Part shown: piece after piece, positions 1 to 64,000 of the stretch
Layout: each line of letters opens with the position of its first letter
Position numbering within the stretch: position 1 is the first letter of the stretch
From: Nitrospirota bacterium
Lineage (GTDB): Bacteria; Nitrospirota; Thermodesulfovibrionia; Thermodesulfovibrionales; JdFR-86
NCBI GenBank assembly: GCA_963721805.1
Contig: CAVRJY010000001.1
Location: forward strand, 960,001-1,024,000
DNA length: 64,000 nt
Direction of reading: 5' to 3'
Made by a program: the position numbers and the translations under genes
The notes under the pieces: model-generated
Databases searched by the model: none
The model's input: the letters and a program-made list of their open reading frames with translations, nothing else
Told to the model about the DNA's origin: nothing

Positions 1-674
1 TCGAAGAGCCCGAGGATGTCGTGCATCACTAGCACCTGCCCGTCGCAGTGCGGCCCCGCGCCGATGCCTATCGTCGGGATCGTGAGCGCCTTCGTTATCT
101 CGGCCGCGAGGTCCATCGGGATCGCCTCTAGCACGAGCGCGAACGCCCCGGCGTCCTCTACGGCGCGGGCCTCGTCCATGAGCTTGCGACGGGCCTCGTC
201 TGATTTGCCCTGCACCTTGTAGCCGCCCATGCGGTGCACGGCCTGGGGCGTGAGCCCGATATGGGCCATCACGGGGATCTCGGCGCGGAGCATCGCGCGG
301 ATATGCTCGGTGAGTTCGGAGCCGCCTTCGAGTTTGACCGCCTGCGCCCCGCCTTCTTTGATAAAACGCCCGGCGTTGCGAACGGCGTCTTCGACCGATA
401 TTTGATATGACATGTAGGGCATGTCGCCTATGACCATCGAGTTCTGCGCGGCGCGGCTGACGATGCGCGTGTGGTATATCATCTCGTCCATCGTCACGGG
501 CAGGGTGTTCTCCAGCCCCTGAACGACCATCGCGAGCGAGTCGCCGACCAGAATAGCATCCACCCCGGCCTCGTCCATTATGCGAGCGAACGGGAAGTCG
601 TAGGCAGTCAACATAGCAATACGCTTACCCTGTGACTTTTTCGCTATCAGGTCGTTAATCGTAACTCTTGGCAT
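1..674 (-). CDS. panB: 3-methyl-2-oxobutanoate hydroxymethyltransferase (3' end runs off window)
   Basis: Manual translation from ATG at 674: [50 protein letters not shown]..., the PanB signature; absent from the ORF track because it is truncated. Confidence 0.95.
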
Positions 675-712
675 GGTGAAATAATTTTAGCATTTTTGGG
701 GCAGGTGGGTGG

Positions 713-836
713 AAAGCCGCGCTAAATTGCCTGATACGTTGTCGCGCCATCGCCCTCACGCCCTCAGAGTACGCCCAAGTACACTTGCGGGCGGAGGGCT
801 CGCCGCTCCTAGTCTGAGCCTAATTTATCGCGCTTT
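713..836 (+). repeat. ~122-bp palindromic MITE/REP-like element, copy A (left end of island 1)
   Basis: Ends AAAGCCGCGCTAAAT...ATTTATCGCGCTTT, central GTAC-N6-GTAC; aligns with copies at 4682, 49700 and 51824. Confidence 0.85.
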
Positions 837-923
837 GATGTTGCTATGTTCCTAATCGCGCGAGCGGTCAACGGCATTGATTGGAGCGGCCAAGCCGCTG
901 GACCCTCGCGCCCCCGTGGATTA

Positions 924-2411
924 TTAACACCGATCGATCAATTCCTCTATGAATGGAATGAACGATTCAGGTACTAGATCAGAGATTTTTGTGTTATAGA
1001 TATTCATACTTACAATATGTATTATTTCTTTGGGCAACTCTTTTAATTCAAAAGGGAACGGCTCTGGACGAAAATCTCTTCTTCGACCAATAGGATTATG
1101 ACTTGCTTCCAGTTTTATCCACTTGCCATAAATCTCATCCTCGCCTGAAACAAGAATTAGGTTGAATCCCCTTCCGCTCCCAGTTTTTAAGTACCCCCAT
1201 GCTATTATGGTCATATTATTAACTACATAATTCCTGCTAACCCGTTCTATCATAACTTCAATTTGTTCCTTAGGACGGGTAGACATTCTACCAGGATGAC
1301 TACATAGGATAGCAAATGAAAACTCGCCTCTTTTTCTGAGTTCTAATTTCATAGAATCTGATGAATCATTGAAAGCTTGTACAATTGTTCCAACCTTCGT
1401 TGCCAATTCAGTAAAGGCAAACATAATAGCACCTATTTTTTCCCTTATCCTCATCTGCTCAGCTTCTTGCTTCAATCGAAACTCTTCCTCTCTTTGCGTT
1501 TTAGTAATCGTTTTTTTAACTAAGGCGCTAATGTCATAGCCTTTTTCAGCCGGCTGTTCTGTAGACATTATTCGTGAAATTATTTCATCCCATGAGGAAT
1601 ACCTCTCTTCTGGTCTCTTGGCGATCATTTTCATAATTAACTGCGTCAGATTTAAATCAAGTGATGTATTAATTGTGTTTGGAAGTGTTGGTAATTGTGT
1701 AAGATGAGCATTTCTCCATGCCTCAATAATATCGCCAACTGCTTTAACTTCAAGTGGGTGTCGCAATGTCGCAAGTTCATAAAAAACTATACCCATTGAG
1801 TAAATATCCATGCTTATGGTATTTTTCTCAGAGCGCAAAGCCTCTGGAGCAGAGTATTTAATATGTTGAATGCCTTTGAATGTTGAAGACCGAGTTGCTG
1901 CATTTACTGCTTTTGAAAGACCAAAATCAGAAATCTTTAGCATTGATTCCTTCAATAATATATTGTCAGGCTTGATGTCTCTATGGATGACTTTATCATT
2001 TATTGCTTTCATTCCAGATGACAATTGTAAAAATAAATCACGAAGCTCTTTATTGCTTAACAAATGATTCGCATCCTTTTGACGCTTAATAATATCTAAC
2101 AATGTTCCGTCCGAAGCATACTCCATAATCAGATAGGGAGGAAGATGGCTATACGTATTGCCATCATGAAAGAAATATGCTTTTATTACATTCTCATGGT
2201 CGATTGTTACGGAAAGTTTAGCTTCATTAATTAAAGCCGCCAACTGGTCATTATTCAATGAGGCTGTAATGATTGTCTTCAGAGCATACTCGTCACCATT
2301 TGCTGTTGCTATCTTAAAGACTTGTCCAAAACTGCCATTATCCAAAAAACTAATCACACGTAGCTCTTCACCGTTTGAGCCATAAACTATACCATCTGGT
2401 CTTATATCCAT
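924..2411 (-). CDS. Hanks-type Ser/Thr protein kinase with uncharacterised C-terminal domain (AT-rich cargo)
   Basis: GSFGQV, ALK, IHRDIKPDN, DFG and APE motifs; no TM segment seen; strongly AT-rich relative to flanks. Confidence 0.92.
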   Translation of the reverse strand: MDIRPDGIVYGSNGEELRVISFLDNGSFGQVFKIATANGDEYALKTIITASLNNDQLAALINEAKLSVTIDHENVIKAYFFHDGNTYSHLPPYLIMEYASDGTLLDIIKRQKDANHLLSNKELRDLFLQLSSGMKAINDKVIHRDIKPDNILLKESMLKISDFGLSKAVNAATRSSTFKGIQHIKYSAPEALRSEKNTISMDIYSMGIVFYELATLRHPLEVKAVGDIIEAWRNAHLTQLPTLPNTINTSLDLNLTQLIMKMIAKRPEERYSSWDEIISRIMSTEQPAEKGYDISALVKKTITKTQREEEFRLKQEAEQMRIREKIGAIMFAFTELATKVGTIVQAFNDSSDSMKLELRKRGEFSFAILCSHPGRMSTRPKEQIEVMIERVSRNYVVNNMTIIAWGYLKTGSGRGFNLILVSGEDEIYGKWIKLEASHNPIGRRRDFRPEPFPFELKELPKEIIHIVSMNIYNTKISDLVPESFIPFIEELIDRC

Positions 2412-2527
2412 AACACACTCCTAATAATTGGATGAATTTATGTTACTACAAAATCAAGATAATATTGACAGTTGCGATTGTCGATAGAAATTTGTTCATG
2501 AATATGCTCCCCCCATACCACACCTCT

Positions 2528-3111
2528 CCGGAACTGGCCAATAGGAACCAGTTCCCAGGAATCGCCTCATGCGTCGTCACAGCACAAAGCGATTCTCAGC
2601 GTATCTGCGATAAGCTTGCGGTCGTTCTGTGCTATGCCTCGTATGATGCGATTTGATCATATATCACTATCTGTGAGCTTACTAACTATGGTTAGTTTAT
2701 AAACCGCATAACACAAAAGCCCGGAACTGGTTCCTAGGAACCAGTTCCCAAGAATCGCCTCATGCGTCGTCACAGCACAAACGATCCTCAGCGTATCTGC
2801 GATAAGCTTGCGGTCGTTTTGTGCTGTTCCTTGTATGATGCGATTTGATCATATATCACTATCTGTGAGCTTACTAACTATGGTTAGTTTATAAACCGCA
2901 TAACACAAAACCCCGGAACTGGCCAATAGGAACTGGTGCCCAGGAATCGCCTCATACGTCGTCACAGCACAAAGCGATCCTCAGCGTATCTGCGATAAGC
3001 TTGCGGTCGTTTTGTGCTCTGCCTAGTATGATGCGATTTGATCATATATCACTATCTGTGAGCTTACTAACTATGGTTAGTTTATAAACCGCATACCACA
3101 AAAGCCCGGAA
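2528..3111. repeat. Tandem array of three near-identical units (193, 192, 193 bp) plus the start of a fourth
   Basis: Units start CCGGAA at 2528, 2721, 2913 and 3106 and differ at only a few positions. Confidence 0.95.
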
Positions 3112-4311
3112 TGTAAAGGTTACGCTCTTACCGGACAGTATCAGGCTGGAAAAAGCAGGCGGCAGCCAGCCCTTCCATCGGTTAGAATGTTTCACCACAA
3201 AACACAGACCGAAGGAGGAAGGGCATGACTGCCAAAGAAAAGATATCACAAGGGAGGCTTTCAATGCTTCAGCTGGCCGAGAGGCTCAGGAACGTGTCGG
3301 AGGCCTGTCGCCGCCGGGGGGTGAGCCGCAGCCAGTTTTACGAGTACAAGCGGGCGTTTCAGGAGCAGGGGTTTGCGGGGCTCGCGGACCTTCCGCCGAT
3401 AGCGCGTAGCTGTCCCCACAAGACGCCTGAGGAGGCCCGCAAGCGAGTGATCGAGATGAGCCTTGCTCACCCCCGGTGGGGGAAGCAGCGCATCTTCGAG
3501 CACCTGCTTCTGGAGGGCATATTGGTGCGTCCCTCAACTGTGTATCGCATCCAGGTTCGCGAGGGGCTGGAGTCGAAGGCCAAGCGCATCCTCCGGCTTG
3601 AGCAGGAGGCTAACGGCAAGGAGATCGAGCTAACGGAGGAGCAGGTCAAGCTCATCGAGCGGGCCAATCCGTGCTTCAGGGAAAGGCATGTGGAGAGCGC
3701 ATATCCGGGCTATCTGCTCAGCCAGGACACCTTCACGGTGGGCAAGCTCAAGGGCATCGGGACCGTGTATCTGCAGGCCGTGGTGGACACGTACGGCTCT
3801 TATGCCTTCGGCAAGCTGTACACGTCGAAGAGGCCCGAGACGGCGGCCGACGTGCTCTACGACCGCGTGCTGCCGTTTTACGAGGACCATGGCATCAGGG
3901 TCCAGCATGTCCTGACGGACAACGGCTCGGAGTACTGCGGCAAGCTGCTGCGGCATCCGTACGAGCTGTTTCTGGCGCTTCACGACATCGCGCATCGAAG
4001 GACGAAGGTGGCGACACCGAGGACAAACGGATTCGTGGAGCGGTTTAATCGCACCATCCTGGACGAGTTCTTCTCGGAGACGTTCAGGTACCGGTTCTAC
4101 GCATCGCTCGATGAGCTGCAGTATGACCTCGACCGGTGGCTGCACCACTACAACAACGAGCGCCCTCACAAGGGCTATCGCAACATGGGCAGACGGCCAA
4201 TAGAAACTATCGAGCTGGGCAAAAAGCTAAGACAGAAAGCTGAGGAGGAGGCCGCCTGATCAGTGCGACCGATGAGATGGAAAACTGTCCGGAGAGCACT
4301 GGACTTTTACA
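3112..4311 (+). mobile_element. IS481-family insertion sequence, 1200 bp, 8-bp target duplication GCCCGGAA
   Basis: TGT...ACA ends; 28-bp imperfect TIRs (TGTAAAGGTTACGCTCTTACCGGACAGT / TGTAAAAGTCCAGTGCTCTCCGGACAGT); GCCCGGAA at 3104-3111 and 4312-4319. Confidence 0.93.
3225..4259 (+). CDS. IS481-family DDE transposase
   Basis: N-terminal HTH (NVSEACRRRGVSR), QDTF, LTDNGSEY, TNGFVERFNRT, YNNERPH; GGAGG RBS. Confidence 0.95.
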   Translation: MTAKEKISQGRLSMLQLAERLRNVSEACRRRGVSRSQFYEYKRAFQEQGFAGLADLPPIARSCPHKTPEEARKRVIEMSLAHPRWGKQRIFEHLLLEGILVRPSTVYRIQVREGLESKAKRILRLEQEANGKEIELTEEQVKLIERANPCFRERHVESAYPGYLLSQDTFTVGKLKGIGTVYLQAVVDTYGSYAFGKLYTSKRPETAADVLYDRVLPFYEDHGIRVQHVLTDNGSEYCGKLLRHPYELFLALHDIAHRRTKVATPRTNGFVERFNRTILDEFFSETFRYRFYASLDELQYDLDRWLHHYNNERPHKGYRNMGRRPIETIELGKKLRQKAEEEAA

Positions 4312-4314
4312 GCC

Positions 4315-4382
4315 CGGAACTGGTCAATGGGAACTGGTTCCCAGGAACCAGTTCCCAGGAATCGGTTCCCATGGACTGGTTC
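4315..4382. repeat. About five tandem ~14-bp GGAAC(T/C)(G/A)GTTCC-like quasi-palindromes
   Basis: GGAACTGGTCAATG-GGAACTGGTTCCCA-GGAACCAGTTCCCA-GGAATCGGTTCCCA-TGGACTGGTTCC; the same motif heads each 193-bp unit. Confidence 0.85.
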
Positions 4383-4681
4383 CGCCTTTTGGTTCTATCA
4401 TCGCGCATGATGAATATAACGACAACAATAGTAAGACCAACAGATGTTAGAAAAACGACTTGTGTGGGCAGGGGATATGGCGGTGGGTCAAACGAAAAAC
4501 GTTTCTGAACGCCTAAACACTGAGGTGCGGAGAAAGCGCTTATTTTCCGCTGGGTTGGACTGTTTTTTCTCTGTTCATTTGAACGCTCTAAAAAAATACG
4601 CGCGGCCGCGCGCGGTATGTGTAACTATAGTAAGCCGTTGACCGCGAGGCGCGGAGGCAGCGGCTGTGCCGCGCACTTCGC

Positions 4682-4803
4682 AAAGCGCGATAAATCGCGT
4701 CAGACTAGGAACGGCGAGAAGGCCGACCGCAGGTGTACTGTGACGTACTCCGAGGGAGCGGCTTCGAGCCGTGACAACGTATCACGCGACTTTAGCGCGC
4801 TTT
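4682..4803 (-). repeat. ~122-bp palindromic element, copy B (right end of island 1, inverted relative to A)
   Basis: Reverse complement reads AAAGCGCGCTAAAGTCGCGTGATACGTTGTCACGG...GTACGTCACAGTACAC...CCTAGTCTGACGCGATTTATCGCGCTTT. Confidence 0.88.
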
Positions 4804-5378
4804 CACTTCTTGCACTTCGGAAACTCCCCGCTGCCAAAGCCGGGGTATGCTTTCCACTCGCTCGGTGCGGTCGGGTTCGTGACTTTGGGCCATACCTCCG
4901 GACGCGGGTCGGGTCCCTCATCCCCGGTAGGCGCGCAGTCGCCGAGCCGCGGATTGCGGGATACGTCGACGCCGGGTATGGGTGTGGTGAACTCCACGGC
5001 CACGCCGTGTGGGTCGAAGCAGTAGATCGAGTGGATGAAGCCGTGGTCTATGACCATAGATACCCAAATACCGGCGGCCTCGATGCGGTCGCGGATCTCG
5101 TAGAGCGCGGCCTCGTCCTCGACACCGATCGCGATGTGGTCAAAGGCGAACGGCCCGGTAGTCGGGACGCCGTGCTCCTTTTCCTTGATCGGCTCGATGC
5201 CGGGCCACTCGAAGAAGGCGAGCATGCAGCGGTCCGCGACCTCGACGAAGTAGACCTTGCCGCCGGTATCGCCGAACGAGACGCGCACGGGCATGCCGAG
5301 CAGGTCGCGCCAGAAGCGGAGCGTCTCGCCGAGGTTGCCGGTGGCGATAGCGACGTGGTGTGTGCCGGTGTACCTCAT
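4803..5378 (-). CDS. VOC/glyoxalase family protein
   Basis: HHVAI...FW..LLG, FDHIAI, SIYCFDPHGVAVE motifs. Confidence 0.85.
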   Translation of the reverse strand: MRYTGTHHVAIATGNLGETLRFWRDLLGMPVRVSFGDTGGKVYFVEVADRCMLAFFEWPGIEPIKEKEHGVPTTGPFAFDHIAIGVEDEAALYEIRDRIEAAGIWVSMVIDHGFIHSIYCFDPHGVAVEFTTPIPGVDVSRNPRLGDCAPTGDEGPDPRPEVWPKVTNPTAPSEWKAYPGFGSGEFPKCKK

Positions 5379-5478
5379 GGCCCATTATATCGCATTTCCG
5401 GCGGGCTGACGAGGGGGCATCCGTTGAATGCTTTGTGATAGAATAAATTTGCGAAAAATCACTGAGAGGTGGCGGCTT

Positions 5479-5718
5479 ATGAAGCAAACCCTGGCGTTCA
5501 TAATATTCGTGCTCGTGGTGGTCGGCCTGCTGTATTCGATATCGGGCGACAAGTCGCCGCGCATTCCGGACACCGAGGCCCACCGCGTGGTGGACAACAA
5601 CCAGATCTGCATGGGCTGCCACGGCCCCGGCAAGGAGCAAGCCCTCAAGCCGAACCATCCGCCCAAGGACAACTGCATCTACTGCCACAAGACCAAGCGC
5701 TTCAGGAATATCAAATAA
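5479..5718 (+). CDS. Small membrane-anchored di-haem c-type cytochrome
   Basis: N-terminal hydrophobic helix, CMGCH and CIYCH; GAGG RBS before ATG 5479. Confidence 0.8.
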   Translation: MKQTLAFIIFVLVVVGLLYSISGDKSPRIPDTEAHRVVDNNQICMGCHGPGKEQALKPNHPPKDNCIYCHKTKRFRNIK

Positions 5719-5969
5719 TGCCAGACCGCCTGACAGTGATAAAGCCGAAGACCGCGAAGGAGGTGGCGAAGTACCTCAAGCCCCCGCTGTCGAAGGTCTC
5801 GGCCGTGATCTACTTCGCGGAGAAGGACAACAGGGCATTCCTGCTGGACGCCGAGGGCGGGCTATCCTCGAAGGCCGAATACAGGCTCTCGAAGCCGTTT
5901 GAGTCGCTGGGCGCGAGGATCGAGCGCATCACGATACTGACGATGGAAGCCAACGTAAAGGACGACTAG
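5718..5969 (+). CDS. Hypothetical protein (83 aa)
   Basis: TAATG overlap with the cytochrome stop; host-like codon usage. Confidence 0.6.
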   Translation: MPDRLTVIKPKTAKEVAKYLKPPLSKVSAVIYFAEKDNRAFLLDAEGGLSSKAEYRLSKPFESLGARIERITILTMEANVKDD

Positions 5970-5981
5970 GGGGCCGGCCCC

Positions 5982-6572
5982 TCAGGCGTCTGACGCGGGG
6001 CCCTTGGGGCCCGAGATCCCGCCCGACAGGAGAAACGACATCACCTCTCCGCTTTCCGCCTTGATCGGCCTCACCTGAGAGCGCTTGACTATGATCAGGT
6101 AGCCCGAGTAGTTGTAGGACTGCGGCAGGTAGACCGAGACCATCCCGTCAAGCCCCATGTGCGAGAGGTCCTCGCGGGTCATAAACCCGATGACCCCTGC
6201 GCCGGGCTCGGGGCCGAGCTGGACGTATACGGGCTGGTTGAAGCCCTTCTTCTCCCCGACGAACGCGCCGGTGAGGTCGCGGATCGAGGCGTAGATCATC
6301 TTTACGAGCGGCAGGCGCGTGAAGATCATATCGATGAAGCTCATCACGCGCCTGTTGAGGAGGTGCGAGGCGATGACGCCTACGAGCGTTATCACCAAGA
6401 CGCTTATCGCGATGCCCATGCCCGGGAACGGGAACTCGTACAGGCGGTCGATCCTTGAGACTATGAGGTATACGATGTATATGGTGCCGATGATCGGGAC
6501 CATGAACAGCAGGCCCTTGAAGAAATACCTCGTAAGCGCTCTCAGCACGGCGTCCTCCTTTATAAGGTGCAA
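5982..6572 (-). CDS. DUF502 family membrane protein
   Basis: GLLFMVPIIGT, RLPLVKMIY, VYLPQSYNYSG pattern; start uncertain. Confidence 0.8.
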   Translation of the reverse strand: MHLIKEDAVLRALTRYFFKGLLFMVPIIGTIYIVYLIVSRIDRLYEFPFPGMGIAISVLVITLVGVIASHLLNRRVMSFIDMIFTRLPLVKMIYASIRDLTGAFVGEKKGFNQPVYVQLGPEPGAGVIGFMTREDLSHMGLDGMVSVYLPQSYNYSGYLIIVKRSQVRPIKAESGEVMSFLLSGGISGPKGPASDA

Positions 6573-6613
6573 ATATCATACATCACGGGGAGCGAGTATT
6601 GGTACAATAGCCG

Positions 6614-7738
6614 ATGGAACTTGATGCAGCGATCAGGCGCGAGATAGCCGCGCGCGGGCCGGTCACGTTTGAGCGGTTCATGGAGATGGCGCTATACGAG
6701 CCCTCCCTGGGGTATTACGCCTCGGCCTCGGCCGAGATCGGCTGCGCGGGGGACTTCTACACGAGCCCGCACCTGCATCCGATCTTCGGGGCGATGATCG
6801 GCAGGCAGGTGCAGGAGTGCTGGGAGGCGATGGGCCGGCCCGAGCACTTCGATATAGTCGAGGCCGGGGCCGGGCGCGGCTACCTCTGCCATGACACGCT
6901 TAAGTACCTGCAAGGCCGCGAGATATTCGACGCGCTCACTTACGCGATAGTCGAGCTGAATCCAACGATGGCCTCGCGGCAGCGCGAACTCCTCGGGCCG
7001 CTCGGCGCGAAGGTGCGCTGGGCCGCGTCGATCAGGGAACTTGGCGGCATCCGTGGCGCGGTCATATCCAACGAACTCATAGACGCCTTTCCGGTGCACG
7101 CTGTAACCTGGCGCGAGGGCGGGCTCCGTGAGATCCATGTCACGGTCGAGGACGGAAGACTCACTGAGGTCGAACTCCCTCCGAGCACGCCGCGGTTGAC
7201 GGAGCACCTTGACGAGTTCGGGATAACGCTCCCGGAGGGCTACCGCACAGAGATCAACCTCAGGGCGAAGGGCTGGCTCGGGGAGGTCTCGGAGGCGCTT
7301 ACGGAGGGCTTCGTGCTCACGATAGACTATGGCCACACAGGCCGCGCGTACTATGACGAGGAGCGCTCGCGCGGGACGCTGATGTGCTATCACGAGCACC
7401 AGATCAACGAAGACCCGTATATCAACATCGGCAGGCAGGACATCACCTCTCACGTGGACTTTAGCGCGCTTGCGAGGTGGGGCAGGGCGCTGGAGCTCCG
7501 GACGCTCGGCTATACGCGGCAGGGGCTGTACCTGCTCTCGCTGGGGCTTGACGAGGCGATCATCGAGCTATACGGCGGCTCGCCGGATTACCAGACGGAG
7601 GCCGCAAAGGTTCTGGGCCTCGTGATGCCGGGCGCGATGGGGGACTCGCACAAGGTGCTGCTTCAGGCCAGGGGGATCGGGGCTGAGGCGGCGTTCAGGG
7701 GGTTTAAACTTCGGAACCTCGCGGCCTCGCTCGATTGA
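6614..7738 (+). CDS. SAM-dependent methyltransferase, MidA/NDUFAF7 family
   Basis: FMEMALY..GYY, GDFYTSP, EAGAGRG, SNELIDAFP, IDYG, QDITSHVDF. Confidence 0.92.
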   Translation: MELDAAIRREIAARGPVTFERFMEMALYEPSLGYYASASAEIGCAGDFYTSPHLHPIFGAMIGRQVQECWEAMGRPEHFDIVEAGAGRGYLCHDTLKYLQGREIFDALTYAIVELNPTMASRQRELLGPLGAKVRWAASIRELGGIRGAVISNELIDAFPVHAVTWREGGLREIHVTVEDGRLTEVELPPSTPRLTEHLDEFGITLPEGYRTEINLRAKGWLGEVSEALTEGFVLTIDYGHTGRAYYDEERSRGTLMCYHEHQINEDPYINIGRQDITSHVDFSALARWGRALELRTLGYTRQGLYLLSLGLDEAIIELYGGSPDYQTEAAKVLGLVMPGAMGDSHKVLLQARGIGAEAAFRGFKLRNLAASLD

Positions 7739-7804
7739 GCGGGCGGGCCGCGTTCTGATAAAATCCAGAGGTTTAGGCAGAAAATTTTCGGGGAGGGCAG
7801 GGGC

Positions 7805-8911
7805 ATGAGACATACGCTTGTGATATTGCTGATCGCGGCCGCGATATTTGCGGGCTGCGCCAAGAAAGAAGAGGCCAACGTAAAGATCGGCATAGCCGCT
7901 CCGATGACCGGCTCGCAGGCCAAGATGGGCAAGGACTTCCAAAGCGGGGCCGAACTCGCCGTAGCTGAATGGAACCAGCGCGGGGGCGTGCTCGGCAAGA
8001 AGATAGAGATAGTCCAGGGCGATGACCAGGCAGATCCCAAGCAGGCCGTCTCGGTCGCTAACAAGCTCGTAAACGACGGCGTCGCCGGCGTGGTCGGCCA
8101 CTTCAACTCGAGCTGCTCGATCCCGGCCTCGGACGTCTATAACCGCGCCTCGGTCCCGATGATCTCCCCCGGCTCGACCAACCCGCAGCTGACCGAGCGC
8201 GGATACCCCGGCGTCTTCCGCGTATGCGGCCGCGACGACCAGCAGGGCGGGGTCGCCGCAAGGTTCGTGCTCGAGCAGCTCAAGCTCAAGAAGGTCGCTG
8301 TGCTGCATGACAAGACAACGTATGGGCAGGGCCTCGCGGATGAGTTCAAAAGGAAGCTCGGCGACAAGGTCGAGGTCGTCTACTATGGCGGCATCATACA
8401 GGGCGACAAGGACTTCAAGGCCGTGCTCACGGACATCAAGACCAAGGCCCCGCAGCTGATATTCTTCGGAGGCATATACAACGAGGGCGGACAGATCGCC
8501 AAGCAGGCCAAGGAGATCGGGCTCGACGCGCCTATGATGAGCGGCGACGGCGTCTTCGACCCGCTCTATCTTCAGATCGCGGGTGATGCGGCCGAAGGCA
8601 CGTTCCTTACGTTCAGCCCCGACCCGGAGAAGATGCCCTCCTCTAAGGCGTTCATCGAGCGGTACAAAGCCAAATACGGCGAGCCCGGGCCATATTCGAT
8701 ATATGCGTATGACGCGATGAATATAATGGCTGCGGCGATCTCCGCGGCCAATTCCACGGACGGCAAGGCGATAATAGCGAAGCTCCACGGGATGACCTTC
8801 GACGGCGCGATGGGCAAGATAAAGTTCGACCCGAAGGGCGACGTCACCGCGCCGCCCTATGTGGTCTGGGTCGTCAAGGGCGGCAAGTTTCAGGAACTCT
8901 GGCGCCCGTAG
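7805..8911 (+). CDS. livK: Branched-chain amino acid ABC transporter substrate-binding lipoprotein
   Basis: Lipobox FAGC, GHFNSS, TNPQLT, YGQGLA, YAYDA. Confidence 0.92.
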   Translation: MRHTLVILLIAAAIFAGCAKKEEANVKIGIAAPMTGSQAKMGKDFQSGAELAVAEWNQRGGVLGKKIEIVQGDDQADPKQAVSVANKLVNDGVAGVVGHFNSSCSIPASDVYNRASVPMISPGSTNPQLTERGYPGVFRVCGRDDQQGGVAARFVLEQLKLKKVAVLHDKTTYGQGLADEFKRKLGDKVEVVYYGGIIQGDKDFKAVLTDIKTKAPQLIFFGGIYNEGGQIAKQAKEIGLDAPMMSGDGVFDPLYLQIAGDAAEGTFLTFSPDPEKMPSSKAFIERYKAKYGEPGPYSIYAYDAMNIMAAAISAANSTDGKAIIAKLHGMTFDGAMGKIKFDPKGDVTAPPYVVWVVKGGKFQELWRP

Positions 8912-8915
8912 CCCG

Positions 8916-9809
8916 ATGCTCCTGCAGCAGATCATCAACGGCCTGACGCTCGGGGGCGTATATGCCCTGATAGCGCTTGGCTATACGATGGTCTACGGGA
9001 TACTGGAGCTCATCAACTTCGCCCACGGCGAGATCTACATGCTCGGGGCGTACCTGACGATCATCATCTTCGGGCTGATGACCGCATGGGGCATGGGCCC
9101 GGCCGCGGCTATCGGCCTCACGCTTCTGCTTTCGGTTACGTTCACAGGGGCGTACGGATTTGCGGTCGAGCGGCTCGCGTACCGCCCGCTTCGGCACTCG
9201 CCGCGCCTGACTCCTCTTATCAGCGCCATCGGCATATCTATCTTCCTCCAAAACTACGTTATGCTCACGCAGGGAGCGACCGACAAGGTCTTCGCCCACT
9301 CGTTCGGCTCCGGGGGCATCGAGCTTGCGGGGGCGAGGGTCACCTATATGCAGCTCGTCATACTCGCTGTATCGGGCTCTCTGATGGCGGGGCTGCACCT
9401 GTTCGTCAAGGGTACCCGCTACGGCAAGGCGATGAAGGCCGCGGCGCAGGACAAAACGATGGCCGCGCTCGTCGGGATCAACGTCGATACGGTCATATCG
9501 CTTACGTTCGTGATAGGCTCAGGGCTCGCGGCCGTGGCTGGCATGATGGTAGTTCTGTATTATGGCGCGGTCAATTACTATATCGGCTACATCGCGGGCA
9601 TCAAGGCGTTTACCGCAGCGGTGCTCGGCGGCATAGGGAGCATCCCCGGCGCGGTCGTAGGCGGGCTGGTGCTCGGGCTCGTCGAGAGCCTGGGGGCCAG
9701 CTATCTCTCTAGCGAATACAAGGACGCATATGCCTTCATCATCCTGATCGTGATACTGCTGATCAAGCCTACCGGGATCTTCGGCGCGAACGCCGAGGAC
9801 AAGATATGA
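8916..9809 (+). CDS. livH: Branched-chain amino acid ABC permease
   Basis: QQIINGLTLGGVYALIALGYTMVYG, INFAHGE, AAVLGGIG. Confidence 0.93.
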   Translation: MLLQQIINGLTLGGVYALIALGYTMVYGILELINFAHGEIYMLGAYLTIIIFGLMTAWGMGPAAAIGLTLLLSVTFTGAYGFAVERLAYRPLRHSPRLTPLISAIGISIFLQNYVMLTQGATDKVFAHSFGSGGIELAGARVTYMQLVILAVSGSLMAGLHLFVKGTRYGKAMKAAAQDKTMAALVGINVDTVISLTFVIGSGLAAVAGMMVVLYYGAVNYYIGYIAGIKAFTAAVLGGIGSIPGAVVGGLVLGLVESLGASYLSSEYKDAYAFIILIVILLIKPTGIFGANAEDKI

Positions 9810-10894
9810 GCCTCGCCAGGGCGCTGCTGGTCGCCCTCGGCTTCGCGCTGCTCTTTCTGCCGTTTAAGGGAATAAGCGGCGCGCTGTGGATGTTCGGGGT
9901 GCTTGCGGTCTCGATCCCGGCGTTTAAGGGGCTGGGCCGGCTTGCATCGAGGCGGACGTTCCGGCTGCCGCTGGTCCCGAAGGTCAATCCCATGGTTTTA
10001 TACGCGGCCACCCTCGCGTCGTTGCTTTGCGTGCCGCTGGTGGCGGGCGGGTACGTGATCGACGTGCTCGTGCTCGCGTGCATATACGTGATTCTGGCCG
10101 AGGGGCTTAACGTTGTGGTCGGCTTTAGCGGGATGCTGAGTCTCGGTTTTGTGGCGTTTTATGCGATAGGGGCATACGCTTATGCGCTCCTTACGACGGA
10201 TGCGGGGATCGGCTTTTGGGTCGCGATGCCTGTAAGCGCGGTGGTCGCGGCCTTGGCCGGTGGGCTTCTGGCGCTTCCGGCCCTCAGGCTGCGGGGGGAT
10301 TACCTCGCACTCGTGACGCTCGGTTTCGGCGAGATCGTGCGGCTGGTGCTCAACAACTGGGACTCGGTCACCCACGGCCCCAACGGCATATCCGGCATCC
10401 CGCGCCCGGCGCTTGCCGGCTTCGGCCTCGACAGGCTCGAGCACTACTACTACCTTGCGCTCATGATGGTCGTCGTCTCGCTTGCGGTAATCAGAAACGT
10501 CCGCGAATCGAAGATCGGGCGGGCCTGGGTCGCGATCCGCGAGGACGAGATAGCGGCCTCGGCCTCGGGCATAAACACCCTGCTCTATAAATTCTACGCC
10601 AACGCATTCGGCGCGTTCTTCGCCGGGCTGGCCGGGGTGCTCTATGCCGCGAAGATGCAATTTATCTCGCCCGAGAGCTTTTCCTTTTTTGAGTCCGTGA
10701 TCGTGCTTTGCATGGTCATCCTCGGAGGGCTCGGGAGCATCACGGGCGTCGTGCTGGGGGCGACCCTGCTGGTCGTGCTGCCGGAGATGCTCCGGGACGT
10801 GCAGGCATACCGCATGCTGGTGCTCGGGGCCGGGCTCGTCGCGCTGATGATATTCAGGCCGCAGGGGATTATGGGGCGAAGGCATGCTTCTTGA
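9806..10894 (+). CDS. livM: Branched-chain amino acid ABC permease
   Basis: GLNVVVG, LRLRGDYLALVTLGFGEI, GRAWVAIREDE. Confidence 0.93.
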   Translation: MSLARALLVALGFALLFLPFKGISGALWMFGVLAVSIPAFKGLGRLASRRTFRLPLVPKVNPMVLYAATLASLLCVPLVAGGYVIDVLVLACIYVILAEGLNVVVGFSGMLSLGFVAFYAIGAYAYALLTTDAGIGFWVAMPVSAVVAALAGGLLALPALRLRGDYLALVTLGFGEIVRLVLNNWDSVTHGPNGISGIPRPALAGFGLDRLEHYYYLALMMVVVSLAVIRNVRESKIGRAWVAIREDEIAASASGINTLLYKFYANAFGAFFAGLAGVLYAAKMQFISPESFSFFESVIVLCMVILGGLGSITGVVLGATLLVVLPEMLRDVQAYRMLVLGAGLVALMIFRPQGIMGRRHAS

Positions 10895-11642
10895 GCTCAG
10901 GGGCGTAGTCAAGCACTTCGGCGGGCTGCACGCCATCGAGGACGTCTCGTTCAGGGTGCGCGGGGGCGAGATAGTGAGCGTCATAGGCCCAAACGGCGCG
11001 GGCAAGACCACGCTGTTTAACTGCATAACCGGGTTTACGCGCCCGACCGGCGGCGCGGTGCTCTTCGGCGGCGCGGACATCACCGGGCTTAAGCCCCACA
11101 GGGTCAGCGCCGCGGGGATAGCGCGCACCTTTCAGAACATCAGGCTCTTTAAGGAGATGAGCGCCGTGGAAAACGTGATGGTCGCCGCGCACGGCTCGAT
11201 CGAGACCGGGTTTCTCTCGGCCGTGTTTCGCACGGGAGGGTTCGCTAGGAAGGAGCGCTCTGCGCGCGAGGGCGCGATGGAGCTCCTCTCCCTGGTCGGC
11301 ATCGGGAGGTACGCGGACAATGAGGCGGGCTCGCTCCCATACGGAGACCAGCGCAGGCTCGAGATCGCCCGCGCGCTGGCCTCGGAGCCTCGTCTGATCC
11401 TGCTTGACGAGCCCGCGGCCGGGATGAACCCGCAGGAGACCGGCGAGGCCATCGAGCTCATACGCAAGCTCAAGCTCATGGGCAAGACCGTCGTGCTGAT
11501 CGAGCACGACATGAACGTCGTGATGGGCATCTCCGACAGCATCGTGGTGCTGGACCACGGGGTGAAGATCGCCGAGGGCGCGCCGGATGCGATCAGGCGC
11601 GACCCGCTCGTGATCGAGGCCTACCTCGGCAGGGAGATATAG
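10884..11642 (+). CDS. livG: Branched-chain amino acid ABC ATPase
   Basis: GPNGAGKT, ARTFQNIRLF, LPYG, LDEPAAG. Confidence 0.93.
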   Translation: MLLELRGVVKHFGGLHAIEDVSFRVRGGEIVSVIGPNGAGKTTLFNCITGFTRPTGGAVLFGGADITGLKPHRVSAAGIARTFQNIRLFKEMSAVENVMVAAHGSIETGFLSAVFRTGGFARKERSAREGAMELLSLVGIGRYADNEAGSLPYGDQRRLEIARALASEPRLILLDEPAAGMNPQETGEAIELIRKLKLMGKTVVLIEHDMNVVMGISDSIVVLDHGVKIAEGAPDAIRRDPLVIEAYLGREI

Positions 11643-12350
11643 GTGCTCGTACTTAAAGACATACGCGCCTCATACGGCCAGATCGAGGCCCTGAAGGGCG
11701 TGAGCCTCGAGGTCCGCGAACGCGAGATAGTCTCGCTCATCGGCTCTAACGGGGCCGGCAAGTCCACGACGCTCATGACCATATCGGGCATCCTCAGGCA
11801 GCGCTCCGGGGGCATCGAGTTCGAGGGCAGGGACCTTAGCGGCGCCCCGGCGCACGAGATCGTGGCTATGGGCATCGGGCAGGTGCCTGAGGGCCGGAGG
11901 ATATTCCCGCGCCTCACGGTGCGCGAGAACCTCGAGATGGGCGCGTTCCTTAAGCCAAAGGCCGAGCTGGAGGCGCTCTACGAGAGGGTATACGCGCTGT
12001 TCCCGCTGCTTAGGGAGCGCACGGCCCAGATGGGCGGCACCCTTAGCGGCGGCGAACAGCAGATGCTCGCGATAGGCCGCGCGCTGATGAGCGCTCCGCG
12101 CGTCCTGCTGCTCGATGAGCCCTCGCTCGGGCTCGCGCCGATAATGGTGCGGAAGATCTTCCGCACGATCAGGGAGATTAACGCAGAGGGCGTGACCGTG
12201 CTGCTGGTCGAGCAGAACGCGCGCGCTGCGCTTAGCCTCTCGGACCGCGCATACGTGCTCGAGGGCGGCAGGATTACGCTTGAGGGCACGGGTGCTGAGC
12301 TCCTGCATAACGACGAGGTCCGCCGGGCATACCTGGGCGGCGGGGCGTAA
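11643..12350 (+). CDS. livF: Branched-chain amino acid ABC ATPase
   Basis: GSNGAGKS, VPEGRRIF, LSGGEQQM, DEPSLGLAP. Confidence 0.93.
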   Translation: MLVLKDIRASYGQIEALKGVSLEVREREIVSLIGSNGAGKSTTLMTISGILRQRSGGIEFEGRDLSGAPAHEIVAMGIGQVPEGRRIFPRLTVRENLEMGAFLKPKAELEALYERVYALFPLLRERTAQMGGTLSGGEQQMLAIGRALMSAPRVLLLDEPSLGLAPIMVRKIFRTIREINAEGVTVLLVEQNARAALSLSDRAYVLEGGRITLEGTGAELLHNDEVRRAYLGGGA

Positions 12351-12359
12351 GAGCAGGTC

Positions 12360-13370
12360 TTACTGCTGCTCCCGCTCGGGCCGCAGGGCGCGCCAGAGCC
12401 TGATCGCCACGAGAATGATGGCGGTAATGAGCCCCGTGAAGATCGTGATTATGCCGAGCTGCAGCAGGGGGAGCCCGGGGTCGCGTGCCGCTTCGAGCTG
12501 CACCCAGTACGAGGGCTCCTGGAACGAGAGCGTGTAGCCGTCAAACGATATCGGCCCGGCGCCGGAGTTGCCGTCGAAAACCGTGGTGTCGCCCTTGACT
12601 ATCTTCAGGCCGTAGAGCGGATGTTTCATGTGATAGGTCTTGATCTTCTCGTCCCCGCGTTCCTTGACCTCGTTTGGCAGGACGCGGAGCGAAAACACGT
12701 AAGGCAGGCCCTGGAGCTTGAAGTCGTCCGTGGCCCCGGGGGGCAGGAGCCTGAGCGACACGAGCCCGTCCTGCAGCGTCTCGCCGGCCGCATTGCGCAG
12801 CAGGAGCGAGGGCGCCATGTCCACGAACAGTATGTGATAGTAGGTCGTGCCGATGCGCGTCGGAGGGAACGCCTCTATGGTTTTGGTCGAGCCGTCGTCC
12901 TTTTGCGCGGTGATCTTTGGCGCGTACTGGAATATCCCGCTCCCGGTGTCCGTGGCGTGCTCTCCGAGGCCTGCGTCGAGGCGCTCGACCGTAAAGCCTG
13001 CATCGTGCCAGGGCGGCGAGACCGCAGTGCCTTCAGCCACCGCCAGCTTGTCGCTATGGCGCAGAGAGGCGCTCAGCAGGAATCCAATAAGAAATATGAT
13101 AACGCCCGCGGGGAGCACCACCCAGAGGGCGAACCTGAGCCTGCTTTCCCTGAAGCGCGCGATGCCCTGGCGCGCCGTAACGCCGATCACGCACAGGACG
13201 AACAGGATATATATCGCCTGGACCGCCTTGAACTCGCTCAACAGGCCGATATAGCTGGCAAAGGCCTCCGTGCCCCATACTGCCCACGTGACATAGAAAA
13301 TCGCCCAGCCGATCACGAGAGCGCCGAGCGTCCGGCCGGACGTGAATATCGACAGGAGTCTCCTCATCAT
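12360..13370 (-). CDS. Membrane protein with ResB/Ccs1-like architecture
   Basis: Three N-terminal TM helices, large soluble loop, RDPG followed by a C-terminal TM helix. Confidence 0.55.
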   Translation of the reverse strand: MMRRLLSIFTSGRTLGALVIGWAIFYVTWAVWGTEAFASYIGLLSEFKAVQAIYILFVLCVIGVTARQGIARFRESRLRFALWVVLPAGVIIFLIGFLLSASLRHSDKLAVAEGTAVSPPWHDAGFTVERLDAGLGEHATDTGSGIFQYAPKITAQKDDGSTKTIEAFPPTRIGTTYYHILFVDMAPSLLLRNAAGETLQDGLVSLRLLPPGATDDFKLQGLPYVFSLRVLPNEVKERGDEKIKTYHMKHPLYGLKIVKGDTTVFDGNSGAGPISFDGYTLSFQEPSYWVQLEAARDPGLPLLQLGIITIFTGLITAIILVAIRLWRALRPEREQQ

Positions 13371-14740
13371 CGCTCACCGCCCTTCGGGCCGCCTGAGCGG
13401 GCATCGGCCCAGCGCGCGTCGATCTCCGAGGTCTGGATGCGGATGTCGCGGTCGTTTATCTCAGCCTTGAGCGGGATGGGGTTGCAGCCGCCGGGCCTGC
13501 CCAGCGTGGAGGTGGATATCGGGGTCCTGCAGAACATGCAGACCACGAAACCCGTGCTCTGGCCGTATCCCTCGGGCGGGCATATCTCGCAGGCATCCAG
13601 GCATACAGCGAGCTTGTCGTCGGGTTTTTTCATCACGAAAAATCTAACTTCGCCCTCCGGCCGCATGATGACGAACTTGTGGATCTTCCCGTCGCGGAGG
13701 TCCATCGTGGGGTCGGTGAGCGGTATCACGACCGAGCCCTTATCTTCGACCACGGGCTTCGGTGCGGGGGCGTACAGGATCGAGACCTCTCCCCGGCTGC
13801 TCGCCGATATCCACGAGGCCAGCACCACGGCGACGAATACCATGGCGGCGGCGGACAATTTTAAGCGCGTCCGGCGCGCCTCGGCCCGCAGTATCCTCCT
13901 GTGCGCCCCGGTCGCGGCCTCGTCCACGCCGGGCACAGGCGCAACGTATACCGAATACAGGTATACCGCAGCGGGGCCCGCAAGCAGCGCAAGCGCGACC
14001 GAGAGCCCGAAGTTCGAGCCGAAGAATATGCCGATGAACTTCCAGGTCGTGAGCGTGAGCATCGGGTGGTCCGGCACGAGCAGGAAGACCAGCACCTGGT
14101 GCAGGACGTCGTGCGTGAATTTCATCGCGCCGCGCTCGACCGTCGGGATCAGGGAAAACTCGCTGAGCCCGCTGATGCCCCCTGCCGTGAGCTTGATGAG
14201 CGCCATCATCAGCATGAGCTGCCCGGTGCCTAAAAACCTTGAAAGCGGCCCGGCGAGCCTCATCGGACGAAGCGCGAGCAGGAGCCACGGGAGCGCGAAT
14301 CCGGCCGCGAACGCCGCGTACGTTGAGGCAGGGCTCGCCCTCATCACGCCGGTGTCCCTGAGGTAGACGGCCGCGCTGAGGATGTCGGGCACGAGGTACA
14401 GGGCTATCAGAGCGGCGATGCCCGGCCCGGCGATCCTCTCAAGGGCTGCCGGCATCGTTACTGCTGCAGCGAAGAGACCGATTATCGAGGTCGCGAAAAA
14501 AAGGAAGAAGACGTACCCGACGAGCTGGACGAGCCATGGCCGCAGGGACTGCGCCCCGACGCCAGCCATCACCGCCGCCGAGACCGCCGCAGCGGCAACG
14601 GCGCCGGCCAGCAGCCACCTGAGCAGTTCGCCGCGCCGGGGGCTGTCATTCAGGTACGCCGCCCACAGCAGCCACAGCAGCAGGAGCTTGAAGGCCTCCT
14701 TAAGGCCCAGCGGGCCTATATCAGTAATAATTTGGCTCAT
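13367..14740 (-). CDS. Polytopic membrane protein with C-terminal DUF2318 Cys-rich (putative Fe-S) domain
   Basis: DACEIC...GY...VVCMFC...GGCNPIPL. Confidence 0.85.
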   Translation of the reverse strand: MSQIITDIGPLGLKEAFKLLLLWLLWAAYLNDSPRRGELLRWLLAGAVAAAAVSAAVMAGVGAQSLRPWLVQLVGYVFFLFFATSIIGLFAAAVTMPAALERIAGPGIAALIALYLVPDILSAAVYLRDTGVMRASPASTYAAFAAGFALPWLLLALRPMRLAGPLSRFLGTGQLMLMMALIKLTAGGISGLSEFSLIPTVERGAMKFTHDVLHQVLVFLLVPDHPMLTLTTWKFIGIFFGSNFGLSVALALLAGPAAVYLYSVYVAPVPGVDEAATGAHRRILRAEARRTRLKLSAAAMVFVAVVLASWISASSRGEVSILYAPAPKPVVEDKGSVVIPLTDPTMDLRDGKIHKFVIMRPEGEVRFFVMKKPDDKLAVCLDACEICPPEGYGQSTGFVVCMFCRTPISTSTLGRPGGCNPIPLKAEINDRDIRIQTSEIDARWADARSGGPKGGER

Positions 14741-15398
14741 CTTTTAGAACTTTGCCGTCCTGCATCGTGATCGTGCGCTCAGCCCATTTTGCCACATACG
14801 GGTCGTGGGTTACCAGCACTATGGTGAAGCGCTCGTCTTTGTGCAGGGTCTTTAAGAGCTCCATTATCATAGTCGTGTTCTGCCGGTCGAGGTTCCCGGT
14901 AGGCTCGTCGGCCAGGAGGATGCGGGGGTTGTTCGTCAGTGCGCGCGCGATGCATACCCGCTGCTGCTCTCCGCCGCTGAGCTGCGAGGGCCGGTGTTCG
15001 AGCCTGTGGCCCATCCCGACGCGCTTGAGGGCTTCTATCGCCTCGCCCTCGTCCGTGAGGCTGTGGAAATACTGTGCGAGCATCACGTTTTCGACGCAAG
15101 TCAGGTACGGCACCAAGTGAGACTGCTGAAACACGATCCCGATGTTCTCGCGCCTGAAGCGCGCCATCGCGTCCTCTCCAAGCGGGCAGGTCTCGGTGCT
15201 GTCGATCGTGACGCACCCCCCGGTGGGGCTGTCGAGACCGCCCAGGATGTTCAGCAGCGTGCTCTTGCCCGAGCCCGAGCTTCCCACTATCGCGCACCAC
15301 ATGCCCCGCTCTATGTCTATGTCCACGCCCCGCAGGGCCGCGGCGGTCGAGTATTCTTTCATCAGTCCGCGTATCTCGATAAAGGCCACTTCACTCAC
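14721..15398 (-). CDS. ABC ATPase (LolD/MacB-like)
   Basis: GSSGSGKS, LSGGEQQR, ADEPTGNLD. Confidence 0.92.
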   Translation of the reverse strand: MSEVAFIEIRGLMKEYSTAAALRGVDIDIERGMWCAIVGSSGSGKSTLLNILGGLDSPTGGCVTIDSTETCPLGEDAMARFRRENIGIVFQQSHLVPYLTCVENVMLAQYFHSLTDEGEAIEALKRVGMGHRLEHRPSQLSGGEQQRVCIARALTNNPRILLADEPTGNLDRQNTTMIMELLKTLHKDERFTIVLVTHDPYVAKWAERTITMQDGKVLKDEPNYY

Positions 15399-16488
15399 CC
15401 CTCAGTACCACCGACGCCTTGCGCCGAAGCGCATCGGCGAGCGGCAGGAAACTCGCGAGCATCGCTATCAGGAGCCCAAGGCCCACCGAGAGCGGAGCAA
15501 GATATAACGGCACGCCCACATAGGCGTGAAAGGCCCCCTTTGTCACGGCCTCGGCCCCAAGTGCGCCGACGACGAACCCGGCCACGCCGCCCATGAGCCC
15601 TATGGCCGCGGCCTCGGCCAGGAAAAACCGCCTGATCTCGGCCGTCGTGCCGCCTATGGCGCGCATGAGCCCGATCTCTTTCAGGCGCTCGAGCATCGTT
15701 GCGGTCATCGTGCTCGAAACGCTGATGCTAGTGGCCAGCACGACCACTATGGTTACGAGCCCCATCAGGAGCTCCATCTTGGCCAGGAAAGACTCCTCGG
15801 CCCCCGCGACCTGCTTGAGCGTCTTGACCTCGGCCTGTGGGAGCTTGCCCTTTAGCGAGGCCACCGTGGCCGGCAGCGCATCCGAGCGCACACGGACGAG
15901 CACCGCGCTTATCGCGCCGGGCGCGGCAGCGAGCTCCTGCGCCTCGGCCAGCGGCATCAGCACCGAGTCATCCTCCGGCCCGCCGCGCTCCATAAGCCCG
16001 GATACCCTGTATTCGATCTCGCGCCCGGCGAGGCCGAGCTTGATCGTATCGCCCGTCTTTAGCTTGATCGTCTCGGCCGCGCTCTTGCCTATGAGTGTTT
16101 CGTTGTTGGCTGAGGGAAGGGCTCCGGTGAGCCTCCAGCCCTCGGCCGGGAGCATCTTTGAGGTATCGAGGCCGATCAGCTCCAGAGCTATCCCCCCGGC
16201 CGTGACCGAGGCGTATAGCTGCGGGGAGTAGTCCTCGACCGCAGGCTCGGCCGCGACGGCCTTAAGCGCGGCCTGATCGAGGTAGCCCTCGGCCCGGGAC
16301 ACTATCATGTTGGCCCCGTATGCGCGCAGTTCGCCCCCGAGTTTCTGCCTTATGCCAAGGGATATGCCCAGGGCGCAGACTACTACCGCGGAGGCGATCA
16401 TTATCGAGGCCGATGCGACCGCAACGCGGCCGCGCCTCTGCCCTATCGAGCGCGAAAGGAACCGGAAGAACCATTCCCTGTTTTTCAT
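15391..16488 (-). CDS. FtsX/MacB-type ABC permease
   Basis: ELRAYGAN, ERLKEIGLMRAIG, four-TM layout. Confidence 0.88.
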   Translation of the reverse strand: MKNREWFFRFLSRSIGQRRGRVAVASASIMIASAVVVCALGISLGIRQKLGGELRAYGANMIVSRAEGYLDQAALKAVAAEPAVEDYSPQLYASVTAGGIALELIGLDTSKMLPAEGWRLTGALPSANNETLIGKSAAETIKLKTGDTIKLGLAGREIEYRVSGLMERGGPEDDSVLMPLAEAQELAAAPGAISAVLVRVRSDALPATVASLKGKLPQAEVKTLKQVAGAEESFLAKMELLMGLVTIVVVLATSISVSSTMTATMLERLKEIGLMRAIGGTTAEIRRFFLAEAAAIGLMGGVAGFVVGALGAEAVTKGAFHAYVGVPLYLAPLSVGLGLLIAMLASFLPLADALRRKASVVLRGE

Positions 16489-17726
16489 ACCGCGCCCTTC
16501 AGCACGAGCGCGGGCTTGACCTTGAGCGCCCGGCGTATCGGCAGCAGGCTTCCGAGCGCCGCGATCAGCAGCGCGTTGATGAGCGATACAGGCAGGAGCA
16601 GAGCCCGGCTGGTCAGCGCGGTGCTGAAGACCTGCTGGCCTATGTATGCGGATACGCCGAGGGAGAGCAGGTATCCTATCAGGCCCCCCATGATCCCGAT
16701 GATAAACGCCTCGGAAAGGAATATCAGTATGATGCCCAGGCTGTCGGCCCCGACCGCCTTCATAAGCCCGATCTCGTCGAGCCTTCTAAGCAGGCTGGCC
16801 GCCATGGTCGCGGACATCCCCATCGCGGAGGTCAGGAACGTCGCGGCCGTAAGCAGGTATACGAGCAGGCTCATCCTGCCCAGCACGGTGCCCTCGGTCT
16901 CGGCCACCTGCCATATGGGCTTCGCGCGCCCGCCCTTGAAGACCTCTTCGAGCTGCTTGGCTATCGAGGTGACGTAACCCGTGCAGTACCATTTTTCGTA
17001 CTCCGCCTTGCTCATCGTCGCGGGGTCCTTGTATGCGAAGTCGTCCATCGGCGTGGTGAGGGCGGATATCGTAACGCGTGAGACCGCGCCCGGGACCCCC
17101 AATATGGACTGCAGCTCCGCGAGGTCGAAAAACGCCTGATGGTCCTCGCGCCCCCCGGTCGAGACCGTGCCCGTCACCTTGTAGGGGCGGTCATTGACGC
17201 TTATGGTATCGCCCGCCTTCGCGCCGGTCTCGGAGGCGAGGCTCACGCCGAGCGCCACGCCGGACCCGCCCGGCCATTCGCCCTTGACGTCCCACCACGG
17301 CGCGACCGACTCTATGCCGACCTGGAACTTTTCAGGCTCCCCCGGAAGCGGGATCCCGTGGGAGTACCACGAGCCCACGGCCTGGGTCTCGATCCTCTTT
17401 GCGCCGGAGCCGAGCGTTACCTTGCCGTCCAGAAACGGTGCGAGGCCGAGGATGTTGTGCCGCCAGAAGATCGTCTTGGCCCTTACGAGGTCCTCTTCTC
17501 TCAGGTACCGGCGCTGTCCCGCGATGCCTGCCACGCCCTCGACCTTCGGCTCGACCACTATGTTCGCGCCGAAGGAGCGCAGTTCGCGCGTGACCTTTCC
17601 GGTGATGTCCAGCGAGAGGGTGATCAGGGAGGCCGAGATCGCCGTGCCCATCGCCACCGATATGACCATCAGGGCCATGGCTTTCTTTTGGTTGATGAAG
17701 GATTGCTTGAGGATATTTAAGATCAC
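16485..17726 (-). CDS. FtsX/MacB-type ABC permease
   Basis: ELRSFGAN, WYCTGYVTSIA, EIGLMKAVGA. Confidence 0.88.
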   Translation of the reverse strand: MILNILKQSFINQKKAMALMVISVAMGTAISASLITLSLDITGKVTRELRSFGANIVVEPKVEGVAGIAGQRRYLREEDLVRAKTIFWRHNILGLAPFLDGKVTLGSGAKRIETQAVGSWYSHGIPLPGEPEKFQVGIESVAPWWDVKGEWPGGSGVALGVSLASETGAKAGDTISVNDRPYKVTGTVSTGGREDHQAFFDLAELQSILGVPGAVSRVTISALTTPMDDFAYKDPATMSKAEYEKWYCTGYVTSIAKQLEEVFKGGRAKPIWQVAETEGTVLGRMSLLVYLLTAATFLTSAMGMSATMAASLLRRLDEIGLMKAVGADSLGIILIFLSEAFIIGIMGGLIGYLLSLGVSAYIGQQVFSTALTSRALLLPVSLINALLIAALGSLLPIRRALKVKPALVLKGAV

Positions 17727-17788
17727 AATAAAATTTTAACACACGCGGCGATGTGAACGCCCGCAGGCCTGTCAGCCCAAAAAACGGC

Positions 17789-19039
17789 TTACCTTTTGTA
17801 GGGCGAGGGCAGGGCGGATTTCTGAAACGGCCCGAACACGGTGAGGGCGAGCGGGTTTTCGGCGATCAGGCGTTCGGCCAGCAGCCGGGCCTTCCTGAGC
17901 GTGACTGCCTCGATCCTCTCGATCAGCTCCTGGGGCGTGAAGTTGCGGCCGTAGTACATCTGCTGGTTTGCGATGTGCTGCATGCGGCGGCTCGTGGACT
18001 CCAGCCCGAGCATCAGGTTGCCCTTGAGCTGTTCCTTCGCCCGCTTGAGCTCGTCGCGCGTGATGTTTGCGGGCAGGTTAGAAAACTCGGCGGCAATGCG
18101 CTCCATGACCTCGGGGGCCTTCTTCTGGCTGCACCCGGCGTATACGCCCCACATGCCGTCGTCTTTGTACGACGAGACGAAGGAATAGATCGAATAGGCG
18201 AGGCCGCGCTTTTCGCGGATCTCCTGAAACAGGCGGGAACTCAGGCCGCCGCCGAATAAGGTGTTTATCAGAGAAAGCGCGTAGCGCTCCTCGCTCTGCT
18301 GAGGTATGCCCCGTAGGCCGGTGCAGATATGCGTCTCGGCGAGGTCCTTCTGGTGCACCTCGACCTTGGGCGCGAACTCGTGCACGGCGTGCTTTGGGGG
18401 GGCGGAGGCGCGCCTGAGCCTGCCGAGGCCCTTGTTGAGCTTCTTAAGCAGGGCCTTTTCGTCGAACCTCCCGGCGCAAGAGACTATGGTGTCGGCCGTG
18501 CCGTAGTAGTTGTGGATATGGTCCATGAGCGTCTCGCGCGTGAAGGAGCGGACGGTCTCCCTGCTGCCCAGCACCGGCTGCCCGAGGCCGTAATTGCCCC
18601 AGATGGAGAGGCTGAACAGGTCGTGGATGTAGTCGTCCGGCGTGTCCTCGACCATCTTGATCTCCTCGCGGACGACGCCCTTTTCGCGCTCGATCTCCTC
18701 TTCGGGGAACGTGGAGTTCAGGAAGATGTCGAGCAGCAGGTCGGCGGCGGTATCGAGGTGCTCGTCGAGGACCTTGACGTAATAAGTGGTGCATTCCTTC
18801 GAGGTGAAGGCGTTGAGTTCGCCGCCGAGGGAGTCGATCTCCACGGCGATGCCCTGGGCGTCGTGCTTCTTCGTGCCCTTAAAGAACATATGCTCGGCGA
18901 AGTGCGATATGCCGTTATTCGCGCGGGTCTCGTTGCGCGAGCCGACCTGCACCCAGATGCCGAGCGAGACCGAGCGCATGTTGCGCATCTGTTCGCCCAC
19001 GAAGCATATGCCGTTATCTAGTGTCGCGCGTTTAAACAT
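17789..19039 (-). CDS. M16 family zinc peptidase
   Basis: HFAEH (HxxEH), NAFT, SSRLFQEIREKRGLAY. Confidence 0.93.
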   Translation of the reverse strand: MFKRATLDNGICFVGEQMRNMRSVSLGIWVQVGSRNETRANNGISHFAEHMFFKGTKKHDAQGIAVEIDSLGGELNAFTSKECTTYYVKVLDEHLDTAADLLLDIFLNSTFPEEEIEREKGVVREEIKMVEDTPDDYIHDLFSLSIWGNYGLGQPVLGSRETVRSFTRETLMDHIHNYYGTADTIVSCAGRFDEKALLKKLNKGLGRLRRASAPPKHAVHEFAPKVEVHQKDLAETHICTGLRGIPQQSEERYALSLINTLFGGGLSSRLFQEIREKRGLAYSIYSFVSSYKDDGMWGVYAGCSQKKAPEVMERIAAEFSNLPANITRDELKRAKEQLKGNLMLGLESTSRRMQHIANQQMYYGRNFTPQELIERIEAVTLRKARLLAERLIAENPLALTVFGPFQKSALPSPYKR

Positions 19040-19162
19040 TTCCCTTGCCTTATTCTATCACTTATGGATGCGCCACGGGCAGCCGTTGAAAAATCCCGAG
19101 AGCACCAAAGAGATCGTTGTCAGAGTGGAAGGGGGCCATTCGGCCCCCCACCGGATACTAAT

Positions 19163-19197
19163 CGGCCCCCTCCCCGATAGCTCGGGAGAGAGGGCCG
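19163..19197. terminator. GC-rich hairpin downstream of pnp (possible terminator or processing stem)
   Basis: CGGCCC-CCTCCCCGA-TAGC-TCGGGAGAGAGGGCCG; no long U-tract on the minus strand. Confidence 0.45.
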
Positions 19198-19221
19198 TGC
19201 GGTTCTTTGATTCACTACGGG

Positions 19222-21312
19222 CTAGTTGCCCGCCTTGGCTTCTTTCAGGAGTACCTTGCGGCTGAGGCGCACGCGGCCCAGCTTGTCGATCTCGATCACC
19301 TTGACGTCGATCTCGTCGCCCTCGTGCAGGACGTCCGTGACCTTGTTGATGCGCTTCTCGTCGATCTCGGAGATGTGCAGCAGGCCGTCCGTGCCGGGCA
19401 GGATCTCTACGAACGCGCCGAAGTCGGTTATGCGCACGACCTTGCCGTGGTAGACCTTGCCCAGTTCGGCCTCCGCGACGATGCCCCTGATGATGTCCAG
19501 GGCCTTCTCGAGCGCGGCCGCGTCAGAGGAGGCCACGCTGATCAGGCCTGAGTCCGCGACGTCCATCTTCACGCCGGTCTCGAGGATGATGCCCTTGATG
19601 ACCTTGCCGCCGGTGCCGATGACGTCCTTGATCCTCTCCTGCTTGATCTGGATGGTCACGATGCGCGGGGCGTGAGGGGAAAGCTCGCTGCGCGGGGTGT
19701 CGATGGTCGACTTCATCTTGTCGAGGATGAACAGCCTTCCGCGCTTTGCCTGCTCGAGCGCGGCTGACATCAGCTCGCGGTCGATGCCCCCGAGCTTGGA
19801 GTCGAGCTGAAACGCGGTGATGCCGTTGGCGGTCCCGGTGACCTTGAAGTCCATGTCCCCGAGGTGGTCTTCGAGGCCGAGGATGTCGGTGAGGATGATC
19901 GTCTTGTCGCCTTCCTTTATAAGGCCCATCGCGATGCCCGCAACAGGGGTCTTGATCGGCACGCCGGCATCGAGCAGCGCGAGCGTGGCGCCGCATACCG
20001 TCGCCATCGAGGACGAGCCGTTGGACTCCAGCACGTCAGAGACGACGCGGATCGTGTAGGGGAACTCCTCCTTGGCCGGCAGCATCGACTTGAACGAGCG
20101 CTCGGCAAGGTTGCCGTGGCCTATGTCGCGGCGGCTCGGGCCGCGGAGGAACTTTACCTCGCCGACGGAAAACGGCGGGAAGTTGTAGTGCAGCATGAAG
20201 CTCTTGTAGTACTCGCCCTCGAGCGCGTCGATGCGCTGCTCGTCGTCCGAGGTGCCGAGCGTAACGCTCACGAGGGCCTGCGTCTCGCCCCTGACGAAGA
20301 GGGCCGAGCCGTGGGTCCTGGGCAGGACGCTGACTTCAGAGTTGATCGGCCTGATCTCGTCGGAGCGGCGGCCGTCGGCGCGGATGCCGGTCTCGCAGAT
20401 CGAGCCGCGGACGAACCTGCGCTCGAACTCATAGAAATACCCGGCGATCTCCTTCATCACGGCCTCGTCGCCGCAGCCGAGCGCCTCCTGCGCCTCGACG
20501 AGCACGCAGTGTACGGCCTCCTGGCGGCGGAGCTTGTCCGGGATCGCGATGGCTTCCTTTATCTTTCCTTCGCAGAACGCCTCGACGCCCTTCTTGAGCT
20601 CCTCGTTGATGACCTTGGGAGCGAGCGGGCGCTTCTCCTTGCCCGCCTTCTCGCGCAGCGTGCGCTGAAGGGCGTTGAGGACCTTGATCTCCCTGTGGGC
20701 GATGTCGATCGCCTCGAGGAAGTCGGCCTCCTTGGCCTCCTGCGCGCTGCCCTCGACCATGACCACGGCCTCATCGGAGCCCGCGACCACGAGGTCCATC
20801 GTCAGGCGGTCGACCATCGAGAGGTCCGGGTTTATGACGAACTCGCCGTCGAGCCTGCCTAGGCGCACGGCCGATACCGGCCCGTTAAACGGGATGTCCG
20901 ATATCATGAGCGAGGCCGACATGGCGGTGACGCCCATTACGTCGGCGACGTTCTCGGTGCCGAACGAAAGCACCGAGACTATGCCCTGCGTGTCGGAGTG
21001 AAACCCCTTGGGGAACAGCGGCCGTATAGGCCTGTCCACGAGGCGGGAGGTCAGGGTCTCTTTTTCGGAGGGCCTGCCCTCGCGCTTGAAGAACCCGCCC
21101 GGTATCTTGCCGGCCGAGTATGTCTTTTCCTGATAGTCTATCGTGAGGGGGAAGAAGTCTCCGGCCTCTTTGATCTTCTTGTCCGCGACGGCAGTGGCGA
21201 GCACCATCGTGTCGCCCAACCTGATTATCGTCGAGCCGTCGGCCTGCCGGGCCATCCGCCCGGTCTCGATGGTGACCTTCTTGCCACCAATTTCCGCTTC
21301 TACTACTACCAT
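19222..21312 (-). CDS. pnp: Polyribonucleotide nucleotidyltransferase
   Basis: FFPLTIDYQE, GKIPGGFFKREG, ESNGSSSMA, GDMDFKV, KH and S1 domains. Confidence 0.98.
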   Translation of the reverse strand: MVVVEAEIGGKKVTIETGRMARQADGSTIIRLGDTMVLATAVADKKIKEAGDFFPLTIDYQEKTYSAGKIPGGFFKREGRPSEKETLTSRLVDRPIRPLFPKGFHSDTQGIVSVLSFGTENVADVMGVTAMSASLMISDIPFNGPVSAVRLGRLDGEFVINPDLSMVDRLTMDLVVAGSDEAVVMVEGSAQEAKEADFLEAIDIAHREIKVLNALQRTLREKAGKEKRPLAPKVINEELKKGVEAFCEGKIKEAIAIPDKLRRQEAVHCVLVEAQEALGCGDEAVMKEIAGYFYEFERRFVRGSICETGIRADGRRSDEIRPINSEVSVLPRTHGSALFVRGETQALVSVTLGTSDDEQRIDALEGEYYKSFMLHYNFPPFSVGEVKFLRGPSRRDIGHGNLAERSFKSMLPAKEEFPYTIRVVSDVLESNGSSSMATVCGATLALLDAGVPIKTPVAGIAMGLIKEGDKTIILTDILGLEDHLGDMDFKVTGTANGITAFQLDSKLGGIDRELMSAALEQAKRGRLFILDKMKSTIDTPRSELSPHAPRIVTIQIKQERIKDVIGTGGKVIKGIILETGVKMDVADSGLISVASSDAAALEKALDIIRGIVAEAELGKVYHGKVVRITDFGAFVEILPGTDGLLHISEIDEKRINKVTDVLHEGDEIDVKVIEIDKLGRVRLSRKVLLKEAKAGN

Positions 21313-21320
21313 ATCACCCG

Positions 21321-21590
21321 CTACTTTCTGAGCTTCAGTTTCTCGATGAGTTTTTCGTACCGCGTCTTGTCGGAGCCCTTGAGGTAGTCGAGAATCTTCC
21401 TCCGTTGGCCGACAAGCTTCAAAAGGCCCCTGCGCGAATGGTGATCCGCCGTGTGGACCTTGAAGTGCTCAGTCAGGTAGGTTATCCGCTCGCTCAACAG
21501 CGCGACCTGGACTTCCGGCGAACCCGTATCCTTTTCGTGTACCTTGTGCTGGCCAATTATGGCGCTTTTTTCCTCTTTCACAAGAGGCAT
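21321..21590 (-). CDS. rpsO: 30S ribosomal protein S15
   Basis: [28 protein letters not shown]. Confidence 0.98.
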
Positions 21591-21685
21591 CGTAAACCAC
21601 CTTCCTTCTTAGTGCATGTTTTTTAGAAGTTAATACAATATCATAGCCCAAACTGGCATGTAAAGGCGTCCATGGCCGTCCTGGA

Positions 21686-22081
21686 TCACTGCTGGATGGG
21701 ATAGCCCATGGACTTCCACTCGGGGAAACCGCCGGACATGATCCTTATATCCCTGAACCCTGCCTTGGCCGCCTCGGTGGCGGCCTCGGTGCTCAGCGTA
21801 CAGCGCACCCCCCTGCAATAGAAGATCAGGGCGGCGGATTTATCCTTCGGCAGGTATTCCGCGATGAAGGCGAAACGGTCAGGCCCGACGCTTATCGCCC
21901 CCGGCACGTGGCCCTGGTCGTATTCCATTAAAGACCTCGCATCCACGATCACGACCTTCTTGTGAGTGTCGATGATTTTTTTTACGTCCTTTGCCTCGAT
22001 CTGGGGATAGCCGGCACCCCAGGCCGCTGCTGCCGCGATCATTACCATCGCAACCGCAAGAATTACTCTCCTAAGCGTCAT
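21686..22081 (-). CDS. Exported rhodanese-domain protein
   Basis: Signal peptide, VDAR..EY..GHVPGA, FYCRG, GGFPEW. Confidence 0.85.
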   Translation of the reverse strand: MTLRRVILAVAMVMIAAAAAWGAGYPQIEAKDVKKIIDTHKKVVIVDARSLMEYDQGHVPGAISVGPDRFAFIAEYLPKDKSAALIFYCRGVRCTLSTEAATEAAKAGFRDIRIMSGGFPEWKSMGYPIQQ

Positions 22082-22141
22082 GCATGCCTCCTGTTTAACA
22101 AATATGCTGAAAAATCAAGATGTAATGTATATAATATCCGA

Positions 22142-23380
22142 ATGGATACGCTTAGTTCCACCACGATAGCCATCGGCGGGGGGAAGGGTGGAGTGGGAAA
22201 GAGCGTCCTCGCCTCCAACCTTGCCTGTGGCATGGCCGCATCCGGCAGGCGCGTCATACTGGTCGACGCGGACCTGATGGGCGCCAACATACACACGATG
22301 TTCGGCATCCGCTACCCGGAGTTCACGCTCGGGGACTTCATGCGCGGCCGCGTGGGCACGCTTCAGGAGGTCCTGATCCCTACTCCGGTTGATGGGCTTT
22401 CGCTGATATGCGGGGCCGGGGACCTGCTTGAGGTCACGAACCCCAACTACGTCCAGAAACAGAGGCTTCTGACCGGGTTTGCCGACCTCATGGCCGACAT
22501 CGTCATCATCGACATCGGCGCGGGGGCGAGCATCACGAACCTCGATTTCTTCAACTACTCCGACCTCGGCATCATCGTGACCAGCCCGGCGCCTACCGCG
22601 ATACAAAACGCGTACAGCTTTCTGAAGCTAGCCGTAAACCGCAGGCTGCTTACGATGTTTAAGGAGCGCGCGGACGTCAGCCAGTGCCTGCGCCGGATGC
22701 TCGAAGGCGAGTACCGGGCGCGGAGCATGAACGAGGTCACGGCCGCGGTCGAGGCGATAGACCGCGGGGCCGCGGAGCAGGCGAGGGCCTTCCTGGGCAG
22801 GAACATCTACCGCCTCGTAGCGAATATGGCCACGCCCCGGGAGGGCGAAGCGCTGGCGCATACGTTTGCGAGCGCGGCGTATCAGTTCCTCGGCGTGAGG
22901 CTCCCGTACCTCGGAAGCCTCGTCCACAGCCAGGAGGTCGAGCGGTCGGTGCGCAGCATGAGCCCGCTGCTGCTTCAGCCCGGCGGCGAGACGGCCGCAG
23001 CGGTCATGAGGATCATCCAGAGGCTGATCGGCTCGATCCCGGCGCAGAGTCCGGCGGAGCCCGTTAAGAAAGAGGCCGCAGCCGCCCCCCCAGTAGGGGC
23101 CGGGTTAGCCTCCAGCGTTCAGCTCGGGCTCAACGAGGAGCTCGCGCACGGGGGCCGGACGCTCCACGTGCAGACCGAGGACCTGGGCCCCGAGAAGGGC
23201 CGCATCCTTACGCTCGTGTTTTCTGAGGGCAGGATACTGTTTTCGCGCCAGACCCCGTATAGCGAGATCACCGGCGGGGGCGACTTTGCGCAGGCAGTCT
23301 CTGAGCGCGTCCGGTGGCAGCAGCGGACAATCATGGCCGGCATAAGGGCCGGGAAGCTCAACGACAGGCTCGGGGGCTGA
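22142..23380 (+). CDS. MinD/FlhG-family ATPase with extra C-terminal domain
   Basis: GGKGGVGKS, VDADL, IDIGAG; start placed at ATG 22142. Confidence 0.85.
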   Translation: MDTLSSTTIAIGGGKGGVGKSVLASNLACGMAASGRRVILVDADLMGANIHTMFGIRYPEFTLGDFMRGRVGTLQEVLIPTPVDGLSLICGAGDLLEVTNPNYVQKQRLLTGFADLMADIVIIDIGAGASITNLDFFNYSDLGIIVTSPAPTAIQNAYSFLKLAVNRRLLTMFKERADVSQCLRRMLEGEYRARSMNEVTAAVEAIDRGAAEQARAFLGRNIYRLVANMATPREGEALAHTFASAAYQFLGVRLPYLGSLVHSQEVERSVRSMSPLLLQPGGETAAAVMRIIQRLIGSIPAQSPAEPVKKEAAAAPPVGAGLASSVQLGLNEELAHGGRTLHVQTEDLGPEKGRILTLVFSEGRILFSRQTPYSEITGGGDFAQAVSERVRWQQRTIMAGIRAGKLNDRLGG

Positions 23381-24097
23381 ATGCCGATAGCCACGGTCGC
23401 GCTGCTCGGCGAGGGCAGCTTCTTCAAAGAAACGCTGCCGGAGGTGCTCGCACGGAGCGGCTTCGGCGTATCCTTGATTGCCGCCTCGCCGGACGGCCCG
23501 CCCGCGATGCCAGCCGATGGGTTCGACCTCGTGATAATACAGGCGGAGTTGGCCTCGATGTGGGGCGAGGAGCGGTTTTTTGGATTCGTAAAGACGCTTA
23601 AGAGTTTTATAATCGCTGAGAGTTCGGCCACGGCGTCCCGCTCGACCATAAATGCCGCGATGAGCCCCGAGGATATCCTGAGCGCTATCGGCAACGTCAT
23701 ACACCGCACCCCGGATATAAACGGCATCCAGAGGCGCAGCTCCAACCGAATAACGGTGCATATCCCGGTCATATACGACACCGGGGCCACGAGGCGCGAA
23801 AGCTCGATCACCACTCTGAGCGCCAACGGCGTCTTTATCAATACGCTTGCGCCGCTTGCGGCCGGCACTGGCATGGAGCTCGCTTTCAGGCTCCCGGATC
23901 ACGGGGTCGAGATCAGGGCCTCCGGAAGGGTGCTCTACTCGGTCGAGTATGACATCGGAGGGGGAGCGATATACAACGAGGCCGACTCCTCGCACAAACC
24001 CGTCATAGCGATGCCGGGCATGGCGGTGCTCATCGAGGATATCGGCCCTGACGGGCGGGCCGCGCTCGAGGAGTTCGTCGCGAGCGGTGCGATCTAG
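23381..24097 (+). CDS. PilZ-domain protein
   Basis: QRRSSNR (RxxxR), TLSANGVFI. Confidence 0.75.
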   Translation: MPIATVALLGEGSFFKETLPEVLARSGFGVSLIAASPDGPPAMPADGFDLVIIQAELASMWGEERFFGFVKTLKSFIIAESSATASRSTINAAMSPEDILSAIGNVIHRTPDINGIQRRSSNRITVHIPVIYDTGATRRESSITTLSANGVFINTLAPLAAGTGMELAFRLPDHGVEIRASGRVLYSVEYDIGGGAIYNEADSSHKPVIAMPGMAVLIEDIGPDGRAALEEFVASGAI

Positions 24098-24165
24098 TCC
24101 GCGCCTGTCTTTGAGGCCTTATTTGATGTAAAATGTCTGATTAAATCTAAAGGAGCGTTATTCAT

Positions 24166-25636
24166 ATGGATATACTCATGCGCGATCAGGACGCAAAGAA
24201 CGCCTCTTGCGACGCACTCCTGCTGCCGGTATTCGAAGGCGAGGGGATAGCCGCATATAAGGATCTGGATAAAAGCGGGCTGCTCTCCGGGCTCGCCTCG
24301 GGCAAGCCGCCGAAGTTTCAGGGCCGCCACGGCGAGGTGCTTGCCACCCGCAGCTGCGGCGCGGTTAAGGCCACGGAGGTCGTGCTCGTAGGGCTAGGCA
24401 AGCGTGCGAAATGCTCGAGCGAGCGCGTGCGGCAGGCCGGGGGCAAGGCCTCCACCGCTCTTAAGAAGATCTCGGACGCGGCGCTCTCGACCGCTGTGCT
24501 CGGCGACATGCCCGACGGCCCGCGTGCGTTTTGCGAGGGCTTCCTGCTTGCGAGGTATAAATTCAGCAGGTACAAAAAGAAAGACGCCGACGCCATAGAG
24601 TTCAAGGCCCTGACGGTCCTCGGCCCCAGGCCCAGGGCGGACTGGACGGCTGAGGTCAAGACCCTGGTCGACGCCACGCACTTCTGCCGCGACCTCGTCA
24701 CGACCCCTGCGCGCGACATGACCCCGAGCGAGCTTGCGAGGGTTGCGCGCTCGATAAAGGGCGTCAAGGTAAAGGTCTTCGGCCGGCGCGAGTGCGAGCG
24801 CATGGGCATGGGCGCGTTTTGCGCGGTGGCCAAGGGCTCGCACGAGGAGCCGCAGTTTATCGTCATTGAGTATAAGGGAGCAAAGAAGAAAGGTAAGGGG
24901 GCTGTGCCCCCCGTCGTTCTGGTAGGCAAGGCAGTGACGTTCGACAGCGGCGGGCTCTCGCTGAAGCCGAGCGACTCGATGGAGACGATGAAGCACGACA
25001 TGGCCGGAGGCGCGGCCGTGCTCGGCGTGGTTAAATCCGTCATAGCTTTAAAGCTTCCGATAGACCTCGTCGTCATAATGGCCGCGACCGAGAACCTTCC
25101 GGGCGGCAGCGCGACGAGGCCCGGAGACGTCGTGCACACGATAACCGGCAAGTCGGTCGAGATACTGAACACCGACGCCGAGGGCAGGCTCACGCTCGCC
25201 GACGCGCTCGGGTATGCGATCAAGACCTACAAGCCGCGAGCGATAATCGACATAGCCACGCTCACCGGCGCGTGCGCGATAGCGCTCGGGGCCGAGGCCT
25301 CAGCCCTGCTTGGAAACGACGAGGCGCTTCAAGCCACGCTCGAGGCCGCATCGGCAGCGACAGGGGAGCGCGCCTGGCGGATGCCGTTTTACGAGGAGTA
25401 CGACGAGGGGCTCAAGAGCGATATCGCCGACCTCAGAAACATCGGCATGGGACGGCAGGGCGGGCTCATCACCGCGACAAAGTTCCTGAACTAATTTCGT
25501 AGACGAGGGCACGCCGTGGGTCCATCTCGATATTGCGGGCACCGCATGGAGTGAGCGCGACCGCCCGTATGCGCCCAAGGGCGCTACGGGTGTGGGCGTC
25601 AGGCTGCTCTACGACGTGCTGAAGAGGCTCGCCTAG
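24166..25636 (+). CDS. pepA: Leucyl aminopeptidase (M17); apparent +1 frameshift near 25490
   Basis: GKAVTFDSGG, MKHDMAG, NTDAEGRL; the C-terminus WVHLDIAG...GATGVGVR continues in the +1 frame to TAG 25636. Confidence 0.92.
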
Positions 25637-25989
25637 GCCCCGAAGATCTTACTGCGGAACATGAAGAATACCGCCCCGAGTATGCAAAGCCCGGCCCAGA
25701 GGTAGTCGAGCCGGAAGTCCTCCTTCATGTATATGATCGAAAACGGGACGAAGACCGAGAGCGTGACGACCTCCTGGAGTATCTTTAGCTGCCCCAGGTT
25801 CATCACCTGATACCCGATCCTGTTGGCCGGCACCTGGATCATGTACTCAAAAAACGCGATGCCCCAGCTGATCAGCGCGGCCAGCGCCCAGTGCCGTCCG
25901 GAGAGGTTCTTCAGGTGGCCGTACCACGCAAACGTCATAAACAGGTTGCTCAGGCCAAGCAGCACCGCTGTCGTGATTATTGTCCTCAT
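25633..25989 (-). CDS. DMT-family small membrane protein (DUF486-like)
   Basis: SNLFMTFAWYGHLK, SWGIAFFEY..QVPANRIG. Confidence 0.85.
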   Translation of the reverse strand: MRTIITTAVLLGLSNLFMTFAWYGHLKNLSGRHWALAALISWGIAFFEYMIQVPANRIGYQVMNLGQLKILQEVVTLSVFVPFSIIYMKEDFRLDYLWAGLCILGAVFFMFRSKIFGA

Positions 25990-26015
25990 GTCCTTCGGAT
26001 CCTTCTGAGCGTCGG

Positions 26016-26822
26016 TTACCCCTTAAGCCCTAGCACGTCCTGCATGTCGTAGAGCCCCGCGGGCTTGCCAGCAAGCCAGAGCGCGGCCTTGATCGCGCCG
26101 CGCGCGAACACGTCGCGGCTCGAGGCCCTGTGCGTGACCTCTATCCTCTCGCCGAGGCCGCCGAATATAACGGTGTGGTCGCCTACCACGTCACCCGCGC
26201 GCAGCGTCTGGATGCCGATTTCCTTGCGCGTGCGCTCGCCGATGATCCCGTGGCGCGCGTATACAGCGTCCTTCTCGAGGTCGCGTCCCATCGCGTCCGC
26301 TATCGCGCGAGCCATCATGATCGCGGTGCCGGAGGGCGCGTCCTTCTTTAACCTGTGGTGCGTCTCGACGATCTCGACGTCATAGGGGTCGCCAAGAGCG
26401 CGGGCGATATCCCCGAGCACCTTCAAAAGCAGGTTTACGCCGAGGCTCATGTTCGAGGCCATCATGCAGGGGATCTTCTTTGACATCTCGGCCACGAGAG
26501 CGATCTGCTCCTTCTTCATCCCGGTCGTGCCGATGACCATCGCCTTGCCGAGCTTCGAGGCGGCCTCCATGTTCGCAAGCGTGGCCTCCGGGGCGGTGAA
26601 GTCGATGAGCAGGTCTGCGCTGGCGAGGGCCTCGGCCGCGCTGGTCGCTATCACGACGCCCTTGTGCCCGATGCCTATTGCCTCGCCCGCGTCGCGGCCG
26701 ATGTCCTTGTGTCCTGCTCGCTCGAACGCTCCGGCGAGCGCCAGCCCTTCGTACTCGCCGCTGATCGTCGCTATCCTGCTGCCCATCTTCCCGCATACTC
26801 CGGCAATCGCTATCTTTACCAT
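26016..26822 (-). CDS. dapB: 4-hydroxy-tetrahydrodipicolinate reductase
   Basis: IDFT, VIGTTG, ETHHRLKKDAPSGTA. Confidence 0.97.
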   Translation of the reverse strand: MVKIAIAGVCGKMGSRIATISGEYEGLALAGAFERAGHKDIGRDAGEAIGIGHKGVVIATSAAEALASADLLIDFTAPEATLANMEAASKLGKAMVIGTTGMKKEQIALVAEMSKKIPCMMASNMSLGVNLLLKVLGDIARALGDPYDVEIVETHHRLKKDAPSGTAIMMARAIADAMGRDLEKDAVYARHGIIGERTRKEIGIQTLRAGDVVGDHTVIFGGLGERIEVTHRASSRDVFARGAIKAALWLAGKPAGLYDMQDVLGLKG

Positions 26823-26831
26823 AAGGCCTCC

Positions 26832-27249
26832 TTATTTTCCCTTCGAGAAATCTACCTTTATTACCTTTGCGTCCTTATCGTGCTTTCCCTCATCATGCCT
26901 CGCATCCGCCACGGGTTTGGTTTCGGCCCCGGCCTCGGGCTTTTGCTGGGCGAAGTGAAACTGCGTCCCGAGCTCCGGCGAATATACGAGCATGATCGCC
27001 TCTGAGGGTATGAAGCATTCCTCCGCCCGCCCCCCGAAGCTAAGCTTGGCCTCGATGCCGTCCTCACCCCATATGTATTTCATCTGGTGGTTGAAGACCA
27101 GGACGAGGCCGCCCTGTTTTTCGTCCTCCGTAAAGCCGCGCCTGCCGATACGGACGCCCTCTGAGTGCCGGATCACGACGAAGGCCCTGCCCGGCGAGTT
27201 CGATCGTCCGCTCGAAGACCTCGCGCTTAAGCGTCTCGGCCGGATCCAC
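26832..27249 (-). CDS. SspB-like protein; apparent frameshift near 27190
   Basis: LSFGG..EECFIP..AI..VYSPE and C-terminal KVIKVDF; N-terminus (GTG 27249, upstream GAGG) lies in another frame. Confidence 0.6.
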
Positions 27250-27424
27250 CCTCGCGGGCCTCCTCATCGTCATCGTCCTTTTTGAGCTTTTCTCCGGGGA
27301 TCCGGTAGTCGTCGGAGGCCCACTTCCCAAGGTCGATGAGCTTGCAGCGCTCGGAGCAGAACGGCCTGTGGGGGTTTTCCTCCCAGGTCGTCTCGGCCTT
27401 GCATATCGGACAGCGAATAACCAT
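27227..27424 (-). CDS. yacG: DNA gyrase inhibitor YacG
   Basis: CPIC...[17 protein letters not shown]. Confidence 0.93.
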
Positions 27425-27446
27425 ATGCTATATTACACCTCAGAAA

Positions 27447-27968
27447 ATGGAAAAGGGAACTTACACCGGGCTTCTGGAGGCGTTAAACGCGATCCGCATC
27501 CGGCGCTGGATTATCAGGCCGGGGATGGGCTTCGGCGCGGCCGAAAAATGGTGGGACGGGGGCATACGCGCCGCGCCTCATAACGGGCTCGACCTGAGGC
27601 TCTACGAGGACGCGGACGGCCGCGAGGCCGCGCTCGGCGAGGCCACCCTGGTCCCCGCGCTGGAGGACGGCGAGGCCGTGACGATAATCAGGGACTTCCT
27701 CGGCGAGTCGGTATTCGTAGCACACTCTGACGGGATCATATCGGCATACGGACATCTGAGGCCGCTTTGCAGGGTTGGGGATAAGCTCAGGCGCGGTCAG
27801 GCGATAGCCAAGCTATCGGAGCGGCCAGGCATGCCGGTGCCACCGCACCTGCATATCTCGCTGCTCAGGCTGCCCAAGGGGTTCGATGTCGCGGGGCTGA
27901 CATGGCGGGCGCTTGACGGCGCGGCAGAGTTCCTTGATCCGGCTGGCATCATCGAGACAACCAGCTAG
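27447..27968 (+). CDS. M23 peptidase-like protein
   Basis: HNGLD, YGHL, PHLH motifs. Confidence 0.75.
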   Translation: MEKGTYTGLLEALNAIRIRRWIIRPGMGFGAAEKWWDGGIRAAPHNGLDLRLYEDADGREAALGEATLVPALEDGEAVTIIRDFLGESVFVAHSDGIISAYGHLRPLCRVGDKLRRGQAIAKLSERPGMPVPPHLHISLLRLPKGFDVAGLTWRALDGAAEFLDPAGIIETTS

Positions 27969-29032
27969 AACCACTTCCTCCGCCTGAAGTAATAGAGCAT
28001 GCCCCCGCCGATCCCGAGCATGACGGCCCAGAATATCGGATAGCCCCAGTGCCACTCGAGCTCGGGCATGTACTTGAAGTTCATCCCGTAGACCCCGGCT
28101 ATGAACGTAAGCGGGATGAATATCGTCGCGATGACGGTCAGGACCTTCATCACCTCGTTCATGCGGTTGCTGATGCTCGAAAGATAGACGTCCAGCAGGC
28201 CGGAGAGCATGTCGCGGAAGGTCTCTATGGTATCGATGATCTGGATGACGTGGTCGTATACATCTCGGAAGTATATGCGCGTGCGGTCGTCTATGAGGCG
28301 GGATTCGGATTTCTGGAGGTTGCTTATGACCTCCCTTAGCGGCCAGGCGATCTTGCGGAGGTAGAGCATCTCGCGCTTTATCGCGTGCAGGGTCGCGAGC
28401 GACTGGTTGTCCGGTTTTTCGAGCAGGTCCTGCTCGAGCGCCTCGATCCGGTCTCCGACGGCCTCGAGCACCGAGAAATACTTGTCCACCATCGCGTCCA
28501 TGAGCGAGTACGCGAGGTAGTCCGCGCCCATCTTCCTGATGCGGCCCTTGCCAGAGCGCAGGCGCTCGCGAAGCGGCCCGAACACGTCGCCCTCCATGCC
28601 CTCCTGAAACGATATGACGTAGTTGGGGCCGAATATGATGCTCACCTGCTCGGTCTCGAGGTTTCCGGTCCGGGCGTCCTGCATGAGCATCTTGAGCACG
28701 ACGTAGACGTAATCGCCGAAGTCCTCGACCTTGGGCCGCTGGTCCGTGTTCATTATGTCTTCGAGGACGAGGGGATGAAACCCGTAGCACTCGCCGAGCT
28801 TTTCAAGCACCTCGGGCACGTGCACGCTTTCGATGTTTATCCACTTGACGGAGGGCTTGTCCCTGAAGACGAAGCACTGCGATACCTCGGTGAAGGTCTT
28901 TTCCTCGAATGAGGCCTCATCGTAGTCGATAACGGTGATCCGGACGCCGTCTTGAGGCTTGTCGCCGACGTAGACGAGGCTGCCGGGAGGGAGGCCCTGC
29001 TTGCTCGAGCGTTTATTTGTAATGTGCGACAT
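27965..29032 (-). CDS. corA: Magnesium/cobalt transporter CorA
   Basis: HPLVLEDI..QRPK, YGMNF, MPEL. Confidence 0.96.
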   Translation of the reverse strand: MSHITNKRSSKQGLPPGSLVYVGDKPQDGVRITVIDYDEASFEEKTFTEVSQCFVFRDKPSVKWINIESVHVPEVLEKLGECYGFHPLVLEDIMNTDQRPKVEDFGDYVYVVLKMLMQDARTGNLETEQVSIIFGPNYVISFQEGMEGDVFGPLRERLRSGKGRIRKMGADYLAYSLMDAMVDKYFSVLEAVGDRIEALEQDLLEKPDNQSLATLHAIKREMLYLRKIAWPLREVISNLQKSESRLIDDRTRIYFRDVYDHVIQIIDTIETFRDMLSGLLDVYLSSISNRMNEVMKVLTVIATIFIPLTFIAGVYGMNFKYMPELEWHWGYPIFWAVMLGIGGGMLYYFRRRKWF

Positions 29033-29089
29033 GAGGGTATTCTATATCAAAACAGGGAGCAATGCGCATAATTTCCCTTGATTTTAAAG

Positions 29090-29162
29090 TACGCCAGGCA
29101 GGAATCGAACCTGCGGCCAGCTGCTTAGAAGGCAGCTGCTCTATCCGCTGAGCTACTGGCGC
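29090..29162 (-). tRNA. tRNA-Arg(UCU), CCA not encoded
   Basis: GCGCCAG/CTGGCGT acceptor stem, GCTGC-CTTCTAA-GCAGC anticodon arm, GGTTCGATTCC T-arm. Confidence 0.93.
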
Positions 29163-29172
29163 GTTGCTGCTA

Positions 29173-29246
29173 TCGGGGCGAGAGGATTCGAACCTCCGAC
29201 TCCCTGCTCCCAAAGCAGGTACGCTACCGGACTGCGCCACGCCCCG
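29173..29246 (-). tRNA. tRNA-Pro(UGG), CCA not encoded
   Basis: CGGGGCG/CGCCCCG acceptor stem, CCTGC-TTTGGGA-GCAGG anticodon arm, GGTTCGAATCC T-arm. Confidence 0.94.
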
Positions 29247-29332
29247 TGGAAACCCTTAATCTACCCAAACCGGGCCGTATAAATCAATCAGTCTGTTTGA
29301 TTTCCCTCTAACGCATCCCTTACCCTAACTAT

Positions 29333-30364
29333 ATGGCAAAGGCAATCGCATTACTCTCAGGAGGGCTTGACAGCACGCTTGCGGTGCTCGTCCTTCGCAA
29401 GCAGGGCATCGAGGTCACCGGAGTGACCTTCATGACGCATTTCGGCTGCGACGCTCGCGACGGCTCGTCGTGCTCTTCGGACTCGAGCTCCAACGCCGCG
29501 CGCTGGGGCTTCGAGGTCAAGATGTCGCACCTTGCGGACAAGTTCATCGAGATCGTAAAGCACCCGAAGTTCGGGCACGGCAAGAATATGAACCCCTGCA
29601 TCGACTGCCGCATACTGATGCTGCGCGAGGCCAAATTGCTGATGCAGATGACCGGCGCGGACTTCATCAGCACGGGCGAGGTCCTGGGGCAGAGGCCGAT
29701 GAGCCAGCGGCACGATACCTTCCCTGTGATGGACCGCGAGGCCGACGTTGTGGGGCTGGTGCTGAGGCCTCTTAGCGCGAAGCTGCTTAAGCCCACGAAG
29801 GCGGAGCTGGACGGGCTCGTAAACCGCGAGCTGCTGCTGGATATAAGCGGCAGATCGAGAAAGCCCCAGATGGCGCTCGCGGCCGAGTTCGGGCTGACGG
29901 AATACCCGGCACCGGCCGGTGGCTGCCTGCTCACGGACCCGTGCTATTCGCACAGGCTCCGCGAGGCGCTCGGCTTTAAGCCAGACATTACCGCGCACGA
30001 TTTAAACCTGCTCAGGGTGGGGCGGCACTTCCGCCTGCCAAGCGGGGCGAAGGTGATAGTCGGGCGAAACGAGTCCGAGAACGACCAGATCGAGCTGCTC
30101 GCCTCGGAGGGCGACTCGCTGATGTTCGTGGAGTCCGCCGGAAGCCCGCTAGTGATGGTCGAGGCCGGCGCGCTGGACGGCGATATCGTCACGGCGGCCG
30201 CGCTCTGCGCACGGTACTCGGACGCGAAGACGCAGCCCGTGGTCGAGGTGACGATCAGGCAGGGCTCGGTGCAGCGCACTATGGACGTGACACCAGCGGG
30301 CGAGGATATCGTGGGCAGCCTGATGGTCCAGGACTTGCGCGGGAAGAAGGCAGTTACTAGGTAA
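29333..30364 (+). CDS. PP-loop tRNA thiolase-like protein (ThiI/MnmA-related) with DUF814-like C-terminus
   Basis: LSGGLDS, NPCIDC, TGEVLGQRPMSQ, PAGGCLLTD, GRHFR. Confidence 0.8.
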   Translation: MAKAIALLSGGLDSTLAVLVLRKQGIEVTGVTFMTHFGCDARDGSSCSSDSSSNAARWGFEVKMSHLADKFIEIVKHPKFGHGKNMNPCIDCRILMLREAKLLMQMTGADFISTGEVLGQRPMSQRHDTFPVMDREADVVGLVLRPLSAKLLKPTKAELDGLVNRELLLDISGRSRKPQMALAAEFGLTEYPAPAGGCLLTDPCYSHRLREALGFKPDITAHDLNLLRVGRHFRLPSGAKVIVGRNESENDQIELLASEGDSLMFVESAGSPLVMVEAGALDGDIVTAAALCARYSDAKTQPVVEVTIRQGSVQRTMDVTPAGEDIVGSLMVQDLRGKKAVTR

Positions 30365-30839
30365 GCTCCTCGATCTCGACCCGCATCGTCGCGGTATCGA
30401 GCAGGGCTACAGTTGATTTCCCTTTATGCAGCCGCGCGGCCTTGCCGGGGTTAAGGACCAGCGTCGAGCCCAGCGTTCGGAGGTCAGGCCTGTGCGTATG
30501 GCCGTAGACCACGAGGTCATACATCCCGCTTCGGGCCAGAGCCTCGACCGAGGCCGGCTCGTGCACCACCGCGATGCGCCTGCCCTCGATCTCGACCACG
30601 AGCGGCTGGACGTGCATCTTGCCGCCGGACTTCTCCTTCAGCAGGACGCGGTCGCCGTCGTTGTTGCCGAATACCCCGGAGAAGGGGCATTTGAGGTCCC
30701 CGAGCACCTCGAACGTAAACGGCGAGATGACGTCCCCGGCATGGAGCACGAGCCCCGCGCCGCGGCCGTTGAACAGTTCGACCGCCTGTTTAATCCGCTG
30801 CATATCGTCGTGCGAGTCCGAGATTATTCCGATCAGCAT
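30357..30839 (-). CDS. Metallophosphoesterase (YfcE-like)
   Basis: SDSH, HAGD, GNND, GHTH, NPG. Confidence 0.9.
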   Translation of the reverse strand: MLIGIISDSHDDMQRIKQAVELFNGRGAGLVLHAGDVISPFTFEVLGDLKCPFSGVFGNNDGDRVLLKEKSGGKMHVQPLVVEIEGRRIAVVHEPASVEALARSGMYDLVVYGHTHRPDLRTLGSTLVLNPGKAARLHKGKSTVALLDTATMRVEIEELT

Positions 30840-30962
30840 ATATGGGCGGCCTCCATGGGTTTTAATATATCATATCCATCAGGGCCTGTCCGCTTGCTTT
30901 ATCGCAGGCCTATATGGTAAAAATTAGCTTCCGTTTATTACGCTTAAGGAGGAGAGAACGCA

Positions 30963-31256
30963 TTGCCAGCAGCAGCGCCTAAAAGGAAACCTTCAGTATT
31001 AAAGAGGGCTCGGCAGGCCGAGGCCCTAGAGCTTCATAACAAGACCATCCGCACCAAGGTAAAAACCTACGTCAAGAAGGTCGCCGATGCGATAGCGGCC
31101 AAGGACGCGGCAGCGGTCCAGACGGCCCTCGTCGAGGCCACCAGGACCATCAGCTCGGCAGCGTCCAAGGGCGTGCTCCACAAGGCCACCGCATCGAGGA
31201 AGATCTCCCGCCTCGCGCTCAGGGCGAACGCCGCCCTCAAGCCGACAAAAGCTTAA
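30963..31256 (+). CDS. rpsT: 30S ribosomal protein S20
   Basis: KRARQ, KGVLHKATASRKISRL; AGGAGG RBS, TTG start. Confidence 0.95.
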   Translation: MPAAAPKRKPSVLKRARQAEALELHNKTIRTKVKTYVKKVADAIAAKDAAAVQTALVEATRTISSAASKGVLHKATASRKISRLALRANAALKPTKA

Positions 31257-32139
31257 CTACGAGGAGCTCCAGGGGGTATGCCCCTCCGGAGCTCCTTATC
31301 AGTTTGTCCGCCTCGCACAACAGGGTATAGACCTTCCGCTTTCTCTTAGGCGTCATGTCCTGCCTGCCGTAATACCAGTTAAGCGCCCCAAGGACAGCTA
31401 TCGGCTCGTCGGTCTGCGTAAGCTTCCTGCAGATCTTGATCGCCTGCGCGAGGTTCTTTTGCGAGAGGGCGTCCGTGAGGTTAAAGGCGTTATAGTCGCC
31501 CGCCCCGCGCACCATCGCGGCGACGTCGGCGCGCCCTACAGTTGGCTTACCCAGCAGCGATAGCTTCTCGACCTCCGAGGCTAGCAGCCCCAGATCATGG
31601 CCAACAAATTCAACCAACAGCGCGGCCTCGGCCAGCGCTATCGCGACCCCTTTGGACTTCGCGCGCGCGATGACCCACGACGGGAACTCGGACTCGCGGA
31701 GCCGCAGCTCGATGAGCTTCGCCCCGGCGTATGCATCGGTGAGTTTCTTGACCTTCGAGCTGCGCTCTGCCGCCCGCTCGCTTTTTATGTGGAACGTCAG
31801 CACGAGGAGCGAATCGGGCGAGGGCTTCTTCAGGTATGCGCCGATGGCCTTCTGGGCGTCGACCTTGAGCTTCTGCGTGTTTTTGATAATCACGGTCTTG
31901 CGGCCGCCCATGAACGAGACGGTGTTGAGCACGTCCACGAGCTGCTCGACCGGGGGCAGCGGGTCGGGGGATTCGATGTCATACTCGTAGTAGTTGAAAT
32001 CCGCCATCGCCTCGTCCGGCAGCGCGGCCCTGATCTCCGAGAGCGCCTCGTTAAGCAGGAACGGGTCGTCGGCATACAGCATGTAAGACGGCCCGCGCAG
32101 GCCCTTGGATAGCTCGTCCCGGAGGGCCTTGGAGCTCAC
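31237..32139 (-). CDS. holA: DNA polymerase III delta subunit
   Basis: DFNY, SFMGGRK, EVEKLSL; leuS-lptE-holA synteny. Confidence 0.85.
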   Translation of the reverse strand: MSSKALRDELSKGLRGPSYMLYADDPFLLNEALSEIRAALPDEAMADFNYYEYDIESPDPLPPVEQLVDVLNTVSFMGGRKTVIIKNTQKLKVDAQKAIGAYLKKPSPDSLLVLTFHIKSERAAERSSKVKKLTDAYAGAKLIELRLRESEFPSWVIARAKSKGVAIALAEAALLVEFVGHDLGLLASEVEKLSLLGKPTVGRADVAAMVRGAGDYNAFNLTDALSQKNLAQAIKICRKLTQTDEPIAVLGALNWYYGRQDMTPKRKRKVYTLLCEADKLIRSSGGAYPLELLVVKLLSA

Positions 32140-32624
32140 TTCGAGCCTTCCTCCACGAGCGAGAACGCGATGCTGTCGGCCAGGTCGTCGAGCGCCTTCG
32201 ATACGGCCTCGTCCTTGTTGGCGATGACTTCCTGCATCGAGCCCTTGCTCACGAAGTCGATGATGAACTCGCTGTTATGCTTAAGCGCGTGCACCTCGCC
32301 GGACGGTACGCGTATGCTAAACGTGACCGAGATCACGACCTTATAGCTTATCGCGAGGTTGTGCTTCTCCGCATCGGTCTTGAGCGATATCTTCTCTATC
32401 GTGCCGGTGAGTTCATAGGGAGCGTCCTCCCTGATCCTGATGCCGCGCTTGACGAGCGCGTGCGTGAGGGCCTCGGTCAGGCGGTCGTCGAGCTTGGGCT
32501 CCATGGTCTTGTTGGTGAGCTTGCCGAGCCTCACGCTCTCCATCGGCCGCAGGAGCGTATAGCCGCAGCCGGCAAGCAGGAAGATGGCGCAGAGCGCCGC
32601 TGTAAGCAGCCCGCGCCCTCTCAT
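32136..32624 (-). CDS. lptE: LPS assembly lipoprotein LptE-like
   Basis: Lipobox LAGCGY; located between leuS and holA. Confidence 0.75.
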
Positions 32625-35131
32625 AGCACTATGTTGATGAGCCTGCCCTTGACCACGAAAACCTTCTTGATGGGTTTTCCGGCCGCAAGCTCCATTATCT
32701 TCGGGTCGTTCAACGCAAGCTCCTTTATCTCGTCGTCATTAAGCCCGGCCGGGGCGTCGAGCTTCGATCGCACCTTGCCGTTTACCTGCACCACCAGCTC
32801 TATGCGGTCCTCGCGGGCCGCGTCCTCGTCCCATTCCGGCCAACTCTCAATAGTGGCCGCGTATCCAAGCGCCTCCCAGAGTTCTTCTGCGATATGGGGG
32901 GCAAACGGGCTCAGCATCAGCACCATGTTTTTGGCCGCGAACCTAAGCGAGCGCCAGTCCGCCTCCGATGCCGGGTTCAGCGCCCCGGCCTCGTTTAAGA
33001 GCTCCATGAGCGCGGCGATAGCCGTGTTGAAATGGAAATCTCGCTCGATGTCCTGCGTGACGCTCCGTATCGTCTGGTGCGTCTTGCGCACGAGCGGGGT
33101 GACGGCATCGCAGCCCTCCCGGGCGTTCTTGAGGCCGTCGAGGTTGCGGTGTATGAATTTCCAGACGCGGCTTAAAAACCTGTACGAGCCGTCCACCCCG
33201 CTCTCGGTCCACTCCAAGTCGCGCTCGGGAGGGGCGGCGAACAGCGAAAAGACGCGCGCGGTATCAGCCCCGTAGCGTTTGATCGCATGGTCCGGGTCCA
33301 CGACGTTGCGCTTGGACTTCGACATCTTCTCTACGCGCCCGACGGTCACGTCCGAGGCGCAGCGTGAGCACTTGCCGCCCTTCGCCTCGTCCGGGAAGAG
33401 CCAGCCGTGCTCAGGGCACTTGTACGACTCCTTGCAGACCATCCCCTGCGTAAGCAGGTTCTTAAACGGCTCGGAGTGCGTTATCAGCCCGAGGTCGCGC
33501 ATCACGCGCGTGAAGAAGCGCGAATAAAGAAGATGCAGCACGGCGTGCTCGACCCCGCCTACGTACTGGTCGACCGGCATCCAGTAGGCGGCCTCGTGCT
33601 TGAAGGCGTCACCCGTGAGATCGACCTCGCCGTTTGGGTGGCAGTATCGCAGGAAATACCACGACGAGTCAACGAACGTATCCATGGTGTCGGTCTCGCG
33701 CCGTGCAGGGCCGCCGCATTTGGGGCAGCTCGTCTGGACGAAGGCCGGGGACTCCGCAAGCGGAGAGGATCCGGTGCCCGTGAGTTTTACGTCGGTCGGC
33801 AGGCGCACCGGCAGATCGGCCTCCGGCACCGGTACGGTGCCGCATTTGTCGCAGTATATGACCGGTATCGGAGTGCCCCAGTAGCGCTGGCGCGAGACGC
33901 CCCAGTCGCGGAGCTTGAAGTTCACGGTGCGCTTGCCCAAACCCTTGGCCTCGATCATCCCGGCTATCGCAACGCGGGCCTCGGCGCTTGTCATGCCGCT
34001 GAACTCGCCCGAGTCCGCGAGCAGGCCGTCGTCCCCATACGCGCTGTCTTTGGGCGGCTCGCCCTCTTTGGGCCGGATCACGGCCTTCACCGCGATGCCG
34101 TACTCCTTTGCGAACTCGTAGTCCCGCTGGTCGTGGGCCGGGACGGACATTATCGCCCCTGTGCCGTACTCCATGAGCACGAAGTTCGCGACGTAGATCG
34201 CGACGCGGTCGCCGTTTACGGGGTTGATCGCGTAATGTCCGGTAAATAGCCCGATCTTCTGCTCGACGTCGCCGTACTTCGCGCGGACCTTATCGAGCGC
34301 GGATCTATCGTTGACCAGCCTTTCGGCCATAGGGTGCGTCGGGGCGATGCACATGAACGTGACGCCGAAGAGAGTATCGGCCCGCGTGGTGAAGATGCGG
34401 ATTTTTTGATCGCTGCCCTCGATAGCGAAGTCGGCCTCGAGTCCCTCGCTACGGCCGATCCAGTTGCGCTGCATCGTCACGACGCTCTCGGGCCAGCCGC
34501 CGAGTTCACTGCCGCATGCGGCGAGAAGCTCGTCGGCGTATTGAGTAATTCTCAGGAACCACTGCTCGAGCTGCTTTTGTATGACCGCGCTGTCGCACCT
34601 CCAGCACGCGCCGTCTATTACCTGCTCGTTGGCGAGCACCGTGGCGCACGAGGGGCACCAGTTGACCGATGAGTTCTTCTTGTAGGCCAGGCCGCGCTCG
34701 TACATGCGCAGGAAGAACCACTGGTTCCAGCGGTAGTACGCCGGGTCGCAGGTCGCGACCTCGCGGCCCCAGTCGTAGCTCAGGCCGAGGCGCCGAAGCT
34801 GGACCTTCATGTTGGCGATGTTTTCGTATGTCCATTTGGCGGGCGGGATGCCCTCCTTGATCGCGGCGTTCTCGGCCGGGAGGCCGAAGGCGTCCCAGCC
34901 CATCGGGTGCAGGACGCTGAATCCCCTCATGCGCTTGTACCGCGCGATGACGTCTCCGATGGCGTAGTTGCGCACGTGGCCCATATGTATCTTCCCCGAC
35001 GGGTAGGGGAACATCTCAAGGCAATAGAACTTGGGCATCGAGGAGTCCGGCACGACCTTGTAGGGGTCCGCCGCGGCCCACCGGGCCTGCCATTTAAGCT
35101 CGATCAGCTCAGGGTTGTAGGTTTCTTCCAT
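32621..35131 (-). CDS. leuS: Leucine--tRNA ligase
   Basis: [28 protein letters not shown]; true start MEETYNP at 35131 (the ORF track over-extends upstream). Confidence 0.97.
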
Positions 35132-35251
35132 ATCGTCCTTCCGAAAGAGAATACCGGTATTATATATCCTCGGCCCCCGCAAGAGACAACCGTCACGGCC
35201 ACACCTGGCATTAGGTTGATTTATCGGTATATAAGATAGATAATATACCAG

Positions 35252-36938
35252 ATGAAAGACCGCCGATGTTTCGGCCGCTACGAGCAGGCCAGCGAACTCA
35301 CGTTCATGTATGGGGGGCAGTCGTTCCGCGCGACGATGATCGACTACTCCCTCAGCGGGATCGCGGCCAAACTCGAAGGCCACCCACAGTTCAAGCAGGG
35401 CGACATCCTGAATTTCTCGACCGTCCAAGACAGCGAGATCGACCTCGGCAAGGTGGCTTGGGTCAGGCCGGATAACGGCTCGCAGCGCATCGGGCTCAGC
35501 AAGGTCGGGATGCTGCGCGGCACGCTGAGGCAGTACGCCCTCTCTGACGTCCTGATCGGCGCGCACCGGGCGATGAAGACCGGGCACCTCTATCTGATCG
35601 ACGGCGAGGCTGTCAGAACGCTTACGTACAAGGGCGGAGACATAATCTTCGCGACCTCCAACCATCCCTCCGAGGGTTTTCTGGATTTGCTCGTCCTCGA
35701 CGAGGTCATCACGCCCGAGCAGTTCAGGCAGGCGGCCGATGAGTCCAGGAAGGCGGGGACGTTTATAGGCCCCACGCTGGTGAAGATGGGATTTATGGAG
35801 CACGAGAGGTTCGACCAGGCCAAGAGGCGGTATGTGGCCGACCTGGTGATGGCCATGTTCGGGCTCTACGACGCCGAGTTCATTTTCAGGGACCTGCCGG
35901 ACGTCGAGACCGAAGACAGCGAGGACATACTGCTCTCGCCCTCCGCGCTGAGCTTCAACGGGATAAAGCAGCTCGACGAGGTAGAGCACCTTCTGTGGCT
36001 CATGCCAAAGCTCGATTCGGTGATCGCGCTCTCGGAGGACCCGCTGGACCTCTATCAGGCGATCATGTACGACTCAGGCGACAGGGCCTTCCTGGAGCTC
36101 GTGGACTCCAGTCGCACGCTCTCGGAGATCCTGGCCGCCTTAAAGCCCGTGGGCTCTGAGGCCGTGAGGACCGCGCTCGCGCTGCTTTCGACGCATATCA
36201 TCGAGGCCAGGGAGCCGGGCTTCACGCCGCGGCACAAGGTGCAAGTCGACGACGTCGTCATGCTGGCCGATATGCCCGATCCCGAGGGCTTCGTCGAGGA
36301 GATAGACTTCCTCTTTGCGCACCACGAGGACATCGGGTATTACGGAGTGCTCGGGTCTCAAGCGCGAGAACGCCACGGTCACCGAGATCGACAAGTCCTA
36401 CCATAAGAAATCGAGGATCTTCCACCCAGACAGGCACTACGGACTGCCGGAGCACACGAGGGAGAAGCTCAACGCGATATTCGAGTACATAAAGACCGCG
36501 TACAAGGTCCTGAGCAACCCGACGCTCAGGGCGCAGTACGACAGCAACCCCATAAGCATGCCGGTCGAGAAAAACAGGTTAAACCTCGCCAGGCAAAAGA
36601 GCGCCGAGGGCCGCGCCGAGTTCAACGCCGCCCGCTACCTAAGCGCGGCCAAGCTCTTCGAGGAGGCCTCGCTCCTCAACAGCTCCGTGCCTGATTACGT
36701 CTATAACGCCGCAATCTCGTATTTCAAGTGCGACCGCCTGCGCGACGCCGAGATGGCCATCAAGCGCGCGATGAAGGTCGCGCCGACCAACACGACATAC
36801 ATGACCGAGGCCGGGTTCATCTACCTCGCCCTGAACCTGCCGCTTCGCGCGAAGGTGAATTTCGAGAAGGTCCTGAGCCTCGAACCTGGCAGCAAGCGCG
36901 CGGTCGAGGGGCTGGCGCTCGCCGGCAAGAAAAAATAA
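35252..36938 (+). CDS. Multidomain J-domain protein (PilZ-like, DUF4388-like, DnaJ, TPR); apparent +1 frameshift near 36355
   Basis: YYGVLG|LKR...FHPDR...[12 protein letters not shown]-domain split over two frames; TPR-like C-terminus. Confidence 0.8.
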
Positions 36939-36951
36939 CAGGGGTTCCCCT

Positions 36952-39573
36952 TTGGAATTGGTCACGTCCCACCTAAACGCGGATTTCGACGCCTTCTCCT
37001 CCATGGTCGCGGCCTCCAGGCTCTACCCCGGATGCCTCATCGCGCTTCCGGGCGCGATGGAGAAGCGCCTCCGGGACTTCACGGCCGCATTCGGGGAGTT
37101 CGGCCTCGTGAGGCTCAAAGACATAGAGCTCGCAGCGGTCACGAGGGTCATCATAGTCGATACGAAATCCTCGGACCGGATCGGGCAGTTCGCTGCCTTA
37201 GTCGATAAAGAGGGCATGACCGTGCACATCTATGACCACCACGAACACGGGGACTCCGACCTGCACGGCGAGGTCGAGGTGATCGAGAAGGTCGGGGCGA
37301 CAGCGACGATATTCACCGAGATGCTGAAGGAGCGCGGCGTGAGGCCCGAGCCGATAGAGGCCACGCTCCTGATGACCGGGATATACGAAGAGACCGGGAG
37401 CTTGTCCTTCCCCTCGACGACAGAGCGCGACCTGCTTGCGGCGGCCCAGCTCCTTAAGTGGGGCGCGAGCCTGAAGGTCGTCGCGGAGTTCCTGCGGGCC
37501 GAACTCACGGCCGAGGAGGTCGACCTTTTAAGCGAGCTCGGCCATTCGGCCAGCACGATATACGCAGGCGGGCTGAAGGTCATCACCGCGAGGGCGTCGC
37601 GCGACGGATATATGGGCGACGCCGCACAGTTCGCCGGGAAGCTTTTGGAGATGGAGGCAGCTGACGCCTCATTCGTGATACTGCGCATGGAGGGCAGGGT
37701 GCTCGTGGTCGGCAGGTCGCGCGCACCTGAGCTGAGCGCCTCGGACGTGCTCGCTGAGATAGGCGGGGGCGGCCACCCGTCAGCCGCCTCGGCCACGGTG
37801 GACGACCAGCCGCTTGAGCTGATAGAGGAGACGATCGCCGGATTAGTCCGCGCGCACGTCAGGGCGGGCAAGACCGCATCGGACGTCATGACCAAGCCGG
37901 TCATCACGGTCGAGGCCCCGACGCTCATGCGCGAGGCCCAGACGATGCTCACGAAATTCGGCGTAAACGTGCTGCCCGTCGTAGAGGGCGGCAGGTTTCT
38001 GGGCCTGCTGGCGCGCGAGATAGTAGAGAAGGCGATCATGCACGGGTTCAGGAAAAGCGCCGTCCGCGAGTTTGCGGACAGCGACGTGATAAGCGCGGCG
38101 CCCGAGACCCCGCTTAGGGAGATCGAGTCCTCGATGGTCGAAAAGAACCGGCGGTTCGTCCCGGTGCTCGAGGGCGAGGCCATAGTTGGCGCAATCACGC
38201 GCACGGACTTGCTGCGCGTCATGTACGAGGATTACCTCAGGCGCAGCGGCATAGCAGGCGAGGAGGGCGCGGACGCCCACGAGCACCCCAGGAGGAGCAC
38301 CGCCGCGCTGCTTCAAAACCGCTACCCGCGCGAGATCTTCGAGGCCTTCAAGCTCGCCGGAGAAGTCGGCCGGTCGCTCGGCATGGACGTCTACCTCGTA
38401 GGCGGCTCGGTGCGCGACATGATGCGCGGCCGCGAGAACCTCGACATCGACCTGGTGGTCGAGGGCGACGGCATAGAGTTCAGCCGCGCGATGACAGAGC
38501 GGCTGGGCGGGCGCATGAAATCGCACGAGAGGTTCAGGACCGCGAAGATAATCGCGGGCAAGCTGAGGCTAGACGTCGCGACCGCGCGCACCGAGTATTA
38601 TGAGTCCCCGGCCGCGCTGCCGCGCGTCGAGATGTCCTCGATCAAGAAGGACCTCTACAGGCGCGACTTCACGGTCAACACGCTCGCTGTAAAGCTCTCG
38701 GACCCGGAGTTCGGGCGGCTGGTCGATTATTTCGGCGGGATGCGGGACCTCAAGGACAAGACGATCCGCGTGCTGCACAACCTGAGCCTCGTCGAGGACC
38801 CCACGCGCGCCTTCAGGGCCGTGAGGTTCGCCGAGCGCTTCGGCTTCAAGATATCGCGCCATACCGAGGAGCTCATCCGCTCGGCCCTGAGGCTCGAGAT
38901 ATTCACGAGGCTCTCGGGCAGCCGCCTCTACGAAGAACTGATGCTAGTATTCGGGGAGCCGGAGCCGGTTGACGTCATCGCACGGCTCGACCACTACGGC
39001 CTGCTCGGTGTGATACATCCCGCGCTGAAGTTCGACGAGCGGATGCACGCGGCCCTGACCGCGGTGCACGATACGCTCTCGTGGTTTGACCTCTCGTTTA
39101 CCGGAGAGAAGGTCAACCGCAACCTGCTGTACCTGATGGGGCTCCTGGGCGGGCTGCCCTCGGACGATGAGCGCGAGGCCGCGCTCCGGCGGCTCTCGGC
39201 ACCCAAGCGCGTCGGGGAGCGGCTGATGCGCGACATCGCGGCCAGCCGCGAGACCTCGCGCCGCATGCCGCTTGTGGACCCGGCGCTCATCCGCCGGACG
39301 CTCTCGGAGCAGTGCACCGAGTGCGTGCTGTACGTCATGGCCCTCACGGAGGACCAGGCGGTGAAGATGGAGGTCTCGAATTACCTGCTGCGGCTCAGGC
39401 GCGAAAAGCCGATGCTCAGGGGCTCGGACTTGAAGGCGCTCGGGATCGAGCCCGGCCCGGTATACTCCGACCTGCTCGATGCGGTACTGGCAGAGCGGCT
39501 GCGCGGCAATATAGAGACGCGCGAGGATGAGCTGAATTTCATCCGCACTCGCATCGGGACAGCCAGAGGATGA
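36952..39573 (+). CDS. DHH-CBS-fused class II tRNA nucleotidyltransferase (A-adding or CCA-adding)
   Basis: H.NADFDA, YDHH, GGGH, CBS pair, VGGSVRD..DID, RRDFT.N, EDPTR..RAVRF. Confidence 0.9.
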   Translation: MELVTSHLNADFDAFSSMVAASRLYPGCLIALPGAMEKRLRDFTAAFGEFGLVRLKDIELAAVTRVIIVDTKSSDRIGQFAALVDKEGMTVHIYDHHEHGDSDLHGEVEVIEKVGATATIFTEMLKERGVRPEPIEATLLMTGIYEETGSLSFPSTTERDLLAAAQLLKWGASLKVVAEFLRAELTAEEVDLLSELGHSASTIYAGGLKVITARASRDGYMGDAAQFAGKLLEMEAADASFVILRMEGRVLVVGRSRAPELSASDVLAEIGGGGHPSAASATVDDQPLELIEETIAGLVRAHVRAGKTASDVMTKPVITVEAPTLMREAQTMLTKFGVNVLPVVEGGRFLGLLAREIVEKAIMHGFRKSAVREFADSDVISAAPETPLREIESSMVEKNRRFVPVLEGEAIVGAITRTDLLRVMYEDYLRRSGIAGEEGADAHEHPRRSTAALLQNRYPREIFEAFKLAGEVGRSLGMDVYLVGGSVRDMMRGRENLDIDLVVEGDGIEFSRAMTERLGGRMKSHERFRTAKIIAGKLRLDVATARTEYYESPAALPRVEMSSIKKDLYRRDFTVNTLAVKLSDPEFGRLVDYFGGMRDLKDKTIRVLHNLSLVEDPTRAFRAVRFAERFGFKISRHTEELIRSALRLEIFTRLSGSRLYEELMLVFGEPEPVDVIARLDHYGLLGVIHPALKFDERMHAALTAVHDTLSWFDLSFTGEKVNRNLLYLMGLLGGLPSDDEREAALRRLSAPKRVGERLMRDIAASRETSRRMPLVDPALIRRTLSEQCTECVLYVMALTEDQAVKMEVSNYLLRLRREKPMLRGSDLKALGIEPGPVYSDLLDAVLAERLRGNIETREDELNFIRTRIGTARG

Positions 39574-39624
39574 ATAAAAAGGGGTCACCTCCCGGCCCCC
39601 TCTGAAACGTGCAGCCTACCGAAA

Positions 39625-39709
39625 AACGTATACGCTTTTTTTGCCACGGTCATGGTTTCAGAAAATAGATATTTGAAATCAGTGACAGTTAAAGTGGCAT
39701 CCATCTTGC
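39625..39709 (+). promoter_or_regulatory. Sigma54 promoter (-24/-12) with upstream AACGTATACG box
   Basis: TGGCATCCATCTTGC at 39695-39709 (GG-N10-GC); box at 39625. Confidence 0.75.
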
Positions 39710-39725
39710 TAACCTCGGATGTTGC

Positions 39726-41567
39726 ATGGAGAGTCCAAGTCAATTGCCTGCTACGGCGCCACTGCCACTGTCGTGCATCAAACGGAGCTTTATCAATAAA
39801 TGCATTAGCGGGCCCCAATCGCTTGAAGCGTGGCTGAAAACAGCTCTGGCGCTGGCGGGGCTCGCATTGCTACTCATGCTCACCGTAAACAGCCTCCGGC
39901 TTGCCAACGACGAATGGGCCTATAGCAGTACCGACCAGAGGCAGCAGTCATTCGAGTATTATTTTGAGGGAGGGAAACGGCTTTTTGCCGGGGACTACAT
40001 ATCGGACTATTATCTGAATGCCTTTTTGCCTTCAGGATATTCGTGGCTCTATGATGCTGCCGGGCGCATAGGCGATCCATTTTTCTTCTCGAAGATTGTG
40101 TCGCTTGCGCTGATGCTGTCGTGTATTTACATCGGCTTTCTGATCGCGAAAGGGTATGCCGGGCCGACGTGGGGTATGGTCTCGGTTATCCTGGTTTTTT
40201 GCACTTCGCTGTTCTTCAACCGGATGCAAGGCGGGTTGCCGCACTCTTTCGCGTTTCCATTGGGGCTGTTCTTTTTTCTGGGTTTCGTCAGGCGCAGGCC
40301 GCTGTGGTGCGCGTGCTCGCTTGTAATGATGGCGCTGTTCTACCCGCCGTTGCTGGTGCCCTATACCATGGTCTTCTCGCTGTGGCTATTGTTCCCGAGG
40401 CTGCTCGCGGCGGACATAGGGCCGCTTCCGTGGCTAAGGCAAGGTGGGTCCGGCCTCAAAAGGTTCTATTGGCTAGCGGGCCTTTGCGTCTTGATAACCT
40501 TAACCCTGGCCCCTATCCTGTACCAATCGAGGCAGTACGGCGAAAGGATCTCTCTGAGCGACGTGGGGGGGTTCCCGGAGGCCGGCCCTGAGGGCAGGTA
40601 CGGCAGCGATAACAGGATAGACGGGAAGAACATACTCAAAGACCTTGCCCAGTCTCTCCCTTCCATATCGCACCAGATAATTGATGGGAAAGGGGTAGTA
40701 AACGTTCCGAAGCCCGCCAGGGTGGGCGCGATGCTGTTGCTTTTATGCGCGGGCCTGTATGGGCTGTATGACAAAAAGGCTCTCGCAAGGAGGGAAGTCC
40801 GGTATCTTATTGCTTTGTCTCTTGCATCGGTCACCGGGTATGCGGCGTCAGTCCTTGTCTATCCTTTTGCCTTTCTGCCGCAGAGGTCGATCACTTTTAC
40901 GATGCCGATAGTGGCGCAATTCGTGGTGCTGTTCGGGCTCGTGGAGTTATCCGGCAAATTCAAGCTCGCGGATAACGTCCAGCCGAATCCGCACTCAATT
41001 GCCGCCCTAATGGGGCGGGGTCTCAAGCCGTGGGTTAACAGATACTTCCCATACTTCATGGCTCTAGTGCTGCTGCTGCTCTTCGTGGGCAAGCCTCTCG
41101 ACGATATGAAAGAGAATTACCCCGGCCTTTATGGCTATATCAAGTACGACATGCCGAGGGACGCCATGTTTGCGGGCTGGCCGGGCGCTGCAATCGAGGG
41201 CGTCCCGTTATTTTGCAAAAAACGCATATTGGTCGGGACGAAGACGGACCAGGCGTTCCACAAGGGATACGTCCTTGAGATGCGAAAAAGGAAGAGGGCG
41301 CTGATAGACGCATATCTCTCGGACGACCCGTCGGCCCTCAGGCGGCTCAGGGACGAGTTCGGCGTCACGTATTTATTGGTCAACCGTTCTCAATTTGAGG
41401 GGGATCTGGTCGGGACGCCGAAGACTTTTGCTCCATTAAACGGCTATGCGGCGAGGCTTACCTCAAGCATAGCCCCGGATAAGCGCGCGGTCTGGGGGCT
41501 GTTGCCTTCACTTGAGGTAAAGCGCATCGACGGCTACAGCATATTGGATCTGAGAAGGCTCTCGTGA
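39726..41567 (+). CDS. Polytopic membrane protein, possibly GT-C-type glycosyltransferase/polysaccharide modifier
   Basis: Many TM helices, C-terminal soluble domain ending GVTYLLV; family assignment tentative. Confidence 0.6.
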   Translation: MESPSQLPATAPLPLSCIKRSFINKCISGPQSLEAWLKTALALAGLALLLMLTVNSLRLANDEWAYSSTDQRQQSFEYYFEGGKRLFAGDYISDYYLNAFLPSGYSWLYDAAGRIGDPFFFSKIVSLALMLSCIYIGFLIAKGYAGPTWGMVSVILVFCTSLFFNRMQGGLPHSFAFPLGLFFFLGFVRRRPLWCACSLVMMALFYPPLLVPYTMVFSLWLLFPRLLAADIGPLPWLRQGGSGLKRFYWLAGLCVLITLTLAPILYQSRQYGERISLSDVGGFPEAGPEGRYGSDNRIDGKNILKDLAQSLPSISHQIIDGKGVVNVPKPARVGAMLLLLCAGLYGLYDKKALARREVRYLIALSLASVTGYAASVLVYPFAFLPQRSITFTMPIVAQFVVLFGLVELSGKFKLADNVQPNPHSIAALMGRGLKPWVNRYFPYFMALVLLLLFVGKPLDDMKENYPGLYGYIKYDMPRDAMFAGWPGAAIEGVPLFCKKRILVGTKTDQAFHKGYVLEMRKRKRALIDAYLSDDPSALRRLRDEFGVTYLLVNRSQFEGDLVGTPKTFAPLNGYAARLTSSIAPDKRAVWGLLPSLEVKRIDGYSILDLRRLS

Positions 41568-41581
41568 TTCGGTATAAGCGC

Positions 41582-41609
41582 TAAAGTTATTACAGTATAT
41601 TGCCGATAT
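41582..41609 (+). promoter_or_regulatory. Sigma28 (FliA/SigD)-type promoter
   Basis: TAAA-N16-GCCGATAT, 50 bp upstream of ORF 41659. Confidence 0.65.
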
Positions 41610-41658
41610 GTATGGTTAGGAGCGGTCAGCTTCGGACAGGCATGCACAAGGAGGTGCG

Positions 41659-42021
41659 ATGACGATTTCATCGGGTGCAGTTCAAGGAAACACGGCTTCT
41701 TTTGCACAGGGTCAGGATAAGATACCCGACAACAACAGCAAGCCCGGCAAAGACTCAGCCGGGGACAGCAAAGCCGCCTCAAATTCCGGCACGGGCGCAA
41801 CAGACAAAGTGAGCATTTCGCTATCCGGACTGCAGAACTCAACCGGTTCCACGTCAACCCACGGCAGATATTACAACAAAAAAGACCTCAACAAAGACGG
41901 GATGATTTCAAAGCAGGAGGAGACCAAATACGATTTCAAGCACGGAATCGTGGAAAGTACCTCCAATAGCAACTCGGCGGTTACTGCCGCCAAGGCGCAG
42001 GACCAGACTTCGAAGCCTTAA
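41659..42021 (+). CDS. Small low-complexity protein with EF-hand-like loop
   Basis: AGGAGG RBS; DKVSIS motif; DLNKDGMISKQE 12-residue loop. Confidence 0.7.
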   Translation: MTISSGAVQGNTASFAQGQDKIPDNNSKPGKDSAGDSKAASNSGTGATDKVSISLSGLQNSTGSTSTHGRYYNKKDLNKDGMISKQEETKYDFKHGIVESTSNSNSAVTAAKAQDQTSKP

Positions 42022-42134
42022 GTGTCGAGCTTACAGGCCGGCATCAAAGCCAGTGCCTGAGATTTGGCGTAAATGCTGACTCTGTAGCTGACCGCTTCGG
42101 AGCTGGCTCAGACCATCGCAGCCAATAGACGATC

Positions 42135-42220
42135 AACGTATACGTTATTTGCGCTCCTGAGATTATCCCATTAAAAAAGTCTTTAGAATCGAGATGTTCT
42201 AAAGCGGCATCCATCTTGCA
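42135..42220 (+). promoter_or_regulatory. Sigma54 promoter with upstream palindrome AACGTATACGTT
   Basis: CGGCATCCATCTTGCA at 42205-42220; palindrome at 42135-42146. Confidence 0.75.
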
Positions 42221-42260
42221 ATCCATATCGCATGTTCCGGGAAATTGGAGGTATTGCGAT

Positions 42261-44162
42261 ATGGGCGGCATAGCCGGATATATCGAGCGGTATGCTCAGG
42301 CCGAGGGTTTCAAGGTGGCTCAGATGTGCGATGCCATGCGCCGAGGAGAGGACGAACTGGGGCTCTGGCGCTCCAGGAACGCCTGCCTTGGGATGTGCGG
42401 GGCAGGGGGCTTCGAGGGCCATCGGCCGATGTTCAGCGAAGACGGCATGGTCGCGGCCGTCCTGGACGGCGAGATACATAACCATATAAGTCTGCATTCC
42501 CGGCTAGGGTCCTCTGGCCATGGCTTCCGGTCCCGCTCCGACACCGAGGCGATAGTGCATCTTTATGAGGATTCGGGGGAAAAGTGCGTCGACGCCATAT
42601 CCGGCTTGTTCGGCCTCGCGGTTTGGGATGGGGGACGCAGGAAGCTTCTCATCGCCCGCGACCGCCTCGGCATAAAGCCGCTGTATTATTTCTTCGACGG
42701 CCAGAGGTTCATGTTCGCCACAGAGATCAAGGCCCTGCTGGTTGAGGGCTGCTCCCCTTCGTTGATAAACATGAAGGCCCTTTGGGACTACCTGAGCCTT
42801 AAATTTATACCCGAGCCGGAGACCATCTGGGAGGGCATACGCAAACTTCCGGCCGGCCACCGGCTGGTGCTGGACGCCGAGAAGTGGGCCCTGAGGGTCG
42901 AGCCATACTGGGACCTGCCCTACGAGGCGCAGGGGCAGGGCAGGCGGCCGGATGCCGAGTGCCTGGAGGAGTTCTCGGGGCTTTTTGAGGACTCTGTGGC
43001 ACTCCTAAGCGGGGCGAATACGGGCGTATTTCTAAGCGGAGGGATCGACTCTACCGCGGTGCTCTCGGCCGCAAGCAGGCTCAGCGGCCGCCCGGTCGAC
43101 TGCTTTTCGTTTGCGTTTCGAGACGGAGGAGAGTTTAACGAGCTCGGGTATGCGCGCGAGGCCGTGCGCCACTTCGGCGCGCGCGGCCACGAGATAGTCA
43201 TCGGGCATAAAGAGTTCCTGGACTGCCTCCCTGAGGTGCTCTCGCATGCCGAGCAGCCGCATGCCGTCCCGTCGAGCGTGCCGCTTTACTGCCTGTGCAA
43301 ATCCGCATCCGGGCAGCTCGGCACCGTGCTCACCGGAGACGGGGCTGACGAGATGCTGGGCGGCAGCAACGTGAAAGACTTCGTCAGGAGGCACAGGCGG
43401 GCCGAGGTGCTGGACCTGCTGCCGCAGCCTGTCAGGAGGCTCATGCCTCACCTGCTGGGCGAGCATGCCAGGCCTTCGGCTGCTGAGTATATGGAACAAA
43501 AGATATTCGTCCATCACCGGAGCTTCTCCGAGCTCGAGAAGGTGAGGCTGTTAGGGGAACACGGGCTGCGCGTTGCCGGATCGAGAGACCCCATGAGGGA
43601 GCATTATGAGCGAGTCAGCGAGCTGCTCCCGCTAAACCGGATGCTTTACGTGCTGAGCAAGGGCTGGCTCGCAGCGGACATCTATATGAAGGCCGACTGG
43701 GTTGCCAACGCTAACTCGATAGCGCTCAGACAGCCGTTTCTGGACCACCGCCTCGCCGAGTGGGCGGCCAGGGCGCCCATGCGCATGAAGATTGGCAGGG
43801 TAGGGGCCCGCGTCATGGGCAAGAGGGTCCTGCGCATGTACGCCAAGGGCAGGGTGCCCGAGATGATACTGAACAGGAAAAAAACGGATACCCCGGTGCC
43901 CGTGTACGGCTGGCTCTCGGACGAACTGCGGCCCTTCGCGCACGATATGCTCGCCCACGGCTGTTGCGCGTCCGACTTTTTCGACTACGGGGCGATAGCC
44001 TCATGCCTTCAGAGGGGTACGCTGCCGGAGGCGAGCATCAGCGACCGCCACAGGCTCTGGATAATGCTCGTCCTTGAGGTCTGGTTCAGGCAGCGTCAGG
44101 CCCAAGCGAAAGCCGCCTCCACCCCCGCCCCGAGCCGCGTGCTGGCGGCCGCGCACGCCTGA
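42261..44162 (+). CDS. Asparagine synthetase B-like protein lacking the N-terminal catalytic Cys
   Basis: GGAGG RBS then MGGIAG; SDTE, ARDRLGIKPLYY, LSGGIDS, TGDGADE, PFLD. Confidence 0.85.
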   Translation: MGGIAGYIERYAQAEGFKVAQMCDAMRRGEDELGLWRSRNACLGMCGAGGFEGHRPMFSEDGMVAAVLDGEIHNHISLHSRLGSSGHGFRSRSDTEAIVHLYEDSGEKCVDAISGLFGLAVWDGGRRKLLIARDRLGIKPLYYFFDGQRFMFATEIKALLVEGCSPSLINMKALWDYLSLKFIPEPETIWEGIRKLPAGHRLVLDAEKWALRVEPYWDLPYEAQGQGRRPDAECLEEFSGLFEDSVALLSGANTGVFLSGGIDSTAVLSAASRLSGRPVDCFSFAFRDGGEFNELGYAREAVRHFGARGHEIVIGHKEFLDCLPEVLSHAEQPHAVPSSVPLYCLCKSASGQLGTVLTGDGADEMLGGSNVKDFVRRHRRAEVLDLLPQPVRRLMPHLLGEHARPSAAEYMEQKIFVHHRSFSELEKVRLLGEHGLRVAGSRDPMREHYERVSELLPLNRMLYVLSKGWLAADIYMKADWVANANSIALRQPFLDHRLAEWAARAPMRMKIGRVGARVMGKRVLRMYAKGRVPEMILNRKKTDTPVPVYGWLSDELRPFAHDMLAHGCCASDFFDYGAIASCLQRGTLPEASISDRHRLWIMLVLEVWFRQRQAQAKAASTPAPSRVLAAAHA

Positions 44163-44289
44163 GGGCTCCGATTGCCGTATGGTATCATGGATATGATGGC
44201 TGCTTATAATTGTGCTCGGGTGCGCTGTTATGTCGGCGGGGTTGCCGTCGCCCATGCGTTATGCATATTCAGCCGCGGTTTGAGTTGCG

Positions 44290-45492
44290 ATGAGAGCCGC
44301 AAGACAGAAGATATCAAGACATACCGCGATGCTCATCGTCTATCTCGTGCTCTCGCTCGGAATCGGTACGCTCGTGACGGTTTCTGTCGATAATTATGAG
44401 GATGTCACCACCGCAAAAGAAATCCTCCGGGACGAGGGCCGAGGAACTCACGGATGCGGTACGCGCTTTTAAGAGTCTCCTCCCCTGGCGCCACAAGCGG
44501 GCAGGTCATGAGCTTCGTGACGATGTTCGTCTCCACGGGCATGAGCAGCGAACTGCTCGCCATAAACCCGGAGACCGACGCGACGCCTTACAGCAAGGAT
44601 TTCCGGCTCCTGGTTTCGGTCGTCGAGGGCGACAAGAGGATGGACGTATACATGAGCAACAAATACCTGAACAGCCAGCTCTCCAGTTATGACGTGCCCG
44701 ATCTGATGCTGGGGCTATTTGTGACCATAGCGATGTTCACGGTCATGGTCATATACGCCGAGAAGAAGAGGCAGGCGCTGGTAATGCAGCAGCGGTTCGA
44801 GGAGAAGCACGCCGAACTCACGAAGGCGCTCGAGGAGCACGAGGCGCTGGCCCTCCTGGGCCGCATGGCCGCCACGCTGGCCCATGAACTGAAGACGCCC
44901 ATATCGACGATCTCCACCCTGCTTCAGGTGTTCCCGTCGAGGAGCGCCGACGAAAACTTCCGCAACAGGTTCGTCACGCTCGCGAGCGAGGAGCTGAACC
45001 GCACGCAGCAGATCATCGACAACCTGCTGGTCTACGGCAAGGATATCGAGATCAAGGACGAGCAGTGGATGGAGTTCGGGCCGTTCATCGGGGAGATAGC
45101 GCAAAAATACGGATTGAAGATCGCGGCCTGCCCCCGGTTCTCTGCTCTACGGGAACGTGTTTTATCTCGGCCTATTGTTTGAAAACCTGATAAGAAACAG
45201 CCGGAACGCAGGAGCCGCGGACATAAGGGTCATCCTCGATAACCCCTCGGCCGGGGACGGCGTTTCCGCAGTAGTACGAATCGAGGATAACGGCGCCGGC
45301 TTCCCGGAGGGCGCGGATCTGGCCAAGCTCATGGACCCGTTCGTCACCGAGCGCCCAAACGGGGCCGGCCTCGGGCTGTACCTCGCACGGAAGATCGCGG
45401 CCGCGCACGGCGCCGCGATCACGCCGTACAGGCCGCAAGCGGGCGCCGGGTTCATGATAACGCTGCAGGGCAGGCGGGTCAGGGATGCGTAG
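44290..45492 (+). CDS. Sensor histidine kinase, three apparent frameshifts (~44430, ~44480, ~45150)
   Basis: Two TM segments, LAHELKTP H-box, ENLIRNS, EDNGAG, GAGLGL spread over successive frames; pseudogene or sequencing error. Confidence 0.75.
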
Positions 45493-46841
45493 CGATCAGC
45501 GCAAGCCCGAGGTCTTCATCGTCGACGATGAGCCGAACTTCAGCGAGTCGCTGCAGATCGCGCTCGAGGACCGCTTTTCCGTATACGTGGCAGGCACGCT
45601 TAAAGGCGCGCGCGGAGCTCCTGAGGGCCCGGGTCCCTGATGCGATCCTGCTGGACTTGCGGCTTCCGGACGGCAACGGCATCGAGTTTCTCCACGAGCT
45701 GAAAAATGACCTCACCCCCATGCCCGTCGTCATTCTGATGACCGCGTACGCGACCGTGGATAACGCGGTGAAGGCGCTTAAAGAGGGCGCGGTGGATTAT
45801 TTCACCAAGCCGATGGACATCGAAAAACTCAAGCGTGAACTTTCCATCTATATCGAAAACAGGCTTCTGCACGAGAAGGTCTCGGCGCTCGACCGCGAGA
45901 TAAACACGATCCGGCCGCCCTTCGTCACATCCGGGCACGGGGAGGATGAAGGATATCGTCGAGAAGGTCCCGATGGTCTCGCACCTCGACATCCCGGTGC
46001 TGATCAGCGGAGAGACCGGCACAGGCAAGGAGCGGCTCGCCAAGTGGATCCATACGCTCTCCGGCGCACAGGGCGATATGGTCGTCATCAACTGCGCCGC
46101 GCTGCCGAAGGACATCCTTGAAAGCGAACTTTTCGGCTACGCGAAGGGCGCATTTTCGGGTGCGGCCGGTTACAAGGAAGGCATGATCGAGAGGGCCGAC
46201 GGCGGGACGCTGTTTCTGGATGAGATCGGGGAGCTGCCGGAGGATATCCAGGCGAAGTTTCTGAGGGTCCTCGAAGACGGCGTGTATTACAAGCTCGGCG
46301 ACCCGACAGAGCACAGGGTCAAGTTCAGGCTCATTACCGCGACGAACCGGGAACTCCTGGGGCCTGCGGGCAGCTTCCGCATGGACCTGTACTACCGGAT
46401 CAACGGCATCTCGTTCGAGCTCCCGCCCCTGCGGCAGCGCAGGGAGGATATCCCGCTGCTGGTGGCGGCCTTTATCAACGAGGCCAACTTCGCGTTCAGC
46501 AAGGACGTCAAAGGCGTATCGCCACAGGCGATGCAGTGCCTTATCGCGGCCCCATGGCCCGGCAATATCAGGGAGCTGAAATGGTGCATCAGCAGGGCGG
46601 TCGCAACCGCCTCGGAAACACGCTCGAGAGGGATGCGTTCCCGGCCGATTACAATGTCTGTGCCGGGGCCGTGCCGGCCGTCGAGGCCGACGTGCCGATG
46701 GAAGATGCGATCTCGCGCCTCGAGATGAAATACATCCAGAACGCCCTCGCGGCGGCCAAGGGGAGCAAGACCGAGGCGGCCCTGACGCTGGGGATCTCCG
46801 TAAGGGCGCTTCATTACAAACTAAAGAAATATAACATGTGA
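45485..46841 (+). CDS. NtrC-family sigma54-dependent response regulator, three apparent frameshifts (~45600, ~45940, ~46615)
   Basis: IVDDE, LLDLRLPDG, GETGTGKE, ESELFG..KGAFSGA, FLDEIGE, WPGNIREL, C-terminal HTH. Confidence 0.8.
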
Positions 46842-46885
46842 ACGGATCAGCTCAACGCGTCTGAAGGCCGCCGGATGAGGGCAAT

Positions 46886-46914
46886 AAAAAAGGGTGTCTT
46901 TCGACACCCCTTTT
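46886..46914. terminator. Bidirectional intrinsic terminator
   Basis: AAAAAAGGGTGTC-TTTC-GACACCCCTTTT between the convergent regulator and tmRNA. Confidence 0.8.
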
Positions 46915-46947
46915 ACTTGAACAGGCCAAGAGCCACCGGATGAAAAA

Positions 46948-47295
46948 TGGTGGAGGCGAGGGGAATTGAACCCCTGTCCGAGAGCACTAAACCGAGGCAT
47001 ACTACATGCTTAGTCCGCCTATTTGAGTTTCGGACTCCGGTGTGCCGGTTGACGGGCCCTCCAGAGTCCTATCCCCTTGATCTTGGTCAGCGGCAAAGGG
47101 CGTGCCGCCGAAGCATTCCGCCTTGTGACGTCAGCGGGTCAGGTGCGGAAGGCCCGGCCCGTGACGCGCAACCTAATTAGGCTGCGAGTGCCAGTTCGTC
47201 GTTGGCAGTTGTGAATTTTCCACAGTATTTACGTGGTCATGGATCCACGGCATGCAGCCTGGGCTTCGCAACCCCCGTCGAAGCCGGTCGCCCCC
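46948..47295 (-). ncRNA. ssrA: tmRNA; tag (A)ANDELALAA encoded at 47206-47177
   Basis: 5' GGGGGCGACCGGCTTCGAC, 3' TTCAATTCCCCTCGCCTCCACCA, tag ORF; directly downstream of smpB. Confidence 0.95.
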
Positions 47296-47304
47296 GGCGT
47301 TCTA

Positions 47305-47754
47305 CTAGCGGTTCTTGGCCTTCATCGCCCGGTCGATCTCCCGCCGGGCTTCTTTTTCTTTTATGACCTCTCGTTTTTCAAAGAGCTTTTTGCCCCGCGC
47401 AAGCCCGACTTGCACCTTCGCGTGCGGGCCTTTGAAGTATATGCTCAGGGCCACCAGCGTGTAGCCCTTCACAGCGGCCTTGGCCTGCAACTTTGCGATC
47501 TCGGCCGCGTGCAGCAGGAGCTTGCGCGTGCGGAGCGGTTCGGGGTTCTGGATGTTGCCATGGGCGTAAGGGCTTATGTGGGCGCCCACGAGGAACGCCT
47601 CGCCGTTCTTGATCGCCACGTGGCTTTCCTTCAGGTTCCCCTGACCGGCCCGCAGGGACTTAACCTCAGTTCCTAAAAGAGCTATGCCAGCCTCCAGCGT
47701 TTCCTCGATAATATAGTCGTGAAACGCCTTTTTGTTCTGGCAGACTGCCTTCAT
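47305..47754 (-). CDS. smpB: SsrA-binding protein
   Basis: NKKAFHDY, EAGIAL.GTEVKSLR, RKLLLH, RGKK. Confidence 0.97.
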   Translation of the reverse strand: MKAVCQNKKAFHDYIIEETLEAGIALLGTEVKSLRAGQGNLKESHVAIKNGEAFLVGAHISPYAHGNIQNPEPLRTRKLLLHAAEIAKLQAKAAVKGYTLVALSIYFKGPHAKVQVGLARGKKLFEKREVIKEKEARREIDRAMKAKNR

Positions 47755-47802
47755 CTATTATTTTATCACAAAGCGCGCCCGGCATGAGCGAAGCCGCCGC
47801 GC

Positions 47803-47817
47803 TGGCATACTAGTTGC
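47803..47817 (+). promoter_or_regulatory. Sigma54 promoter
   Basis: TGGCATACTAGTTGC (GG-N10-GC). Confidence 0.65.
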
Positions 47818-47848
47818 TTCATAGATAGCAGATGCAAGGAGGTGCACC

Positions 47849-47977
47849 ATGACGGCACATGAGGCGGCCGAGATCGTAAGGGAGTCGGAGCTGTTTGACC
47901 TTCTGACGAAAACCGAGCAAATTGAAGCGGTTACGTACGCCATAGACACCCTCTGCCGGGATAACAGCAAAAACTGA
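47849..47977 (+). CDS. Small 42-aa hypothetical protein
   Basis: AGGAGG RBS; MTAHEAAEIVRESELFDLLTKTEQIEAVTYAIDTLCRDNSKN. Confidence 0.6.
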   Translation: MTAHEAAEIVRESELFDLLTKTEQIEAVTYAIDTLCRDNSKN

Positions 47978-48069
47978 GACCCGCGCCCCCGCCTGACATA
48001 TTGCGTCAATTCAAGCACCCCCTGTATCAAATGCGGCACAGCCCTCTCTGTTATACTATCTGACGGATC

Positions 48070-49684
48070 ATGCTTAAAAATACCCTCATAGCGCTTTTGA
48101 TGGTGCTGCTTTGCGCGCGGGCCGCGCTCGCACAGGACCCTTACGCCAGCCGGGAGTGGATCAAGGCCCTGATCTCTGCCAACGAGCCGGTGGCGGACGA
48201 GTACATCCGCTCGCGCCAGACGCTGACGAAGTTCTACGTGACAACCGATAACGAGCCGGTCTGGGTCGGGCCGCAGGGGCCGCTTCCGAGGCTCAAGGAG
48301 CTGGTCACGGAGCTTAACTCTGCGTACAGCGAGGGGCTCAGGCCGGACAATTACCACGCCTCGGTGATCTGGAGCGCTCTTAAGGCGATAGAGGCCCAGC
48401 CCACGCCAACCCCCAAGGCGCTGGCCGAGATCGAGGTGCTGGCGACGGACGCGTTTCTGACCTATGGCGCGGACCTCAAGGGCGGACGTGTCGACCCCGG
48501 CGTGATATACGAGGGCAAGTACGGGATGCGCCGCCGCGCGGACGCGACCGAGGCGTTAAGGCAGGTCGCGGCGGGCGGCGATGTCAAGCAAATACTGATC
48601 TCGCTGGAGCCGAACCAGAGCGGTTACGACCTGCTCAAGAAGGGGCTTGCGAAGTATCGCAAGATCGCCCTGAATGGCGGATGGCCGTCTATACCCGAAG
48701 GCCCGGCGCTCAGGCCCGGCATGACTGACAGGCGCGTCGCCGCGATGCAGCGTAGGCTCGTCGTGACCGGGGAGCTCGCCGAGGTGAGCCCCAAGCCTGA
48801 TTTCTACGGCCCGGAGCTGCAGGCCGCGGTGAAGGCATTCCAGCTCAGCCACGGGCTCGAGGACGACGGCGTGGCTGGCCCGGCCACGGTCAAGGAAATG
48901 AACGTCACCGCGCGCGCCCGCATCCGGCAGCTCGAATTGAACATGGAGCGCTGGCGGTGGTTCCCTCCGATCCCCGGCGGAAGGTTCATACTGGTCAATG
49001 TCTCGGACTTCCAGATGTCCGTGTTCGAGGATTTCAAGCCGGTGCTCACGATGCGCGTCGTGGTAGGGATGCCGCTTTGGGATACGCCCTCGCTGACCTC
49101 GAAGGTCACGCGCATAGTGCTGAACCCGTCGTGGTACGTGCCGAAGAACATCGTGCTCGAAGAGGTCGTCCCCGGCATGATAAAAAACCCGAATTACCTC
49201 AAGAAGAATAACCTGCTCGTCGTGACAGGGAAGGCCGATACGCAGATCGACCCGAAGACTATAAGCTGGAAGTCCGTCAGCGAGAGCAACCTGAACTTTC
49301 GCGTGATGCAGCCGCCGGGGCCGAAGAACCCTTTGGGCCAGATCAAGTTCCTGTTCGCCAATACGTACGAGGTCTATATGCACGATACGCCCTCGGGGAA
49401 GCTTTTCGACCGAAACGTGCGCACGTTCAGCCACGGCTGCATCAGGATAGAAAAGCCGATGGAGCTGCGGAGATATCTGCTCAAGGACTCGCCCGAGTGG
49501 ACCGAGGAGCGGATACAGAAGGTTATCGACGGCGGGATCGAGACGGGGATAAACCTCAAGAACCCGATCGAGGTGCATCTGTTCTACCTCACCGCGTGGG
49601 TCAGCCGAAGACGGGACGGTACAATTCAGGCGAGACTTCTATGAGAGGGATGAGCCGTTGGATGAAGCCTTGGCGGGTAGGTAA
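48070..49684 (+). CDS. L,D-transpeptidase (YcbB/LdtD-like); apparent +1 frameshift near 49606
   Basis: Signal peptide, PG-binding FQ..HGL..DG, NP.W.VP, NPLG..KF, YMHDTP, SHGCIR; tail DGTVQFRRDFYERD in the +1 frame. Confidence 0.9.
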
Positions 49685-49699
49685 TCGGTAATGAGTGAC

Positions 49700-49821
49700 A
49701 AAGCGCACTAAATACGCGTGATACGTTGTCACGGCTCGCAGCCTCGTCCTCAATGTACGTCACAGTACACCTCCGGGCGGTCTGCTCGCCGCTCCTAGTC
49801 TGACGCGATTTATCGCGCTTT
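49700..49821 (+). repeat. ~122-bp palindromic element, copy C (left end of island 2)
   Basis: AAAGCGCACTAAAT...GTACGTCACAGTACAC...CCTAGTCTGACGCGATTTATCGCGCTTT. Confidence 0.88.
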
Positions 49822-49944
49822 AAGTTTCCGATGCGGGATCATGCGAGCGGTCAAAGGCATGATTGTAGTGCCCCGCCGCTGCCTCCGCGCCTCGTGGAAA
49901 AGGATTATATGGGTGCTATGCATCTGCGTAAGACTATTGCGTTT

Positions 49945-51255
49945 CTATGAGGATAAAGAGAAAAGAAAATCAATCATATTAAAATGATGTTTATTTATTG
50001 CAATAAGTTGTTCACCATGATGTGTGCCTATGGCTCTCCTGGTTTCAAGTGTAAACTCATGAAGTGCATGATATTTATCATTGCTCCATATCTCACCGAA
50101 CCCCACGCAACTCAATGAAGAAATGTCTTCCTTGCCTAGCTGTCGATTATTAGCATCTGAAATGCGTGGATTCCACGTAATATCTTTATGTGCTTTTTTC
50201 ATTTCATATGCATCAGGAAAAACTTCTCTGTAAATCAACAATTGAATTATCACATCCTTAATATATGGGCCTGTTTTTGCTGGTGTCGCGAGATAAATTA
50301 GATACCGCAAGACTATCGGCTTTATCTTTCTTGGGTTGGATATACCAAGAGTGAGGAAGTATTTTGCGAACCCTTCGATCTGCACCTTGTTATGAGTATA
50401 CCAATCTTCCTCTGAATACCTTTTGGCGATCTCAATGATAAATTCCATGTTTGCTTCATCGCAGACCGGGACATCAAATGACAGGTTGACAATCTTCCTT
50501 AAATACTCGCTTCCGCTTATAAGGTTTGTGCCATACCTTGCCTCAATTCCTTTCTCTAATACAAGCCTATCAACCCCGATAATGAAGATGCATCTATTGC
50601 CTTTTATTGAAATGAAATGCTTAATGTTCTCTATGAGCTTCACTACATTCTCAGGGAGGCACCTATCTAGGTCATCAATAAAAACAACAAGCGCTTTTTT
50701 CTTCCCTGCAATTTTTTCTACAACACTTGAAAAATCATGTTTTAGTTTTTCAATTTCACTTATCCATTTTTCATAATAATCAGACACATCTTTTTCGTAT
50801 TTGGTATAGTTTTCTTGAATATCTTTTAGATTCAACAGCCCAGCAGTTGAATGTTTCAGTAGGGCATCGCCACCTGCCAATAATACCCCTGTAGCAACCT
50901 TCCTCAATGAATCGAGGCTCTTATTTTGTTTCTTGCCAGTTGTTTTTGCCAGCCGGGATAAAAGAGGCAATAACAACGAAGCCTCATTTTCATATTCCCA
51001 TGCGTCAAACCAAAAAGTTTCAAATGATGCAGAGTTGTTCATTTGAGCTTGCAACATCTTCATGAAGGACGTTTTTCCGCTTCCCCACTCGCCATAGACA
51101 CCAAGTGTAAATGGTGGGGTAACTTGTTCTATAAGCGCGCAAAGCCGGATAACAGAATCCTTATGGTTCAAAAAATCATTCTTGAATGGATCGTCACTCG
51201 CAACTTCAACAGGGTTTTCAGGATCAAGCCGTAATTTCCACTTTGAGTCACTCAT
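49945..51255 (-). CDS. KAP-family P-loop NTPase (AT-rich cargo)
   Basis: GEWGSGKT, FDAWEY, VVFIDDLDRC, YLRKIV, NPR. Confidence 0.92.
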   Translation of the reverse strand: MSDSKWKLRLDPENPVEVASDDPFKNDFLNHKDSVIRLCALIEQVTPPFTLGVYGEWGSGKTSFMKMLQAQMNNSASFETFWFDAWEYENEASLLLPLLSRLAKTTGKKQNKSLDSLRKVATGVLLAGGDALLKHSTAGLLNLKDIQENYTKYEKDVSDYYEKWISEIEKLKHDFSSVVEKIAGKKKALVVFIDDLDRCLPENVVKLIENIKHFISIKGNRCIFIIGVDRLVLEKGIEARYGTNLISGSEYLRKIVNLSFDVPVCDEANMEFIIEIAKRYSEEDWYTHNKVQIEGFAKYFLTLGISNPRKIKPIVLRYLIYLATPAKTGPYIKDVIIQLLIYREVFPDAYEMKKAHKDITWNPRISDANNRQLGKEDISSLSCVGFGEIWSNDKYHALHEFTLETRRAIGTHHGEQLIAINKHHFNMIDFLFSLSS

Positions 51256-51823
51256 CAGTACACCTACTTTCTCGCCAAAGTATATTGCTGGTAGATATTT
51301 TAAGATAAAGTTCTCAGTTTGACAAGATGCCCGGATCCCATCCGTATACTAAGATGCTTCTTGCCCTCGTAAATCATTTTGGGGACTTGTTTCTGTTATC
51401 ACTAACTATAGTTAATCGAAAGTTAATAGAAAACGCACGGGGGACAATTTTCCCTATCAACTTCGGTTTATATATAAACCAAAGTTTGGCGGCCTTTGGT
51501 GTATAGTGAGTTAATGAGCATGATAGGATTATATTTGATGAGCGGGGCAGGCGGGGCAGGAGGGCTCCGCGCGTGTTCGGATAAATCGGCAAATACCTCG
51601 TTTTTTATCCGAACATCCGAACAAGGGGCGGAAAAACAAATGAGTATCTTCGCAGGGTTAGCCCCGGTTTTGACCCCAACATCCGAACGGAAAACGCAAA
51701 AACGCGCGCGCACGCGCGCGAAATGCATAACTATACGTATGACCGGCTCTCAAATCATGCCGTTGACCTTGGGGGGCGCGGGGGGCGGGGCCGACTGGCC
51801 CCCCTCCTTTTTCCCCACCCCCG

Positions 51824-51945
51824 AAAGCGCGAGAAATCGTCTTCAGACAAGGCAGGGCGAGAAGACCGCCCGATGGTGTACTTGGGCGTACATAGAGGGC
51901 GAGTCTTTGAAGCCCAACGCAGTATCAAGCGATTTGGCGCGCTTT
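51824..51945 (-). repeat. ~122-bp palindromic element, copy D (right end of island 2, inverted relative to C)
   Basis: Reverse complement AAAGCGCGCCAAAT...GTACGCCCAAGTACAC...GATTTCTCGCGCTTT; core GTACGCCCAAGTACAC identical to copy A. Confidence 0.85.
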
Positions 51946-51996
51946 CATACGTTAGCGCTGTTTGACAGTACCGCGTACGAATGGGAATAATGGAAC

Positions 51997-52941
51997 ATGC
52001 CACGCAGATATAATTCATTCGGTGCGAAGATGAAGTCCCTCTTCGGCGGCTCCGTCTTTAAGGTCAATATCGATGCCGGCTTCACCTGCCCGAATAGAGA
52101 CGGCACCAAAGGCTACACCGGCTGCATCTACTGCAACAACGACAGTTTCAGCCCCGGCGCTTGCTCGCCGAAGCTCTCGATCGCAGAGCAGGTGCAAAAC
52201 GGGATGGCCTATCTCGGACGGCGCTACGGGGCCACGAGGTTCATCGCGTACTTCCAGCCGTACACGAACACGTACGCGCCTGTGGACGAGCTTGAGCGGC
52301 TGTACCGCGAGGCGCTGGCGGTGCCCTCGGTCGTCGGCATCGCGATAGGCACGAGGCCGGACGCGGTCGACCCTGAGAAGCTCGAGATGATCGCGTCGCT
52401 GAAGCAAGAGGGCCGCTTCGTGCTCGTGGAATACGGGCTTCAGTCGGTCTATGAGAAATCACTTAGGTACATGAACCGGGGCCACGGGCTCGCGGAGTTT
52501 CAGGCAGCGGTGGACGCGACCGTGAGCCGGGGGATCGAGGCCGGGGCGCACCTGATAGTCGGGTTCCCGACCGAGACGCGGGCCGAGATGCTCGATATGG
52601 CAGAGGTGATATCGGCTACCGGGATCGGGTTTTTGAAGGTGCATCAGCTGCAGATAGTGCGCGGCACGCCGCTTGCGGACATATACGCCGAGAGCCCGTT
52701 TCAAGTTTTCGCGTACGAAGAATACGTTGAGTTCATCGCGGAGTTCCTCGAGAGGCTTGCGCCGGAGATCGTGATCCAGCGGCTGTTTGCTACAGCGCCG
52801 GATGATATACTGATAGCGCCGCTGTGGGGCCGCTCGCGCCACCAGATGCTCCGCGACATCGAGGCCAAGCTTGAGGCGCGCGAGACCCATCAGGGCAGGC
52901 TCTACAAGCCGCTTGGAAAAGTTACGGTAGGGGAGATATAA
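51997..52941 (+). CDS. Radical SAM protein, TIGR01212/YhcC family
   Basis: DAGFTCPNRDG..G..GCIYC, YFQ.YTNTY, GTRPD, EYGLQS. Confidence 0.92.
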   Translation: MPRRYNSFGAKMKSLFGGSVFKVNIDAGFTCPNRDGTKGYTGCIYCNNDSFSPGACSPKLSIAEQVQNGMAYLGRRYGATRFIAYFQPYTNTYAPVDELERLYREALAVPSVVGIAIGTRPDAVDPEKLEMIASLKQEGRFVLVEYGLQSVYEKSLRYMNRGHGLAEFQAAVDATVSRGIEAGAHLIVGFPTETRAEMLDMAEVISATGIGFLKVHQLQIVRGTPLADIYAESPFQVFAYEEYVEFIAEFLERLAPEIVIQRLFATAPDDILIAPLWGRSRHQMLRDIEAKLEARETHQGRLYKPLGKVTVGEI

Positions 52942-52947
52942 TCAGCA

Positions 52948-53181
52948 ATGGAGAAAGACGTAGAGAAGATCAGGCAGATCATCGACCGCGTGAAGGTGAA
53001 CTACACCAGGTTCGGGGGCGACGTCGAGTTGCTGCGCGTCGAGGGCGATGTCGTGAAGATCAGGCCCACCGGCTATTGCTATCGGTGACACTCCACTCGC
53101 ATTGGCCTGGTCGAGGCCATAGACGAAGCGGTGAAGGCGGAGTGCCCCTGGGTGAGGATGGTAGGGGTATCAACAGAGTAA
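52948..53181 (+). CDS. NifU/Nfu-like protein with in-frame UGA (CxxU), candidate selenoprotein
   Basis: GGDVELLRVEGDVVKIRPTGYCYR(TGA)HSTRIGLVEAI; TGA at 53086-53088; downstream hairpin. Confidence 0.75.
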
Positions 53182-53185
53182 GCTG

Positions 53186-54043
53186 CTAGTACGCGAGCAT
53201 CAGCGCGGCCGGGATGGATGTGATCGACGCCGGGCCGCGTCCGAGGTAGTCCCCGTCGATCTGCAGGCGTACGTCCGATTCGATCCCAACCTCGTGGCAC
53301 CTGATCTGGGTCAGCCCCTCCGCGCGCACGCGTGATCCGGTCACGAGCCCCCACGTCAGCCGGGCGATATCGCGGCGCGCCGGGCCGGTGATGAGCGTGG
53401 CGATGAACGAGGGTGAGGCGATGTCGGCCTCGGGCGCGAGCGTGAAGTCGCCGGCGTACTGGCGCGAGTTGCTGATGATCGCGGAGTAGCAGTCGCGGCG
53501 GACTCCGTCGAGGGTGATCGGCATCGGCTGCGGGTGCCAGAGGGCGAGGATGGCCGTCCCGCTGATGATATAGGCGGCCTTGCCGAGCGTTCGCTTGTAG
53601 CTGCCGCGCACGCCATGCACGACCTCGGCGTCATACCCCGCGCCCGCCATCAGGGCGAAGTACCGCGAGGCCCCCTGCAAGGTGATCCTGCCTAGCGCAA
53701 TCGGGCGGGGCGTCCGTGTGAGCGCGGCTTCGAGCGCTGAGGCGGTGTCCATCGGGAGCCCGGCCTCGTACGCGAGCACGTTTGCGGTGCCCATCGCGAC
53801 GATTCCGAGCGGCGTTGCGGAGCCTGCGAGCCCGTTGATGGCCTCGTTGATCGTGCCGTCCCCGCCGCAGGCGATCACGATGCGGCATCCGGCGTTCGCA
53901 GCCTCGCGGGCCATGCGCTCGGCGTCGCCCCGCCGGCCGGTGCTCAGGAGCGTGGCCCCGATGCGGGCCGCCGAGCTTTGGAGGGTGCGCATCCGTGAGG
54001 AGCCGGCCTCGGGATTCGCGATCAGCACTACGTTTGCTTGCAT
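53186..54043 (-). CDS. Diacylglycerol/lipid kinase family protein (YegS/DgkB-like)
   Basis: IANP.AG, GGDGTINE, GTANVLA, QIDGD. Confidence 0.9.
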   Translation of the reverse strand: MQANVVLIANPEAGSSRMRTLQSSAARIGATLLSTGRRGDAERMAREAANAGCRIVIACGGDGTINEAINGLAGSATPLGIVAMGTANVLAYEAGLPMDTASALEAALTRTPRPIALGRITLQGASRYFALMAGAGYDAEVVHGVRGSYKRTLGKAAYIISGTAILALWHPQPMPITLDGVRRDCYSAIISNSRQYAGDFTLAPEADIASPSFIATLITGPARRDIARLTWGLVTGSRVRAEGLTQIRCHEVGIESDVRLQIDGDYLGRGPASITSIPAALMLAY

Positions 54044-54140
54044 CCGCTTACTTTACATTACGTCAGGCGGCATTTCAACATTGAGCATGTTTGGTGCTAT
54101 AATATGCCTCCATTAATCCTGTGAAGAGAGGTGCCCTGAG

Positions 54141-55562
54141 ATGAAGCGCTTTTTCGTGATTATGATCATATGCGCGGCGGTTTCATTCGGCTGTTCAGCA
54201 TGGGCAGCCGATGCACCCGCCCCTGTTGCCAATACCCCCGCCGCACCGGTCGCCAACGCGCCAGCGCCGAGTGCCATGGCCCCTGTGGCAGCTGCCGAGG
54301 CGAAGCCTATCACGCTTTCCGAGGCTATCGACACCGCGATCAGGAACCACCCCAGCATCGCCATTGGCGACGAGAACGTGCTCGTGGCCGAAAGCAAGAT
54401 CGGCCAGGCGCGCGCCGGATATCTGCCGCACGTGGACGCCACCGCCAGCTACACCCGCTACGGTTTTCCGGACAGTGTCTCAAGCACCTCCTCCGGGGGC
54501 AGCTCTATTTCGAACAGCCCCTCTATCTCAAACGGCGTATCGGGTAGCAGAAACCCGGCCTTCAACAGCTATTCGGCTGACGTCACGCTCACCCAGACGA
54601 TCTTTGATTTCGGCCGCAACTATATGAATATTCAGATACAGAAGCTCGGGGCCGAGTCGTCCAGGCAGAGCCTCGCGGACACGGTCTCTCAGATCGTGCT
54701 CGGCGTAAAGCAGGCCTATATCAATGCCGAGCTCGCGCAGCGGCAGGAGGCCGTGGCGCGTGACGTGGTAGCTCAGATGGAGCAGCACCTCGCACAGGCC
54801 AGCAAGTTTTTCGAGGTCGGCCTCAAGCCGCGCTTTGACGTAACCACGGCCGAGGCTAACCTGAGTTCCGCCAAACTCGATCTGATAAAGGCGGAAAACG
54901 CCACGAGCTTCGCGATGGTCACTTTAAACGTGAACATGGGCACTGCGGAAGATACGGTCTATAATCTCGAAGACGTCCTGAAATATGACGGGGCCGAGAC
55001 CAGGATCCAGGACTCGCTCGATCTGGCATACGCCAACAGGGCTGACCTGCGATCCCTCGAGCTGCAGTATGATGCCGCAAAGCGCGCCGTGACCGCGGTC
55101 AAGCTGGACTTCCTGCCTACCATCAACGGCAGCGCCACCTACAGGAATTACGGCGCCGACACGCCGCTTAAGAACCACGAATGGATCGCTGGCGTCACGG
55201 CTACGATGAACATCCTGAGCGGCGGGCTCACCTGGTATCAGATAGATCAGGCCAAGGCCACGCGCGACGCGCTGCGCGAGAACGTCAGGCTCGTAAAGCA
55301 GCAGATTTACCTGGCGGTGCAGCAGGCGTGGCTCGGGGTCATGAACGCTGCCAAGGGCGTCCCCGCGGCCGAGCTCTCGCTCAAGGCCTCCAAGGAGAAC
55401 CTCGACATCGCTGTCGGCCGCTATGATGCCGGAGTGGGAAGCCCGGTCGAGGTTACGGATGCGCAGATAAGCTACAAGGACGCCCAGCTGGCGCTGCTGC
55501 AGACCCTGGCCGACTACAAGAATTCTCAGGCGAGTCTCTCTCGCGCCGTCGGGGGGAAATAG
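54141..55562 (+). CDS. TolC-family outer membrane efflux protein
   Basis: Signal peptide, OEP repeats (YLP.V, IFDFG, RYDAGVG); heads the RND operon. Confidence 0.88.
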   Translation: MKRFFVIMIICAAVSFGCSAWAADAPAPVANTPAAPVANAPAPSAMAPVAAAEAKPITLSEAIDTAIRNHPSIAIGDENVLVAESKIGQARAGYLPHVDATASYTRYGFPDSVSSTSSGGSSISNSPSISNGVSGSRNPAFNSYSADVTLTQTIFDFGRNYMNIQIQKLGAESSRQSLADTVSQIVLGVKQAYINAELAQRQEAVARDVVAQMEQHLAQASKFFEVGLKPRFDVTTAEANLSSAKLDLIKAENATSFAMVTLNVNMGTAEDTVYNLEDVLKYDGAETRIQDSLDLAYANRADLRSLELQYDAAKRAVTAVKLDFLPTINGSATYRNYGADTPLKNHEWIAGVTATMNILSGGLTWYQIDQAKATRDALRENVRLVKQQIYLAVQQAWLGVMNAAKGVPAAELSLKASKENLDIAVGRYDAGVGSPVEVTDAQISYKDAQLALLQTLADYKNSQASLSRAVGGK

Positions 55563-56735
55563 TTGCGATCTATAATTGTCGCTTCAATAGCAGCCTTGTT
55601 TATGACGTTTGCGGTAGCGGGATGCAAGGGCAAGCAGGAGATGAAGCCGCCGGAGCGCGTCGTCGCGATAATGGCGGCAAACGCCGTCACCCGCGATATG
55701 CCGCAAGAGCTTGACGCCATCGGACAGGTCGAGGCCTCGGCCACGGTCTCGGTGCGCCCTCTCATCGGGGGACTGGTGCAGAAGGTCCATTTCAGGGAGG
55801 GCCAGGACGTCCGCAAGGGCGACATGCTCGTGACCATCGACCCGCGTCCCAACGAGATCGCGGTGCAGCAGGCAGAGGCCGCGCTCGCGCGCGATATCGC
55901 CCAGCGCGACAAGGCCGCGACGGACGACCTGAGATACAAGACGCTGCTTGCAAACGGCTTCGTCTCGCAGTCGGACTACGACCAGGCCCACGTTACGCTC
56001 TCGACGCTCGATGCCGCGATCAAGGCCGATCAGGCCGCGATTAACCTCGCTAAGCTCAACCTCACATACTGTTACATCCATGCGCCCGAGAGCGGCCGCA
56101 CCGGCGCGCAGCTCGTCTACGAGGGCACGCTCCTGAAGGCGAGCGACGACCAGGCGGTCGTGGTCATCCAGTCCATCGAGCCGGTGTACGTCGATTTCGC
56201 GCTCCCGGAGCTTTATCTCGCGACGCTGCGCGACAGGTTCAAAGGCGGGGGCCTTACGGTCATGGCGATTTCGACCAACGGCTCTTTCAAGCCCATGGCG
56301 GGCAAGGTCACGTTCCTTGACAACACGGTGGACCGCCCAACGGGCACGATAAAGATGAAGGCCATGTTCCAAAACTCAGACCGCACGCTCTGGCCGGCGC
56401 AATTCGTGGACATATCGCTTACGCTCTCTACCATAAAGGATGCGGTCGCCGTACCTTCCGAGGCCGTGCAGACCGGCCAGAAGGGCGAATACGTCTTCGT
56501 CATAAAACCCACGGACATGACGGCCGAGATGAGGCAGATCAAGACCGGCCCCTCGAGCGGCGGGATGACCGCCATACTGAGCGGCGTGGCCTCCGGCGAG
56601 ACGGTCGTGACCGACGGACAGCTGCGGCTCACGCCCGGCGTCAAGGTAGCATTCAAAAACCCAAACGAGGCAAAGCCCGCCGCGCCCGCGGACACATACG
56701 GCGGGCAGCAGAAACTGGGCGGCCCGGCTAAGTGA
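55563..56735 (+). CDS. RND efflux membrane fusion protein (MdtA-like)
   Basis: Lipobox, FREGQDV.KGD, IHAP.SG, DNTVD..TGT. Confidence 0.9.
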   Translation: MRSIIVASIAALFMTFAVAGCKGKQEMKPPERVVAIMAANAVTRDMPQELDAIGQVEASATVSVRPLIGGLVQKVHFREGQDVRKGDMLVTIDPRPNEIAVQQAEAALARDIAQRDKAATDDLRYKTLLANGFVSQSDYDQAHVTLSTLDAAIKADQAAINLAKLNLTYCYIHAPESGRTGAQLVYEGTLLKASDDQAVVVIQSIEPVYVDFALPELYLATLRDRFKGGGLTVMAISTNGSFKPMAGKVTFLDNTVDRPTGTIKMKAMFQNSDRTLWPAQFVDISLTLSTIKDAVAVPSEAVQTGQKGEYVFVIKPTDMTAEMRQIKTGPSSGGMTAILSGVASGETVVTDGQLRLTPGVKVAFKNPNEAKPAAPADTYGGQQKLGGPAK

Positions 56736-59700
56736 GCATCCCAGAGCTTTTCATCCGTCGTCCGGTCATGACGACGCTCGTCATGGCCGCGATACTGATA
56801 TTCGGCATCGTGGCCTACCAGAAGCTCCCGGTCAGCGACCTGCCGAACGTCGACTTCCCGACCATACTGGTCTCGGCCACGCTGCCGGGCGCGAGCCCCG
56901 AGACGATGGCCTCGGCCGTGGCCACGCCGCTTGAGAAGCAGTTTTCGACCATAGCCGGCGTGGACTCGATGAGTTCCACCAACACGCTCGGCATAACAAG
57001 CATAACGCTGGTCTTCAAGCTGGAGCGTAATATCGACGCGGCGGCGCAAGACGTGCAGGCCATGATAGCGAAGGCCGCCAAGGACCTGCCGCCTACGATG
57101 ACTACCCCGCCTTCGTTTCAGAAGGTCAACCCCGCAGACCAGCCGATACTTTACGTTTCGCTCACCTCGCCCACGCTGCCCCTATATCAGGTCGACGAGT
57201 ACGTCGACACCCTGATCTCGCCCCGGATATCGACCCTGCCGGGCGTGGCCCAGGTGCAGATCTTCGGGGAGCAGAAGTACGCGGTGCGGGTGCAGGTGGA
57301 CCCCAACGCCCTGGCTACGCGGGGCATAGCCATGGGCGACGTAGTGGACGCGGTCGCCAACGCGAACGTGAACCTCCCGACCGGCGTGCTCTGGGGCTCC
57401 GACAAGGCCTTCGTCGTGCAGGCGACGGGGCAGCTCCCTAATGCGGCGGCCTTCAGAAATGTCATAGTCTCGTACCAAAACGGGATGCCGGTGAGGCTGG
57501 GCGATATAGGCACCGTGCTCGACACGGTCGAAAACAACAAGATCGCGGCCTGGCGCGAGGACACGCGCGCGGTAGTGCTCGCGATCCTCAAGCAGCCCGG
57601 CACCAATACGGTCGAGATCGTCGACTCGATCCGCAAGCTGCTGCCGCAGTTCGAGGAGAAGCTCCCGGCCTCGGTCAAGCTCGGCATACTGTACGACAGG
57701 TCGATCTCGATCAGGGCCTCGGTGCATGACGTGAAATTCACGCTGATCCTCAGCGTCTGCCTCGTCGTGCTCGTCATATTCATGTTCCTTAGAAACGTAT
57801 CGGCCACGCTCATCCCGGCCATGGCGCTGCCGATGGCCATCGTGGGCTCGTTCACGGCGATGTACCTGCTGGGGTTCAGCGTCGACAACTTCTCGCTGAT
57901 GGCGCTGACGCTCTCGGTCGGTTTCGTCGTGGACGACGCCATCGTGATGCTCGAGAACATCGTGCGCCACATGGAGCACGGAGAGCCGGTCATGGAGGCC
58001 TCGTTCAAGGGCTCGCGCGAGATCGGCTTCACGATCATGTCGATGACTCTCTCGCTCGTCGCGGTCTTCCTGCCGGTGCTGTTCATGGGAGGCGTCATCG
58101 GGCGGCTTCTCAACGAGTTTGCGATCACGATCAGCATGTCGATCCTCGTCTCCGGGTTCGTATCGCTGAGCCTCACGCCGATGCTCTGCAGCCGGTTCCT
58201 GAAGGCCCATGTGGCAAACGAGAAGCACGGTGTCATATATAATGTGCTCGAGCGCGGGTTTCAGGCCCTGGTGCACGCCTACGAGTCGACCCTGAGGCTC
58301 GCGATGAAGCACCGCCTAATCGTGCTCATCGTATCGCTCGTGATGCTGGTGGTAACGGTTTATCTCTTCGAGGTCATGCCCAAGGGCTTCCTGCCCAACG
58401 AGGACACCGGCCAGATATTCGCGGTGACCGAGGCCCAGCAGGGCATCTCGTTCGACGCGATGGTGACGCACCAGAAGGCGCTTGCCAATATAGTCATGGC
58501 GGACCCGAACGTCGTGACCTTCATGTCCGCGGTCGGGCCGGCGGGCCTAGTTCCTCCAACAACCAGGGCAGGATGTTCTTGCTGCTTAAGCCGCCGAAGG
58601 AGCGCAAGATCACCGCGGACCAGATCATACAGGAACTCAGGCCGAAGCTCGCGCAGGTCCCGGGCATATCGGCATACATGCAGGTGCTGCCGCCGATACG
58701 CCTCGGGGGCATGCTCACCCAGAGCCAGTACCAGTATACGATACAGGGCTCGGATACAGACGAGCTGTACAAGGCCTCCGACGCGATGCTTGAAAAGCTC
58801 AGGGGGATCCCGATGCTTCAGGACGTCGCGACGGACCTCCAGATCAAGAACCCGCAGGTGACGGTGCACATCAACAGAGACCGCGCCTCGTCGCTGGGCA
58901 TATCGGCAGGGGCCATCGAGGAGACGCTATACAGCGCGTACGGCACGCGGCTGGCCTCTACGATCTACGCCCCGCAAAACGAGTACAGCGTGTTCGTGGA
59001 GGTCCTGCCCCAGTACCAGATGGATCCCGCAGTGCTCTCCAACCTGTACGTGCGTTCCTCATCCGGCGGGCTCGTGCCGCTGGGGACGCTCGCGGAACTC
59101 AAAAACGAGATAGGCCCGGCGTCCGTGCACCACCTGGGGCAGCTCCCGGCCGTCACGCTCTCGTTTAACATCAAGGAGGGCACGGCCCTGAGCCAGGCCG
59201 TGACCGCGGTCGAGGCCGCTGCGCGCTCGACGCTGCCCGCTACGGTGACCGGCAGCTTCCAGGGCACGGCGCAGGCGTTTCAGGGCTCGCAGCAGGGCCT
59301 GCTCCTGCTGCTGATAATGGCGATCTTCGTCATATACCTCGTGCTCGGCATCCTGTATGAGAGCTTCGTGCACCCGGTCACGATTCTCTCGGGCCTGCCC
59401 TCGGCCGGGTTCGGCGCGCTCGTCACGCTGATGCTCTTCGGCCGCGACCTGAACCTTTACGGCTTCGTGGGCGTGATACTGCTGGTCGGCATCGTGAAAA
59501 AGAACTCGATCATGATGATCGACTTCGCCATAGAGGTCCAGCGCCACGAGGGCCTGAGCGCCATGGAGTCCATCGTCAAGGGCTGCCTCATCAGGTTCAG
59601 GCCTATCATGATGACCACGATGGCCGCGTTCGCGGGCACGATGCCGATCGCGCTCGGGGTCGGCTCCGGCGGCACATCAAGGCAGACGCTCGGCCTCGCG

Positions 59701-59823
59701 GTCGTGGGCGGGCTGATGTTCTCGCAATTGCTGACGCTCTTCGTGACGCCTGTCGTCTATACCTATCTCGACGCCTTCAGGGTATGGGTCTCCGGAAGCA
59801 AGGCGGAGGCGACTAAAGGGTAG
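56732..59823 (+). CDS. RND efflux permease (MdtB/MdtC-like); apparent frameshift near 58550
   Basis: FIRRPV, VATPLE, GFVVDDAIV.LEN, GIVKKN.IM, RFRPIMMTT over two frames. Confidence 0.9.
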
Positions 59824-59832
59824 GGCTGCCGC

Positions 59833-60663
59833 CTATCTCGCGGCTATAGCGTCAAGCAGGGCCCGGCGCATAACGTCTACCGGGGCCTTCGTGCCGGTCC
59901 ACAGCTCAAACGCGAGCGCGCCCTGCCACAGCAGCATCCCCGTGCCGTCGAAGGTCTTAAGCCCCATCTTAGAGGCAGCCTCAAGCAGTGGGGTCTGCTT
60001 GTAAATCAAGTCGCCTACGACCTGCCCGGGCCTGAGCAGCGCGGGGTCCAGCGGAAGCTCGTCGCCCGGCCTGAGCCCGAGCGAGGTCGCATTGAGTATC
60101 AAGTCGAATCCCGAGAGGTCGTCGAGGGTTTCCATGTATGAGGCCACCTGCCTCACCGAGTTCAGCTCGTCGGCGAGCCGGGCGGACTTCTCCTCGGTGC
60201 GGTTATAGATCTCAAGCGATCCCGCCTTGCGCACAAGCTTATAGCCTATGCCGCGAGCCGCGCCACCTGCGCCCACGATCAGGACGCGCTTGTCCGCTAC
60301 GTCGATGTCGAGTTCCGCCAGGCTACGCATGAAGCCGTCACCGTCGGTGTTGAAGCCGTGCAGGCGTCCCTTGCGGTTTACTATCGTGTTTACCGCGCCG
60401 ATCTCGTTTGCGGTCGAGTCGATATTTTCAAGGTGCTCCATGACCGCCTGCTTGTGAGGGACGGTCACGTTGCAGCCCGCGAGGCCGAGCGCCCTGATGC
60501 CCTCCATGGCCTCGTTCATGGCCGCCGGCTCTACGTCGAACGTCACGTAGCAGAAGTCCTGCCCTGAGGCTCCAAACGCCGCGTTCTGCATCGCGGGCGA
60601 GAGGCTGTGTCCTACCGGATGGCCCAGAAGTGCGATCACCTTTGTGCTGCCGCTGATATTCAT
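59833..60663 (-). CDS. aroE: Shikimate dehydrogenase
   Basis: G.PVGHSLSP, NVTVPHK, GAVNT, NTDG.G, GAGGAA, MLLWQG. Confidence 0.95.
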   Translation of the reverse strand: MNISGSTKVIALLGHPVGHSLSPAMQNAAFGASGQDFCYVTFDVEPAAMNEAMEGIRALGLAGCNVTVPHKQAVMEHLENIDSTANEIGAVNTIVNRKGRLHGFNTDGDGFMRSLAELDIDVADKRVLIVGAGGAARGIGYKLVRKAGSLEIYNRTEEKSARLADELNSVRQVASYMETLDDLSGFDLILNATSLGLRPGDELPLDPALLRPGQVVGDLIYKQTPLLEAASKMGLKTFDGTGMLLWQGALAFELWTGTKAPVDVMRRALLDAIAAR

Positions 60664-61947
60664 TTGCGCGATATCCCCTCTATGAGCCCCATCGGTGTGG
60701 GTTCTATTATAACGGTTTCGATCCCGCCGAGCGCGCGCCCTATCTCGGCGAACGGTCATGTCGTCAAGCAGCACCTCCTCGCCCTCGCGCAATACCACGG
60801 AGGGGACGAGCAGCCTGTCATAGTTGCCCGCGATATCTCTGAGCGCCGAGACGATGTCGCGTCCGGTGAGCAGCCCGGTCACGGTCACGGACTCGCCGAA
60901 CATATGGTTCTCGACCGCCTGCGCATCTATCTCTACGCCCTTCTTGCGCAGCCGCTTGATGAAGGGCATGAGGTATGGGTGAAACGATACGCCCGTGAAC
61001 GTGAGTATTCGCCTGCTGTCGTCGTGAGTGCCCATCAGCCTGATCGAGCGCGCCTCTGATCTGAATTGCGGCACGAGCCCCACGCCGTTTTCGATCTGGG
61101 GCAGGTCGGCGTACATCTCTATCTGCGGGAACTCGCGAGCCGCCTTGATGTAAAGTTCGTCCGCGCCGTATACGACCGGGATGCCGTGCCTCTTTATCAT
61201 CCGCTGCTGGACGCCCTCGATCATATCGAGCGCGTCGGCGGCGTCATCCGCAGTGACAGGCTTGAGCGCTACCTTGCGATGGGTAGTGAGCCCCACCGGC
61301 ACCACGGCGACAGACTCCACCCACGGGTGCAGGGCAGTCAGATCGCGCAGCGTCTGCCTGAGTACCTTGCGGTCGTTGTACCCGGGGCACAGCACGATCT
61401 GCGTGTGCATCGCGATCCGGTTTTTTGCGAAGAACCTAAGCGGCCCCATAACGTCTTCGGCCTTCGGGTTTCCGAGCAGGACTCTTCGCACCTCGGTGTC
61501 CGTGGCGTGCACCGAGATATACAGAGGGCTCAGCCGTTGCTCGATGATGCGGCTCATCTCCTTGGGGCCCATGTTCGTGAGCGTGACGTAATTGCCGTAG
61601 AGGAAGGACATGCGGTAGTCCTCGTCCTTGACGTAAAGCGTGCGCCTCAATCCGCGAGGGAGCTGGCCTACGAAGCAGAACACGCACTTGTTCGTGCAGG
61701 TGCGGATGCGGAACTCCTCCAGCTCGATCCCCGGGTCCTCGCCCTCGTCGAGTTCGAGAGTGAGTTTCATGGTCTGTCCCTCGCGGCTGATCTCAAGCGT
61801 AAGAGGGCTCCCGGAGGCATGGAACATATAGTCGATTGCGTCGCGCACCGGATCGCCGTTAATGCGCTTAAGCAGGTCGCCGGGCCGAATACCCGCGCGC
61901 CATGCCGGGCCGCCCTTCGCGACCGCCTCGATGCGTGGGGCGGCCAT
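60660..61947 (-). CDS. PDZ + DUF512 radical-SAM-like Fe-S protein; apparent frameshift near 60750
   Basis: CTNKCVFC, YVKDEDYR.SF..GNY.TLTN, QIENGVG; corrected frame ends with an ATGA overlap on the aroE start. Confidence 0.85.
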
Positions 61948-63015
61948 TAAGGTATGTTGAAGGGCAGGGTCTTGAACTTCAGCGTCAGCCCGAGCTTCTT
62001 ATAGCAGGCCGCTGACTTCTTCTCGCCCTTGATGGTCGAGATCAGCGCGATTGCGTGGCAGTGCTCGACGCCGAAGCTGTTGGTAGCGGCGTCTTCGGCC
62101 GCGGCCTCGAGTGTCTTGAGCGCGGCCGCGCTCTTCCCGGCCATCGCTTGAATCTCTCCCTTGCATAGGCCGCAGTATATGATCCCGCGCGGGTCGCGGG
62201 TCTTCTTGAAGAGTTTTAAGCGCCTCGGCGAAGTACGGGACAGCCTTTTTATTTTCGCCGAGCATCATGTGGGTCTTCCCGAGGCTCCACTGCGTGTAAG
62301 CGCTGCTTACGATATCGCCGATACGTTTATATAGTACGAGCGCCTTCTTGAAGTGCCCGAGCGCTTCTTTGTATTCGCCCTGCATCCTCATCGCATTTCC
62401 CATGCCGCAGTGCGAATAGGCGATGCCGAACGTGTCTTTGAGTATCGAGAAGAGCTCGTTGGCCTCGGTGTAGTACTTAAGCGAGTTCGCGAACGCGCCC
62501 TTCACCCTGCTGGTTCCGCCCATGCCGCACAGCGCATAGCCCATGCCGGGCATGTCGCCCATCTTCTCGAACGCCTTCTTGGCCTGCTTGAATGCGTTGA
62601 TCGCCGAGGGTATCTCGCCCTGAATCCTCAGGGCCCCGGCCTCGGCCCAGAGGCAGAACGCCGCGCCTTCCTCGTCCCCGCGCCTGGCGTACGTGTCAAA
62701 CGCCTGCTTAAAAAGCATGCGCGCTGATTTCCAGTCGCCCAAACCCCGCTTCGAGAGCCCGAGGCCGACCATCGCGTCTGTCATCGTCTGGCCGTCTTTT
62801 AGAGAGTCGGCGAGGTCTATGGCCTCATCATACGCGTCGGCCGCGGCGACGAAATCCCCGGTCATGCGGTTCGTGTCCCCGAGCGCCATCAGGCACTCTA
62901 GGCGCGTCGCGCCGGACTCGGTTTTTTTGAGCGCGCGGCGTATCACGCTTACCGCCTCTTTGTATTGGGACTTCTGCCGGAGGGTCTCCGCAAGTTCGAG
63001 CATTGAATTAGGCAT
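61947..63015 (-). CDS. Tetratricopeptide repeat protein; apparent frameshift near 62210
   Basis: Repeated helical G..A..Y/F..A patterns; C-terminus in another frame; start 63015 or 63003. Confidence 0.75.
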
Positions 63016-63670
63016 TGGATGATATCTCCCTGATTTTATTGACAACTCCCTTATAGTCGCCCGAGCCGTAGAAGGCCGAGCCCATCACGAGCGTATCCGC
63101 GCCCGCGCCGATGACCTCGGCCGCGTTTGAGGTCTTCACCCCGCCGTCGACCTCGAGCAGGGCCTTCGAGCCTATAGCGTCGAGCATCGCCCGCAGCTCG
63201 CGAATCTTGGCCGTGCTCCCGGGTATGTAGCCCTGTCCGCCGAAGCCGGGGTTTACGGACATCAGCACTACGATATCCACGTCTCGGAGTACGTGCTTTA
63301 TCGCCTCAAGCGGCGTGGCCGGGTTGAGCGCGACTCCGGGCTTCGCGCCGCGTTCCCTGATCTGCTGCACCGCGCGGTGCAGGTGAACGGTGGCCTCGGC
63401 GTGCACTACGAGGTAGTCCGCACCTACCTTTATGAACTCCTCGATATACCGCTCGGGCTGCACTATCATAAGGTGCACGTCGAGCGGGAGCTTCGTGGCC
63501 CTGCGAGCGGCCTCGACGATCAGCGGGCCTATCGTGATGTTCGGCACGAACATGCCGTCCATGACGTCTATGTGGATGAGGTCGGCCCCGGCGTCCTCGG
63601 CCGCCTTGATCTGCTCGCCGAGGCGCGTGAAGTCAGCGCTCAGTATCGATGGTGCGATCTTAACGTCCAT
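63008..63670 (-). CDS. rpe: Ribulose-phosphate 3-epimerase
   Basis: IAPSILSADF, HIDVMDG.FVPNIT, MSVNPGFGGQ, VDGG. Confidence 0.97.
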   Translation of the reverse strand: MDVKIAPSILSADFTRLGEQIKAAEDAGADLIHIDVMDGMFVPNITIGPLIVEAARRATKLPLDVHLMIVQPERYIEEFIKVGADYLVVHAEATVHLHRAVQQIRERGAKPGVALNPATPLEAIKHVLRDVDIVVLMSVNPGFGGQGYIPGSTAKIRELRAMLDAIGSKALLEVDGGVKTSNAAEVIGAGADTLVMGSAFYGSGDYKGVVNKIREISSNA

Positions 63671-64000
63671 AGTCCCCTCCGAAAGCCAGATATATCGTCC
63701 CGCCGCGCCTTATGTCGGCCCCGGGCGGGGGATTTTGCGTCAGCACGCGCAGGCTGCCTGAGTATACCTCGGCCGCCTTGGCCGAAACCTCCACCCCAAG
63801 CGCATTTGCAAGCCCCGAGGCGTCATCCATGCTCATGCCCGTGAAGTCAGGGCAGTAATAGGTTACATCAGCCGGCCCGAGGCTGGCAATGACAGTGACC
63901 GGCCCCACCGCGCCCTGCTCGGGCAGCGGCTGCTCGGCGAGCACCTGGCCCTCCGGCACGGTATCGGAGTGCACCTCGATCTCGTGGTCTATGACAATGG
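63660..64000 (-). CDS. PASTA-domain protein (5' part outside window)
   Basis: SDTVPEGQVLAEQP, PDFTGM, VLTQNPPPG; upstream of rpe. Confidence 0.75.
   Translation of the reverse strand, partial: IVIDHEIEVHSDTVPEGQVLAEQPLPEQGAVGPVTVIASLGPADVTYYCPDFTGMSMDDASGLANALGVEVSAKAAEVYSGSLRVLTQNPPPGADIRRGGTIYLAFGGDYGR

Follow-up and report, generated by a model that had tools for sequence, protein, structure and literature searches.

Island 1, a kinase-bearing segment at positions 714-4803 of the 64,000-nucleotide stretch of Nitrospirota bacterium DNA that we analyzed (the window), is on balance probably an occupied slot, one of ~60 in a docking platform spread across the chromosome, and the cargo of such slots would be exchanged in trans. 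Two structured units placed head to head would form one slot, in which the walls stay and the contents change. The lack of a linked recombinase, a target duplication or duplicated cargo, together with the retention of the walls in a relative, points to fixed docking slots rather than to transposons that carry their own ends.

An nhmmer search of the window recovered four copies of a 122-bp hairpin, at 714-836 (+), 4682-4803 (-), 49700-49821 (+), and 51824-51945 (-), and direct reading and alignment confirmed them as two facing pairs that enclose low-GC islands, as originally described. The further claim that copies occur only as these two inverted pairs is right for the four strong copies but omits three weak, degenerate, AT-rich copies inside island 1 (2560-2655, 2753-2847, and 2945-3040; nhmmer E 6e-4 to 1e-6). 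Terminal inverted repeats and a central GTAC-N6-GTAC had been described from the window, and both recur in the genome-wide consensus, in which the terminal repeat is a perfect 16 bp (AAAGCGCGCCAAATCG...CGATTTGGCGCGCTTT). The copy at 49700-49821 folds over its entire length, with energies of -47.2 and -52.2 kcal/mol for the two strands (z = -4.4 per strand; 0/200 shuffles as stable). Among Rfam covariance models, only tmRNA and two tRNAs reached the gathering score in the window, and no model matched the hairpins at E <=10 in the window or at E <=1 at five loci from other phyla, in agreement with the view that this is not a named element family.

Island 1 opens with its left wall, an imperfect whole-length hairpin (714-836, +; nhmmer E 1e-23, model positions 1-122), followed by a spacer (837-865, +) of the '...TAATCGYGCGAGC' type, which recurs beside many units genome-wide. 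Comparison of unit ends delimited the left head (866-886, +), composed of the core GGTCAACGGC plus ATTGATTGGAG, and a GC-rich hairpin module CGGCCAAGCCGCTGG...CCCCCGTGGA (887-920, +). The cargo gene, an ORF of low GC at 924-2411 (-), encodes a Ser/Thr protein kinase of 495 aa (Pfam Pkinase, 3.8e-45). Beyond it lie three tandem units of ~193 bp each (2480-3100, +), recognized from the sequence and from weak nhmmer matches, each containing GGAAC...GTTCC palindromes, one of the degenerate AT-rich hairpin copies, and the motif TAACTATGGTTA. These are followed by an insertion of ~1.2 kb (3112-4311, +) with ends TGTAAAGG, a 344-aa transposase at 3225-4259 (Pfam rve/rve_3/HTH), and 10 near-identical copies in the genome. 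Its rve-type DDE domain, N-terminal HTH, short inverted ends, and target direct repeat place it in the IS481 family; the 8-bp direct repeat GCCCGGAA at 3104-3111 and 4312-4319 and the discrete 1.2-kb copy bear out the earlier description of a secondary insertion with its own duplication.

The right end of island 1 is built from a conserved non-coding module of the island 1 type (4320-4633, -), in which GTTCAAATGAAC, TAACTATAG, and, read inward, a CGCGCGGCCGCGCG hairpin that runs into a stretch of Ts occur, and which lies beside the right head core GCCGTTGACC (4634-4643, -), the reverse complement of GGTCAACGGC. Next come a spacer with a GC-rich hairpin of the GCGAAGTGCGCGGC.CAGCCGCTGCCTCCGCGCCTCGC type (4644-4681, -; unit-end comparison) and the right wall (4682-4803, -; nhmmer E 6e-30 and sequence), the last base of which is also part of the TGA stop of the neighboring minus-strand gene (191 aa, 4803-5378). 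Island 2 (49700-51945), a sister slot, lies between the other two hairpins and holds a KAP P-loop NTPase gene (49945-51255, -) and a non-coding module of ~430 bp with GTTCGGATG iterons. In both islands a minus-strand cargo gene ends just within the left end, as had been noticed.

All four window units share one polarity: a spacer of ~30-55 bp separates the hairpin from the GGTCAA(C/A)GGC inward of it, with cores at 866-875, 4634-4643 (reverse complement), 49849-49858, and 51759-51768 (reverse complement). The repeat is a polar unit of ~180 bp in which the 122-bp hairpin, sharp at its outer edge, is joined to a spacer that forms a GC-rich hairpin and then to a head that hardly varies, GGTCAAMGGC(A/T)T. 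Genome-wide, 143 of 169 GGTCAAMGGC sites have a hairpin of matching orientation no more than 130 bp away. The GC-rich hairpin module stands between hairpin and core in other units and inside the head at the left end of island 1, a mosaic order of modules. The inward homology noted at both ends thus resolves into hairpin, spacer, and core, and the block described as common to the two right ends is the start of the larger non-coding module. This module spans 300-430 bp, carries short iterated motifs, and adjoins one head in ~60% of slots; in the 53 slots longer than 300 bp it was found at one end in 32, at neither end in 21, and at both ends in none. A BLAST query that overlaps the right-end module of island 1 (4260-4681) returned up to ~39 partial copies in the genome, every one beside a unit. 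The bases immediately inside the two heads form inverted, not direct, repeats, and this makes a simple tyrosine-recombinase attL/attR pair a poor fit.

The hairpin is abundant yet strongly ordered. Across six contigs nhmmer found 238 matches, 196 of them strong, and 118 of these 196 are matched head to head in 59 '+-' pairs whose members lie within 8 kb of each other, leaving 78 unpaired. Sites are dispersed as facing pairs and not as one co-oriented array. Among gaps of 150-3000 bp between neighbors, 41 are +-, 5 are -+, 9 are ++, and 10 are -- (binomial p = 4e-8); the excess of +- over -+ shows inverted pairs enriched around foreign cargo, the opposite of the many solo copies without such enrichment that had been named in advance as contrary evidence. 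Median GC is 0.473 inside +- pairs (n=53) versus 0.627 in -+ gaps (n=25; p = 5e-11), and pairs, which span 4.8% of the genome, hold 210 of the 604 500-bp windows with GC <0.48. Low GC is confined to the head side of units: it falls below 0.52 there in 81/118 paired and 22/77 unpaired units, versus 5/118 and 2/77 on the outer side.

Roughly 61% of the units (120/196) adjoin the 3' end of a gene, with a median distance of 18 bp to the stop codon. Such positions could mean that the repeat is a commonplace REP- or ERIC-like element found where genes end, with islands gathering harmlessly between convergent genes and pairing meaningless for mobility, and the REP families treated in one account include head-to-head dimers with DNA between the partners (PMC3733652). 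We hold this coincidence to be very unlikely. The genes on either side converge at 22 pairs, run in the same direction at 23, diverge at 7, and are unclear at 7, so that among the 52 pairs with calls on both sides only 22 are convergent; one wall adjoins a gene start in each of the two window islands; and the low-GC asymmetry of paired units (81 versus 5 of 118) is extreme.

Pfam and PADLOC searches revealed that the 59 pairs hold toxin-antitoxin, restriction-modification, and other defence-like genes, with HEPN, Abi, a PD-T4-6-like kinase, a KAP NTPase, and many genes without a known family as further cargo; 14 of the 56 cargo proteins tested with PADLOC gave a match. The island 1 kinase matches mad6 (2e-54), PD-T4-6 (8e-46), and many more PD-T4-6 models, which suggests a single-gene defence kinase of the PD-T4-6 type with a predicted anti-phage role. 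The island 2 KAP NTPase matches PDC-S20 (3e-59), and the defence label given originally to the element is, on these two matches, reasonable. All-against-all BLAST of the 59 cassettes, and likewise of 138 cargo ORFs, showed that they share nothing but IS copies, units, and the non-coding module, with no cargo at two loci. IS transposases are the only identical genes shared between cassettes, other common families being 31-86% identical, and the IS481, IS200, and IS30-like copies are later passengers in the slots.

A pair and its contents could instead constitute a non-autonomous transposon, such as a mobile insertion cassette or MITE-bracketed composite, whose walls and cargo move together under a transposase encoded elsewhere. 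This reading would account for the inverted ends, the 16-bp terminal inverted repeat and the sharp outer edges, for the MITE-like cargo-less pairs of 68-146 bp, for the absence of a transposase inside, and for flanking genes that are not limited to the convergent arrangement. We consider it unlikely, given what the ends, the cargo, and the arms reveal. For the 59 pairs, the longest direct match between outer flanks was distributed as in 300 mismatched controls, a test whose reach ends above duplications of 2-4 bp, and among unpaired units a duplication of at least 11 bp occurred in 1/77; the absence of a target duplication, reported at first for the window, thus extends to the genome. Cargo would be expected at two loci and was not, 78 units have no partner, and the two arms of one cassette are not close kin (median partner rank 73 of 160; among the top three in 2/44).

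Neither window island encloses a cognate transposase or recombinase, as first noted, and across the genome none of the recombinases shows a link to the pairs: the seven matches to tyrosine recombinases and the one small serine recombinase all lie away from units, the best TIGR02249 match scored 68.8 bits against a cut-off of 265, indicating that an integron integrase is absent, and searches for IS110 and TnpB found neither. All six PF01797 (Y1) matches fall in identical 602-bp IS200-type copies with their own ends, inside or beside cassettes, and these are the only Y1 genes, with no single-copy RAYT flanked by the repeat. The proposed search for a family member encoding a HUH/Y1, DDE, or tyrosine recombinase accordingly yielded none linked to the units. 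The three IS families of this genome have ends unrelated to the hairpin (TGTAAAGG... in the IS481 type, a hairpin CCCCGTGGCAAGCCACGGGG in the IS200 type, and AGTGGATTGTCAAGCC... in the IS30-like type); no autonomous IS with hairpin-like ends was found among them, and a match to the ends of a catalogued IS or MITE, the other contrary evidence named in advance, was not seen for these families.

A co-assembled relative (~83% identical) provided a comparison of orthologous sites. Its contig C9 is collinear with C1:844383-858281 at ~80-85% identity and has units at both sites corresponding to C1. At one site ~1.5 kb of cargo cannot be aligned between C1 and C9, while the unit, the spacer and core, and the module align at 80-95%; orthologous units differ in spacer type. 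In this one slot and one co-assembled contig, walls persist at orthologous sites over ~17% divergence and the DNA between the heads has been replaced, which again argues against a transposon whose walls travel with the cargo. Of the predicted family of trans-mobilized cassettes, the conserved inverted ends and exchangeable cargo thus stand, supported by the 59 pairs, the low-GC head side, the diverse cargo, and the swap in C9. What is not supported is movement of cassettes with their own ends, against which count the lack of target duplications and repeated cargo, the unrelated arms, the walls fixed in C9, the 78 unpaired hairpins, and the occurrence of the hairpin in other phyla without clear cargo.

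The hairpin itself shows signs of copying. A twin at least 98% identical exists for 30/161 hairpins, and in 99 of 119 pairs at least 97% identical the homology ends no more than 5 bp from the outer edge. The five genomes of other phyla that were checked carry 1-6 copies each. In other phyla the hairpin is solitary and lies just past the stop codon of the 5'-side gene (31/37 called neighbors show their 3' end), and conserved internal-loop motifs are common to several phyla. The unit probably spreads, or is homogenized, independently of cargo, like a REP or MITE repeat. Taken further, it could be the sole mobile thing, homing to foreign-DNA borders or retained there by selection, for instance for an insulating role in transcription or structure, each pair representing two separate insertions and cargo turnover being unrelated to units. 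Near-identical, sharp-edged hairpins at unrelated loci, the independence of the two arms, the 22/77 unpaired units that also face low-GC DNA, the solitary hairpins after stop codons elsewhere, and a GC hairpin with a T run inward from the head that could stop read-through are all compatible with this proposal. We nevertheless judge it improbable, since it offers no account of why an almost constant head marks the very junction, why the module is one-sided (at a single end in 32 slots, at both in 0), or why cargo in the C1/C9 slot was replaced precisely between conserved inner edges.

In the favored docking platform, a recombination activity supplied in trans would swap the cargo, at the heads or immediately inward of them. 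About half of the weight within this view goes to a site-specific enzyme that would act on the head and employ the iteron module as an accessory arm, and about half to recombination between the shared arms, by ordinary homologous exchange or gene conversion, once DNA has been taken up from platform-bearing relatives. Homologous recombination alone leaves the first arrival of cargo beside a head unexplained. Several observations count against docking slots: there is no linked enzyme, 78 units are unpaired, 21 slots lack the module, only 2/6 cargo-less pairs have two facing cores, and neither a true empty site nor a circular junction or an excision product was found. A bolder version, which we put forward tentatively and regard as rather doubtful, is an integrase-less chromosomal gene capture with ~60 docking sites, where heads and a one-sided iteron arm would be substrates of an undescribed, possibly host-encoded, enzyme that loads and swaps defence and toxin-antitoxin cassettes, and where the hairpin would represent an uncatalogued structured family of several phyla. 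If so, similar slots may exist widely.

Chromosomal integrons and CALINs also combine imperfect palindromes (~120 bp in the Vibrio repeats) with small, toxin-antitoxin-rich cassettes and probably recombine as folded single strands. The slots resemble CALINs in palindrome size and in their many small cassettes rich in toxin-antitoxin and unknown-family genes, but they have no integron integrase, form dispersed facing pairs instead of a co-oriented array, and R''/R' core motifs were not seen in them. The ERIC/IRU, Correia/NEMIS, and RUP families are intergenic, high-copy hairpin repeats of ~100-150 bp. The hairpin matches ERIC, Correia, and RUP in size, imperfect whole-length palindromy, intergenic position, and high copy number; unlike them it has no evident TA duplication, an added polar head, internal-loop motifs shared across phyla, and bracketed cargo.

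REP, BIME, and REPIN repeats, with their RAYT transposases, are described as abundant extragenic palindromes beside gene ends (PMC3116915, PMC3337134, PMC3733652). According to one of these accounts, a REP is a palindrome of 20-40 bp that carries an unpaired GTAG or CGTC tag, a doublet forms the hairpin, and some families (the CGTC REPs) have no dedicated transposase (PMC3733652). On these descriptions, REPs and our units share palindromes near gene ends, head-to-head dimers with DNA between, and the lack of a target duplication. In our hairpin CGTC follows TGATAC often, not always, and, in contrast to REPs of 20-40 bp, the unit is one single hairpin of 122 bp to which a spacer and a head are added. 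The slots systematically bracket foreign cargo, which is not among the REP properties in the descriptions consulted (PMC3733652). MIC231, TIMEs, and integron mobilization units are presented as mobile insertion cassettes or MITE-bracketed composites (PMC5444012, PMC4133298). Like the slots, mobile insertion cassettes hold passengers between inverted repeats with no transposase between; unlike the slots as tested, they have target duplications and ends that match an IS or Tn3 transposase. The dif modules of Acinetobacter plasmids are reported as accessory modules between inversely oriented pdif XerC/XerD sites (PMC13141974, PMC6449649, PMC12907356). As portrayed there, they resemble the slots as small modules, often of toxin-antitoxin (in dif modules also resistance) genes, that lie between inverted copies of a single site, encode no recombinase, are shuffled between fixed positions, and lack a target duplication. 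The likeness does not imply a role for Xer. By eye the head has no evident dif-like 11-6-11 layout, and where dif modules, in these reports, use 28-bp Xer sites on plasmids, the slots are chromosomal and enclosed by structured walls of ~180 bp.

Profile searching with nhmmer, using a model built from the four hairpins in the window, placed these copies at 714–836 (+), 4682–4803 (−), 49700–49821 (+), and 51824–51945 (−). Reading of the islands and alignment of the copies agreed with these positions and bore out the original prediction of four copies of a ~122-bp element, two enclosing island 1 (713..4803, Ser/Thr kinase cargo) and two enclosing island 2 (49700..51945, KAP NTPase cargo). A minus-strand cargo gene does stop just inside the left end of both islands, at 924–2411 (−) and 49945–51255 (−), and the IS481-type insertion in island 1 is secondary, as had been proposed; it is a separate 1.2-kb element (~3112–4311) with its own 8-bp direct repeat, GCCCGGAA, on both sides. 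The copy at 49700–49821 can fold along its whole length as the plus or the minus strand (−47.2 and −52.2 kcal/mol), with a z of about −4.4 and 0/200 shuffles as good. Three extra nhmmer matches in island 1 were weak and degenerate and lay within a tandem repeat (3 × 193 bp, at 2480–3100) upstream of the kinase gene. Each ~193-bp unit of this repeat contains a diverged AT-rich hairpin copy, in which CTCATGC/GTATGA replaces TGATAC/GTCTGA, and a TAACTATGGTTA motif resembling the inner end of the non-coding module of island 2. A tmRNA gene (46948–47295) and two adjacent tRNA genes (29090–29246), identified with Rfam, are separated from island 2 by about 2.4 and 20 kb, respectively, and have no visible link to it.

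The repeat unit exceeds the 122-bp hairpin and is polar. A consensus of 161 full-length genomic copies starts with AAAGCGCGCCAAATCG, finishes with CGATTTGGCGCGCTTT, and is centered on GTAC-N6-GTAC. Beyond the hairpin lies a spacer of about 30–55 bp, of several types that are mostly GC-rich hairpins (one type ends in TAATCGTGCGAGC), and then a head with the near-invariant sequence GGTCAA(C/A)GGC(A/T)T. The genome has 169 GGTCAAMGGC sites, 143 of which are no more than 130 bp from a hairpin that points the same way. The outer flank is unconserved except for a pyrimidine-rich preference over about 8 bp. Hairpins have spread or been homogenized on their own: in 99 of 119 hairpin pairs sharing at least 97% identity, the homology ends no more than 5 bp from the outer edge, and 30/161 hairpins have another copy that is at least 98% identical. 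As regards action as RNA or as DNA, and the strand involved, G-U exceeded A-C combinations on 12 RNAalifold pairs (126 vs. 26) and fell below them on all 41 pairs of the consensus fold (113 vs. 146), while the minus strand folds equally well or better than the plus strand in 38/45 members of the hairpin family.

Two rounds of nhmmer against the assembly (2.78 Mb, nine contigs, GC about 0.60; the window is positions 960001–1024000 of contig C1) returned 238 hairpin matches, 200 of them spanning at least 100 model positions. Strong copies (score ≥40 and ≥90 model positions) numbered 196, and the 42 weak or partial matches were left out of later counts. The element is scattered across the whole genome, but the result that the original prediction had named as refuting it, such scatter with no enrichment for inverted pairs around foreign cargo, is contradicted by the orientation bias and low-GC interiors of the pairs. 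Counted at all distances, neighbors facing each other (+−) and facing away (−+) are equal (58 vs. 61). At gaps of 150–3000 bp, the orientations are 41 +−, 5 −+, 9 ++, and 10 −− (binomial p = 4e-8), and +− gaps of 300–8000 bp have a lower median GC (0.473, n = 53) than −+ gaps do (0.627, n = 25; p = 5e-11). Pairs of +− copies separated by at most 8 kb, of which there are 59, make up 4.8% of the genome, yet contain 210 of the 604 500-bp windows with GC <0.48. This arrangement is far from random, and we regard coincidence as very improbable.

GC is <0.52 on the inner side of 81/118 paired units and on the outer side of 5/118; among unpaired units, the corresponding counts are 22/77 and 2/77. A different explanation, which we consider unlikely, is that units home to, or are kept at, the borders of islands. 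Many units start only a few bases from a stop codon (median 18 bp), and the right hairpin of island 1 overlaps the flanking 191-aa gene by one base, its last, which serves as the A of the TGA stop codon (4803–4805). Of the 59 pairs, 22 lie between convergent genes, 23 between co-directional genes, and 7 between divergent genes, the arrangement being unclear for the other 7; therefore, the pairs are not merely the 3′ elements of two converging genes.

The pairs form slots, in which two units face head to head with cargo between them. In many slots, a conserved, non-coding module of 300–430 bp continues inward from one head. It occurs in two types, that of island 2 with GTTCGGATG/ATCCGAAC iterons and that of island 1 with GTTCAAATGAAC; both contain, read inward, a GC hairpin and then a T run, plus TAACTATAGTTA-like palindromes. 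In the window, head and module together occupy 51400–51770 in island 2 and 4320–4643 in island 1. Among the 53 slots larger than 300 bp, the module is present at one end in 32, at neither end in 21, and at both ends in none. Small ORFs within the module were judged non-coding, with six members sharing 43–57% amino-acid identity and their DNA being about 73–82% identical over longer matches. Six pairs are cargo-less, with interiors of 68–146 bp, and in two of the six the two cores face each other.

To describe the cargo, the 138 ORFs (≥70 aa) present in the 53 non-empty slots were compared with Pfam. Toxin–antitoxin families were represented by HepT/MNT, MazE/PemK, ParE, Phd, Gp49 with HTH, and DUF4160/DUF2442, and defense-type families by Abi_C, HEPN, an N6_N4 methylase fused to Mrr, HNH, PLD, DUF5677, KAP NTPase, Ser/Thr kinase, and a 1150-aa HD-CE/TPR protein. 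Many of the 138 had no Pfam match. PADLOC, applied to 56 of the larger ORFs with those of insertion sequences excluded, matched 14, including the 495-aa kinase of island 1 (mad6, 2e-54; PD-T4-6, 8e-46) and the 436-aa KAP NTPase of island 2 (PDC-S20, 3e-59; also PifA and QatA). Because many cargos match neither Pfam nor PADLOC, the slots offer a practical handle for new defense genes. All-against-all BLAST of slots and cargo proteins disclosed no cargo shared by two loci; the identical genes common to different slots were insertion-sequence transposases only.

Three insertion sequences were found in or beside slots; none has ends related to the unit, and all were therefore treated as secondary. 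All 10 copies of the IS481 type, among them window 3104–4319, are located within slots or directly next to them, and several occupy GGAAC...GTTCC palindromes whose flanks are shared. This element may thus prefer the slot module as a target, or slots may be places where its insertion is tolerated. The IS200 type was rejected as the cognate enzyme of the unit, being a discrete 602-bp element with six identical copies and hairpin ends of its own. An IS30-like element of 1096 bp (339-aa transposase, ends AGTGGATTGTCAAGCC...) has seven copies, five of them at one identical position within the 122-bp hairpin (C1:649225–650444, 759538–760757, and 387219–388438; on a second contig, C2:397025–398251 and 367096–368246), and appears to target the hairpin repeat. 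The genome has seven tyrosine-recombinase-domain matches and one serine recombinase (275 aa); none of these adjoins a unit. An integron integrase, IS110, and TnpB were not found in the genome, and the integron reading was rejected for want of the integrase. Three of the tyrosine-recombinase matches and the sole serine recombinase cluster at about 301–333 kb of C2, probably a conventional integrative element or prophage; no hairpin unit occurs from C2:288114 to C2:366875.

The pairs lack the hallmarks of a transposon. In agreement with the original prediction for the outer ends, no target duplication surrounds the pairs genome-wide, and only 1/77 unpaired units has a flanking duplication of at least 11 bp, which led us to reject the idea that the family generally makes long target duplications. 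Natural comparisons were provided by four small contigs (C3, C7, C8, and C9), diverged duplicates of parts of C1 at 80–95% identity, which are probably co-assembled strains or a sister species; the bin is therefore not strictly one genome. C9 (13.7 kb) is collinear with C1:844383–858281 at roughly 80–85% identity (55 to 99% per 100 bp), and both unit-bearing sites of this region also carry units in C9. At the paired site (C1 854812–857159; C9 10228–12448), the walls persist with changed cargo. Here, the host flanks, the hairpins (about 64–83% in the 100-bp windows overlapping them), the left spacer plus core (about 95%), and the right-hand module (80–95%, 100-bp windows) can be aligned, and roughly 1.5 kb between the aligned parts cannot. 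The spacer adjoining the right hairpin differs in type, as does the spacer at the unpaired site, where the low-GC DNA past the head is common to both contigs. Furthermore, the two arms of one slot are not close relatives, the partner having a median rank of 73 of 160 and reaching the top three in 2/44.

Persistence of the walls between C1 and C9, together with unrelated arms and the orientations of flanking genes, favors long-lived walls with replaceable contents over a self-ended transposon. Of the trans-mobilized cassettes originally predicted, the exchangeable cargo is favored and the joint movement of ends and cargo is disfavored; the transposon as first conceived now seems improbable. We lean towards long-lived walls and replaceable cargo as the somewhat likelier account. 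Its weak point is that cargo turnover is seen at a single orthologous slot. Comparisons aimed at empty sites used the flanking genes: the 191-aa gene to the right of island 1 had no match in 10 same-family genomes, and all 10 of these genomes contain the 314-aa gene that borders island 2, but without the 524-aa left neighbor alongside. A metagenome scan with the latter protein yielded a best relative of 40% identity and 0 units in 76 loci by nhmmer. One sequencing run contained a small share (0.05), and its contigs covered repeat fragments only, giving no information on junctions.

On this reading, cargo would be exchanged at the heads or immediately inward of them by a trans-acting activity, either a site-specific enzyme or homologous recombination or gene conversion. 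A site-specific enzyme would fit the invariant junctional head, the one-sided iteron module, and the facing cores of two cargo-less dimers, although no recombinase is linked to the units and the repeats inside the two heads are inverted rather than direct. Swapped spacer types and mosaic arms would fit homologous recombination or gene conversion, which however leaves the first capture of cargo unexplained.

Beyond this genome, the BLAST check of relatives proposed with the original prediction found no unit in 30 (0/30), and nothing unit-like was present in plasmid and phage collections. An 18-mer of spacer plus core had two matches in viral contigs, considered chance since both lie within coding DNA with no hairpin near. 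The exact pattern TGATAC-N(24–36)-GTAC-N6-GTACAC-N(21–33)-GTCTGA occurs 115 times in this genome, in 0 of 300 others sampled from its phylum, and 0 times in a backwards control. In one-genome-per-species contigs, it occurs at ≥40 loci, compared with a rough chance expectation of about 11 assuming equal base frequencies. The matches listed come from MAGs labeled as Clostridia/Christensenellaceae, Desulfovibrionaceae, Gallionellaceae/Sideroxydans, and Berkiella, with 1–6 exact copies per genome in five such genomes. All 41 matches listed span 83–88 bp, where the pattern permits 67–91. A hairpin of ~125 nt was predicted for each of the 34 sequences aligned from other phyla (33 of the 40 loci listed), with differing stems and with the motifs of the search pattern invariant by construction. 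RNAalifold recovered only the four apical pairs, because the MAFFT alignment was not structure-aware, and single-sequence folds were used instead. No Rfam family matched the hairpin.

Among the matches listed (40 loci), the 5′-side neighbor presents its 3′ end in 31/37 called cases, and the stop codon of that gene is no more than 15 bp from the hairpin at about half of the 40 loci. In several Clostridia MAGs, a family member comes immediately after the stop codon of uvrB, while trpS, ruvA, and similar genes precede other members. The 140 ORFs around the listed hairpins are housekeeping, and the Berkiella copies lie beside conjugation/type IV secretion genes; these aside, no transposase or recombinase was found among the 140. 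Low GC on the 3′ (head) side is a weak trend (6 vs. 2 of 34 loci, p = 0.06). The retention of loop motifs on different stems in the Clostridia copies suggests a conserved function at gene 3′ ends. The hairpin thus belongs to an uncatalogued structured family with a patchy distribution, and in this genome it has been amplified and joined to a lineage-specific head.

Slots account for about 5% of the 2.8-Mb genome and contain roughly one-third of its low-GC DNA. They provide a biological setting for a hairpin family that Rfam lacks and that is found at gene ends in several phyla. They also offer precise, testable junctions in the head, the iteron module, and the cargo-less head-to-head dimers. 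If the heads are real exchange points, they would be a means of organizing and renewing a defense and toxin–antitoxin repertoire that is neither integron, transposon, nor classic genomic island. No description of hairpin-walled chromosomal slots was found in the openly accessible literature searched. Mobile insertion cassettes and integrons each fail their defining test here, there being no target duplication around pairs and no integron integrase. Among the systems compared, REP/REPIN sequences are the closest repeat biology to the unit (PMC3733652, PMC3116915, PMC3337134); they include REP families that lack a dedicated transposase, as well as head-to-head dimers with DNA between the partners (PMC3733652). 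The closest architecture to the slots is the dif module of Acinetobacter plasmids.
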